Of a DNA stretch of 30,612 nucleotides, positions 1 through 30,612 are shown one piece after another. Made by a program: the position numbers and the translations under genes. The notes beneath the pieces are model-generated. The model ran no database searches. It had not been told where the DNA came from and saw only the letters and a list, made by a program, of their open reading frames with translations. Position 1 is the first letter of the stretch. Each line of letters begins with the position of its first letter. The DNA is from an uncultured Bifidobacteriaceae bacterium (GTDB lineage Bacteria > Actinomycetota > Thermoleophilia > Miltoncostaeales > Miltoncostaeaceae): the NCBI GenBank assembly GCA_964440285.1, contig CAYTRV010000004.1:1-30612 (forward strand). Reading direction: 5' to 3'.

Positions 1-1008
1 CACCGCCCGCAGGCGCTGCAGGTAGCCGTGGTGGTCGGCGCCCAGCACGTTGATGAGGCGGTCATATCCCCGGGCGGCCTTGTCGAGGTGGTACGCGACG
101 TCCGGGGCGATGTAGGTGGTCGACCCGTCGGCGCGACGGATGACCCGGTCCTTCTCGTCGCCGTAGGCGGTGGTGCGAAACCAAGTCGCACCGTCCCGCT
201 CGTAGGCGTCGCCGGCCGCGAGGAGGCGGTCGATGCCCTCGGCGACGCGTCCGGCCTCGTGCAGGGACGTCTCCGAGAAGAACGCGTCGAACCGCACGCG
301 GAATCGTTCGAGGTCCGCCTGGACACGCCGAAGCATGAGGTCCTTCGCGATCGCCCCGAGAGTCGCCGCATCGAGGTCGCTCTCGCCGATCTCCCGCGCG
401 ATGCCGACGATGTACTCGCCGTGGTAGCCGTCGTCGGGCACCGGGGTGGGCAGGCCGTGAAGCTGGTCGAGCCGCGCCTTGACCGACTGTCCGAACAGCT
501 CGATCTGGCGGCCGTGGTCGTTAACGTAGAACTCGCGGTGCACCGTGTGACCCGCGAACTCGAGGATGCGCCCGAGCGAATCTCCGAAGGCTGCGTGCCG
601 TGCATGGCCGACGTGCAGCGGGCCGGTGGGGTTCGCCGAGACGAACTCCAGGTGGATCCGCTCCACGGGCGCCGCCTGCCCCGCCCCGTACCGGCCCCCC
701 GCCGCGACAACCGCCCTCGCCGCTTCGGCGAACCAGCCGGGGGCGAGCGTCATGTTGACGAACCCCGGACCGGCAACCTCAGCCCGCTCGACGATGTCGA
801 GCCCGCCGATCGCCGCGGCGATGTCGGCTGCGATCTCGCGGGGCGCGCGGCGGGCAGCCTTGGCCAGGCTCATGGCGACGGGCGTCGCGAGGTCGCCGTG
901 CTCGGGGCTCCCCGGCGCGGAGAGCTCGATCCGGACATCCCGGTCCGGCGACGCGGCCACGCCGCGGATGGCATCGATGATCGGTGCGATGAGCGCGGGG
1001 TCGGGCAC
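1..1008 (-). CDS. argS: Arginine--tRNA ligase, 5' portion (runs off the left edge of the window)
   Basis: Not in the ORF track because there is no stop in the window. Manual translation from GTG at 1008 gives ...EHGDLATPVAMSLAK...AGPGFVNM...HLEFVSANPTGPLHVGHAR (class I HIGH motif)...EFYVNDHG...and INVLGADHHGY at the window edge. Confidence 0.94.
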   Translation of the reverse strand, partial: MPDPALIAPIIDAIRGVAASPDRDVRIELSAPGSPEHGDLATPVAMSLAKAARRAPREIAADIAAAIGGLDIVERAEVAGPGFVNMTLAPGWFAEAARAVVAAGGRYGAGQAAPVERIHLEFVSANPTGPLHVGHARHAAFGDSLGRILEFAGHTVHREFYVNDHGRQIELFGQSVKARLDQLHGLPTPVPDDGYHGEYIVGIAREIGESDLDAATLGAIAKDLMLRRVQADLERFRVRFDAFFSETSLHEAGRVAEGIDRLLAAGDAYERDGATWFRTTAYGDEKDRVIRRADGSTTYIAPDVAYHLDKAARGYDRLINVLGADHHGYLQRLRAV

Positions 1009-1019
1009 GAGGCGGGATC

Positions 1020-2261
1020 CTAGTGCCCCTCGGAGGCCGCGGCCTCGGTCGCATCGATGAGACCCAAGCGCCGGGCGAGCCATCCCTTCGTCGAGGCTTG
1101 CAGCCCGAGCGTCAGGAGAATCGCGATCGCCACCGTCACGACCACCAGCTCGCCGTGCTCCACACCGCGGCTCACCACGATGCCCGCGAGCGCGGCCGGC
1201 ACGACCCCCGTCTCACGCGTCCACGCCATGAAGATGAGCTCCTCGCGGGTCCACGCCCCACGGCGGTCCGGCACGAGACAGAGCAGGACCACGATCGGCC
1301 GGGCGATGAGGAGCAGCACGGCGAGGACGGCGAGCGCGGGCAGCCAGTTGTCGGCGATCGCGCCGAACGGGAGGTTCGCGCCGAGGACCGCGAACACGAA
1401 GATCACCATGATGTCGGAGAGGTTGCTGACGAGGCTGCGCATGTCGCGTTCGTGGTCGGAGTGCATTCCCAGACCGAGCCGGTCCATGTTCCCGACGATC
1501 AACCCGGCGATGAACGGCCCCAGATAGCCGCTCTCGGCGCCCGCCTCGCTGACTGTGAAGAACGTGAGCGTCACCATCGCGAGCACGGCGATCCCGGCCG
1601 ATTCGCGCCAGATCCCGAGTCGCGCGTGCGATACCACCAGCGCGAGGAGCACGCCGAAGACGACCCCGAGCCCGACCGAGATCCCGAGCTCTTTCACGAA
1701 GTCGAGCACCGGACCGGCGCCGAGGCCGCCGTTCGTGACTACGACACCGAGGAAGGTGAGCGCAAGCACCGCCCCCGTCGGATCGTTGAGCGCCGACTCC
1801 GCCACGATCGTCTGCTGGAGCTTCGGGCGCAGGCCCATGCGCTTGAACAGCGGTATGAGGATGGCGGGGTCCGTCGGCGCGAGGACCGCCCCGATGAGGA
1901 GGCCGGTCGTCACCGGCACGTCGAACACCAGAGCCGCGACCAGGCCGCAGATGATCGCCGTGACGATCACCCCGGGGATCACCAGCATGCCGAGTCCGAA
2001 TGCGACCTGTCGCAGGACCCGGATCGACAGCTGCAGACCGCCGTGGAACAGGATGAACGAGACCCCCAGCGTGAGCAGCACCTGCTCGCCGGTGGAGGTC
2101 AGCGGCACATCGATGAGGTCGAGGACGGACGGCCCGAGAAGCGCCCCGGCGCCGAGGAGCACCAGCATGTACGGGAGCCGCAGGAGCGCGCCGATCGGAT
2201 ACGCGACCAGCCCGGCGCCCAGGATCAGGCCGATCGTGAGGATGACGTCCGTCGCCTTCAT
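1020..2261 (-). CDS. Cation:proton antiporter, CPA1 (NhaP-like Na+/H+ exchanger)
   Basis: 413 aa, about 12 hydrophobic segments; motifs ILFHGGL, LAPTDPA and ESALNDP typical of CPA1. Confidence 0.88.
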   Translation of the reverse strand: MKATDVILTIGLILGAGLVAYPIGALLRLPYMLVLLGAGALLGPSVLDLIDVPLTSTGEQVLLTLGVSFILFHGGLQLSIRVLRQVAFGLGMLVIPGVIVTAIICGLVAALVFDVPVTTGLLIGAVLAPTDPAILIPLFKRMGLRPKLQQTIVAESALNDPTGAVLALTFLGVVVTNGGLGAGPVLDFVKELGISVGLGVVFGVLLALVVSHARLGIWRESAGIAVLAMVTLTFFTVSEAGAESGYLGPFIAGLIVGNMDRLGLGMHSDHERDMRSLVSNLSDIMVIFVFAVLGANLPFGAIADNWLPALAVLAVLLLIARPIVVLLCLVPDRRGAWTREELIFMAWTRETGVVPAALAGIVVSRGVEHGELVVVTVAIAILLTLGLQASTKGWLARRLGLIDATEAAASEGH

Positions 2262-2322
2262 CCCCAGGGATCCTGCCGACAGCGTCGGAAGCTGCCCGCC
2301 TGCGGGACCACCCGGCTGTCGT

Positions 2323-2796
2323 TCAGTGGTGGTACGGGTGGCCCGACACGATGCACAGGCCGCGGTAGAGCTGCTCCGCGAGCACGACCCGGGCGAGCTG
2401 GTGCGGCAGGGTGAGCGGCCCCAGCGAGAGACGCTCGTCGGCGTGGTCGACCAATTCCGGCGCGAGCCCGGCGGCCCCGCCGACGAGGAACGCGGTCGGT
2501 CGGGGCACGTCCAGACGAGCCGCGAGCCACTCCGCGAAAGCCTGGCTCGAAGCCGGCCCCCGGCCCCCGGGGGCCGGCGCGACGCGCCACGCGTCGGGCA
2601 GCACCCGTGCGGTCAACCGCTCCGACTCGCGCCGGTGCACCTGGTCGATCCCGTGCTGCAGCGGCTCCGCGGCAACCTCATCGACCCTCAAGGGCAGACG
2701 TTCGTTGATGCGATCCTCGTAGGTGCGGCCACCCGCGTCATGTGGTGGACGCAACTTGCCGACCGCGACGACCTGCAGCCGTGCGGCGCGGCTCAT
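2323..2796 (-). CDS. rlmH: 23S rRNA pseudouridine-1915 N3-methyltransferase (SPOUT)
   Basis: VVAVGK N-terminus, FLVGGAAGL, LSLGPLTLPHQLARVVLAEQLYRG and C-terminal HPYH. The ATG at 2796 overlaps the upstream stop (ATGA), so the ORF-track start at 2964 is too long. Confidence 0.9.
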   Translation of the reverse strand: MSRAARLQVVAVGKLRPPHDAGGRTYEDRINERLPLRVDEVAAEPLQHGIDQVHRRESERLTARVLPDAWRVAPAPGGRGPASSQAFAEWLAARLDVPRPTAFLVGGAAGLAPELVDHADERLSLGPLTLPHQLARVVLAEQLYRGLCIVSGHPYHH

Positions 2797-3989
2797 CCCC
2801 GACTGCGGAGCGCCAGGCCGATGCGCTCGAGCGCCGTCGGGTGCGAGCCCCACAGCCGCTGCACCCACCGCGGCGGGTCGGGCACGCCGAGGTTCCGGTC
2901 GACCAGGCCACGGTGCAGACCGATAGCTGCGTCCGGATCGGCCGTGACACGCAACGCCTCCCAATCCGCCTCCCGCTCGAAGCCACGGCTGATCGCAAGG
3001 GCGAATCGCCGGGCGACCGCCTCGGCGACGCCAGCGCCCGCGACCGCGACCGTAAGACGACGCAGCGTGAGGTCGGCGTCACGACGCCCGATCCGGCGCC
3101 CCCCGGTGAGCGCCGCGACGGCGGCGCCGATCGCACCCAGCGCCGGGAGCGACGCGGCGGCCGAGATGAGCGAGCCGCGGAGAAGGTGCCGGCGGGCGAC
3201 GTGCGCCAGCTCGTGGGCGACGACGAACCGAACCTGTTCGGGCGGGAAGTCCCGGAGCAGGGTGTCGAACAGCACGAGGCGCCGCGTGGGGCCGAGCCCC
3301 GACACGTAGGCGTTCGACCCGGTCGTGCGCGTGCTGGCGTCGTTGACGAGCACGTCGCGCACCGGCACGCCCATCCGGCCGGCGACGTCGCGCACCTCCC
3401 GATCCAGATCGGCATCGTCCAGCGGCCGCGTCGTCTGGAAGAGCGGCTCGATGAGCTTCGGACCGAGCAGCGTCAGCGCCACCGTACCTGCCGAGGCGAC
3501 CGCCCAGGTACCGAGCCACCAGGTGGCTGGGCGACGACGCATGAGCGCCACGGCCGCGAGCGAAAGCGCAGCGGCGAAGCCGGTGCCGAGCGCCGTCGCC
3601 TTCGCACGATCCGCGAGCCATCCCCGCGCGGGTTGCGTCACGAGGCCGTGGGCCCGCGACCAGGTGTACCCCGCGACGCCGATCGGCAGCCGCACGACCT
3701 CGCCCGCAAGCACGAGCCCCGCGCCGAACACCACGGCGGCGGGAAGGGGGCGACCGCCGGCGAGCCGAACGATCGGGGCGCGCCACCGCCGGCCGGTGAG
3801 CGCCACAGTCGCGGTCCACAGCGGGCCGGCCGCCGTCCCGGCGATGCCCAGGATCCACACGCCGCGACGGTACCTGCGGTTGCGTCGCAGCGACGCGGTG
3901 TTGAACCACTCCTCGAGCCGCGCGGGCGGCGCGTCAGGGACACCCTCGCCGGGAATTGCCAGCAGCGGGCTCGGAAGCGGCCGGGTCAT
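2793..3989 (-). CDS. M48 family (Ste24/HtpX-like) membrane zinc metalloprotease
   Basis: Several TM segments; SNAYVSGLG, LFDTLL, HELAH (HExxH), EREAD and HPTALERI motifs. The ATG at 3989 overlaps the cyclophilin stop (ATGA). Confidence 0.88.
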   Translation of the reverse strand: MTRPLPSPLLAIPGEGVPDAPPARLEEWFNTASLRRNRRYRRGVWILGIAGTAAGPLWTATVALTGRRWRAPIVRLAGGRPLPAAVVFGAGLVLAGEVVRLPIGVAGYTWSRAHGLVTQPARGWLADRAKATALGTGFAAALSLAAVALMRRRPATWWLGTWAVASAGTVALTLLGPKLIEPLFQTTRPLDDADLDREVRDVAGRMGVPVRDVLVNDASTRTTGSNAYVSGLGPTRRLVLFDTLLRDFPPEQVRFVVAHELAHVARRHLLRGSLISAAASLPALGAIGAAVAALTGGRRIGRRDADLTLRRLTVAVAGAGVAEAVARRFALAISRGFEREADWEALRVTADPDAAIGLHRGLVDRNLGVPDPPRWVQRLWGSHPTALERIGLALRSRG

Positions 3990-4720
3990 CGGGTGCTCGT
4001 GACGAGCTTCGCGGAGATGATCCAGACCGGCTTGCTCGGCGCGCCGTCGGCCACCGCAAGCGCAGCGATCCGTTTGATCGTGGCGAGGGAATCCGCATCC
4101 GTCGCGTGCCCGAGGATCCCGTAGTCGGGGGTCAGTCCGGCCCCTCCCGCATCCGAGCTGACGACGAAGAACTGCGAACCCGCAGTGCCCGAGGGCTCGG
4201 GACCCGCCTTTGCCATCGCCACATCGCCCAACTTGTATTCGTAGCCCGCCGGAATCGGGCCGACGACCTTGTAGCCCGGACCACCGCTGCCCGTGCCGAG
4301 CGGGTCGCCGCCCTGCAGGACGAAGTCCGGCACCACGCGGTGGAACGTGAGGCCGTCGTAGAACCCCTCGCTCACGAGGAACGCGATGGAGTTCGGGATC
4401 GGCCCGCCGGCCGTCGGGTCGAGCGCGATGCGGATCGTGCCGCAGGAGGTCCTCATGACGATCGCGTAGTCCGTGCCGGCCTTGAGCACCTGCTCGGCCT
4501 TGGAGTAGCTCGGCTTCGCCGGCGGCGTCGGTTGACCCGCCTCGAGGCACGCCGTGATCTCCGGTCCGGCCGCCGTGGACGCCGTGGTCGTCGTCGCGGC
4601 GGCGGCGGTGGTCGCCGGCTGCGTGGTGCCCGCCCCCGTGTCCCCTCCGTCACTGCCGCAGCCGGCGAGCACGCCGGTGGCACACAATGCGAACACGGCG
4701 ATGAGGGCGGGGACTCTCAC
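3986..4720 (-). CDS. Cyclophilin-type peptidyl-prolyl cis-trans isomerase, lipoprotein
   Basis: GFYDGLTFHRVVPDFVLQGGDPLGTGSGGPGY and GSQFF motifs. GTG at 4720 is preceded by AAGGAG. Lipobox LAGC is followed by a Thr/Ala-rich linker. Confidence 0.9.
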   Translation of the reverse strand: MRVPALIAVFALCATGVLAGCGSDGGDTGAGTTQPATTAAAATTTTASTAAGPEITACLEAGQPTPPAKPSYSKAEQVLKAGTDYAIVMRTSCGTIRIALDPTAGGPIPNSIAFLVSEGFYDGLTFHRVVPDFVLQGGDPLGTGSGGPGYKVVGPIPAGYEYKLGDVAMAKAGPEPSGTAGSQFFVVSSDAGGAGLTPDYGILGHATDADSLATIKRIAALAVADGAPSKPVWIISAKLVTSTR

Positions 4721-4741
4721 AGGGGCTCCTTGCGACGTGGG

Positions 4742-4912
4742 CTGAGTGGTCGCGCTCGCAGGTATCGCCAACGTTTCCCGAGCGAAAACCGAGTCGGGCG
4801 AGGACGCAGTGTCCCGCCGCTATCGGTCACCATAACGGCGGGACCGAGGACGACGCCCGACGACGGTTTGCAGCCGGGAAACGTGGTGATACTTGCGAGT
4901 GTGGCCACCTAG
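4742..4912. ncRNA. Long rod-shaped structured RNA, 6S RNA-like (identity and strand not established)
   Basis: Manual pairing: 4746-4769 with 4885-4908 (24 bp, 5 of them G-U on +); 4771-4780 with 4875-4884 (10 perfect bp); 4786-4791 with 4864-4869; 4793-4800 with 4854-4861; 4811-4819 with 4836-4844. Size and architecture resemble 6S RNA. Confidence 0.6.
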
Positions 4913-4915
4913 AAT
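4910..4915 (+). promoter_or_regulatory. Sigma-A-type -10 element (TAGAAT) for a leaderless iscS-like transcript
   Basis: TAGAAT lies 7 nt before the ATG at 4923; no Shine-Dalgarno is present. Confidence 0.55.
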
Positions 4916-4922
4916 CCGGGCC

Positions 4923-6088
4923 ATGGTAGAGGACAACCACGGCGCCTACCTCGACCACGCCGCCGCCACGACAATCGACCCACGGGTGCGCGACGCGATG
5001 GCGCCGTTCATCGACGACGCGTTTGGCAACCCCGAGGGCCTGCACGAGTGGGCGCGAGGCCCGGCCGCTGCCATCGAGCGGGCGCGGTCGCAAGTCGCGG
5101 CGCTGATCGGCGCCGACGCGGACGGGGTCATCTTCACCGCGGGCGACACCGAGGCGCGCAACCTCGCCGTCAAGGGCGCCGCCGCGGCCAACGCCCATGC
5201 GGGCGACCATCTCGTCGTGAGCGCGGTCGATCACCCCGCGACGCTCGCCGCCGCCCGGACCGTGACCCGCGCCACCGGGGCCCTGACGATCGTCGGCGTC
5301 GACGGCGAGGGCCGGATCGACCCGCACCGGCTCGCCGACGCCGTCCGCGACGACACGGTGCTGGTCACCATCGTGCACGGGCAGCCGGAGATCGGCACGG
5401 TGCAGGACGTCCACGCGCTCGTCGCGTCCGTCCGGGCCCGTCGTCGCGACGTGGCCATCCACGTCGACGCAGGAGCGACCGCGGGCCTCGTCCCCGTCGA
5501 CGTCGCCGGCTGGGATTGCGATCTGCTCACCCTCGGCGGCGGCTCGCTCCTGGGTCCGCGGTGGGCGGGAGCGCTGTGGGTGCGGGAGGGCACGCGGCTG
5601 CATCCGCTGATCGAGGGTGGCCTGCAGGAGCGCGGGAAGCGCGGCGGCGCGCACGACACCCCGGGGATCGTCGGCCTCGGTGAGGCCGCACGTATCGCTC
5701 GCGACGAGCTCACCGCCCGCGCCGCCCACATGGGCGACCTCGCCGACCGGCTCATCGAGCGGCTGCTGGCGGTGGCCGACGTCCGGCTGAACGGACCGCG
5801 CCAAGGCCGCATCCCGGGCCACGTGCAGGTGTCGGCGGGATGGGTGGAGGGCGAGACGCTGGTGCTCGCGCTGGCCGCCCGGGGAGTGGCGGCGTCACCC
5901 GGGTCTGCGTGCTCGGCCGCCGGGAAGGCCTCGCCGGTCCTGGAGGCGATCGGTCTCGAAGCGCCGTGGACGCACTCGGCCGTGCTGTTCACGCTCGCCC
6001 CGTCCACCACCACCGCCGACATCGACATCGCCGCCGATGCCTTCGTGGACGCGGTCGCCGCCCTGCGCGCGATGAGCCCGCTCGCTCC

Positions 6089-6092
<4 letters not shown>
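4923..6092 (+). CDS. Cysteine desulfurase-like (IscS/NifS group I fold) protein lacking the PLP Schiff-base lysine
   Basis: YLDHAAATT, FGNP, FTAGDTE, DHPA, HVDA and GSACS (catalytic-loop Cys) match IscS, but the SxHK motif reads GGGS. Confidence 0.85.
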
Positions 6093-7457
<1,365 letters not shown>

Positions 7458-7535
7458 ACCAGACCCCCCGCGGTGCCTCGGCGGACGGGGCGCCGGTTGC
7501 CCTCCCGACTTGCCTGACGAACGGCCAAGTCATTC

Positions 7536-8804
7536 ATGTCGGGTGGTATCTGTGCCGATGACAACAGCATGCTCGGCTCGACGGGACGGTCCCGTCCAAC
7601 CCACGATGCGCTGATTCCGGAGAGCATTCCGGCCTGGAGGCCGACGCTCGATCGTCTTCGGCTGGTCGAGCGGGTTCAGCTCCTTGCGACGATCGTCCTC
7701 GGGGTGGGCGCCCTGCTCCTCGCCGTCGTCATCGCCGTACGAATCGTCGACTCGGTCGAGGACCACCGGCGGACGCTGGAGATCCAGAACGGCATCGAAT
7801 CGATCCGCTACGACGCGCGCGTCATGCAGGTCCGCCAGCTCGAGTCCCGGTACGCCGACACCGGGGGGAGCATCCCGCCCATCGTCGACGAGATCCAGAC
7901 CCTTCGCGACCGCGTCGCGGCTCTTCCCATGCTGTCCGCCCGCTCGAGCGAAGCCGAGCTCCGCCAGCGGCTACTCGACGACCTGGCCGCGTTCGTGGTG
8001 CTCTCGCGTTTCGCGCCCTCCGGGATCCGGGGCGGTACCGCGGAAAGCCGGCGGGGCTACGAGCTCGCCCGGCCCGCGATCAAGCAGATGGAGCAGAATC
8101 TCGACCGGTGGGTCGCCGTCGTGCGCGCGCACACGACGCGGGAACTCGACGCAACCGCGCCACACGTCGACCGTCTCGCGGCCATCCTCGTCGGCACCCT
8201 CGCGGCGCTCATCCTGTTGAGCGTCATCCTCGCCACGATCTTGCACCAGACACGACGGCGCCTGGCCGGCGAGCTCGCCAGCTCGACCGGAGAGCTGGAA
8301 CGTCTTTCCGGAACCGATGCGCTGACCGCCCTGGACAACCGGCGCGCCTTCCGCGCCTATGCGGATGACGCGGTCAGGGCAGCCGCCGCGCTGGAGACGC
8401 CCCTGTGCGTCGCGATCCTCGACATCGACCACTTCAAGACGATCAACGACGCGTACGGACACGACGTCGGCGACCGCACCCTCGTGCGGCTTGCGAAGCT
8501 GCTGACCGCAAGCGCCCCGTCGGGGCATCGCATCGCACGTCTCGGCGGCGAGGAGTTCGGCTGGCTCATGCCGCACACGGACGCACAGGCGGGGACCGAG
8601 TGGATTCAGCGCGCCCACGACGCTTTGGCGGCGAAACCGGTCGAGGGTGCCGGCGTGCTGACGTTCTCCTGCGGAATCGCCGAGCGCGGCGGATCCTCCG
8701 AAATCGAGCACCTCCTGCGCGAGGCCGACGACGCGCTCTACGAAGCCAAGGCCGCCGGCCGCAACCGAACGGTGGTCCGCGCGGCGGTCACGCAGCCCGT
8801 CTGA
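7536..8804 (+). CDS. Membrane-anchored diguanylate cyclase (two TM helices, extracytoplasmic sensor, GGDEF domain)
   Basis: DALTALDNRR, LDIDHFKTINDAYGHDVGD and RLGGEEF. Two hydrophobic segments flank a helical sensor region. Start codon uncertain. Confidence 0.9.
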   Translation: MSGGICADDNSMLGSTGRSRPTHDALIPESIPAWRPTLDRLRLVERVQLLATIVLGVGALLLAVVIAVRIVDSVEDHRRTLEIQNGIESIRYDARVMQVRQLESRYADTGGSIPPIVDEIQTLRDRVAALPMLSARSSEAELRQRLLDDLAAFVVLSRFAPSGIRGGTAESRRGYELARPAIKQMEQNLDRWVAVVRAHTTRELDATAPHVDRLAAILVGTLAALILLSVILATILHQTRRRLAGELASSTGELERLSGTDALTALDNRRAFRAYADDAVRAAAALETPLCVAILDIDHFKTINDAYGHDVGDRTLVRLAKLLTASAPSGHRIARLGGEEFGWLMPHTDAQAGTEWIQRAHDALAAKPVEGAGVLTFSCGIAERGGSSEIEHLLREADDALYEAKAAGRNRTVVRAAVTQPV

Positions 8805-8833
8805 TTCGACCGCCGCACTCGTGTGATGCGTGG

Positions 8834-8847
8834 CGAACGTATGTTCG
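8834..8847. promoter_or_regulatory. LexA SOS box (Gram-positive/actinobacterial CGAAC-N4-GTTCG)
   Basis: CGAAC-GTAT-GTTCG is a perfect palindromic match, immediately upstream of a TATACT -10 element of an Rv2578c-like gene. Confidence 0.85.
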
Positions 8848-8848
8848 C

Positions 8849-8854
8849 TATACT
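8849..8854 (+). promoter_or_regulatory. -10 element (TATACT), leaderless transcript
   Basis: TATACT lies 6 nt before the ATG at 8861; no SD. Confidence 0.65.
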
Positions 8855-8860
8855 GTGGAC

Positions 8861-9919
8861 ATGGCCGACTCCGGGGCCGAGCGACTCCGCTGGCGGTTGA
8901 CCGACGACGATGGCGGTCAACCCGAGCTGTTCGACACGGTCGAAACCGTGCCGGGCACGCGGGAGCTCGCCGGACTCGAGTTCCTCCACGTTCGGGCGAA
9001 GCGCGTCATCAATCGCGTACCGGAGGCGTCGCGCATGCCGTTCAGGCACACCGTGAACCCGTACCGCGGCTGCAGCCACGCCTGCGTGTACTGCTTCGCG
9101 CGACCGACGCACGAGTACCTCAACCTCGACCGCGGCCGCGACTTCGACACCCGCATCGTCGTCAAGGTCAACGCGGTGGAGCGGGTTGAGGCGGAGCTCG
9201 CAGCACCCCGCTGGGGGCGCGAGCTGGTGGCCCTGGGGACCAACACGGATCCCTACCAGCCGTGCGAGGGGCGCTACCGACTGACGGCGGGCATCGTGGC
9301 GGCGCTCACCGCAGCGGGGAACCCGTTCTCGATCGTGACGAAGTCGCCGCTCATCCTCCGCGATCTCGACGTACTCACCGAAGCGGCCGCCCGTGGCCTG
9401 GTACACGTCGACCTGTCCGTCGGGTGCCTCGACCGCGACGTGTGGCGTCTCACCGAGCCGAGCGCTCCGAGCCCCGAGCGGCGGCTGGAGACCGTTGCGG
9501 CACTCAACAGCGCAACGGTCCCCTGCGGTGTCCTCGTCGCGCCGATCCTGCCCGGCATTTCCGACGAGCAAGGGCAGCTCGACCGTCTCGTCCGGGCGTG
9601 CGTGGACGCCGGCGCCCAGTCGATCGCCGCGGTCGCGCTCCATCTTCGGCCAGGCGTGCGGGAGCATTACCTGGGCTGGCTCGCCGGCACCCGACCCGAC
9701 CTCCTGGCCGACCACCTCATCCGCTACCGCGGCGCGTACCTCACCGCCGACGCCCGGCGGGACCTGTCCGCCCGCATCCAGGAGCTGGCCGCCCACCACC
9801 GACGTCGCACGGGGAGCCTGGCCCGACCCACCCGGCACCCCGCGGCAATGCCCGGCCACCGGGCCGAGGCGCCCACTACTGGCCGCGGCGAGCCGCAGCA
9901 ACTGCGATTGATCGAGTAA
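8861..9919 (+). CDS. Rv2578c-family radical SAM protein (SplB-like, DNA-damage inducible)
   Basis: TVNPYRGCSHACVYCFARPTHEYL (CxxxCxxC), GTNTDPYQ and SIVTKS. Start is the ATG at 8861 after the SOS box and -10; the ORF-track start at 8405 is spurious. Confidence 0.9.
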   Translation: MADSGAERLRWRLTDDDGGQPELFDTVETVPGTRELAGLEFLHVRAKRVINRVPEASRMPFRHTVNPYRGCSHACVYCFARPTHEYLNLDRGRDFDTRIVVKVNAVERVEAELAAPRWGRELVALGTNTDPYQPCEGRYRLTAGIVAALTAAGNPFSIVTKSPLILRDLDVLTEAAARGLVHVDLSVGCLDRDVWRLTEPSAPSPERRLETVAALNSATVPCGVLVAPILPGISDEQGQLDRLVRACVDAGAQSIAAVALHLRPGVREHYLGWLAGTRPDLLADHLIRYRGAYLTADARRDLSARIQELAAHHRRRTGSLARPTRHPAAMPGHRAEAPTTGRGEPQQLRLIE

Positions 9920-10004
9920 TCGGCTCGGTCCGCGATGGCGCCGGGGATCGCGTGAACCGCCATCGGCGGCAGGTTTCCCGGCCCGATTGACGTAAGAGAA
10001 CGCC

Positions 10005-10877
10005 ATGGAACTCGCCCTCCGTCTCATCCTGGCGGCCGTTCTCGTGTGGGCCGGCGCGACCAAGGTGCCGAACGGCGCCCGGTTCACCGATGCGCTCGGC
10101 GATCACGGCGTTCCCCGCAACGCACGCAGACCGCTCGCGGTCCTGCTCGGGTTGACCGAGATCGTGATCGCGGCGGTCGTTGCCTCAGGCGTCGCGAACC
10201 ACGCCGCAGGGATCGCCGTCGCCTGCCTCGGCGGGCTCTTCGCCGTCGCCCTCGCCAGGCTGCGACTCCGGGGCAAGCGGCGAACGAGCTGCGGGTGCTT
10301 TGGTGGGAAGCGCTCCGCGAACACGCTCCTGCTCACCGCGCGCGCCGCGGCGCTGGCCGGCCTGGGGTCGGTGCTCGCCCTCGGGGTCCCCGCGATGAAC
10401 ATCGCCCCGGGCGACTCCTGGCAGGCGGTGGCAATCGTGGGGCTGGCCGGGCTCGTCGGCGCCCTCGCCCTGGCCGTGCTCGCCCTCTACCGGCAGGTCG
10501 GCGTCCTGTCGCTCCGCCTCGGCCCGCGCGCCGCCCTCGAACTCGAGGACGAGGGCCCGCCGATCGGGCAGCCGGCGCCGCTTTTGCCAGAGATCACCCG
10601 TCGCGGATCGGAGCTCGTCGCTTTCGTCTCGCTCGACTGCCGCATGTGCATCGAGATCCTCCCCGGCCTCCGGGCCCTCGCACGAGAGGGCGTGCCGGTG
10701 CATTGGCTGCGTGAAGACAAGGACGGCGACGCCTTCGAACGCTGGGGCGTGCCGGGAACCCCGTTCGTGGTGCACCTGATCGACGGCGTGGTGCGCGCCA
10801 AGGGCCTCGTCAACACGCTCGAGCAGATCGACTGGGTCATCGACCTCGGCATCGAGCGGGATCGACTTGCGGCCTGA
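10005..10877 (+). CDS. MauE/DoxX membrane domain fused to a MauD-like thioredoxin-fold domain
   Basis: The N-half resembles MauE (AGATK...E...SCGCFGG). The C-half has GQPAP, CRMC (CxxC), GTP (cis-Pro loop) and AKGLVNT, as in MauD. Confidence 0.8.
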   Translation: MELALRLILAAVLVWAGATKVPNGARFTDALGDHGVPRNARRPLAVLLGLTEIVIAAVVASGVANHAAGIAVACLGGLFAVALARLRLRGKRRTSCGCFGGKRSANTLLLTARAAALAGLGSVLALGVPAMNIAPGDSWQAVAIVGLAGLVGALALAVLALYRQVGVLSLRLGPRAALELEDEGPPIGQPAPLLPEITRRGSELVAFVSLDCRMCIEILPGLRALAREGVPVHWLREDKDGDAFERWGVPGTPFVVHLIDGVVRAKGLVNTLEQIDWVIDLGIERDRLAA

Positions 10878-11484
10878 CCGGCGCTTCGACGACGCCGGCG
10901 AGCGATTCGCTCACCACCTCGCATCGTCGACAACCCGACGGTCGTTCATCGGAGCGCTCGGCGCGGCGCTGCTCGGACTGACCGCCGCCAAGGCCCACGG
11001 CGGCACGCAGCGACCCGTCCCCGGCACCGAGCGGATCGAGGGAGGGTGGTTCGGGTTCTGCGGCCATTACTGGACGACCGGTTCCTGCAGGGGGCCGTAC
11101 CGGCTGCCACGCGTCGATCGCGAAGGCAAGCCCCTGCGGCCGGAGGACGGCCGCCCGGTCGACGACGCCGGCCGGCTGATCAACGACCTCGGTCAGCCGA
11201 TCGACGACGCCGGCAACCGCCTCCTACAACCCAGCGGGCAGCCATTGCCGAGGACCCCGCGCACCCGGCTCTGCCAGGACGGGGTCCGCGACCGCTACAA
11301 GCTTGACGACGCGGTGCTGCAGGGATCGTGGTACCGGTGCTGCAACGGGCAGATCCGCAAACTCTGGGACTGCTGCTCGGCGAGCCGACGGAGGATCAAC
11401 GGCGACACGTCGGTCCGCGGCTACTGCTACGGCAACCGGAAGGTGTTCTGCGTCGTCTACCTCGACACCGGGGTGCCGTGTTGA
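10867..11484 (+). CDS. Tat-exported Cys-rich protein resembling the methylamine dehydrogenase light chain (MauA-like)
   Basis: TTG start overlapping the upstream gene; twin-arginine signal TRRSFI; 10 Cys in the mature part. GSWYRCC, WDCC, GYCYG and VFCVV align by eye to MauA ASWVASC, YRDCC, IWCFG and YHCTI. Flanked by mauE/D- and mauF-like genes. Confidence 0.62.
   Translation: MRPDRRFDDAGERFAHHLASSTTRRSFIGALGAALLGLTAAKAHGGTQRPVPGTERIEGGWFGFCGHYWTTGSCRGPYRLPRVDREGKPLRPEDGRPVDDAGRLINDLGQPIDDAGNRLLQPSGQPLPRTPRTRLCQDGVRDRYKLDDAVLQGSWYRCCNGQIRKLWDCCSASRRRINGDTSVRGYCYGNRKVFCVVYLDTGVPC
11113..11247 (+). repeat. About six degenerate tandem 7-8 aa repeats (DxxGxP[VIL]-like) within the MauA-like protein
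   Basis: VDREGKPL / PEDGRPV / DDAGRLI / NDLGQPI / DDAGNRL / QPSGQPL. Confidence 0.7.
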
Positions 11485-11541
11485 GGACCGGACCGACCGG
11501 GCGCAGCGCCTCACTCCTTCGACCAGCGTCCGGGTGAGCGA

Positions 11542-12918
11542 ATGCCGCTCGCCGAGCTTGGGATCGCAACGGCGGCGCTGATCGCAGGCGTGTCCGGAGC
11601 GTGGTCACCCTGAGGATTCGCAATGGTTGAGACCCTCACCCCCGCAGGCTGCGGGGGCCGGCGACGACAAGCGGCCGCGATGCTCCTGTTCTCACTCGGA
11701 GCCGTCGGGGCGGCGGCGGGGCTTGGCGGGCTCCTCGGCCTGACCGGTCGAGCCCTCCCCACCAGGTGGGCCCTCGCCCTGGCGGTGACGCTCGCGCTGC
11801 TCGGCGCGCTGCGCGAAGCCGGCATCGTGCGCGTCCCCCTCCCGGATCTGCGACGTCAGGTGCCGGAACGATGGCGACGCGACAAGCCACTCGCGCTGTG
11901 GAGCACCGGATACGGCGCGATCCTGGGTGCCGGCGTCGGGACCTTCCAGCCGGTCGCGACGTTCTGGGTCGCCTGTGCGGGCGCGGCGGCCCTCGGACGC
12001 CCGGCGGTCGCTGCCCTCTGCCTCGCACCGTTCGGCCTCGGGCGGGCGCTGATGGTCGCGTTCCCCGGCGACGATCCGCTGCACCGGCTGGCGGGAGCGC
12101 ACCGCATGCTGCGACCGGTCAACGCCGCGACTCTGCTCGCATTCGCCCTGCTCCTCGCGCCGTCGATCGCATTCGCGGGAGCTCCGGCCCTGCCGACCGG
12201 GCAGCGGGATCCCTCCGTCTCGAAGAACGTGATCGCGTACACCGACGCGATGGACGGCACGACCAACGTCGTGGTGCTGGAGAACGGCGCGGCACCCGTC
12301 GTGTTCTCGGGTGGGCGGCTCCCGGCGTTGAGCGGTGACGTGCTGGCCTACGTCGATGACGCCGGGATTCGCGTCGTCCTCTGGCGCACCGGCCAGGAGG
12401 TCGCCCGCGTCGGTGGAGGCGTCGACAAGCCCGCGCTGTCGGGTCCCCGGCTGGCGTTCGTGGAGACCATCGGCGCACGGAAGCGCCTCGTCGTGCGGAA
12501 CATTGGGACCGGCAGCGTCCGGGTGGTCGCGCGGGCCGGCCCCGCGGTGGACCTCGGGCGCCCGTCCCTTCTGGGGCAGCTCATCGCATGGCACGAGTCC
12601 GGCGGCGACCGCAACCGCCTGCTCCTGCGGTCGCTCACCGGCGGCCCGACACGGATCATCGCGAGCGGATCCCGCTCGGGCCTGCACGCGAATCCGACCC
12701 TGGCGCTCCCCTACATCGCCTGGATCGAGAGCCGTGCGGAGCATTCGGCGGTTCTGCTGCGCAAGCTGCCGAACGGGGCGGTGCGACGCGTCGCGAGCAC
12801 GAGCGGGCCCGTCTTCCACTACTGGAACACCGCGATCGAATCCGGGAGGGTTTGGGTGACCCGCTGGTCCCTCGGGTCGAATCGCTCGAGGATCCTGGCG
12901 TACCGCTGGGCACGATGA
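11542..12918 (+). CDS. MauF-like (DsbD/CcdA-related) membrane protein with probable selenocysteine at codon 24, fused to a C-terminal beta-propeller
   Basis: ATG at 11542 is in frame with ORF 11623-12918 through a single TGA (11611-11613): MPLAELGIATAALIAGVSGAWSP*GFAMVETLTP, matching the WSPCG-type motif of MauF-like proteins. Also RRQVPERW and YGAILGAGVGT. Six P-x-L-S-G-x-x-(L/I)-A-(Y/F/W)-like repeats occur in the C-half. Confidence 0.75.
11611..11657 (+). promoter_or_regulatory. In-frame UGA plus putative bacterial SECIS element
   Basis: UGA, an 11-nt spacer, then GGU-U(bulge)-GAG-ACC-CUC-ACC (11625-11640), the same spacing and bulged-U geometry as the E. coli fdhF SECIS. A second hairpin, CCCGCA-GGC-UGCGGG, follows immediately. 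Confidence 0.65.
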
Positions 12919-12930
12919 CTCGAGCCGCCC

Positions 12931-12936
12931 TATCGT
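12931..12936 (+). promoter_or_regulatory. -10 element (TATCGT), leaderless transcript
   Basis: TANNNT lies 6 nt before the GTG at 12943; no SD. Confidence 0.5.
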
Positions 12937-12942
12937 AGGTGC

Positions 12943-14031
12943 GTGGCCCGGTCGCTCACCACCCCGCTGTGCGACCTGCTCGGCATCAGGTACCCGATCC
13001 TCCTCGCGGGCATGGCCGGGGGACCGACGACGCCGGAGCTCGTCGCCGCGGTGAGCGACGCCGGCGGTCTCGGGACGTTCGGCGCCAACGGGATGCGCCT
13101 CGACACGCTCCGTGCCGCGGTGCGCCGGGCCCGGGAGCTCACGAACGCGCCGATCGCCGTGAACGTCCTGCTCGCGCCGCCGCGTGCGGCCACAAGCGAG
13201 CCTGAGACGCTGCGAGCCGCGCTGGCGCCCGTCCGGTCGGAGCTTGGCCTCGGTCCCGAGCCGCCCGCGGCTGCACCTCCGCCCACGCCGATCGAGTTGA
13301 TCGGGGCCGCGCTCGAGGAAGGCGCCACAGTCGTCAGCAGCGGCCTCGGCGACCCGGCGCCGCTCGTCCCGCTCGCGCGTGCCGCCGGGGCGCCGGTCCT
13401 TGCGATGGTGGCGACGGTCGCCGACGCGCGCCGGGCGGCGGCCTCCGGCGCCGACGTGATCGTCGCCCAGGGGGCGGAGGCCGGCGGACACCGATCGAAC
13501 TTCGAGGTGCCGGAATCGGGACCACCGGCGCTCGTGGGCACGATGGCGCTCGTCCCGCAGGTCGTGGCGGCCGTCGACGTGCCGGTCGTCGCGGCCGGCG
13601 GAATCATGAACGGCGGAGGCCTGGTCGCAGCCCTCGCACTCGGCGCCCAGGGCGCACAGCTCGGCACACGGTTCCTCCGGACGGTCGAGAGTGGGGCGAA
13701 CGCCGGCTACCGCGAGCGGGTCGGGCATGCGGCGGACACCGACACCGAGATCATCACGGCGTTCTCGGGACGCCCGGCGCGGGGCCTTCGCAACCGGATG
13801 CTCGACACCCTCGAGGCGGCGGGCTCGCCGTCAATCGGCTGGCCGCGTCAGGCCGCGGCCTGGGCCGACGTCCGCGAAGAATCCGATCGCCGCGGAACCG
13901 GCGACTTCATCTCGCTCTGGGCCGGCCAGGCGGCGGGCCTCGCCGGACCCGAGATCGGGGCCGGCGCCGTCGTGGACGAGATCATCGCCGAGGCGGCTGC
14001 GACGCTCACCCGGCTGAACCTCCTCCCGTAG
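12943..14031 (+). CDS. Nitronate monooxygenase family (YrpB-like FMN oxidoreductase)
   Basis: YPILLAGMAGG, VSDAGGLG, IVAQGAEAGGHR, VVAAGGI, AQLGTRF and LWAGQ. Confidence 0.9.
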   Translation: MARSLTTPLCDLLGIRYPILLAGMAGGPTTPELVAAVSDAGGLGTFGANGMRLDTLRAAVRRARELTNAPIAVNVLLAPPRAATSEPETLRAALAPVRSELGLGPEPPAAAPPPTPIELIGAALEEGATVVSSGLGDPAPLVPLARAAGAPVLAMVATVADARRAAASGADVIVAQGAEAGGHRSNFEVPESGPPALVGTMALVPQVVAAVDVPVVAAGGIMNGGGLVAALALGAQGAQLGTRFLRTVESGANAGYRERVGHAADTDTEIITAFSGRPARGLRNRMLDTLEAAGSPSIGWPRQAAAWADVREESDRRGTGDFISLWAGQAAGLAGPEIGAGAVVDEIIAEAAATLTRLNLLP

Positions 14032-14602
14032 TCGACGCGCCCCGGGCATTGCGACGACCCCACACGGTCGGACGCATGAGCGCCAGCACCTTGGTGACCG
14101 TGTTCCAGTTGCGAGCGGTGGCGACGGTGCCCAGGTCGAGTTTCAATCTCGATCGCCCTGACCCGTTGGGATAGTGCACATAGACGTGGCGTCCGTCGAC
14201 GACGAACTCGTCGGGAGGCGACTGCGCAGGGTCGAGTCCGGCCACGATCTCAGGGGCGGGCGCGTTGGCCAGGAACACCACGTGGAGCCAGGCGGGGTTC
14301 TGCACGCCTTCGTGGAACGGGTTGCGCGACACGACCTCGCTCATCTCGCCGGCCCGGCGCAGCACGAACGGCGCTGCGAAGCCGAACTGCGCTTCGAAGC
14401 CGCGCTCGAGCTCGGCGCCGATAAGCGCAAAGTCCGTGGTGCCCGACTCGAACAGCACGTTGCCGCTCTGAACCAGGGTCGCCGCACCGGGGTAGCCGAG
14501 CTCGGCGAAGAGGTTGCGCAGATCGGCCATCGCGACGCGGTGATGGCCGCCGACGTTGATCCCGCGCAGGAACGCGACCGAGTCCGGTGTCATCACTGCC
14601 AT
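14006..14602 (-). CDS. DUF1697 family protein
   Basis: AFLRGINVGG, VQSGNVLF and TARNWNTV. Start could be 14602 or 14593. Confidence 0.85.
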   Translation of the reverse strand: MAVMTPDSVAFLRGINVGGHHRVAMADLRNLFAELGYPGAATLVQSGNVLFESGTTDFALIGAELERGFEAQFGFAAPFVLRRAGEMSEVVSRNPFHEGVQNPAWLHVVFLANAPAPEIVAGLDPAQSPPDEFVVDGRHVYVHYPNGSGRSRLKLDLGTVATARNWNTVTKVLALMRPTVWGRRNARGASTTGGGSAG

Positions 14603-14672
14603 CGCCGCCGGTGGCGCCCTCGGCGGTCATTTGGCCGAGACGTCGGTGGCCAATTGGCCGAATGCACGATGC

Positions 14673-16169
14673 CTACTCGACCAGCGAGGTGCCGGTCATC
14701 GCCGGGGAGGGGTCCCAGCCCACGAGCGAGCACAGCGTCGGCGCGACGTCTCCGAGCTTGCCCTCGCCGAGCCGCAAGCCGGGGCGATCGATCCAGAGCG
14801 GCACCGGGTTCGTGGTGTGCGCCGTGTTCGGGCTCCCGTCGGGTTCGAGCATCACCTCCGAGTTGCCGTGATCGGCCGTCACGGCGAGCAGCCCGCCGGC
14901 GCCGGCCACCGCGGCGCGGATGTCGCCCATGCACGCGTCCACGGCCTCGATGCCGGCGACGGCCGCCGGGATGACCCCGGTGTGCCCGACCATGTCGGCG
15001 TTCGCGAAGTTCACCACGACGAACGGGGGCGGCGCGGGCGCGGTGAGCCGCTCCACCAGCGCGCCGCGGACGCCGTCGGCGCTCATCTGCGGCGCCTGGT
15101 CGTAGGTCGCGACGTGCTGCGGGGACTGAACCAGGATCCGCTCCTCACCGTCGAACGGCTCCTCGCGGCCGCCGTTGAAGAAGTACGTGACATGCGCGTA
15201 CTTCTCCGTCTCGGCGACGTGCAGCTGGGTGAGGCCCATGCCGCTCACGTGCTCGGCGAGGCCCTGCCGGACATCCCGGGCCTCGAACGCGACCGGATAG
15301 GTCCACTCCGAGCGGTAGCGCGTCATCGTCAGGAGGACGGGTGTGGCCCGGTCACCCCGATCGAAGCCATCGAACGCCGGCTCGCCGAGCGCCTGGGTGA
15401 GCTGCCGCGCCCGATCCGGGCGGAAGTTCCAGTAGACGACTGCGTCGCCGTCGCGCACGCGACCGGCGGCGGGGTCGCCGACGACGAAGGGCTCGACGAA
15501 CTCGTCACTGACCCCGCGCGCGTAGCTCGCCCGGATGGCGTCAACGGCACGCTCGGCGTGTTCGCCCACACCGTGGACGATCGCGTCGTAGGCGCGTTTC
15601 GTACGGTCCCACCGCCTGTCGCGGTCCATTGCCCAGTAGCGACCGCAGACCGTCGCGACGGTGACACCGCCCCCCTCGAGCGCCTCTACGAACGCGAGCG
15701 CCGAGTCGGGGCGGGTGTCGCGCCCGTCGGTGAGCGCGTGGACGTAGACCCGCTCGACCCCTGATCGCTCTGCGAGGTCGAGGAGCGCCGCGAGATGGCG
15801 CTGGCTCGCGTGTACGCCCCCGTCGCCGATCAGGCCGATCAGGTGAAGGGCCGTTCGGCGCGCGACGTCCATCGACTGGGCGACGGCGGGGATGCGGTCG
15901 AACGATCCGTCGGCGATCGCCTCGTCGATCCGCACGAGCATCTGGGGCACGCGGCGCCCCGCTCCGAGGTTGAGGTGCCCGACCTCGGAGTTGCCCTGCT
16001 GGCCGTCCGGGAGGCCGACCGGGAGGCCGGAGGCGTGGAGTCGCGACGCCGACCCCTCACGGGCCAACGCGTCGAGGTTCGGGGTCGGGGCGAGGCTCAC
16101 CGCGTTGCCCGGCCCCGGCGGGGCGATCCCGAACCCGTCGATGACGACCAGTACGAGCGGACCGCTCAT
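14673..16169 (-). CDS. gpmI: 2,3-bisphosphoglycerate-independent phosphoglycerate mutase
   Basis: IDGFG, GNSEVGHLNLGAGR, GGVH, GRYWAMDRD, AETEKYAHVTYFFNGG, NADMVGHTG and ADHGNSE. Confidence 0.96.
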   Translation of the reverse strand: MSGPLVLVVIDGFGIAPPGPGNAVSLAPTPNLDALAREGSASRLHASGLPVGLPDGQQGNSEVGHLNLGAGRRVPQMLVRIDEAIADGSFDRIPAVAQSMDVARRTALHLIGLIGDGGVHASQRHLAALLDLAERSGVERVYVHALTDGRDTRPDSALAFVEALEGGGVTVATVCGRYWAMDRDRRWDRTKRAYDAIVHGVGEHAERAVDAIRASYARGVSDEFVEPFVVGDPAAGRVRDGDAVVYWNFRPDRARQLTQALGEPAFDGFDRGDRATPVLLTMTRYRSEWTYPVAFEARDVRQGLAEHVSGMGLTQLHVAETEKYAHVTYFFNGGREEPFDGEERILVQSPQHVATYDQAPQMSADGVRGALVERLTAPAPPPFVVVNFANADMVGHTGVIPAAVAGIEAVDACMGDIRAAVAGAGGLLAVTADHGNSEVMLEPDGSPNTAHTTNPVPLWIDRPGLRLGEGKLGDVAPTLCSLVGWDPSPAMTGTSLVE

Positions 16170-16175
16170 GGTGAC

Positions 16176-16931
16176 TCACGCCGCCGCGACGATGCGGGCG
16201 AACGACTCCGGATCGAGGCTCGCTCCACCCACCAGCGCGCCGTCGACGTCGGGCTGCGCCAGCAGCTCGGCCGCGTTGTCCGGGGTGACGCTCCCGCCGT
16301 AGAGCACGCGAAGCCGCTCGGCGTCGACGAGCCCGCCGCCGACGGCTCGAACGTGCGCGCACGCCTCCTGCGCCTGAGCCGGACTCGCGGTCCGCCCGGT
16401 TCCGATCGCCCAGATCGGCTCGTAGGCGATCGCGAGGCGATCCACCTCGCCCGCCTGCACCGCGGCCAGTGCCGCCCGCACCTGCCCGGCAAGCCACGGG
16501 AGGGTCTCGCCGCCGTCACGCTGCGCGAGCGACTCGCCGACGCACAGGATGACGGCGAGATCGTGGTCGAGAGCGGCGCGGACCCGGACCGCGACCTGGG
16601 CATCGGTCTCCCCCGCCGCCCGGCGCTCCGAGTGGCCGACGATCGACCCGCGTGCCCCGGTCGCGGCGATCATCGTCGCCGACACCTCACCGGTGTACGC
16701 ACCCCACTCCGCTTCGTGAACCGCCTGGGCGGCCACCCAGATCGCGCTTCCGGCCAGCGCGAACGCCGCGGCCTCGAGGGCGGTGAACGGCGGGCAGATC
16801 GCGACCTCGGCCCCGCGATCCGGATGACCCTCCAGGACCGCCCTCAGACGCTCGCAGTAGGCGCGCGCCTCGGGCCCGGTCTTGTTCATCTTCCAGTTGC
16901 CCGCAACGAGCGGGCGCCGGGTGACGCTCAT
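16176..16931 (-). CDS. tpiA: Triosephosphate isomerase
   Basis: AGNWKMN, VGHSERR, AYEPIWAIGTG, YGGSV and LVGGASL. Confidence 0.97.
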   Translation of the reverse strand: MSVTRRPLVAGNWKMNKTGPEARAYCERLRAVLEGHPDRGAEVAICPPFTALEAAAFALAGSAIWVAAQAVHEAEWGAYTGEVSATMIAATGARGSIVGHSERRAAGETDAQVAVRVRAALDHDLAVILCVGESLAQRDGGETLPWLAGQVRAALAAVQAGEVDRLAIAYEPIWAIGTGRTASPAQAQEACAHVRAVGGGLVDAERLRVLYGGSVTPDNAAELLAQPDVDGALVGGASLDPESFARIVAAA

Positions 16932-18121
16932 ATGACCGCCAGGGCTGCGACACCGGGCAGCACCCGCCCCTCGAGCAGCTCGAGCGCGGCGCCGCCGCCG
17001 GTGCTGACGTGGGTCAGCCGGTCCTCAAGTCCGAGCTGCGCCAGCGCCGCCCCCGAATCGCCTCCCCCGGCGACCGTGACCGCGGGGGTCGCGGCCATCG
17101 CATGGGCGATCGCACTGGTCCCGTCGGCGAACGGCGGGATCTCGAACGCGCCCATCGGTCCGTTCCAGAACACCGTTCGCGCCGTCGCGATGACCTCGGT
17201 GTACGCAGCCGCCGTGCGGGGACCGATGTCGACACCCATCCCCCAGTTCGGGATCGCGTCGCTGGGCACCACCTCGATCTCCGCGCCGGCGTCGAGACGA
17301 TCGGCGATCAGGATGTCCACAGGAAGCTGCAGCGTGCAGTTGACGCGCCCGGACCGCTCCAACAGACCGTGCGCCAGCCGCTGGGCGTCGGGCCCCTCGT
17401 GGAGCGAGCGCCCCACCGGGTCGCCGAGCGCCGCCAGGAACGTGAAGCACATCGCTCCGCCGATCAGGATCCGGTCGCAGCGCTCGAGGAGGTGCTCGAT
17501 GAGCGGGAGCTTGTCGGACACCTTCGCGCCGCCGAGCACGGCGACGAACGGCGTGGCGGGTCGCTGCAGCAGCCCCGTCAGCACCTCCACCTCGCGGGAC
17601 ATGAGGAGGCCTGCGCACGCCGGCAGTCTGCGGGCGACGCCCTCTGTCGACGCGTGCGCCCGATGGGCGGCACCGAAGGCGTCGTTGACGTAGTGCGTGA
17701 GCCCGGCCGCGAGCTGGTCGGCGAACGCCGGGTCGTTCGCCTCCTCGCCGGCGTGGAAGCGGAGATTCTCGAGCAGCACGACCTCCCCGGGACGGAGCGA
17801 CTCGACCCGAGCGTGCACGGCGTCACCCACACAGTCGGGGAGAAGCTCCACCGGGCGGCCGAGCAGCTCACCCAGCCGGGCCGCGCACGGCGCCAGCGAC
17901 AGCTCGGGCGCGACGGCGCCCTTCGGCCTCCCGAGATGCGAGCAGACCGCCACCGAAGCGCCGGCGTCGAGCAGGTGACGGATCGTCGGCACGGAGGCGG
18001 CGATCCGCGCGTCGTCGGCGACCCTTCCGTCTGCGAGGGGCACGTTCAGGTCGGCGCGCACGAGCACCCGGGCGCCCGACCAGGCGTGGCCGACGTGCGC
18101 GACGTCGATGAGCGTCGGCAT
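16928..18121 (-). CDS. pgk: Phosphoglycerate kinase
   Basis: VRADLNVP, SHLGRPKG, LENLRF, DAFGAAHRAHAS, LGGAKVSDK, WNGPMG and STGGGA. ATG at 18121 follows GAAGGA. Confidence 0.97.
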   Translation of the reverse strand: MPTLIDVAHVGHAWSGARVLVRADLNVPLADGRVADDARIAASVPTIRHLLDAGASVAVCSHLGRPKGAVAPELSLAPCAARLGELLGRPVELLPDCVGDAVHARVESLRPGEVVLLENLRFHAGEEANDPAFADQLAAGLTHYVNDAFGAAHRAHASTEGVARRLPACAGLLMSREVEVLTGLLQRPATPFVAVLGGAKVSDKLPLIEHLLERCDRILIGGAMCFTFLAALGDPVGRSLHEGPDAQRLAHGLLERSGRVNCTLQLPVDILIADRLDAGAEIEVVPSDAIPNWGMGVDIGPRTAAAYTEVIATARTVFWNGPMGAFEIPPFADGTSAIAHAMAATPAVTVAGGGDSGAALAQLGLEDRLTHVSTGGGAALELLEGRVLPGVAALAVI

Positions 18122-18131
18122 TCCTTCGTGC

Positions 18132-19286
<1,155 letters not shown>

Positions 19287-19958
19287 CTAGGCCGCCTCGG
19301 CCGCCGCCTTCGGCTTCGGCGTGAGGACCGCAGCGATCTTGGCGGAGAGGATGCCGAGGATCACACCGCACACCAGGGTGACGAGGACGTTGAACCACAC
19401 CCATCCCCATGGCGTCGAGATGACACCACCGAACGCACCCGAACCGGCGGTCGCAGGGGCGCCGAGCGCCTCGACGCTGTTGCCGACACCGCCACCGTTC
19501 GTCGCCCAGCCGTCGAGGCCGGTGGCGATCCACCAGACGAAGACCGAAGCGAAGGCGGGGAAGGTACCGGCAACGTAGTACCAGTCACCGAGGATCAGGA
19601 CCATCACCAGGACGAGGGCGAAGATACCCACCCAGAGGGAGATGCCCCAGAAGTCCGGAAGATCAGCGGTGGTCCACGAAAGCGGCATCGTGACCAGCGC
19701 CGCCACCGTGCCGAAGATGCAGGCAACGATGATCTTGCCGAAGGCGGCGTTGTCGCCACCCGCAGCGAAGAACAGGCCCCAGGAAATGAAGGCGATCGGC
19801 AGGATCAGGTGGAAGTTGCCGGGTAGCTCGAGGCCGATGCCAAGGTCACCATCGGTGACCCAGTGGAACGTGAAGTTAAGGGAGAACTCGGTCCAGAGGA
19901 ACGAGAGCACCCCAATGACAATGGCAAGAGGCGTAATCGCCTTTGCGCGTGCACCCAT
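19287..19958 (-). CDS. DUF1097 (YcdZ-like) multi-pass membrane protein
   Basis: Hydrophobic 223-aa protein with the AFISWGLFFAAGG motif. ATG at 19958 follows AAGGAG. Confidence 0.7.
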   Translation of the reverse strand: MGARAKAITPLAIVIGVLSFLWTEFSLNFTFHWVTDGDLGIGLELPGNFHLILPIAFISWGLFFAAGGDNAAFGKIIVACIFGTVAALVTMPLSWTTADLPDFWGISLWVGIFALVLVMVLILGDWYYVAGTFPAFASVFVWWIATGLDGWATNGGGVGNSVEALGAPATAGSGAFGGVISTPWGWVWFNVLVTLVCGVILGILSAKIAAVLTPKPKAAAEAA

Positions 19959-20158
19959 CGAGTTGGCTCCTTGGAGAGAGAACATGGGTCGCGCGGCCGG
20001 GAGAAGACAAGTCAGACAGGAAGTGACCGCGCGGCACCCCGAATATGAAGGTGTCCCCGCTCATTCGACGCCGGCAGCGGGTTCCCCCCTGCACGCAACG
20101 CCTCATAGCGGTTCTTCGCGGCCGTGCCGCTCCCCCACAGTGCGGTGCCAGGCCGACT

Positions 20159-21166
20159 CTACGTGGCGGGTGGAGTTGGTTGCAAGTGTCGCGCACTCGA
20201 CAGTTCACTGCGCCGAGCGTGCAAATCCTCCAAGAGCTCCAGGATGACGCCCCGGAGCGCCTCCGGCGAGTGCCGCACAACCTGCCCTGCCGCGGCGAGA
20301 TCGCGAGTCACGACGCGCACCCCGAGGTTGCGGAGGATCGGTTCGTCGACCGGGACCGGTTCCTGTCCCTGCAGCCGGTAGCGGGCCACGGCGTCCGGAG
20401 CGAGGGGACCGTCGTGAACGATCGCCACATCCACCGCGCCATTCGCCGCCTCCATTACGTGGCGGAGGTGGTCGGCCGCGTCGAACCCCGTGGTCTCACC
20501 CGCCTGCGTCATGACGTTCCCGACGTACACGCGCAGCGCGCGGGTGTCGCGGAGCGCGTCGACGATGTCACGCACCGCGAGGTGCGGCAGGACGCTGGTG
20601 AACAGGCTGCCGGGGCCGAGCAGCACCATGTCGGCGTCGAGGATCGCGTCGATCGTGCGGGGGTGCGCGTCGGGGGTCGGATCGAGCCACACCCGGACGC
20701 ATGCGCCGGCGCCGGAACCGATCTGTGTCTCCCCGCAGACGGTGGTGCCGTCGTCGCGCTCCGCCCACAGGCGCACCTGCTCCAGCGTGGACGGCAGCAC
20801 GCGCCCATTGACCTTCAGCACCCGCGAGCTCTCGCGGACCGCGAGGTCGAAGCTGCCCGTGACCTCGGACAGGGCGGCCAGGAACAGGTTGCCGAACGAG
20901 TGTCCGGCGAGATCCCCGTCCGCGAAGCGGTGCTGGAAGAGGCGGCCGAGCAGCGATTCGTCGTCGGCGAGCGCGACGAGGCAGTTGCGGATGTCGCCGG
21001 GCGGGAGCACCCCGAGCTCCCGGCGCAGCCGACCGGACGATCCGCCGTCGTCGGCGACGGTGACGATGGCCGTGAGGTCGAGGGGCGCCGTCTTCAACCC
21101 GCGCAGGACGGTGGACAGGCCGTTGCCGCCACCGAGAGCGGCGATCCGCTGCCGGCGGTCGGTCAC
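20159..21166 (-). CDS. yvcK: YvcK/GlmR (CuvA) family gluconeogenesis and cell-wall factor
   Basis: LGGGNGLS, VTVADDGGSSGRLR, PPGDIRNC, GHSFGNL and GPGSLFTSV. GTG at 21166 overlaps the rapZ stop. Confidence 0.93.
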   Translation of the reverse strand: MTDRRQRIAALGGGNGLSTVLRGLKTAPLDLTAIVTVADDGGSSGRLRRELGVLPPGDIRNCLVALADDESLLGRLFQHRFADGDLAGHSFGNLFLAALSEVTGSFDLAVRESSRVLKVNGRVLPSTLEQVRLWAERDDGTTVCGETQIGSGAGACVRVWLDPTPDAHPRTIDAILDADMVLLGPGSLFTSVLPHLAVRDIVDALRDTRALRVYVGNVMTQAGETTGFDAADHLRHVMEAANGAVDVAIVHDGPLAPDAVARYRLQGQEPVPVDEPILRNLGVRVVTRDLAAAGQVVRHSPEALRGVILELLEDLHARRSELSSARHLQPTPPAT

Positions 21167-22047
21167 GTCGCGCCGCCTGCGGCACGGTTGCCTCGATGGA
21201 TGTCGCGATGCTCCACGGTCACGTCGTACGTGTCGGCGCGATAGCGGTTCGCCATGAGCTCGGCGATCCGGACGCTGCGGTGCCGGCCGCCGGTGCACCC
21301 GAAGGCGACCACGAGATGGTGCTTCCCCTCGGCGGCGTAGGCGGGAAGGAGGAAGTCGAGCATCGCCTCGAGCCGCTCCCGGAACGCCGCCATGCCGTCG
21401 ACCCCGTCGAGGAAGTCGATGACCGGCTGGTCACGCCCGGTGAGCGCCGCGAGACCCGGCTCGTAGAAGGGGTTGTTGAGGAACCGCACGTCGAACTGCA
21501 GGTCGACGTCGCGCGGCACGCCGTGCTTGAAGCCGAACGAGACGAACACCACCTCCAGCCGTGTGCGCGGCGAGCCGGACATGAGCGAGTCGGCAACGGC
21601 CTTGCGGAGGTCCCAAATCGAGAGGCTCGTGGAGTCGATCACCACGTCGGCCCGGTCGCGGAGTCCTTCGAGCAGCTCGCGTTCCCTTGTGATGCCGCCG
21701 AGCACCCCGCTTCCGTCGGCGAGGGGATGCCGGCGCCGGGTCTCGCGGAACCGCGTGAGCAGGGCGTCGTTCGACGCCTCCAGGAACAGCAGGCGCGGCG
21801 TGATCTCCTCGATCTCGCCGAGCCGGTGGAGCTCCCGGCTGAGCTCGTCGAACCATCGCCCGCCGCGGACGTCGCATGCGACCGCCATCCGGTCGAGCTT
21901 CGCGCCCTCGAGGCGCGCGAGCTCGACGAGCGTCGGGAGCATCCGCGGCGGGAGGTTGTCGATGCAGAACCACCCCTCGTCCTCGAAGGCGCTCATCGCC
22001 TGGCTCTTACCGGCGCCGCTCATGCCGGTGATGACCGTCAGCTCGAT
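21163..22047 (-). CDS. rapZ: RNase adapter / P-loop NTPase RapZ (YvcJ); start codon non-canonical or frameshifted
   Basis: ITGMSGAGKS, CIDNLPP, RFRETRRRHPL, SFGFKHG, DVRFLNNP and GCTGGRHRSV. There is no in-frame ATG/GTG/TTG after the uvrC stop; an ATC lies 7 nt after GGAGG. Confidence 0.92.
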   Translation of the reverse strand: MELTVITGMSGAGKSQAMSAFEDEGWFCIDNLPPRMLPTLVELARLEGAKLDRMAVACDVRGGRWFDELSRELHRLGEIEEITPRLLFLEASNDALLTRFRETRRRHPLADGSGVLGGITRERELLEGLRDRADVVIDSTSLSIWDLRKAVADSLMSGSPRTRLEVVFVSFGFKHGVPRDVDLQFDVRFLNNPFYEPGLAALTGRDQPVIDFLDGVDGMAAFRERLEAMLDFLLPAYAAEGKHHLVVAFGCTGGRHRSVRIAELMANRYRADTYDVTVEHRDIHRGNRAAGGAT

Positions 22048-22070
22048 TCCGCCACCTCCCTCGCGAACAT

Positions 22071-23960
22071 CTAGACGCCGCCCGGGGTTGCCGTCTTGTG
22101 CAGGTGATCGTAGATGTCGCGTGCGACCTTCGGCGGCAGTCCCGGTACCCCTGCCAGCTCGTCGATCGACGCCTGCAGGAACCGTTCGGGGGAGCCGAAA
22201 TGACGCAGGATCGCCGAGCGGCGCGACGGGCCGATTCCCGGGAGGGCGTCGAGGATGCTGCCGGTCATGCCCTTGTCGCGGCGGCCGCGGTGGTGCTTGA
22301 GGGCGAACCGGTGCGCCTCGTCCCTGATCGCCTGCAGGACGCGGAGCGCCGCGGACCCCTCGGGGAGGATCACCGGGTCGGACCTGCCGGGCACGTAGAC
22401 CTCTTCGAAGCGTTTCGCGAGCGAGACGGCCGGAATGCCCTCGATTCCGGCCGCAGCCATCCCGCGGAGCGCCGCGCCGAGCTGCCCCCTTCCCCCGTCG
22501 ATCACCACCAGCCCGGGTCGCTGCGCGAACGAGGGGTCGTCGCCACCTCCCGCGAAGCGCTCGAAGCGGCGGGTGATGACCTCCTCGATGCGGGCGAAGT
22601 CGTCCGCGCCGCCGTGGTACCGGGTCGCGAACGTCCGGTAGAGGGCCTTGGCGGGGGCGCCGCCCTCGAACACCACCATCGAGGCCGACGCGTACGTGGG
22701 TCCGAGGTTCGAGATGTCGTAGCACTCGATGCGCACCGGCGGCGCGGGCAGGTCGAGATGGCGTTGCAGTTCCGCGAGCGCGTCTCTGCGCCGATCCCGC
22801 GCGAGCTGGTGGCGCTTGCGGTCCTGGTCGAGCGCGAAGCGGGCGTTCCGATCGGCGAGGTCGGCGAGGCGCCGCTTGTCGCCGCGTTCGGCGTGACGGA
22901 CCTCCACCCGGCTGCCGCGCCGTTCGCTCAACAGCTGCGTGAGCGCCTCGCCCGCGACGGCGGACGGCACGACCACGAGCGGCGGGATCGCGATCGCCAG
23001 CGAGTAGTACTCGATCGCGAACTGTTCGACGATCGTGCCGCTGTCGTCTTCACCGGCGAGGTCGAGGTGGAATGACTGCCGGTCCTGCATGACCCCATCC
23101 CGCACCTGCAGCACCTGGACGTTCGCGGCGTCGTCGTCGGCCGCCAGCCCGATCACGTCGAGCGTACCGAGTCCCTCGTTGGTGGCCCACTGCCGCTCCA
23201 TGAGATGCCTGACCGCGGCGAGGCGGTTGCGGTGGATGGCGGCCTGCTCGAACTCCTGCGCCTCGGATGCGGCGCGCATCCGCTCGTCGAGCTCGCGTTC
23301 GAGGCCCCGGTACCGGCCGGACAGGAACGCGATGATCTGGTCGATGAGCGCGCGGTACTCGGTCTTGGTGATGTAGTCGACGCACGGCGCGAGGCACCGT
23401 TTGATGTGGTAGTCGAGGCACGGGATGCCGGACGGGCGCCCCGGCTCCGGCCCTTCGCACGGCCGCGACGGGAAGATCCGGGCGAGCACGTTGAGCGTCT
23501 CCCGGACCTTCGAGGCGTTGGAGAACGGACCGAAGTAGACGCGGTCGCGGCGGTGGCGCTCGCGGGTGAAGTAGACCCGGGGGTACTCCTCGTCGAGGCT
23601 GATCCCGATGTACGGGTAGCTCTTGTCGTCGCGGAGGCGGATGTTGAACGGCGGCCGGTGCCGCTTGACGAGGTTCGCCTCGAGGATGAGCGCTTCGCTC
23701 TCGCCGCCGGTGATGAGCAGCTCGACCCGGTCGATTCGGTCGACGAGCTCGGCGGTCTTGGGGTGCGAGCCCGGTCGCGGGGCGAGCGATGCCGGATCGT
23801 CCGGTGTGAGCGGCGCCCGGAAGTAGGAGAGCACCCGTTTGCGCAACGACTTGGCCTTGCCGACGTAAAGCACGGCATCGGCGGCGTCGCGGTAGAGGTA
23901 GACGCCGGGGCTGTCGGGCAGCCGGGCGAACTGGTCGCGCAGGGTGGTGCGAGCGGACAC
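22071..23960 (-). CDS. uvrC: Excinuclease ABC subunit C
   Basis: GIY-YIG domain (PGVYLY, YVGKAKSLRKRV), LRDDKSYPYI, IECYDISN, RDEAHRFA and C-terminal HhH (LPGIG). Confidence 0.97.
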   Translation of the reverse strand: MSARTTLRDQFARLPDSPGVYLYRDAADAVLYVGKAKSLRKRVLSYFRAPLTPDDPASLAPRPGSHPKTAELVDRIDRVELLITGGESEALILEANLVKRHRPPFNIRLRDDKSYPYIGISLDEEYPRVYFTRERHRRDRVYFGPFSNASKVRETLNVLARIFPSRPCEGPEPGRPSGIPCLDYHIKRCLAPCVDYITKTEYRALIDQIIAFLSGRYRGLERELDERMRAASEAQEFEQAAIHRNRLAAVRHLMERQWATNEGLGTLDVIGLAADDDAANVQVLQVRDGVMQDRQSFHLDLAGEDDSGTIVEQFAIEYYSLAIAIPPLVVVPSAVAGEALTQLLSERRGSRVEVRHAERGDKRRLADLADRNARFALDQDRKRHQLARDRRRDALAELQRHLDLPAPPVRIECYDISNLGPTYASASMVVFEGGAPAKALYRTFATRYHGGADDFARIEEVITRRFERFAGGGDDPSFAQRPGLVVIDGGRGQLGAALRGMAAAGIEGIPAVSLAKRFEEVYVPGRSDPVILPEGSAALRVLQAIRDEAHRFALKHHRGRRDKGMTGSILDALPGIGPSRRSAILRHFGSPERFLQASIDELAGVPGLPPKVARDIYDHLHKTATPGGV

Positions 23961-23967
23961 CGTTCCG

Positions 23968-23973
23968 AGTATA
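23968..23973 (-). promoter_or_regulatory. -10 element (TATACT), leaderless uvrC transcript
   Basis: TATACT on the minus strand lies 7 nt before the GTG at 23960; no SD. Confidence 0.6.
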
Positions 23974-24038
23974 GGTCGGACCGGCGCCGGTCGATCGGGT
24001 CGCCGACCACGCGGCGACCCGATCGACGAAGACCGGAG

Positions 24039-24557
24039 TTACCGGCGCATCATCCGCGATGCGGTGCCGATGATGAGCGTCAGCGAGACCAGGGTGATGG
24101 TTGCCCAGACGACGGCCTCGAGGAGAACCAGGTTCGGTCCCTGCGCGTCGCCGCCGGCGGGCTGCGCCCGATCGGTGAGGAGGAGCATGACGCGGCAGGT
24201 GCCGAGCACGAGCCAGTAGAGGCCGGCTTCGTGGAAGGCGTGGCCGAGGAACTTCTGCCACGTCTTCGCGCGGAAGCCGGCGGCCATGTAGGCCGAGACG
24301 ACGAATGCCGCGAATGCGAGAAGGACGAGTGAGAGCGCATCCTCGATCTGGCCGGGTCCACCGGCGCCGACGACGAGGAAGAGAAACATGCCGACAAACG
24401 TGAGGCCGGCGAGCGTCGCGTTAACGAGTTGTTTGTGGTGACCGCCGGCAGTGCCGGTCGTGACCGAGGCGTAGAGCCGGTCGCCGATGGTGATCGCGCG
24501 GAACATCGCGAGCACGAGCGGCAGCACGGCCAGCCACAGGATGACTTCAGATTGCAC
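24039..24557 (-). CDS. Hypothetical membrane protein (about 5 TM segments)
   Basis: 172-aa ORF filling the gap between uvrC and the Tad cluster; hydrophobic segments; G-rich SD before the GTG. Confidence 0.6.
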   Translation of the reverse strand: MQSEVILWLAVLPLVLAMFRAITIGDRLYASVTTGTAGGHHKQLVNATLAGLTFVGMFLFLVVGAGGPGQIEDALSLVLLAFAAFVVSAYMAAGFRAKTWQKFLGHAFHEAGLYWLVLGTCRVMLLLTDRAQPAGGDAQGPNLVLLEAVVWATITLVSLTLIIGTASRMMRR

Positions 24558-24676
24558 GTGCCCCCCTTGGAAGCGTAAGTGGTCGCGAGGCTGTTCACCT
24601 CGACGTTCCTGGGGTTTCGCCCTCCGTCACCCACTCCCTGCAACCCGATCCGACGAAAGATCGGGACGCGCTGCGT

Positions 24677-25966
24677 TCAGGCGAGCAGGTCGTCCATGCG
24701 CAGGAGGGTGACCCCGCCTCCGGCCGCGGCCGGGGCGGTCATGGTCGGGTCGCCGGCGAGGGCCATGATGCGAGCGACATACGCCCTGGTCTCGGCATAG
24801 GGCGGCACGCCCTTGTAGCGGTGGACGGCGCCGGGGCCCGCGTTGTACGCCGCGAGGGCCAGCGGGACCGACCCGAACCCCCTCAGGTGGGCGCCGAGGA
24901 GCCGCCCCGCCGCCGGGATCGCCTGGGTGGGGTCGAACGGGTCGCGAAGGTCCATCCCGCGTGCGGTCGCCGGCATGAACTGGGCGATGCCCCGGGCGCC
25001 GACCGGGCTTACAGCCCAGCGGTCGTAGCCTGATTCGGCCTGCAGCAGCGCCGCGAGAACGATCGGCGGCACACCGCCACCGGTCGCGCCCGCGATTACG
25101 AGCCGCCGGTACGGAATCGGTACCCACCCTGGAAGCGCGTCCGCTTCGGGGCTCAACGGAGGCACAGCCACGCTGACCGTCCGCGCATCGCCGCACCCCG
25201 GGAGGTACCCGTAGTGCCATGGCTCCCACGAGTAGCGCTGAAGGAACCCGAACGCGGAGGCGTGCGCCGCCAGCCAGTTCCACGCCCCGCCCGAGCCGCC
25301 GAGGTCGAGCTCCGTTGCGTTGCGGTGCCGGCTCCTCCCGGGAGGCGCGACCCACCGGGGGTCGGGGTGGCGGCGGAAGAGCACCGCCTGCTCGGCGTCG
25401 CTTCGGAATCCGCTGGTGACGGCGAGATCGACACCGTCGCGCTGCGCGGCGACGTCCATCCGATCGAAGGCCGCCGCCACCGCCGCGCACGTCGGCTTGC
25501 CGTCGCGAAACACGAGCGGTCCCGTGTACTGGCCGCCGCCGACGCTCCACGACTCGGGAAGGTCCCCCGCTCCGGGTGCGACCGCGGCCCGCGCAGCGGC
25601 GCGTACGCGAGTGCCTGCCGGGCCGGGCGCAGCGACGGTGACCTGCACCATCGTGGGTGGCCATCGCGACCCCTCCGGCCAGACCACGTCGACGAGCGTC
25701 ACGCCGTTGCCCCCGGCGATCTGCTCGGCGGTGCGGCGGATCTCCGCGCGCCAGCTGTGTCGCGGGCGCCCCGACTCGGCTGCCATCGCGGGCAGGATCT
25801 CCCTGAGGCGCCGGCCGGCGGAGATCGCCGTGAGGTCGGCCGCGGTCTGCGCCCGCGCATGCGCGGCGTGCGCCCGCCCGAGCCAGAACACCCCGATTCC
25901 CGCGACCATGATGAGCGCGCCGACCAGCACGACCAGCGGGAGCGCCTGGCCGGCCTCGGACCTCAC
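24677..25966 (-). CDS. TadG-like pilin N-terminus fused to an M15B (VanY-like) peptidase domain and an SLT lytic transglycosylase domain
   Basis: G|QALPL plus TM plus AQTAAD (Tad/pseudopilin); SGFRS...SRH-x6-D...EPWH (M15B Zn ligands); AESG, GIAQFMP, AYNAGPG and ETRAYV (SLT). Confidence 0.85.
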   Translation of the reverse strand: MRSEAGQALPLVVLVGALIMVAGIGVFWLGRAHAAHARAQTAADLTAISAGRRLREILPAMAAESGRPRHSWRAEIRRTAEQIAGGNGVTLVDVVWPEGSRWPPTMVQVTVAAPGPAGTRVRAAARAAVAPGAGDLPESWSVGGGQYTGPLVFRDGKPTCAAVAAAFDRMDVAAQRDGVDLAVTSGFRSDAEQAVLFRRHPDPRWVAPPGRSRHRNATELDLGGSGGAWNWLAAHASAFGFLQRYSWEPWHYGYLPGCGDARTVSVAVPPLSPEADALPGWVPIPYRRLVIAGATGGGVPPIVLAALLQAESGYDRWAVSPVGARGIAQFMPATARGMDLRDPFDPTQAIPAAGRLLGAHLRGFGSVPLALAAYNAGPGAVHRYKGVPPYAETRAYVARIMALAGDPTMTAPAAAGGGVTLLRMDDLLA

Positions 25967-26226
25967 GGGGCGCGGACCACCGCACGCATCGGCACGCGGA
26001 GCTCACCGAAACCCGGGAGCAACGCCGGTACGGGGACCGAGCCGCCGACCCGGACGATGCCGTCTCCGCGCAGCGACAGGGCCGCGGCGCGAGCCGTTTC
26101 CTGCGCCAGCAGCGCTCCGCGCACAAGCACCGCCAGCTGCCAGACGAGGACCACGACCGCCACGAGCACGGGGACGAGTGCGATGGCCTCGACGCTCGCC
26201 TGCCCGCGCGACGCGGCGGGCCTCAT
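25963..26226 (-). CDS. TadE-like minor pilin
   Basis: MRPAASRG|QASVE plus TM plus ARAAA; coupled to both neighbours by 4-nt overlaps. Confidence 0.75.
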   Translation of the reverse strand: MRPAASRGQASVEAIALVPVLVAVVVLVWQLAVLVRGALLAQETARAAALSLRGDGIVRVGGSVPVPALLPGFGELRVPMRAVVRAP

Positions 26227-26576
26227 CGGGCGACGGTCGCGACGCCGTCGACGGTGCCGAACGAGCCGCGCCCCGACAGCACCCTGGGGATCGGAACGCG
26301 GACCCGCACGCGCACCGTCCCGGAGCGGTCCGAGAGGAGCGTGACGTTGGCGCGCGTGGCGAGGCGGTCGGGCAGCACGGCCAGCGCCGCCCGCTCCACC
26401 GGCGCTCCGACCGACCCCGCCCGCGCCGCGGTTCGGGCGGCGCCCTGCGCGGTCTGCCATGCGTACGCGGCGAGCACCGCCTGCCACCCGACGAGGGCCA
26501 GGAACCCGACCGCGACGGCCACGCCGAGCATCTCGACGGAGGCCTGTCCATGTTCGCGTCGCCGTTCCCGACCCAT
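26223..26576 (-). CDS. TadE-like minor pilin
   Basis: Basic leader, G|QASVE (Glu at +5), TM, then AARTAARA. Confidence 0.8.
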   Translation of the reverse strand: MGRERRREHGQASVEMLGVAVAVGFLALVGWQAVLAAYAWQTAQGAARTAARAGSVGAPVERAALAVLPDRLATRANVTLLSDRSGTVRVRVRVPIPRVLSGRGSFGTVDGVATVAR

Positions 26577-26582
26577 GCCCTC

Positions 26583-26588
26583 ACGCTA
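26583..26588 (-). promoter_or_regulatory. -10 element (TAGCGT), leaderless tad minor-pilin operon
   Basis: TANNNT lies 6 nt before the ATG at 26576. Confidence 0.45.
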
Positions 26589-26670
26589 GGGAGCGGGGTG
26601 TGACACGGGGCGCGCGCTCTGTGTCAGTTCACGCGCGGCATCGTGCCAATTGTCGTGCGCGGACGAGGGG

Positions 26671-27036
26671 TCAGTAGCGGCGGCTGCGGGAGACGATCCA
26701 GACGATCACGAGGCCGAGCGCGGCGGCGAGCGCCCACACCCCGGCATAGGAGATCCGGTCGGCGAGGAGGGTCGGGCCAGCGGCCACGAGGACGACGATC
26801 CCCACCGCGCACGCGATGATCACCCCGCGCAGCACCGGCTTAATGACGAGCCACTTCAGCCGGTTCTCACGGAAGTACTGGTACCCCATGAGGATCACGA
26901 CCGCCAGGAAGACGACCAGGAAGATCTGGTTGACCGCCACGGCGGTCGCGCCGAGCCCCCGGTCGAACACGACCCCGAGGGACGCGATCGCAGCGAGGAT
27001 CAGGAAGTTGCGGATCGCCACCACTTTGCGCTTCAC
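26671..27036 (-). CDS. Hypothetical small membrane protein (about 4 TM segments)
   Basis: 121 aa, alternating hydrophobic segments, high-GC codon pattern. Confidence 0.65.
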   Translation of the reverse strand: MKRKVVAIRNFLILAAIASLGVVFDRGLGATAVAVNQIFLVVFLAVVILMGYQYFRENRLKWLVIKPVLRGVIIACAVGIVVLVAAGPTLLADRISYAGVWALAAALGLVIVWIVSRSRRY

Positions 27037-27064
27037 GGTCCAAGGATCGCAGATCCCCCGGCCG

Positions 27065-27277
27065 TCAGTCCGCCGGGTCGCCCTCTCTTAGCTCATAGCC
27101 GGCGCACCGCATCACCGGGATCGGCGGGTACTTCGGGAAGCGCGCGTCGTCACTGGAGCGCAGGCACAGGGAGAATGCCGACCGCGAGGTGTGGACGACC
27201 TGCTGGTGGCGGCAGCAGTCGCAGAGCCCGGCGCCGTCCGTCCCGGGCTCAGGTCTAGGCCGATTCGGCGGCGACAC
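27065..27277 (-). CDS. Small Cys-rich putative metal-binding protein
   Basis: 70 aa with GLCDCCRH...FSLC...RFPKYPPIPVMRCAGY; overlaps the end of thrS by 23 nt. Confidence 0.6.
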   Translation of the reverse strand: MSPPNRPRPEPGTDGAGLCDCCRHQQVVHTSRSAFSLCLRSSDDARFPKYPPIPVMRCAGYELREGDPAD

Positions 27278-29153
27278 GCGTGGCGAAGTCGGCGATGCTC
27301 ATCGACCCGGCGTCCTCGCCATGCCGGGCGCGGACGGAGACCAGCCCGTCCTCGGCCTCCCGATCGCCGATGAGGAGGAGGTACGGGATCTTCGCGAGCT
27401 CGCCGTCACGGATGCGCTTCCCCACCGACTCGGCGCGGATATCGGTCTCCACACGGAGGCCCGCCGCCGTGAGGGCCGCACGGGCGGCCTCGGCCGCGTC
27501 GGCGTGTCGGTCGGAGATCGGCAGCACCCGCGCCTGCACCGGGGCGAGCCATACCGGGAAGTCGCCGCCGGTGTTCTCGATGAGGATGCCGAGGAACCGC
27601 TCGATCGAGCCGCTGATGGCCCGGTGGATGATGACGGGGCGCTCGTCGACGTCCGCCCGAGAGGTGTAGGTGAGGTCGAACCGCTCCGGCATGGAGAAGT
27701 CGAGCTGGCACGTGCCGATCTGCCACGAACGCCCCATGGTGTCGGTGACGTGGAAGTCGATCTTGGGGCCGTAGAAGGCGCCGTCGCCCTCCTTGATGTC
27801 GTACTCACGGTCGCCGAGCGCGTCCCGCAGGGCGGCCTCGGCGGTGTCCCACATCTCCTGCGTGCCGGAGGCCTTCTCCGGCCGCGTCGCGAGCTTCAAC
27901 GCGACGTCGTCGAACCCGAACCGGCGGTAGAACCGGTCGGTGAGGTCGAGGATCGCCTGCACCTCGTCGCGAACCTGGTCGATGCGGCAGAACACATGGG
28001 CGTCGTCCTGGGTGAAGGCGCGCACGCGGAACAGGCCGTGGAGCACGCCGGACAGCTCGTTGCGGTGGACGTGGCCGAACTCCGCCAGCCGCATCGGGAG
28101 GTCGCGGTAGCTCCGCCGGCGGCTCCGGAAGACGAGGCAGGCGCCCGGACAGTTCATGGGCTTGATCGCGAAGCCCTGCCCCTCCACCTCGGTGAAGTAC
28201 ATGCTCTCCTTGTAGTGGTCCCAGTGGCCGCTCTTGTGCCACAGGTCCTCGGAAAGCATCGTCGGGGTGCGGATCTCGTCGTAGCCCATGCGGCCCAACT
28301 CGTCGCGGACGGCCTGCTGGATCTGGTTGACGATCACCATCCCCTTGGGCAGGAAGAAGGGGAACCCGGGGCCGGCGTCGTCGAAGTGGAACAGGTCGAG
28401 GTCACGCCCGACGCGGCGGTGGTCGCGCCTGCGGGCCTCCTCCAGCCGTTCGAGGTGCGCGTCGAGCTCCGCCCTGGTGGGGAAGGCGGTGGCGTAGACG
28501 CGGGTGAGCATCGGGTTCGTCTCGCTGCCGCGCCAGTACGCCCCCGCGACCGACAGGAGCTTGACCGGGCCGATGCGCCCGGTGTCGCCTAGGTGCGGGC
28601 CGCGGCAGAGGTCCACGAACTCCCGCTGGCGATAGATCGATACCTCGGTCTCGCCCTGGCGTTCGAGCTCGTCGACCTGGTCGACCTTGTACGGCTGGTC
28701 GCGTTCGGTGAAGAACGCGCGCGCGTCTGGCATCGACATCACCGTACGGTGGAACGGCGCCTTCGACTTGACGATGCGGTTGATCTCGGCCTCGATCGCC
28801 GGGAAGTCGGCCTCGGTGAGCGGCCGCGGAAGGTCGAAGTCGTAGTAGAAGCCGTCGTCGATCGGCGGGCCGAAGCCGAACTTCGCCTCCGGGATCACCG
28901 TCGTGACCGCCTCGGCGAGGACGTGCGCCGCGGAGTGGCGCATCACTTCGAGGTAGTCGCCGCCGCTCTTCGCGGTCACGATCTCGATCGCGTCCCCGTC
29001 GGCCAGCGGCCGGGCGAGGTCACGGATCTCTGCTGCGACCTTGACGGCGACCGCGGCCTTCGCGAGGCCGGGGCCGATCGCGGCTGCGGCGTCGTGGCCG
29101 GTGGTCCCCTCGGGCAGGTCGAGGCGGCTCCCGTCGGGCAGGAGGACGTTCAT
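27255..29153 (-). CDS. thrS: Threonine--tRNA ligase
   Basis: TGS N-terminus; editing domain HSAAH and DLCRGPH; RDHRRVG, KPMNCPG, GAFYGPKID and HRAISGSIERF. Confidence 0.98.
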   Translation of the reverse strand: MNVLLPDGSRLDLPEGTTGHDAAAAIGPGLAKAAVAVKVAAEIRDLARPLADGDAIEIVTAKSGGDYLEVMRHSAAHVLAEAVTTVIPEAKFGFGPPIDDGFYYDFDLPRPLTEADFPAIEAEINRIVKSKAPFHRTVMSMPDARAFFTERDQPYKVDQVDELERQGETEVSIYRQREFVDLCRGPHLGDTGRIGPVKLLSVAGAYWRGSETNPMLTRVYATAFPTRAELDAHLERLEEARRRDHRRVGRDLDLFHFDDAGPGFPFFLPKGMVIVNQIQQAVRDELGRMGYDEIRTPTMLSEDLWHKSGHWDHYKESMYFTEVEGQGFAIKPMNCPGACLVFRSRRRSYRDLPMRLAEFGHVHRNELSGVLHGLFRVRAFTQDDAHVFCRIDQVRDEVQAILDLTDRFYRRFGFDDVALKLATRPEKASGTQEMWDTAEAALRDALGDREYDIKEGDGAFYGPKIDFHVTDTMGRSWQIGTCQLDFSMPERFDLTYTSRADVDERPVIIHRAISGSIERFLGILIENTGGDFPVWLAPVQARVLPISDRHADAAEAARAALTAAGLRVETDIRAESVGKRIRDGELAKIPYLLLIGDREAEDGLVSVRARHGEDAGSMSIADFATRVAAESA

Positions 29154-29194
29154 CGCGCGAGAGGGTAGCAGCGCCGCATGCGAGGATCGGGCGC

Positions 29195-29977
29195 GTGAGC
29201 GACGTCGAACGACCGCTTCGCAGCGGTGGGCGGTTCGCGGTGAGCGCCGCGGACGGACCTCCGGGGCGGGTGATCAAACGCGGACCGTCGGGTCCGCTTG
29301 CCCGTGAGGCGCGCGCGCTCCGACTCGTGGCGCATCTGTGGGTCGCGCCGCGGCTGCTGCGAGCCGAGCCGGGAACGATCGTGACCGACCTCCTCGACGG
29401 CGTCGAGCGCCCGCTGGACCGGCTCGCGCCGGCCGACGCCCGTGCGCTCGGACGCACCCTCCGGTCGGTCCACGAGTCGCGACGGACCGCCACCGGGTGG
29501 CTCCCCGGGTGGCGTTCCCGCGCCCGCAGCCTCGATGCGTACCGGCGGCGGCGCACCGCTGACGCCCGTTCCGCGGCCGGGAGGGATGCGGCGCTCGCGA
29601 ACCGGGTCGTGGAGACACTCCCCCCGATCCGCGACGGCGCCAGCGCGCCGCCGTTCCGCCTCCTGCACGGCGATCTGGTGTCATCGAACGTGCTCTGGAC
29701 GCCCGTGCCGCGGCTCGTGGACTGGGAGTTCTGGCGGATGGGCGACCCGGCGGAGGATCTCGCCTACCTCGCCGAGGTGAACGCGATGCCCGAGCGCGTC
29801 CTCGCGCGCGTACTCGACGCGTACGGGGATCGCACGGTGGCCGCCCGGGTCGACGGATGGCGCGCGCTCTGTGCCCTCGACGCGGGCCTCTGGTACCGCA
29901 ACGCCGGGGTGGGATCGGCCGCGCGGCGGCTGCTGGGACGGGCCCGTCAGCTCAGCGACACGTCGTCGGGGCGTTGA
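29195..29977 (+). CDS. APH/choline kinase-like phosphotransferase
   Basis: Brenner motif HGDLVSSNVL and LVDWE, plus the GDPAEDLA segment. Confidence 0.8.
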   Translation: MSDVERPLRSGGRFAVSAADGPPGRVIKRGPSGPLAREARALRLVAHLWVAPRLLRAEPGTIVTDLLDGVERPLDRLAPADARALGRTLRSVHESRRTATGWLPGWRSRARSLDAYRRRRTADARSAAGRDAALANRVVETLPPIRDGASAPPFRLLHGDLVSSNVLWTPVPRLVDWEFWRMGDPAEDLAYLAEVNAMPERVLARVLDAYGDRTVAARVDGWRALCALDAGLWYRNAGVGSAARRLLGRARQLSDTSSGR

Positions 29978-29984
29978 CCGACTC

Positions 29985-30020
29985 CGTCCCGGCAACTAAC
30001 AGTGTTAAGCGCCCGGGACG
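29985..30020. terminator. Hairpin between convergent genes (possible bidirectional terminator)
   Basis: CGTCCCGG/CCGGGACG 8-bp stem, an internal loop, then an inner TAAC/GTTA stem; no clear U tract. Confidence 0.4.
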
Positions 30021-30086
30021 AAGAGGGTCACGGCGGCTGCCGAGACGAGCCGGGGGAGAGCGGCGGTCCGTCGTCTGGGGGTTGAC

Positions 30087-30612
30087 CTACCGGGCTGTGC
30101 GGTCGGGGGGCGCGGCGACGATCGCGTAGAGGGAATGAAGGTCATCGACGCCCTTGAGGGCGTGCGGGCCGCGGCTCTCGAATGTCACGTTGGCCGAGGT
30201 ACGGGCCAGGCCGCGCACCGTCTCGGAGACCAGAACCTCACCCGGCGACGCCAGGGCTGCGACGCGGGCCGCGATGTTGACCGCCCCCCCGAACACGTTG
30301 TTGGCCTCGCGGATCACATCGCCGGCGTGAAGGCCCAGATGGAGCCCGAACGCGGTCTCGTCTGCCGCGGCGCTGACCCTGACGGCGCACTCGATCGCCT
30401 GCCGCGCCGACGTGAACACCGCCATCAGGCCGTCGCCGAGCAGCCTGCCCTCGACCGGCACCCCGCCCGTCTCGGCGATGATCGCCCGCAGCGAGCCGTC
30501 GAGCGTCCGGGCGAGGGAGCGGAAGGCCGCGTCACCGAGGCGCTCTGTGAGGCCGGTCGAATCGGCGATGTCCGCGAACATGATGGTCACCGTGCCCTCG
30601 GGCAGCCCGCCG
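30087..30612 (-). CDS. Class III adenylate/guanylate cyclase catalytic domain, 3' portion (gene starts beyond the right edge)
   Basis: The frame is open to the window edge: LPEGTVTIMFADIADST, LGDGLMAVF, GLHAGDV, AVNIAARV and GEVLVSETV. Confidence 0.88.
   Translation of the reverse strand, partial: GGLPEGTVTIMFADIADSTGLTERLGDAAFRSLARTLDGSLRAIIAETGGVPVEGRLLGDGLMAVFTSARQAIECAVRVSAAADETAFGLHLGLHAGDVIREANNVFGGAVNIAARVAALASPGEVLVSETVRGLARTSANVTFESRGPHALKGVDDLHSLYAIVAAPPDRTAR

What the first reader, a model, noticed from the sequence alone, without database searches (positions are those of the whole stretch)
10005..12918. Compact mau-like operon (MauE-D fusion, MauA-like, Sec-MauF-propeller) with no mauB or mauG: candidate new quinoprotein or disulfide-maturation system
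Seen: three tightly linked genes. (1) MauE membrane domain plus a CxxC thioredoxin domain with the MauD-like AKGLVNT. (2) A Tat substrate with 10 Cys. (3) A MauF-like membrane domain plus a beta-propeller. Known: in methylotrophs mauBEDA/F/G build TTQ methylamine dehydrogenase, where MauD/E handle light-chain disulfides and export, MauG (diheme) completes TTQ, and MauB is the beta-propeller heavy chain. Neither mauB nor any CxxCH heme protein is in or next to this operon. Inference: a divergent actinobacterial system that keeps the disulfide-maturation machinery but matures a different cofactor or product, with selenium-dependent electron transfer. Substrate unknown; the downstream nitronate monooxygenase has its own promoter and may be unrelated.
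Basis: partly seen in the sequence, partly recalled or inferred. Interest (0 to 1): 0.85.

Follow-up and report, generated by a model that had tools for sequence, protein, structure and literature searches.

The report
Selenocysteine-containing Mau-like protein maturation cassette
A conserved three-gene cassette in Thermoleophilia bacteria reuses the helper proteins that mature methylamine dehydrogenase (MauE, MauD, MauF) for a different, unknown cysteine-rich secreted protein, and its MauF-like membrane protein carries selenocysteine at the family's one invariant cysteine, the first clue that the long-mysterious MauF does redox chemistry.

Summary
Three tightly linked + strand genes are present:
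- Gene 1 is a MauE-MauD fusion.
- Gene 2 is a 205-aa protein with a twin-arginine leader and 10 invariant Cys.
- Gene 3 is a MauF-like membrane domain fused to a TolB-like, roughly 6-bladed propeller.

The cassette recurs in about 80 Thermoleophilia genomes with unrelated flanks. No mauB, mauG, mauA or di-heme ORF lies within ±10 kb of any of them.

Two corrections are needed. First, gene 2 resembles the MADH light chain only in its leader; its mature domain shows no sequence or fold similarity and lacks the TTQ tryptophans. A new quinoprotein is therefore unsupported, and dedicated disulfide maturation is the better reading. Second, gene 3 starts at 11542, not 11623, and reads through an in-frame TGA (11611-11613) as selenocysteine. 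The evidence:
- The TGA is invariant in 60 loci and is TGC (Cys) in 6.
- Authentic MauF has its invariant WSPCG cysteine at that position.
- The upstream codons show a coding signature.
- A covarying SECIS-like hairpin follows the TGA.
- In two related genomes the sel genes (a full selC-selD-selA-selB set in one) abut the cassette.

This selenoprotein family is not in NCBIfam or in a 2026 selenoproteome review. The cargo's function remains unknown.

The parts
10005..10877 (+). Gene 1: MauE-MauD fusion, 290 aa. The MauE membrane domain is about residues 1-150, with the CGC active-site motif at residues 96-98 (nt 10290-10298). The MauD-like anchored thioredoxin domain is about residues 151-290, with CRMC at residues 212-215 (nt 10638-10649) and RAKGLVNT at 264-271.
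   Evidence: Pfam MauE E 2.4e-18. BLASTP against authentic P. denitrificans MauD E 1e-11 and MauE E 1e-5. CxCFG and CxxC motifs conserved across loci. The MauE CXC motif was shown to be the active site in bioRxiv 10.64898/2026.03.05.709764.
10867..11001 (+). Gene 2 leader, about residues 1-45: a MauA-type extended leader (FDD..E....LA..TTRRSF) with a twin-arginine motif. It overlaps the end of gene 1 by 11 nt. The cleavage site was not determined.
   Evidence: TIGR02659 (MADH small subunit) matches residues 1-39 only, E 3.8e-5. hhalign of A1 against authentic light chains aligns residues 5-41 only, probability 93.6%, E 2e-7. Overlaps of 11-14 nt are typical across loci.
11002..11484 (+). Gene 2 mature domain, about residues 46-205. 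It is an unclassified Cys-rich domain: 10 invariant Cys, invariant H67, W155 and Y186, a beta-hairpin repeat at residues 82-130, and a C-terminal Cys as the last residue.
   Evidence: 741 homologs, none with a Pfam domain. Invariant columns. AF2 pLDDT >80 for residues 80-205. No PDB sequence or fold match. No homology to MADH light chains.
11542..12918 (+). Gene 3, corrected: a 458-aa selenoprotein. The MauF-like polytopic membrane domain spans nt 11542 to about 12195, and the propeller of about 6 blades spans about 12196-12915.
   Evidence: The in-frame peptide upstream of the TGA is conserved in 49/49 loci. Codon-position entropy is 0.59/0.35/1.13. The extended protein aligns with authentic MauF from the WSP[U/C]G motif onward. 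AF2 pLDDT 87 and TolB as top fold hits.
11611..11613 (+). TGA, the predicted selenocysteine codon (residue 24 of the corrected gene 3), in the motif AWSP-U-GF.
   Evidence: TGA in 60 loci and TGC (Cys) in 6 loci at the same aligned position. Authentic MauF has the invariant WSPCG here. In L088, tRNA-Sec, selD, selA and selB lie directly upstream of the cassette, and in L045 selA-selB do.
11639..11657 (+). SECIS-like hairpin: 7-bp G+C-rich stem, 5-nt loop AGGCU (or 8 bp with a GGC loop), with 32 nt between the UGA and the loop. It lies within codons T-P-A-G-C-G-G.
   Evidence: 95.9% of cells paired against no more than 80% in slid controls. 3 pairs have compensatory changes and 0/500 shuffles reach the observed values. 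58/59 hairpins meet the published bSECIS criteria. The U-A/C-G switch needs at least 6 independent events. Caveats: RNAalifold recovers only 3 bp and the fold z-score is -1.1.

Best explanation
This is a self-contained, translationally coupled operon for exporting and oxidatively folding one dedicated client protein. It is built from the same accessory modules that mature the methylamine dehydrogenase small subunit.

Proposed mechanism:
1. Gene 2 is made as a precursor with a MauA-type extended twin-arginine leader and is exported. The leader homology is shown; the export route is inferred.
2. Gene 1 combines a MauE domain with a membrane-anchored MauD-type thioredoxin domain. MauE is a DsbB-like, probably quinone-linked oxidase with a CGC active site. 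The thioredoxin domain's CRMC motif passes disulfides to the 10 invariant cysteines of gene 2. The domain identities are shown; the electron path is inferred from the published MauE work.
3. Gene 3 is a MauF-like polytopic membrane protein. Its single family-invariant cysteine (WSPCG in authentic MauF) is replaced by selenocysteine, decoded from UGA 11611-11613 with a downstream SECIS hairpin. This is shown bioinformatically but not biochemically.
4. Sec almost always replaces redox-active Cys, so the MauF-like domain most likely performs thiol/selenol-disulfide exchange. With Cys37 and Cys160 it may act as a CcdA-like conduit supplying reducing equivalents for disulfide isomerisation or proofreading of the multi-disulfide client. 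This step is inferred.
5. The fused extracytoplasmic TolB-like propeller is the most constant partner of gene 2. It probably binds the client as a scaffold or as a permanent partner subunit. This step is also inferred.

The biochemical role of the mature gene 2 protein is unknown. It is not a TTQ light chain.
For: Domain identities:
- MauE, MauD and MauF homologies were tested against authentic P. denitrificans proteins.
- The leader, and only the leader, is homologous to MauA.

Linkage:
- The cassette is conserved in essentially all of 82 loci, with unrelated flanks.
- 285 species-representative genomes encode a gene 2 relative.
- Genes 1 and 2 overlap by 11-14 nt. In many loci gene 3's GTG start is embedded in gene 2's last codons.
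- One database protein fuses MauE, Trx and gene 2 in a single chain.

MauE function:
- MauE complements E. coli dsbB through its CXC motif, and 8.2% of MauE entries are fused to Trx-fold domains (bioRxiv 10.64898/2026.03.05.709764).

Selenocysteine:
- The TGA is invariant with conserved residues on both sides.
- Cys occupies the position in 6 loci and in authentic MauF.
- The upstream codons have a coding signature.
- The SECIS hairpin covaries and meets published criteria.
- In L088 selC, selD, selA and selB lie adjacent to the cassette, and in L045 selA-selB do.

Propeller:
- It is confidently modelled and TolB-like.
- It is retained, with a signal-like N-terminus, in loci that lack the MauF domain.
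Against: - No experiment supports any step in this lineage.
- The window's own genome could not be checked for sel genes or tRNA-Sec. None lies in the 30.6 kb.
- The MauF-like domain was lost independently several times while genes 1 and 2 and the propeller persisted. It is therefore not indispensable, which argues against a central catalytic role.
- A rough positive-inside reading places Sec24 and Cys37 at the cytoplasmic side. That fits a CcdA-like conduit, but it was not tested and the AF2 model lacked the N-terminal 27 residues.
- The link to CcdA/DsbD_2 is weak. One homolog carries PF13386 and some JGI names say CcdA, but neither the window protein nor authentic MauF hits any Pfam or NCBIfam model.
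- Tat export of a protein that must then acquire five disulfides outside the cell is unusual. The TIGR01409 Tat score is below cut-off (14 vs 16.7).
- Part of the hairpin is forced by the Pro-Ala...Cys-Gly codons, and Cys-type loci keep a shifted hairpin.
- The very high conservation of polar residues in gene 2 suggests an enzyme or a specific binder, about which this model says nothing.
Confidence: 0.6

Rival explanations
1. This is a new protein-derived-cofactor (quinoprotein-like) dehydrogenase. The mature gene 2 protein would be the cofactor-bearing small subunit and the propeller its heavy-chain analogue, parallel to MADH alpha2beta2. The cofactor would be built from other residues (for example invariant W155, Y186, H67 or a Cys) without MauG.
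For: - The parts list parallels mauF-B-E-D-A: a leader-bearing small Cys-rich protein, a propeller partner, and MauE, MauD and MauF.
- The propeller is the constant partner of gene 2.
- Gene 2 has an unusually large number of invariant polar and aromatic residues, including W155, Y186 and H67, as expected for an active site.
- Cysteine-tryptophylquinone enzymes show that MauG is not the only route to a quinone cofactor (my own knowledge, not tested here).
Against: - The mature domain has no sequence homology to TTQ light chains (hhalign 0.2%; PDB profile search).
- It has no fold match.
- By my eye comparison of the conserved motifs (not a statistically supported alignment), the quinone-bearing Trp position would fall near residue 139, which varies (W, Q or G, and G in the window protein), and the cross-linked Trp position would be Tyr.
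- The propeller is not homologous to MauB (0.3%). It has about 6 blades and is TolB-like.
- No electron acceptor (amicyanin or cytochrome), no MauG and no amine-related genes are linked in 82 loci.
Confidence: 0.15
2. This is a general housekeeping disulfide-forming system. Gene 1 would be the lineage's general DsbB/DsbA equivalent, and genes 2 and 3 would be neighbours or ordinary clients rather than a dedicated system.
For: MauE is proposed to be a generalist oxidase, present in many species without MauA. The window's flanking genes are housekeeping.
Against: - The three genes stay together in about 80 genomes while the flanks change completely.
- They overlap or abut in a way that suggests translational coupling.
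- Gene 2 carries the leader type otherwise specific to the MauE/D/F client MauA.
- A MauE-Trx-gene 2 fusion exists.
Confidence: 0.1
3. The TGA at 11611 is an ordinary stop. A 23-codon upstream mini-ORF would be translated separately, and gene 3 would start at ATG 11623, as automatic gene callers assume.
For: - An ATG lies 4 codons downstream of the TGA in all loci.
- All database gene models start there.
- Rfam finds no element.
- No sel genes lie in the window.
- The local fold energy is not exceptional (z = -1.1).
Against: - The upstream peptide is contiguous with MauF homology: WSP-C-GY in authentic MauF against WSP-TGA-GF here.
- 6 loci have TGC at this position.
- The TGA is invariant. 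TAA and TAG are never seen in 60 loci.
- The hairpin covaries and meets bSECIS criteria.
- The sel operon abuts the cassette in L088 and L045.
Confidence: 0.05

Closest known systems
Methylamine dehydrogenase (mau) gene cluster of Paracoccus/Methylobacterium: mauF-B-E-D-A-(C)-J-G
   Same: It has homologs of MauE, MauD and MauF. By my own knowledge of the 1990s mau genetics, these are the three accessory proteins needed for small-subunit accumulation. It also has a client with the same unusual extended twin-arginine leader as MauA, and the genes are tightly clustered.
   Different: - MauE and MauD are fused.
- MauF is fused to a propeller and uses Sec in place of the invariant Cys.
- The client's mature domain is unrelated to the TTQ light chain.
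- MauB, MauG, amicyanin, MauJ, MauM and MauN are absent.
- The host is Thermoleophilia (Actinomycetota), not a proteobacterial methylotroph.
[quoted passage not shown]
   Same: Gene 1 has the CXC-FG active-site motif. It also belongs to the class of MauE fused to a thioredoxin-fold domain that the preprint reports for 8.2% of MauE entries.
   Different: The preprint treats MauE as a generalist and does not describe a dedicated client, a MauF partner, a propeller or selenium. It mentions MauF nowhere (0 occurrences).
CcdA/DsbD-family thiol-disulfide membrane transporters, and the rhodanese/DsbD-fusion selenoprotein TsoB (NF045694)
   Same: Both are polytopic membrane proteins with a (seleno)cysteine after Ser-Pro in the first transmembrane helix. 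Some homologs are labelled CcdA or carry PF13386. TsoB shows that Sec can occur in DsbD-like membrane proteins (PMC13188914).
   Different: The window protein and authentic MauF hit no Pfam or NCBIfam model, including NF045694. The motif is WSPUG with a single Sec, not UxxxxU. There is no rhodanese domain, and a propeller is fused instead.
TolB (periplasmic 6-bladed beta-propeller of the Tol-Pal system)
   Same: It is the best structural match for gene 3's C-terminal domain (Foldseek E 6e-10, about 250 aligned columns).
   Different: Identity is only 18-19%. There is no TolB N-terminal domain and no Tol-Pal context. The propeller is tethered to a MauF-like membrane domain, or carries its own signal sequence in variants.

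Membership tests
MauE (PF07291; DsbB-like oxidase) | Match to the family profile above the curated cut-off | tested here: met
   67.1 bits against a cut-off of 27, E 2.4e-18, residues 3-126.
MauE (PF07291; DsbB-like oxidase) | CXC active-site motif followed by F-G | tested here: met
   C96-G-C98-F-G in the window. CxCFG found in 60 of 75 gene 1 ORFs recovered; the remainder are mostly mis-called ORFs. Motif defined in bioRxiv 10.64898/2026.03.05.709764.
MauD (TIGR02661) | Homology to authentic MauD across the anchor, CxxC and C-terminal motif | tested here: met
   30% identity, E 1e-11 over residues 154-280 against P. denitrificans MauD 19-179, including CRMC/CPVC and RAKGLVNT/RAKGLTNT.
MauD (TIGR02661) | Equivalog-level score (curated cut-off 188.6 bits) | tested here: not met
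   29.1 bits, and only residues 153-195 match. It is a MauD-like domain, not an equivalog.
Methylamine/aralkylamine dehydrogenase light chain (TTQ; TIGR02659) | Extended leader with a twin-arginine motif | tested here: met
   TIGR02659 matches residues 1-39 at E 3.8e-5. hhalign probability 93.6% for residues 5-41.
Methylamine/aralkylamine dehydrogenase light chain (TTQ; TIGR02659) | Homologous mature domain (12-Cys fold) | tested here: not met
   Mature-only hhalign gives probability 0.2%, E 0.26. No PDB hit with a single sequence or a profile. No Foldseek hit at E<0.001. 23.6 bits against a cut-off of 196.85. 10 Cys rather than 12.
Methylamine/aralkylamine dehydrogenase light chain (TTQ; TIGR02659) | The two tryptophans that form TTQ | tested here: not met
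   Authentic chains have invariant W114 and W165 in precursor numbering. No statistically supported alignment of the mature domains exists. In my eye alignment of the shared motifs, the corresponding gene 2 positions are variable (W, Q or G; G in the window) and Tyr186.
MauF | Homology to authentic MauF membrane domain | tested here: met
   hhalign 94.9%, E 4.6e-8. BLASTP of the extended protein, residues 19-173 against MauF 74-234, gives 30% identity. The RVPxPxxRxQVP motif is shared.
MauF | Invariant W-S-P-C-G motif | tested here: met
   It is invariant in 3 authentic MauF proteins and the gene 3 family, with C replaced by TGA (Sec) in the window.
Bacterial selenoprotein | Conserved in-frame UGA with conserved coding sequence on both sides | tested here: met
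   49/49 and then 60 loci have the TGA. Codon-position entropy upstream is 0.59/0.35/1.13.
Bacterial selenoprotein | Homologs with Cys at the Sec position | tested here: met
   6 loci have TGC, and authentic MauF has Cys.
Bacterial selenoprotein | [quoted passage not shown] | tested here: met
   58/59 hairpins meet the criteria. The window hairpin is -14.8 kcal/mol with 32-nt spacing. Covariation, with at least 6 independent switches. Caveat: RNAalifold gives only a 3-bp core.
Bacterial selenoprotein | Sec-decoding machinery (selA, selB, selC, selD) in the same genome | not testable with these tools
   None is present in the 30.6-kb window, and the rest of that genome is not available. In relatives the criterion is met: L088 has tRNA-Sec, selD, selA and selB next to the cassette, and L045 has selA-selB.
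Bacterial selenoprotein | Selenium in the protein | not testable with these tools
   This needs 75Se labelling or mass spectrometry.
MADH heavy chain (MauB) | Homology to the 7-bladed MauB propeller | tested here: not met
   hhalign probability 0.3%. No tblastn hit in 82 loci. The model has about 23 strands, or about 6 blades, and its best matches are TolB.
Canonical mau cluster | MauG (di-heme, two CxxCH motifs) linked to the light-chain gene | tested here: not met
   No MauG hit, and no ORF of at least 100 aa with two or more CxxCH motifs, within ±10 kb in 82 loci. The rest of these genomes was not searched.
Tat substrate | Twin-arginine signal peptide | tested here: inconclusive
   T-R-R-S-F-I followed by a hydrophobic stretch is invariant. 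TIGR01409 scores 14 bits against a cut-off of 16.7. Pfam TAT-signal models are weak in 4 of 30 members.
CcdA/DsbD_2 (PF13386) | Match to the family profile; two membrane-embedded redox Cys | tested here: inconclusive
   One homolog (P0202) has a precomputed PF13386 hit, and some JGI names say CcdA. The window protein with U written as C gives no Pfam hit at E<=1. Candidate redox residues are U24, C37 and C160, the last being at least 90% conserved.

The most novel reading that the evidence does not exclude
MauF's function has been unknown since the mau genes were described. In this reading it is a redox-active membrane thiol (here selenol) oxidoreductase. This Thermoleophilia cassette would then be the minimal, ancestral-like form of a general 'Mau-type' machinery that recognises an extended leader and builds cross-linked or cofactor-bearing small proteins. 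The mature gene 2 protein, bound to the propeller, would be a new extracytoplasmic enzyme with a protein-derived cofactor or an unusual Cys/Trp/Tyr cross-link, made without MauG.
Probability: 0.15. Interest if true: 0.9.

Novelty: new variant of a known kind. Interest (0 to 1): 0.72.

Why it matters
1. It provides the first functional clue for MauF. Natural Sec-for-Cys replacement at the family's only invariant cysteine marks that residue as redox-active. This can be tested directly in Paracoccus with a MauF C78S mutant.

2. The MauE/MauD/MauF trio and the MauA-type leader appear to form a portable maturation module that can serve a client unrelated to methylamine dehydrogenase. This extends the recent finding that MauE is a DsbB-like oxidase.

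3. It adds a membrane selenoprotein family that neither NCBIfam (release 20.0) nor a 2026 review of the prokaryotic selenoproteome lists, and that every public gene model truncates at the UGA. In some genomes the sel operon sits beside this gene, so it may be a main reason these soil and freshwater Thermoleophilia keep the Sec trait.

4. The client is a very conserved, widespread protein (285 species-level genomes) of completely unknown function and fold.

Tried and rejected
- **PDB sequence searches.** Single-sequence and profile searches with gene 2 gave only chance hits (tyrosinase cofactor protein, heparin lyase).
- **Foldseek.** The gene 2 model against the PDB gave nothing below E 0.8. 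The model is weak for residues 1-79.
- **Motif resemblance to MauA.** I suspected from motifs (CGHxWTTGSC vs CDYWRHC; WYRCC vs YRDCC) that the mature domain was a diverged light chain. hhalign on mature-only alignments in local, low-mact and global modes rejected this.
- **Propeller as a MauB homolog.** Rejected.
- **Rfam.** A scan of the whole window at gathering thresholds found no family.
- **RNAalifold.** On the 59-sequence alignment it returned only a 3-bp core. The hairpin claim therefore rests on explicit pair counting and controls.
- **Fold energy.** The energy of the window's UGA region is not better than shuffles (z = -1.1).
- **Pfam and NCBIfam.** Searches with the extended gene 3 (U written as C) and with authentic MauF gave no model.
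- **Radical SAM and NMO neighbours.** The upstream radical SAM gene (Rv2578c family) and the downstream NMO were considered as cassette members. They are linked only among close relatives (L011-L024) and were rejected.
- **Giant repeat proteins.** The proteins matching gene 2 residues 82-130 are eukaryotic repeat proteins (DUF3659, plectin, RHS-like), which is uninformative.
- **Flanking-ORF clustering.** It was swamped by spurious antisense ORFs in this GC-rich DNA. Only the S8 peptidase family was real.
- **Literature.** Searches for a MauF selenoprotein found nothing relevant.
- **Not done.** The third homologous-protein search and the metagenome scan were not used, because they would not have changed the conclusions.

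Full report
**1. What is in the sequence**

Three + strand ORFs occupy 10005-12918.

Gene 1 (10005-10877, 290 aa):
- It has a Pfam MauE domain (E 2.4e-18, residues 3-126) with a C96-G-C98-F-G motif.
- Its C-terminal half aligns with authentic Paracoccus denitrificans MauD over essentially the whole of MauD (30% identity, E 1e-11). The alignment includes the membrane anchor, the CxxC motif (CRMC vs CPVC) and RAKGLVNT vs RAKGLTNT.
- It falls far below the MauD equivalog cut-off, so it is a MauD-like domain rather than an equivalog.

Gene 2 (10867-11484, 205 aa):
- It overlaps gene 1 by 11 nt.
- It carries T-R-R-S-F-I followed by a hydrophobic stretch, and 10 cysteines.

Gene 3, as mechanically called, is 11623-12918 (431 aa). 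It has no Pfam hit.

To compare with real Mau proteins I fetched annotated mau clusters from plasmids of Paracoccus, Methylobacterium, Indioceanicola, Novosphingobium, Pseudomonas and others.

**2. Gene 2 is MauA-like only in its leader**

- Gene 2 belongs to a family of 741 database proteins. None has a Pfam domain, and the few that carry a source name are called 'hypothetical protein'.
- An alignment of 30 members (A1) shows 10 invariant Cys and many invariant polar and aromatic residues: H67, R82, D84, W155, Y186 and the C-terminal Cys205.
- The NCBIfam model for the MADH small subunit matches residues 1-39 only.
- Profile-profile comparison with seven authentic TTQ light chains (A3) aligns residues 5-41 only, at 93.6% probability and E 2e-7.
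- With the leaders removed there is no signal: probability 0.2%, E 0.26 in local, permissive and global modes.
- PDB sequence searches with one sequence and with the profile find no light chain.
- An AlphaFold2 model has pLDDT above 80 for residues 80-205 but is poor for 1-79. It has no Foldseek match below E 0.8.
- No statistically supported alignment of the mature domains exists. When I lined up the conserved motifs of the two families by eye, the quinone-bearing Trp would fall at a variable site (W, Q or G; Gly in the window protein) and the cross-linked Trp at Tyr186.

The mature protein is therefore not a TTQ light chain. What it shares with MauA is the unusual extended leader.

**3. Gene 3 is MauF-like plus a TolB-like propeller**

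- The gene 3 family has 322 hits. Some are labelled CcdA or TauE by JGI, and one carries PF13386.
- It aligns with authentic MauF at hhalign 94.9%, E 4.6e-8, sharing an RVPxPxxRxQVP motif.
- AlphaFold2 (pLDDT 87) gives a helical membrane domain followed by about 23 beta-strands, or about 6 blades.
- Foldseek's best matches are TolB (E 6e-10). No MADH heavy chain appears in the top 50.
- hhalign against MauB gives 0.3%.

**4. The cassette is conserved; mauB and mauG are absent**

- 285 species-representative genomes encode a gene 2 relative. The best 80 are essentially all Thermoleophilia MAGs (Miltoncostaeaceae, Gaiellaceae, Gaiellales).
- A tblastn survey covered 82 loci with up to 10 kb of flank on each side. 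MauE-MauD, gene 2 and the propeller gene sit together wherever the contig allows.
- No hit to P. denitrificans MauB, MauG or MauA was found anywhere.
- No ORF has two or more CxxCH motifs.
- The flanks differ completely between distant loci. The radical-SAM (Rv2578c family) and nitronate monooxygenase neighbours of the window persist only in close relatives.
- Genes 1 and 2 typically overlap by 11-14 nt.
- In about 7-8 loci, including cultured Miltoncostaea marina, gene 3 lacks the MauF-like domain. It keeps the propeller behind a signal-like segment.
- On a gene 2 tree these losses are scattered. The propeller, not the MauF domain, is therefore the constant partner.

**5. Gene 3 is a selenoprotein**

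An in-frame TGA lies 4 codons upstream of the called ATG. Six lines of evidence support it as a Sec codon.

1. In all 49 loci first examined, and then in 60, this TGA is invariant. TAA and TAG never occur. It is flanked by conserved residues...ALIAGVSGAWSP-TGA-GF[AS]-MVETxTPAxCG.
2. Six loci have TGC (Cys) at that position in the same context.
3. Authentic MauF from three genera reads W-S-P-C-G there, and this is the only invariant Cys of the family. The extended protein aligns with MauF from this motif onward.
4. The 18 codons upstream of the TGA vary mostly at third positions (entropy 0.59/0.35/1.13), like the downstream codons (0.57/0.41/0.95).
5. A hairpin starts 25 nt after the UGA. Its 7-bp stem has a loop of CGUGU, CGGGU or AGGCU.
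   - It is paired in 95.9% of cells, against no more than 80% for slid controls.
   - Three pairs show compensatory changes, and no shuffle out of 500 reaches the observed values.
   - The main switch, U-A to C-G, couples a synonymous Thr site to a Gly/Ser replacement. It needs at least 6 independent events on the tree.
   - 58 of 59 hairpins satisfy the published bSECIS criteria (PMC13188914).
6. In L088 a tRNA-Sec, selD, selA and selB lie directly upstream of the cassette. In L045 selA-selB do as well.

Caveats:
- RNAalifold recovers only 3 bp.
- The window's fold energy is not exceptional.
- Rfam has no match.
- Part of the stem is imposed by the Pro-Ala/Cys-Gly codons.
- Cys-type loci keep a shifted hairpin.
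- The window itself holds no sel gene or tRNA.

The corrected gene 3 is 11542-12918 (458 aa) with Sec at residue 24. In many loci its GTG start lies inside gene 2's last codons (CC-GTG-CTGA), which suggests translational coupling.

**6. Comparison with what is known**

- A March 2026 preprint shows that MauE from two phyla complements E. coli dsbB through its CXC motif.
- The same preprint reports that 8.2% of MauE entries are fused to thioredoxin-fold domains and that only about 10% of MauE-bearing species have MauA. Gene 1 fits this class.
- The preprint does not mention MauF.
- A 2026 review tabulating prokaryotic selenoprotein families has no entry matching methylamine, MauE, propeller or TolB. 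The nearest is the rhodanese/DsbD-fusion selenoprotein TsoB.
- NCBIfam release 20.0 has no model that hits the extended gene 3 or authentic MauF.
- All public gene models of the family start after the TGA.

**7. Mechanism**

The best-supported reading is a dedicated export and oxidative-folding operon.
- MauE (oxidase) passes disulfides to the MauD-like thioredoxin domain.
- That domain oxidises the ten cysteines of exported gene 2.
- The MauF-like selenoprotein performs (seleno)thiol-disulfide exchange, perhaps as a reductant conduit for isomerisation.
- Its propeller holds the client.

The domain identities, the linkage and the Sec codon are shown. The electron paths, the topology and the propeller-client contact are inferred.

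The quinoprotein idea is not excluded. The parts list parallels MADH and gene 2 is very conserved. But no positive evidence supports it.

**8. Verdict**

This is a new variant of the Mau maturation machinery with an uncatalogued selenoprotein and an unknown client. Interest is 0.72.

Noticed in passing
L002:10128-11345 and 19 other loci (e.g. L046, L054, L066, L090): A secreted subtilisin-like Peptidase_S8 gene lies directly downstream of gene 3, on the same strand, in 20 loci. All 20 are Sec-type, and identity falls as low as 43%. It may be a clade-specific fourth component, for example for leader or pro-peptide processing, or it may be plain synteny. It is absent from the window.
   Followed up: partly
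L004 (Thermomicrobium roseum plasmid NC_011961.1), 1780-2232 and 7001-9750: This is another non-canonical system. It has two MADH-light-chain-like genes (one annotated, one unannotated tblastn hit), several hypothetical proteins and a 596-aa MauE fusion protein, in a Chloroflexi-type organism. No mauB or mauG is annotated in the stretch shown.
   Followed up: no
window:8405-9919 vs 7536-8804: The mechanical ORF for the Rv2578c-family radical SAM protein (504 aa) overlaps the GGDEF diguanylate cyclase ORF by about 400 nt. The family match begins only at residue 184, so the real start is probably near 8950.
   Followed up: no
window:12943-14031: The nitronate monooxygenase/FabK-like gene starts 24 nt after gene 3's stop, and no promoter-like or terminator-like site was detected between them. 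It may be co-transcribed in this genome even though it is not part of the conserved cassette.
   Followed up: partly
window:11110-11256 (gene 2 residues 82-130): A short beta-hairpin repeat (G-x-P-[VL]-x-D-x-x-G-R-L) is modelled with pLDDT up to 95. It matches many tandem copies in giant eukaryotic repeat proteins (DUF3659, plectin-like, RHS-like). This is probably convergent repeat similarity.
   Followed up: partly
P0244 (453 aa; database protein, no locus): This is a single polypeptide joining MauE, the thioredoxin domain and a gene 2-like domain of a distinct subfamily (...YHFCGHVYTTDSCPHP...KIKC). It is either a genuine gene fusion or an assembly or frameshift artefact. Its genomic context could not be fetched.
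   Followed up: no
window:16176-19193 (- strand) and 14673-16169: This is a housekeeping glycolytic block: gap-pgk-tpi followed by cofactor-independent phosphoglycerate mutase. rapZ and uvrC lie further on (21163-23960). The cassette therefore sits in core chromosome, not in an island. GC content is uniform at about 0.70-0.76.
   Followed up: partly
L001, L029, L034, L036, L037, L074, L078 (and possibly L075): The MauF-like membrane domain has been lost from gene 3 several times independently, while the propeller, gene 1 and gene 2 are kept. Whether these genomes have also lost the Sec machinery, or encode MauF elsewhere, is unknown.
   Followed up: partly

What the first reader, a model, noticed from the sequence alone, without database searches (positions are those of the whole stretch)
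10867..11484. MauA-like protein keeps the quinone Trp and catalytic Asp but has Tyr at the TTQ cross-link position
Seen: GSWYRCC (W155, 11329-11331), KLWDCC (W167/D168) and RGYCYG (Y186, 11422-11424). Known: in the MADH light chain TTQ forms from Trp57 (ASWVASC) cross-linked to Trp108 (IIWCFG), and Asp76 (RDCC) is catalytic. Inference from a by-eye alignment: W155 corresponds to Trp57, D168 to Asp76 and Y186 to Trp108. Canonical TTQ could then not form. Options are a Trp-Tyr cross-linked tryptophylquinone (not among the protein-derived quinones I know: TPQ, LTQ, TTQ, CTQ), a cross-link to W167 or a Cys, an uncross-linked quinone, or no cofactor at all.
Basis: partly seen in the sequence, partly recalled or inferred. 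Interest (0 to 1): 0.78.

Follow-up and report, generated by a model that had tools for sequence, protein, structure and literature searches.

The report
Mau-like cysteine-rich protein module, Thermoleophilia
This gene encodes an unannotated, exported, cysteine-rich small protein that sits in a stripped-down relative of the methylamine dehydrogenase gene cluster in soil and sediment actinobacteria; it keeps an invariant Trp, Asp and Tyr, but nothing here shows that they form a quinone cofactor.

Summary
ORF 10867-11484 (+) encodes 205 aa with GSWYRCC, KLWDCC and RGYCYG at the stated codons. W155, D168 and Y186 are invariant or nearly so in 146 relatives; W167 is variable.

The MauA link is real for the presequence (residues 1-39; hhalign E 8.5e-8) and for the neighbours:
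- Upstream is a MauE-MauD fusion.
- Downstream is a MauF-like membrane domain (hhalign E 2.9e-10) fused to a TolB-like beta-propeller.
- This three-gene module is kept in 82-83 of 84 loci and occurs in 285 species-level genomes, all those listed being Thermoleophilia or other Actinomycetota.

The mature domain shows no significant similarity to MADH or AADH light chains:
- Pfam PF02975 gives no hit.
- hhalign scores 15.8 against 14.2 for a reversed control.
- An alternative register puts MauA Trp108 on F194 instead of Y186.

No MauG or other conserved cofactor-maturation enzyme lies in any locus.

Best reading: a new MADH-like light-subunit/propeller module with its own disulfide-forming machinery. 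Whether it carries a cofactor is open.

The parts
10005..10877 (+). MauE-MauD fusion protein (290 aa). The N-terminal half is a MauE membrane domain. The C-terminal half is a membrane-anchored thioredoxin-like MauD domain. It overlaps the small-protein gene by 11 nt.
   Evidence: Pfam PF07291 MauE E 2.4e-18, residues 3-126. BLASTP to Paracoccus MauE E 1e-6 and to MauD E 5e-13, 31% over 165 aa. Present upstream in 82/84 loci.
10290..10298 (+). CGC (C96-G97-C98) active-site-type CXC motif of the MauE domain.
   Evidence: Aligned with the CGCF of Paracoccus MauE. The CXC motif is described as the MauE active site in bioRxiv 10.64898/2026.03.05.709764.
10638..10649 (+). CRMC (C212-C215) CXXC motif of the MauD-like thioredoxin domain.
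   Evidence: Aligned with the CPVC of Paracoccus MauD.
10867..11484 (+). The finding: a 205-aa exported protein with 10 Cys, member of an unannotated family.
10867..10995 (+). MauA-type long presequence (residues 1-43): an N-terminal helix, the twin-arginine motif TTRRSFIG (R24-R25 at 10936-10941) and a hydrophobic stretch. Cleavage after AKA or AHG is my inference.
   Evidence: TIGR02659 positions 1-39, E 3.8e-5, in 10/38 members. BLASTP to MauA residues 1-37, E 3e-6. hhalign prob 94%, E 8.5e-8. Weak Tat-signal hits in some members.
11056..11097 (+). Invariant N-terminal motif FCGHYWTTGSC of the mature protein (residues 64-74; C65, H67, C74), up to residue 77.
   Evidence: Invariant columns.
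11098..11271 (+). Central region (residues 78-135) of short beta-hairpin repeats (D-x-x-G-x-P-[ILV]). This is the best-predicted part of the model and has no counterpart in MauA.
   Evidence: pLDDT 93-98. The same stretch matches 15-22 times in giant repeat proteins that carry unrelated domains.
11272..11481 (+). C-terminal Cys-rich domain (residues 136-205): a helix at 137-144, a hairpin at 150-159/162-171, a loop containing RINGD and GYC, and a strand at 192-204. It holds 8 of the 10 Cys.
   Evidence: DSSP of the models; invariant columns.
11329..11331 (+). W155 (TGG), W in 145/146 relatives.
11368..11370 (+). D168 (GAC), invariant, directly before C169-C170.
11422..11424 (+). Y186 (TAC), invariant, directly before C187.
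11623..12192 (+). MauF-like polytopic membrane domain (residues 1-190) of the downstream protein. It is absent in some genomes, where the propeller has only a signal peptide.
   Evidence: BLASTP to Paracoccus MauF E 8e-7. hhalign prob 96.8%, E 2.9e-10 over 134 columns. Weak DsbD_2 hit in a homologue. Absent in L001, L023, L028, L030, L031, L068 and L072.
12193..12918 (+). TolB-like beta-propeller domain (about 240 aa, about six P-x-L-x-G-x-x-[IL]-A-[YW] repeats). This is the candidate partner of the small protein.
   Evidence: Profile against PDB: TolB E 2e-5. Repeats visible in alignment A4. Present downstream in 83/84 loci. Not specifically similar to MauB (hhalign E 0.12).

Best explanation
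ORF 10867-11484 encodes the small, exported, disulfide-rich component of a three-gene mau-derived module found in Thermoleophilia.

Proposed mechanism:
1. The protein is made with a MauA-type twin-arginine presequence and is exported (inferred from the presequence).
2. Its 10 cysteines are oxidised to five disulfides by the dedicated MauE-MauD fusion encoded immediately upstream. The MauE CXC motif generates the disulfide and the MauD CXXC domain passes it on (inferred by homology; MauE function was shown in other bacteria).
3. The folded protein docks on the extracytoplasmic TolB-like beta-propeller encoded downstream. In most genomes that propeller is held at the membrane by a MauF-like domain. 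This would mirror the MADH light-chain/propeller heavy-chain arrangement (inferred from strict gene linkage only).
4. W155 and D168 probably lie on the same face of one beta-hairpin. Together with Y186, which is tied in by the neighbouring C187, they mark the likely functional site.

The mature domain is not a recognisable MADH light chain, and canonical TTQ cannot be made because there is no second Trp and no MauG. Whether the site is turned into a redox cofactor by another route or is a binding or structural site is unresolved. I put about 20% on any Trp- or Tyr-derived cofactor.
For: Homology of four module components to mau proteins:
- MauA presequence.
- MauE.
- MauD.
- MauF.

Module conservation: MauE-Trx upstream in 82/84 loci and the propeller protein downstream in 83/84 loci, while all other neighbours vary. 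The first two genes overlap by 11 nt, and no terminator-like site lies between the genes.

The 10 Cys are conserved throughout: all 10 are invariant in the 38 full-length sequences, and the eight C-terminal Cys are invariant in the 127-sequence set that includes fragments.

MauE acts as a DsbB-like disulfide generator, and 8.2% of MauE entries are fused to a thioredoxin-fold protein (bioRxiv 10.64898/2026.03.05.709764).

The propeller is TolB-like. It is extracytoplasmic by topology: it follows the last membrane segment, or has its own signal peptide in genomes that lack the MauF domain.

W155, D168 and Y186 are invariant. The model is confident (pLDDT 85.8, pTM 0.76) with a hairpin at 150-159/162-171.
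Against: No experiment and no complex model supports the pairing of the small protein with the propeller; it is inferred from gene linkage. The propeller is about 240 aa and TolB-like, not the seven-bladed MauB type. The mature domain has no detectable relation to MauA, so the presequence and accessory genes could have been recruited for an unrelated cargo. The same-face geometry of W155 and D168 is deduced from predicted secondary structure, not from coordinates.
Confidence: 0.55

Rival explanations
1. The protein is a true, diverged MADH-type light chain whose Trp57 equivalent (W155) becomes a tryptophylquinone cross-linked to Tyr186 instead of a second Trp, with D168 as the catalytic base. 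That would be a new Trp-Tyr quinone cofactor in an amine dehydrogenase.
For: W155, D168 and Y186 are invariant. The mau-derived context includes MauE, MauD, MauF and the presequence. The only mature-domain segment that hhalign aligns is ...DCC... against ...RDCC.... Y186-C187 mimics W108-C109, which in MADH is tied to C78 of the DCC motif (disulfide pattern recalled from memory, not tested here). The W-to-D spacing of 13 against 19 residues fits a hairpin shortened by three residues on each arm (inference). The first hydroxylation of Trp57 in preMADH does not depend on MauG (7-OH-Trp substrate described in PMC11951088).
Confidence: 0.07
2. The small protein is non-catalytic. It is a disulfide-stabilised extracytoplasmic ligand, adaptor or envelope component that binds the TolB-like propeller. 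W155, D168, Y186 and the RINGD loop serve packing, partner binding or metal (for example Ca2+) binding, and there is no cofactor.
For: No maturation enzyme and no electron acceptor is encoded in the conserved module. The fold is novel, with a large beta-hairpin-repeat region that has no counterpart in quinoprotein light chains. TolB-type propellers are typically binding scaffolds (general knowledge). Many other residues are equally invariant (H67, R82, D84, D99, R132, R134, R157, R164, R176, N178, D180, Y198), so invariance alone does not single out a cofactor site. MauE is a general disulfide-forming protein that mostly occurs without MauA.
Against: Keeping the specific MauA-type presequence together with MauF, neither of which is known outside MADH biogenesis, is not required for a simple binding protein. 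An invariant Trp and Asp on one hairpin next to vicinal cysteines is reminiscent of the TTQ site.
Confidence: 0.3
3. The gene is the precursor of a cysteine-rich, ribosomally made and post-translationally processed secreted product. MauE-MauD would act as tailoring enzymes, as proposed for Streptomyces clusters.
For: MauE/MauD homologues sit next to precursors with at least 8 Cys in Streptomyces candidate RiPP clusters (PMC7794033).
Against: The product is a 160-aa domain conserved along its whole length and modelled with high confidence. The module has no conserved protease, transporter or further tailoring enzyme. It carries a Tat-type presequence, not a RiPP leader.
Confidence: 0.05

Closest known systems
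Methylamine / aromatic amine dehydrogenase light chain (MauA; Pfam PF02975, TIGR02659; TTQ cofactor)
   Same: A homologous long twin-arginine presequence. A small, exported, Cys-rich protein encoded directly after MauE and MauD homologues. Motifs S-W...C, D-C-C and aromatic-C in the same order. A beta-propeller protein encoded in the same module.
   Different: The mature domain has no significant sequence or fold similarity. It has 10 Cys, not 12. A 58-residue beta-hairpin-repeat region is inserted. There is no second Trp at the candidate cross-link site (Tyr or Phe, depending on register). The module lacks MauG, MauB (PF06433), amicyanin, MauJ, MauM and MauN.
mau accessory proteins MauE, MauD and MauF of Paracoccus (locus L085)
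   Same: All three have clear homologues here (E 1e-6, 5e-13 and 2.9e-10). The CXC motif of MauE and the CXXC motif of MauD are kept.
   Different: MauE and MauD are fused into one protein. MauF is fused to a TolB-like propeller and is missing in some genomes. The gene order is ED-A-F/propeller instead of F-B-E-D-A.
MauE as a DsbB-like disulfide-forming protein, including MauE-thioredoxin fusions (bioRxiv 10.64898/2026.03.05.709764)
   Same: A MauE with a CXC motif fused to a thioredoxin-fold CXXC domain, in an organism without canonical MauA.
   Different: Here the fusion is strictly linked to one specific Cys-rich client that carries the MauA presequence. This suggests a dedicated role, not a general oxidative-folding role.
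Quinohemoprotein amine dehydrogenase gamma subunit (CTQ) with its beta-propeller subunit
   Same: The same theme: a small, heavily cross-linked subunit carrying a modified Trp, sitting on a beta-propeller subunit.
   Different: No sequence match. There are no QhpD, QhpE or QhpG equivalents: the radical SAM gene at 8405-9919 is a neighbour in only 10/84 loci. There is no heme subunit.
Streptomyces MauE/MauD clusters with Cys-rich precursors (decRiPPter candidates, PMC7794033)
   Same: Actinobacterial MauE/MauD homologues next to a gene for a Cys-rich product, outside methylamine metabolism.
   Different: The product here is a 160-aa folded domain with a Tat presequence and a propeller partner. 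The family is restricted to Thermoleophilia.

Membership tests
MADH/AADH light chain (PF02975 / TIGR02659) | Full-length match to the family model above the curated cut-off | tested here: not met
   PF02975: no hit in the window protein or in 38 relatives even at E<=10. TIGR02659: 23.6 bits against a cut-off of 196.85, positions 1-39 only. PDB sequence and profile searches find no MADH or AADH chain.
MADH/AADH light chain (PF02975 / TIGR02659) | MauA-type long twin-arginine presequence | tested here: met
   BLASTP E 3e-6. hhalign prob 94%, E 8.5e-8. 10/38 members hit TIGR02659 positions 1-39.
MADH/AADH light chain (PF02975 / TIGR02659) | Homologous mature domain (profile-profile) | tested here: not met
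   hhalign mature against mature: E 0.05-0.08, prob about 1%, score 15.8 against 14.2 for the reversed control.
MADH/AADH light chain (PF02975 / TIGR02659) | Same fold as the solved light chains | tested here: not met
MADH/AADH light chain (PF02975 / TIGR02659) | Two Trp residues that form TTQ (Trp57 and Trp108 equivalents) | tested here: not met
   Only one invariant Trp (W155). The candidate second position is Y186 (by-eye register) or F194 (hhalign register). W167 is variable.
MADH/AADH light chain (PF02975 / TIGR02659) | Twelve Cys forming six disulfides | tested here: not met
   Ten Cys: all 10 invariant in 38 full-length sequences, and the eight C-terminal ones invariant in the 127-sequence set that includes fragments. 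Connectivity is not testable here.
mau gene cluster (TTQ biogenesis system) | MauG di-heme enzyme encoded with the light chain | tested here: not met
   No coding-like ORF with two or more CxxCH motifs in 84 loci (flanks of up to 6-8 kb). The only CxxCH motifs in the 30.6-kb window lie in non-coding frames. The canonical cluster L085 does have CCP_MauG. Presence elsewhere in these genomes was not tested.
mau gene cluster (TTQ biogenesis system) | MauB heavy chain (PF06433) encoded with the light chain | tested here: not met
   The downstream propeller has no Pfam hit. It matches TolB. hhalign against MauB gives E 0.12.
mau gene cluster (TTQ biogenesis system) | MauE, MauD and MauF accessory genes adjacent | tested here: met
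   Conserved in 82-83 of 84 loci; the MauF domain is present in 76.
Dedicated MauE/thioredoxin oxidative-folding pair with a Cys-rich client | MauE with a CXC motif, a thioredoxin-fold CXXC partner, and an exported Cys-rich protein in the same operon | tested here: met
   CGC at residues 96-98 and CRMC at 212-215. A client with 10 conserved Cys and a Tat presequence whose gene overlaps the fusion gene by 11 nt.
CTQ quinoproteins (QHNDH gamma subunit) | Radical SAM QhpD and flavoprotein QhpG encoded with the small subunit | tested here: not met
   The radical SAM gene (8405-9919) is a neighbour in only 10/84 loci and the NMO flavoprotein in 15/84, in both cases only among close relatives.
Any quinone-bearing protein | Covalently modified Trp or Tyr in the mature protein | not testable with these tools
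   Needs mass spectrometry, spectroscopy or a structure of the native protein.

The most novel reading that the evidence does not exclude
The module makes a MauG-independent, protein-derived redox cofactor of a new chemical type, either a Trp155-derived quinone cross-linked to Tyr186 or a Tyr186-derived quinone. The cofactor would sit in a light subunit with a new fold, docked on a membrane-tethered six-bladed propeller. That would be a third lineage of tryptophylquinone-type dehydrogenases, confined to Thermoleophilia.
Probability: 0.1. Interest if true: 0.9.

Novelty: new variant of a known kind. Interest (0 to 1): 0.58.

Why it matters
If the module is a working enzyme, it would extend quinoprotein amine-dehydrogenase-like systems into Gram-positive-type Thermoleophilia, which are abundant in soils and sediments but little studied. 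It would also show a route to a protein-derived cofactor that needs no MauG. That bears on the still unexplained first, MauG-independent hydroxylation step of TTQ biogenesis.

Even if no cofactor exists, three results stand:
- The module defines an unannotated protein family with a predicted fold that has no PDB neighbour. It has 741 clusters at E<=1e-3, against 124 clusters for canonical MauA in the same database, and no Pfam model.
- It shows that the odd MauA presequence, MauE/MauD and MauF travel together as an export-and-oxidative-folding kit that can serve a different cargo.
- It gives MauF, whose function is unknown, a second genomic context and a fusion partner.

A cultured carrier, Miltoncostaea marina, makes the question directly testable.

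Tried and rejected
- **W167 as cross-link partner:** rejected. The position is W in only 45/146 relatives.
- **Radical SAM gene (8405-9919) and NMO flavoprotein (12943-14031) as maturation enzymes:** rejected as module members. They are neighbours in only 10 and 15 of 84 loci.
- **MauG in the neighbourhood:** none found.
- **Sequence routes to MauA for the mature domain:** Pfam, NCBIfam, PDB phmmer and hmmsearch, and hhalign run locally, globally, with the 58-residue insertion excised and with the C-terminal domain alone. All are non-significant and at the level of a reversed control.
- **Propeller as a MauB homologue:** not supported.
- **Database 'fusion' proteins of MauE-Trx with the small protein:** the case examined (L069) is a stop-free out-of-frame artefact of high-GC DNA, not a real fusion. 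P0123 may be a genuine fusion but was not checked.
- **Giant proteins that match residues 82-130 many times:** they share only a generic short hairpin repeat and carry unrelated domains.
- **W155-Y186 distance and disulfide connectivity:** could not be measured because the tools do not expose model coordinates.
Full report
**Observation.** The DNA reads TGG at 11329-11331 (W155), TGG-GAC at 11365-11370 (W167-D168) and TAC at 11422-11424 (Y186). The start is a TTG that overlaps the stop of the upstream gene by 11 nt. It agrees with the N-termini of homologues. GC3 is 0.86 in a 71% GC window, so this is a real gene.

**Family and conservation.**
- The protein has 741 relatives at E<=1e-3 in the 5.8-billion-protein collection. 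All are 'hypothetical' and none has a Pfam domain.
- An exhaustive profile search of 1.84 billion cluster representatives finds only 302, many of them fragments.
- In one-genome-per-species GTDB contigs, 285 stretches encode a relative. All 80 listed are Actinomycetota, mostly labelled Thermoleophilia, Miltoncostaeaceae, Gaiellaceae or Gaiellales. One cultured carrier is Miltoncostaea marina.
- All 10 Cys are invariant in 38 full-length sequences. The eight C-terminal Cys are invariant in a 127-sequence set that includes fragments.
- In 146 sequences covering the C-terminal region, W155 is W in 145, D168 is D in 146 and Y186 is Y in 146. W167 is W in only 45. F194, the residue before C195, is F in 137 and Y in 8.

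**Is it MauA-like? The presequence is.**
- NCBIfam TIGR02659 (MADH small subunit) matches residues 1-39 to model positions 1-39, at 23.6 bits against a cut-off of 196.85. It does so in 10 of 38 relatives.
- BLASTP against the Paracoccus versutus MauA precursor aligns residues 1-37 with E 3e-6. I recalled that sequence from memory, and it proved identical to PDB 3c75_L.
- Profile-profile comparison of the two families gives prob 94%, E 8.5e-8 for this segment.
- This is the unusual long MauA leader: an N-terminal helix followed by a twin-arginine motif (TTRRSFIG here).

**The mature domain is not detectably MauA-like.**
- Pfam PF02975 gives no hit in any of 38 members, even at E<=10.
- PDB sequence and profile searches return no MADH or AADH chain.
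- hhalign of mature against mature aligns only IRKLWDCCSASR with LIAYRDCCGYNV (E 0.078, prob 0.7%).
- Removing the 58-residue central insertion, or using only the C-terminal domain, gives scores of 15.6-15.8. Reversed MauA columns give 14.2-14.6.
- When that alignment is extended, MauA Trp57 falls on the family's 'DWV' column near residue 139, and Trp108 falls on F194 (VFCV against IWCF).

**Structure.**
- A first model of the whole protein had pLDDT 73.7. A second model of residues 44-205 with 127 sequences had pLDDT 85.8 and pTM 0.76.
- The predicted elements are: a poorly ordered N-terminus; a very confident beta-hairpin-repeat region (residues about 78-135); a helix at 137-144; a hairpin at 150-159/162-171; a loop with RINGD and GYC; and a strand at 192-204.
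- Foldseek against the PDB found nothing better than E 0.49 and 0.65, and no MADH or AADH light chain in the top 50.
- As far as these tools can tell, the fold has no solved neighbour.

**Inference from secondary structure only.**
- With a two-residue turn at N160-G161, W155 pairs with L166 and G153 pairs with D168. W155 and D168 would then point to the same face, two rungs apart.
- The W-to-D spacing in MauA is 19 against 13 here, a difference of exactly three residues per arm. The same geometry is therefore possible in MADH if its turn is at T65-D66.
- I could not check either point against coordinates.

**Genomic context.** This is the strongest result.
- The upstream gene (10005-10877) is a fusion. 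Residues 3-126 are MauE (Pfam E 2.4e-18; BLASTP to Paracoccus MauE E 1e-6, including the CGCF motif). Residues about 154-280 are MauD (E 5e-13, with the membrane anchor, a CXXC motif and the ...RAKGL.NT... motif).
- The downstream gene (11623-12918) has an N-terminal polytopic domain homologous to MauF (BLASTP E 8e-7; hhalign prob 96.8%, E 2.9e-10 over 134 columns). Its C-terminal domain of about 240 aa has about six repeats and matches TolB propellers in the PDB (E 2e-5). It does not specifically match MauB.
- In 84 loci, MauE-Trx is upstream in 82 and the propeller protein is downstream in 83. Every other neighbour varies. The MauF domain is missing in some genomes, where the propeller has its own signal peptide.
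- A canonical Paracoccus cluster fetched for comparison reads MauF, MauB, MauE, MauD, MauA, amicyanin, MauJ, MauG, MauM, MauN.
- The Thermoleophilia module therefore retains E, D, F and an A-like gene, and has a propeller where B would be. It lacks G, C, J, M and N. No coding-like ORF with two heme-binding motifs exists in any of the 84 loci or in the window.

**Mechanism.**
- Shown by homology: MauE is a DsbB-like disulfide generator with a CXC active site, and it is often fused to a thioredoxin-fold protein (bioRxiv 10.64898/2026.03.05.709764).
- Inferred: the small protein is exported through its Tat-type MauA presequence, receives five disulfides from the dedicated MauE-MauD fusion, and binds the membrane-tethered propeller. 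This parallels the MADH light-chain/propeller heavy-chain arrangement.
- W155, D168 and Y186 mark the probable functional site.
- Canonical TTQ cannot form, because there is no second Trp and no MauG. The CTQ routes are not encoded either: the radical SAM and flavoprotein neighbours of the window occur in only 10 and 15 of 84 loci.
- A cofactor would have to arise by self-processing or by an enzyme encoded elsewhere. I put about 20% on any Trp- or Tyr-derived cofactor and about 7% on the specific Trp-Tyr quinone.
- The main rival (about 30%) is a non-catalytic, disulfide-stabilised partner of the TolB-like propeller. A RiPP-like precursor, as proposed for Streptomyces MauE/MauD clusters (PMC7794033), is unlikely for a 160-aa, fully conserved and confidently folded domain.

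**Comparison with what is known.**
- The known cross-linked quinone cofactors are TTQ, CTQ, LTQ, TPQ and PQQ. A Tyr-Trp link is known only in the KatG Met-Tyr-Trp adduct (PMC11951088).
- I found no paper describing this family or module.
- The protein fails the membership tests for the MADH light-chain family on every feature of the mature domain, so it should not be annotated as MauA.
- It is best described as a new variant of the mau system: the same export and oxidative-folding kit with a propeller partner, a different cargo domain, and no MauG.

**Verdict.** Interest is moderate to high because the module is conserved and unannotated, occurs in a cultured organism, and poses a sharp question that mass spectrometry could answer.

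Noticed in passing
window 11098-11271 (residues 78-135 of the small protein): The central region is made of short D-x-x-G-x-P-[ILV] hairpin repeats. The same stretch matches 15-22 times in giant proteins (for example P0135, 3819 aa). The three scanned with Pfam (P0139, P0267, P0228) carry unrelated domains such as I/LWEQ plus DUF3659, or TrbI plus flagellar-hook-like segments. It is the most confidently modelled part (pLDDT 93-98).
   Followed up: partly
window 11623-12918; L001 8672-9463, L023, L028, L030, L031, L068, L072: The downstream protein is a MauF-like membrane domain fused to a TolB-like propeller. In Miltoncostaea marina and several MAGs the MauF domain is missing and the propeller has only a signal peptide. 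MauF has no assigned function, so this fusion may be a clue to it.
   Followed up: partly
window 8405-9919 (+) and 12943-14031 (+): A radical SAM protein and a nitronate monooxygenase-family flavoprotein flank the module. They would look like attractive maturation enzymes, but they are neighbours in only 10 and 15 of 84 loci, all close relatives.
   Followed up: yes
L069 5263-6558; database proteins P0123, P0143, P0145, P0149 and others: Many 'long' database relatives (330-500 aa) look like MauE-Trx/small-protein fusions. The one inspected (L069) is a stop-free out-of-frame reading of high-GC DNA. P0123 (453 aa) reads in frame throughout and might be a real fusion.
   Followed up: partly
L062 and L075 (both from MAG CAWEGW01, MFD04850.bin.2.94): Two separate contigs of one MAG each carry the module. 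This could be a second copy or an assembly or binning duplicate.
   Followed up: no
(database counts): In the same word-indexed protein collection, this unannotated family has more 90%-identity clusters (741) than canonical MauA (124).
   Followed up: no
window 7536-8804 (+); 14673-16169 (-): A GGDEF diguanylate cyclase with an N-terminal membrane/sensor region lies upstream. Downstream on the minus strand, the ORF at 14673-16169 corresponds by position to the phosphoglycerate mutase gene that starts a block of glycolytic genes (iPGM, TIM, PGK, GAPDH) in the related locus L002; the window ORFs themselves were not scanned. Both look unrelated to the module.
   Followed up: no

Follow-up and report, generated by a model that had tools for sequence, protein, structure and literature searches.

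The stretch at positions 11542–12918 of the window (the whole 30,612-nucleotide stretch of DNA that was analysed; all features given below lie on its forward strand) is very likely one selenoprotein gene of the MauF family, in which a UGA codon is decoded as selenocysteine (Sec) and the product would have a redox role within a conserved gene cassette. The in-frame translation covers 458 codons including Sec24, and comprises a MauF-like membrane domain and a C-terminal beta-propeller. The annotated gene would, in all likelihood, lack the 5' part of the true coding sequence; the complete membrane protein would be longer, with a selenocysteine, specified by the in-frame TGA, at the end of its first helix.

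The in-frame TGA and the reading frame around it

The ATG at 11542 opens a hydrophobic segment of 23 codons, MPLAELGIATAALIAGVSGAWSP, followed by an in-frame TGA at 11611–11613. After this codon the frame continues with GFAMVETLTPAGCGG and is unbroken to the stop at 12916–12918. The hidden 5' coding segment (11542–11610) corresponds to the predicted first transmembrane helix with W-S-P at its end, and it carries the conserved peptide AALxAGxSGAWSP, the codons of which show synonymous changes among the relatives, e.g. Ser TCN to AGC. In the program-made ORF list the gene starts at ATG 11623, i.e. without the first helix. Also the public records examined were all 5'-truncated, and named either 'hypothetical protein' or 'CcdA', while an exact-sequence look-up of the window protein gave no matching record. 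The sequence-only reading had described the in-frame TGA downstream of ATG 11542 and had expected standard gene callers to lose the helix preceding it, and both statements agree with the present data.

The comparison set included 80 species-level genomes of Thermoleophilia (L001–L080, with the complete MAG chromosome OY970333.1 as L020) together with the window; some of the MAG copies have frameshifts elsewhere in the gene. The TGA codon was present in all 81 sequences (80 related loci and the window), whereas the terminal stop of the same gene varied in the related loci (TGA 32, TAG 29, TAA 10). TGA forms 57% of the ends of long ORFs in these loci. A start codon was found 60–84 nt 5' of the TGA in 81 of the 81 sequences, and in 73 of them at a distance of 66 or 69 nt. 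Conservation was in-frame and codon-periodic on either side of the TGA, the column entropies by codon position being 0.47/0.20/1.02 in the 16 codons that precede the TGA and 0.48/0.03/1.41 in the three-codon interval from the TGA to the ATG. Judged from these aligned sequences, the arrangement is far beyond chance.

The W-S-P-[C/U]-G motif is invariant, and the distant relatives of the gene are uninterrupted and have Cys (TGC or TGT) at the Sec position. Full-length WSPCG forms accounted for 47 of the best 150 representatives, and in genome loci the codon was TGC in 42, TGT in four and TGA in 16 cases. A cultured relative, Conexibacter stalactiti KCTC 39840 (L329), carries the Cys form and likewise has this cassette. 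The WSP[C/U]G residue is the only Cys/Sec that is invariant across the wider family. Thus both Cys and TGA occur at this position in homologues, a point that the sequence-only reading had put forward for checking, and its placement of the UGA at a conserved Cys of a MauF-like protein was confirmed by the alignment of U24 to the Cys of TWSPCG in Paracoccus MauF. A second, divergent Sec lineage (L288) has a hairpin of its own. Met28, the residue encoded by ATG 11623, is kept in the uninterrupted Cys forms as well, and is therefore an internal residue. Cys37 (TGC at 11650–11652), the candidate selenosulfide partner of Sec24, is invariant within the Sec clade; outside it the position is occupied by Lys in MauF and by His, Tyr or other residues in the distant Cys forms, His being present in many distant members (GPTGHTGG).

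Downstream hairpins and selenocysteine machinery

The two hairpins that the sequence-only reading had described are both present in the window, but the role it had assigned to the first did not survive comparison. Hairpin 1 (11625–11640, GGU-U-GAG-ACC-CUC-ACC) had been taken for an fdhF-like SECIS with an 11-nt spacer and a bulged U17. Pairing in its columns (87.3%) was the same as the mean of the shuffles, compensatory changes were not seen, and pair 16–29 was broken in 34 of 79 sequences; hairpin 1 was thus rejected as a conserved fdhF-type SECIS.

Hairpin 2 (11639–11657, CCCCCGC-AGGCU-GCGGGGG) is the probable SECIS, based on the RNAalifold consensus structure and on compensatory changes. 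It has a 7-bp stem 25 nt after the UGA and a loop 32 nt after the UGA, with an alternative pairing of 8 bp and a GGC loop, and it codes for T-P-A-G-C37-G-G. The hairpin (columns 29–47) was 97.5% paired in comparison to 42–82% when the partners were slid, and its score was reached by none of the 500 shuffles. Covariation was found in two pairs, 30–46 (UA 68, CG 7, UG 3) and 33–43 (CG 74, GC 2, UG 1), with each hairpin base being also under coding constraint. In the apical loop G37 is invariant, and the 5-nt loop reads CGUGU, CGGGU or AGGCU. When pairing was examined in the same register, the Sec forms had 6–7 of the 7 pairs and the Cys forms 0–4. The closest Cys forms (L292–L295) retain a 6-bp hairpin shifted by one base, and part of the complementarity of hairpin 2 may therefore stem from the coding of T-P...C-G-G. 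The fold of the window sequence alone was not exceptional in stability (z = -1.1 relative to shuffles, not significant), so that the support for hairpin 2 comes from comparative data. Every Sec-clade genome has both the TGA and a conserved hairpin, a recurrence that the earlier reading had named as worth checking. A scan for the hairpin motif behind other TGAs in all the loci compared returned mostly reverse complements of the same element, and a search of the Gaiellales selA loci with E. coli FdhF found no formate dehydrogenase for SECIS comparison.

With tblastn and the E. coli SelA, SelB and SelD sequences, no sel genes were found in the 30.6-kb window or in L001–L080, and because of this the Sec machinery was searched for with a high-GC SelA motif scan and then with a Gaiellales SelA profile. 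Genes selA-selB were present together with the present gene in at least four MAGs (CAVTCK01, JBKPPF01, DASPGT01 and CAWDJV01), and tRNA-Sec in two of these four. In Gaiellales selA-selB-tRNA-Sec is present, and selD adjoins selA in the Gaiellaceae locus L257; no selD was seen in the loci of the four co-occurring MAGs. Within the window, ARAGORN and an Rfam gathering scan detected neither tRNAs nor other RNA families.

The same arrangement could be produced by a split gene, with the UGA ending a membrane micropeptide of 23 residues, translation re-initiating at ATG 11623, 9 nt downstream, and the two products assembling non-covalently. Such an explanation is very unlikely: a true stop would be expected to drift between TGA, TAG and TAA as the terminal stop does, protein-level constraint in the same frame acts on the three codons that separate the TGA from the ATG, and the UGA codon aligns exactly with the invariant Cys of the family and is accompanied by a conserved hairpin and Sec machinery. 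In its favour are start-stop coupling, which is common in the cassette (in most loci the GTG start is overlapped by the stop of the gene before it), and the conservation of Met28, the protein start for every gene caller; this residue is, however, also conserved in the Cys forms, which have no interruption. Of the stop codons UGA is the leakiest, its read-through can be promoted by a hairpin on the 3' side, and the Sec machinery is known from related genomes, not from the window's own, which would together allow a SelB-independent, hairpin-stimulated read-through by a near-cognate tRNA (Trp, Cys or Arg) without any selenocysteine. Against this stand the strictly conserved Cys of the homologues, i.e. 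the classic Sec/Cys signature, the usual bacterial SECIS position of the hairpin, and the selA-selB genes of at least four gene-carrying MAGs, two with tRNA-Sec. A leaky stop at an essential residue in every lineage would also be left unexplained when TGC is only one substitution away, and we regard this kind of read-through as highly improbable. The single substitution between TGA and TGC had already been a caveat of the sequence-only reading, and with the frameshifts of some MAG copies it could suggest a sequencing error or a pseudogene. This explanation has practically no probability left, and the comparison refutes it: 81 independent assemblies, which span many studies and platforms and 37–100% protein identity, all have this TGA, with the frames intact on both sides.

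Membrane domain, propeller and gene cassette

The rest of the polytopic membrane domain (11614–12186) includes a conserved PxPxxRRQVPExWR loop and, in the model, helices spanning residues 13–184. In hhalign it matched the annotated Paracoccus MauF, encoded in a mauFBEDA cluster, with a probability of 98.15% (E 6.4e-14) over 165 columns, corresponding to query columns 12–176. The W-S-P-C-G motif and the PxPQRRxQVP loop were both aligned with those of MauF, with U for C, and are invariant in alignments A4 and A6. MauF has no Pfam or NCBIfam model of its own. In the AlphaFold model of the truncated protein the N-terminus was disordered, and in the model of the Cys-form homologue P0133 an N-terminal helix (residues 2–21, pLDDT 79–91) formed part of the bundle; together these were counted as support for the helix being part of the full-length protein.

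Pfam DsbD_2 gave sub-threshold matches in 10 of 24 members, the best being 20.3–23.5 bits against a cut-off of 24.9, and in these weak matches the N-terminal extension occupied profile positions 2–27. The window protein itself had no Pfam match to DsbD_TM or DsbD_2. U24 was aligned to the TM1 Cys of E. coli DsbD (FTPCVLPM), with an hhalign probability of only 12%, and the second redox Cys of the DsbD type (TM4) is absent, with a variable residue in its place. The membrane domain is assigned to the MauF family, with distant similarity to DsbD/CcdA. Of the earlier description of the product as a MauF-like membrane electron shuttle, the first part was upheld, and the shuttle as then worded was not, with the TM4 Cys lacking and only one Cys/Sec being invariant.

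The C-terminal part (12202–12915) is a six-bladed TolB-like beta-propeller according to AlphaFold, Foldseek and a PDB profile search, and probably faces outwards, i.e. is extracytoplasmic. The propeller in the AlphaFold model of the truncated protein had a pLDDT above 90 and 23 strands. TolB was the best Foldseek match (E 5e-10), and all matches listed were proteins containing a beta-propeller; TolB was found also in the PDB profile search (E 0.03). A fused MauB was rejected, the hhalign probability being 0.3% and the fold six-bladed and TolB-like.

The selenoprotein gene is the last in a conserved cassette of three genes. At 10005–10877 lies a MauE-MauD fusion (Pfam MauE, E 2.4e-18), consisting of a DsbB-like membrane oxidase and a thioredoxin-fold CxxC domain; its residues 163–280 are 29–35% identical to annotated plasmid MauD genes, and the gene is adjacent in distant loci too. 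MauE has recently been proposed to be a general DsbB-like oxidase (bioRxiv 10.64898/2026.03.05.709764). The middle gene (10867–11484) encodes a secreted protein of 205 aa, presumably the substrate or partner, in which 10 Cys are invariant and the twin-arginine leader resembles that of MauA. The gene lies immediately 5' of the MauF-like gene in 46 of 61 wider-family loci. The leader was 43% identical to that of Paracoccus MauA over 37 aa (E 3e-6; hhalign 60%), and NCBIfam TTQ_MADH_Lt matched the protein at positions 1–39 only. The protein was rejected as a TTQ light chain, as the leader alone matches and the mature part had no Pfam or PDB match. No Me-amine-dh_L domain, MauB similarity, or nearby mauG or amicyanin was found in the cassette. 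Because mauG, amicyanin and a recognisable TTQ light-chain domain are lacking, the cassette is not a methylamine dehydrogenase system, and the gene is a MauF homologue in a different system.

Possible function and comparison with known systems

In the proposed mechanism, the UGA at 11611–11613 would be decoded by the usual bacterial pathway of tRNA-Sec, SelA and SelB, with SelD supplying selenophosphate, and the in-frame hairpin at 11639–11657 would act as the SelB-binding SECIS. Sec would take the place of the only invariant Cys of the MauF family, located where TM1 ends in the W-S-P-C-G kink, and the Sec selenol would be the nucleophile that reacts in a thiol/selenol-disulfide exchange at the membrane. 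By analogy with DsbB/DsbA, the MauE-MauD fusion would form disulfides. Within the Sec clade U24 probably cycles through a selenosulfide with Cys37, and the exchange would either give reducing or isomerising power to the propeller-docked Cys-rich partner, or hold it transiently, during its oxidation by MauE-MauD.

The missing TM4 Cys of DsbD and the lack of conservation of Cys37 outside the Sec clade are points against the redox reading. Sec could be real and yet have another function, without a DsbD-type relay: in a protein resembling a transporter it could act as ligand or as covalent carrier and, on behalf of the secreted partner, handle for example a metal or the precursor of a cofactor. 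This would suit the presence of only one invariant Cys/Sec in the family, the His or Lys (the latter in MauF) at the Cys37 position, and the sub-threshold DsbD-family scores. The cassette, however, has the thiol-disulfide enzymes MauE and MauD at its core together with a substrate containing 10 Cys, and U24 is aligned to the redox Cys of DsbD TM1. In addition, Sec serves redox chemistry in most known selenoproteins (PMC13188914), and we consider the ligand or carrier function possible but rather unlikely. Sec24, or the corresponding WSPCG Cys, is the one invariant residue of the MauF family and is probably catalytic.

A wider proposal, which we offer tentatively and with considerable doubt, is that a maturation system so far unrecognised, widespread in Thermoleophilia and of the same stock as the mau genes, has the Sec-MauF-propeller protein as its catalytic core. 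The membrane selenol would then perform a key exchange or cross-linking step on the secreted 10-Cys/Trp protein, possibly giving a new protein-derived cofactor. If true, this would be one of the selenoproteins keeping the Sec machinery under selection in Gaiellales and Miltoncostaeales, and it would provide the first mechanistic handle on MauF in methylamine dehydrogenase biogenesis.

The inventory of 119 selenoprotein families from 2026 (PMC13188914 Table 1) has no entry corresponding to this family, NCBIfam gave no match to the protein apart from a weak propeller repeat, and none of the papers listed in a literature search named both MauF and selenocysteine or selenoprotein. The suggestion of the sequence-only reading that the family may be unrecognised is borne out by its absence from both the inventory and NCBIfam. 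Judged from the alignments, this is very likely a selenoprotein family missed by current catalogues and gene callers: among common soil Actinomycetota the Sec form is fixed in no fewer than 80 species-level genomes, but it is invisible in databases. Because the records are 5'-truncated, all downstream analyses and structure predictions lack the first transmembrane helix together with the probable active-site residue. The Sec/Cys alternation places the functional centre of the MauF family at the WSPCG residue, and the cassette ties MauF to MauE/MauD outside methylamine metabolism. With MauE as a DsbB-like oxidase, this points to a self-contained module that would oxidise and proofread a Cys-rich secreted protein.

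Hairpin 2 resembles the SECIS of E. coli fdhF in its in-frame position shortly 3' of the UGA. The fdhF element has an 11-nt spacer and a GGUC loop, whereas hairpin 2 has a distance of 25 nt, a 5-nt loop and no conserved bulged U, and a SECIS at such a distance, unlike the fdhF paradigm, could be used as a training case for SECIS and selenoprotein predictors. The catalogued membrane selenoproteins include TsoB (rhodanese/DsbD fusion-like, NF045694), a MerT-like mercuric transport protein, the SO_0444 family transporter and YeeE/YedE (PMC13188914 Table 1). They resemble the present protein in being transporter-like, in having Sec in or near a transmembrane segment and in having been found by comparative genomics, but they have other folds and other motifs (UxxxxU, C/SxxU, UxC and GUxSG), and none of their NCBIfam models matched the protein at E <= 0.01.

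With DsbD/CcdA the protein shares a kinked TM1 with a Pro-Cys motif and an extracytoplasmic domain after the membrane core. It differs in that the scores of the family are below the Pfam thresholds, the TM4 redox Cys is replaced, and the outward domain is a Cys-free propeller instead of a thioredoxin fold.

The presence of MauF genes in mau clusters has been known since the 1990s, and we know of no biochemical role established for MauF itself. In contrast to the present protein, MauF of the Paracoccus and Methylobacterium mau clusters has Cys instead of Sec, Lys where the Sec clade has Cys37, and no fused propeller, MauB being a separate and unrelated propeller. The two have in common the homologous polytopic domain with W-S-P-C-G at the end of TM1, the PxPQRRxQVP loop, and the same neighbours, namely mauE, mauD and a small-subunit gene in which the leader is of the same unusual kind.

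Conservation of the in-frame TGA

The coding segment at 11542–11610 on the forward strand translates to MPLAELGIATAALIAGVSGAWSP and is followed by an in-frame TGA codon at 11611–11613 (residue 24), after which the frame goes on with GFAMVETLTPAGCGG... until the stop at 12916–12918. The mechanical ORF list starts the protein (431 aa) at the ATG at 11623, Met28. The G+C content of the window is about 72%, and its nearest relatives were uncultured Thermoleophilia (phylum Actinomycetota). A protein search identified 241 relatives, of which the best 120 align only to the query part downstream of the TGA; the 17 relatives inspected all start with the Met of MVETLTPAGCG and lack the N-terminal helix.

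The 80 species-level genome loci fetched, encoding relatives at 37–77% identity, all include the in-frame TGA, placed between ...AALxAGxSGAWSP and G-[FL]-[AS]-M. In all 81 sequences (these loci and the window) the TGA is preceded by a start codon at a distance of 60–84 nt, which in 73 of them is either 66 or 69 nt. By codon position, the column entropy was 0.47/0.20/1.02 in the 16 codons preceding the TGA and 0.48/0.03/1.41 in the three codons between it and the ATG, a pattern that marks uninterrupted translation across the TGA. The sequence-only reading, which had proposed a TGA with coding on both sides, was thus supported by the window and all the related loci. All 81 sequences have TGA as the internal codon, while the same gene terminates with TGA in 32, TAG in 29 and TAA in 10, and 57% of the long ORFs in the same loci terminate in TGA; a genuine stop would not stay TGA in every sequence. 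The UGA at 11611–11613 is very probably decoded as selenocysteine (Sec).

Gene copies in loci L011, L026, L071, L073, L075, L078 and L080 are frameshifted or shortened downstream of the TGA region, and these MAG copies translate to Arg/Pro-rich junk or short ORFs. The defects are probably assembly indels, not pseudogenes.

Candidate SECIS hairpin and Sec machinery

RNAalifold predicted a single structure from the 81 sequences, a hairpin in columns 29–47 counted from the U of UGA, corresponding to a putative SECIS at 11639–11657 on the forward strand (CCCCCGC-AGGCU-GCGGGGG). Taken as seven pairs, it was 97.5% paired, against 42–82% when the 3' arm was slid. Compensatory changes were present in two pairs, 30–46 (UA 68, CG 7, UG 3) and 33–43 (CG 74, GC 2, UG 1), and the observed covariation score was reached by none of 500 shuffles. 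The third codon positions of the stem hardly vary (Pro CCC, Gly GGG), and GGG is probably an unusual glycine codon for a high-GC genome. In the same register, Sec forms made 6–7 of the seven pairs and Cys forms 0–4. Folded alone, the window sequence had unremarkable stability (z = -1.1). The fdhF-like hairpin suggested earlier, at 11625–11640 with an 11-nt spacer and a bulged U, did not prove conserved: its pairing, 87%, equals the shuffled mean, no compensatory change was detected, and one of the pairs is disrupted in 34 of 79 sequences.

Neither sel genes nor tRNAs were detected in the window (30.6 kb) or the 80 relative loci. Scanning with a high-GC version of the SelA PLP-lysine motif identified Gaiellaceae and Gaiellales loci bearing selA–selB and tRNA-Sec, and a profile of those SelA proteins gave at least 80 further loci (selA in 80 of 80, selB in 73, tRNA-Sec in 29). 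At least four assemblies were common to the selenoprotein-gene and SelA lists: CAVTCK01 (gene in L053, selA–selB in L259), JBKPPF01 (L047 and L262), DASPGT01 (L059 and L264) and CAWDJV01 (L052 and L265); within the fetched stretch, selA–selB was present in all four and tRNA-Sec in two. In the Gaiellaceae locus L257 selA is adjoined by selD, which is of Cys type. In an Actinomycetota MAG, a 96-nt tRNA with anticodon CUA, called 'tRNA-Pyl' by ARAGORN, lies beside selD/selA (L145:4893–4988, reverse strand); from its size and location, this could be a tRNA-Sec reading UAG. Sec recoding of UAG has been reported in some Actinobacteria.

Cysteine forms and other Sec lineages

Against 1.84 billion representative proteins the profile search yielded 4305 matches, of which the best 150 were inspected. 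Among these, 47 were full-length with the N-terminal helix and a W-S-P-C-G motif, the nearest Cys forms being P0133 and P0148 (…GAWSPCGFAMIETFTPQMCGS), and a further 54 begin M-x-[E/D]-T, as the window ORF does. At the Sec position, genome loci from the wider family have TGC in 42 cases, TGT in 4 and TGA in 16, so both Cys and TGA occur among homologues where a conserved Cys had been proposed. The Cys forms were found chiefly in Solirubrobacterales, Conexibacter and Thermoleophilales, together with one sister group of the Sec clade; P0202, which looks truncated, is a wrongly called Cys form. Across 46 Cys forms, the cysteine at the Sec position is the sole invariant one.

The divergent member P0254 (locus L288), which is without Cys37, reads WSP-TGA-GLSM in a region at about 230–330, upstream of the gene at 330–1697, and has its own hairpin, CGACAC-CGUGC-GUGUCG, which begins 14 nt past the UGA; Sec is thus present in more than one lineage. 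The CGUG loop of this hairpin is similar to the CGUGU loop of the main Sec clade. In the nearest Cys forms (L292–L295) a 6-bp hairpin, CGCCGC-acatgt-GCGGCG, lies 28–46 nt after the TGC, shifted one base from that of the Sec clade; it may be either a relic SECIS or a side effect of encoding T-P..C-G-G. The Gaiellaceae MAG DATCYR01 includes both a Cys-form paralogue (GTWSPCGLSMIETISGP; L317) and selA (L233), hence Cys forms occur in Sec-capable genomes. The cultured Conexibacter stalactiti KCTC 39840 (L329) has a Cys form with the gene for a 10-Cys protein directly upstream, and could serve as a genetic model of the family.

Cassette, proposed function and comparison with known proteins

The conserved neighbours were a MauE domain (Pfam E 2.4e-18) fused to a MauD-like thioredoxin domain (29–35% identity to annotated MauD), and a 205-aa secreted protein (10867–11484, forward strand) with a twin-arginine leader. 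The leader is similar to that of MauA (43% over 37 aa, E 3e-6; hhalign 60%), the likeness being confined to it. The mature part has ten invariant Cys, one as the last residue, and invariant FCGH, WYRCC, RINGD and GYC motifs; no relative was detected for it in Pfam or PDB. The 205-aa protein constitutes a separate family, possibly bearing cross-links or a protein-derived cofactor. Even distant members, whether Sec or Cys, keep the three genes together. Just upstream are genes for a GGDEF diguanylate cyclase (7536–8804) and an Rv2578c-family radical SAM protein (8405–9919 as listed, true start probably later), both present in the close relative contig L083 and absent from the more distant L084. 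In most loci (for example L003–L011, around position 5920) the GTG start of the selenoprotein gene overlaps the 10-Cys gene's stop codon (…GTGCTGA…), an arrangement suggestive of translational coupling; the window and the two sequences nearest to it instead have a spacer (window 11484–11542) and start with ATG or GTG after a GGTGA-like motif.

The window protein had no significant match in Pfam or NCBIfam, and MauF itself has no model in either. The family profile aligned with MauF from the bona fide mauFBEDA cluster on a Paracoccus plasmid over 165 columns (probability 98.15%, E 6.4e-14). U24 was placed on the Cys of TWSPCGYSS, and the family loop PLPxxRRQVPExWR on MauF PYPQRRAQVPHDAR. The protein thus very probably belongs to the MauF family, and the earlier proposal of a MauF-like protein with UGA at the conserved Cys was upheld. 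The model of the Cys form P0133 (mean pLDDT 86) shows a helix at 2–21, a break at W-S-P, a short helix at 25–33 with Cys26 near its start, a helix at 36–39 and then a long TM2. Its N-terminal block is confident (pLDDT 79–91), against pLDDT below 50 for the first nine residues when the N-terminal segment is lacking, so that the hidden segment forms an integral part of the predicted fold. The C-terminal half was modelled confidently as a six-bladed propeller closest to TolB (Foldseek E 5e-10, profile E 0.03); MauB was considered as a relative of the propeller and rejected as unrelated. From GGRRRQ after Cys37 and the even helix number we infer that the N-terminus is out, which would place Sec24 and Cys37 towards the cytoplasmic leaflet and leave the propeller outside.

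MauE has recently been shown to substitute for DsbB (bioRxiv 10.64898/2026.03.05.709764), and the cassette can on this basis be read as an oxidase arm (MauE–MauD), a client (the Cys-rich secreted protein) and the MauF-like selenoprotein, whose propeller would be a docking domain. Tentatively, and with somewhat less than even confidence, we propose thiol/selenol-disulfide exchange, the selenoprotein cycling via U24–C37 as a reductive, isomerising or holding partner of the MauE–MauD oxidase. The main alternative, a ligand or carrier role in a transporter-like protein, would agree with there being one invariant Cys/Sec only and with His or Lys elsewhere at the Cys37 position, and we consider it only a little less likely.

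In public records the family appears as 'hypothetical protein' or 'cytochrome c biogenesis protein CcdA', each entry being truncated at Met28. The suspicion of an unrecognised selenoprotein family was strengthened, as the 2026 inventory of 119 prokaryotic families (PMC13188914) has no corresponding entry; the nearest names, TsoB, MerT-like, SO_0444 and YeeE, are different proteins whose models do not match the window protein. None of the papers found by the literature search names MauF together with selenocysteine or selenoprotein. The recoding mechanism is ordinary; new are the family, its Sec fixation across a whole clade, and the pointer to the active residue of MauF. DsbD_2 gave sub-threshold matches in 10 of 24 family members, the alignment beginning at profile position 2 instead of 28 when the N-terminal extension was added. 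With E. coli DsbD the probability was only 12%, although U24 still aligned to the TM1 Cys of FTPCVLPM; DsbD also has a TM4 Cys, whereas the corresponding position in the family is a variable residue.
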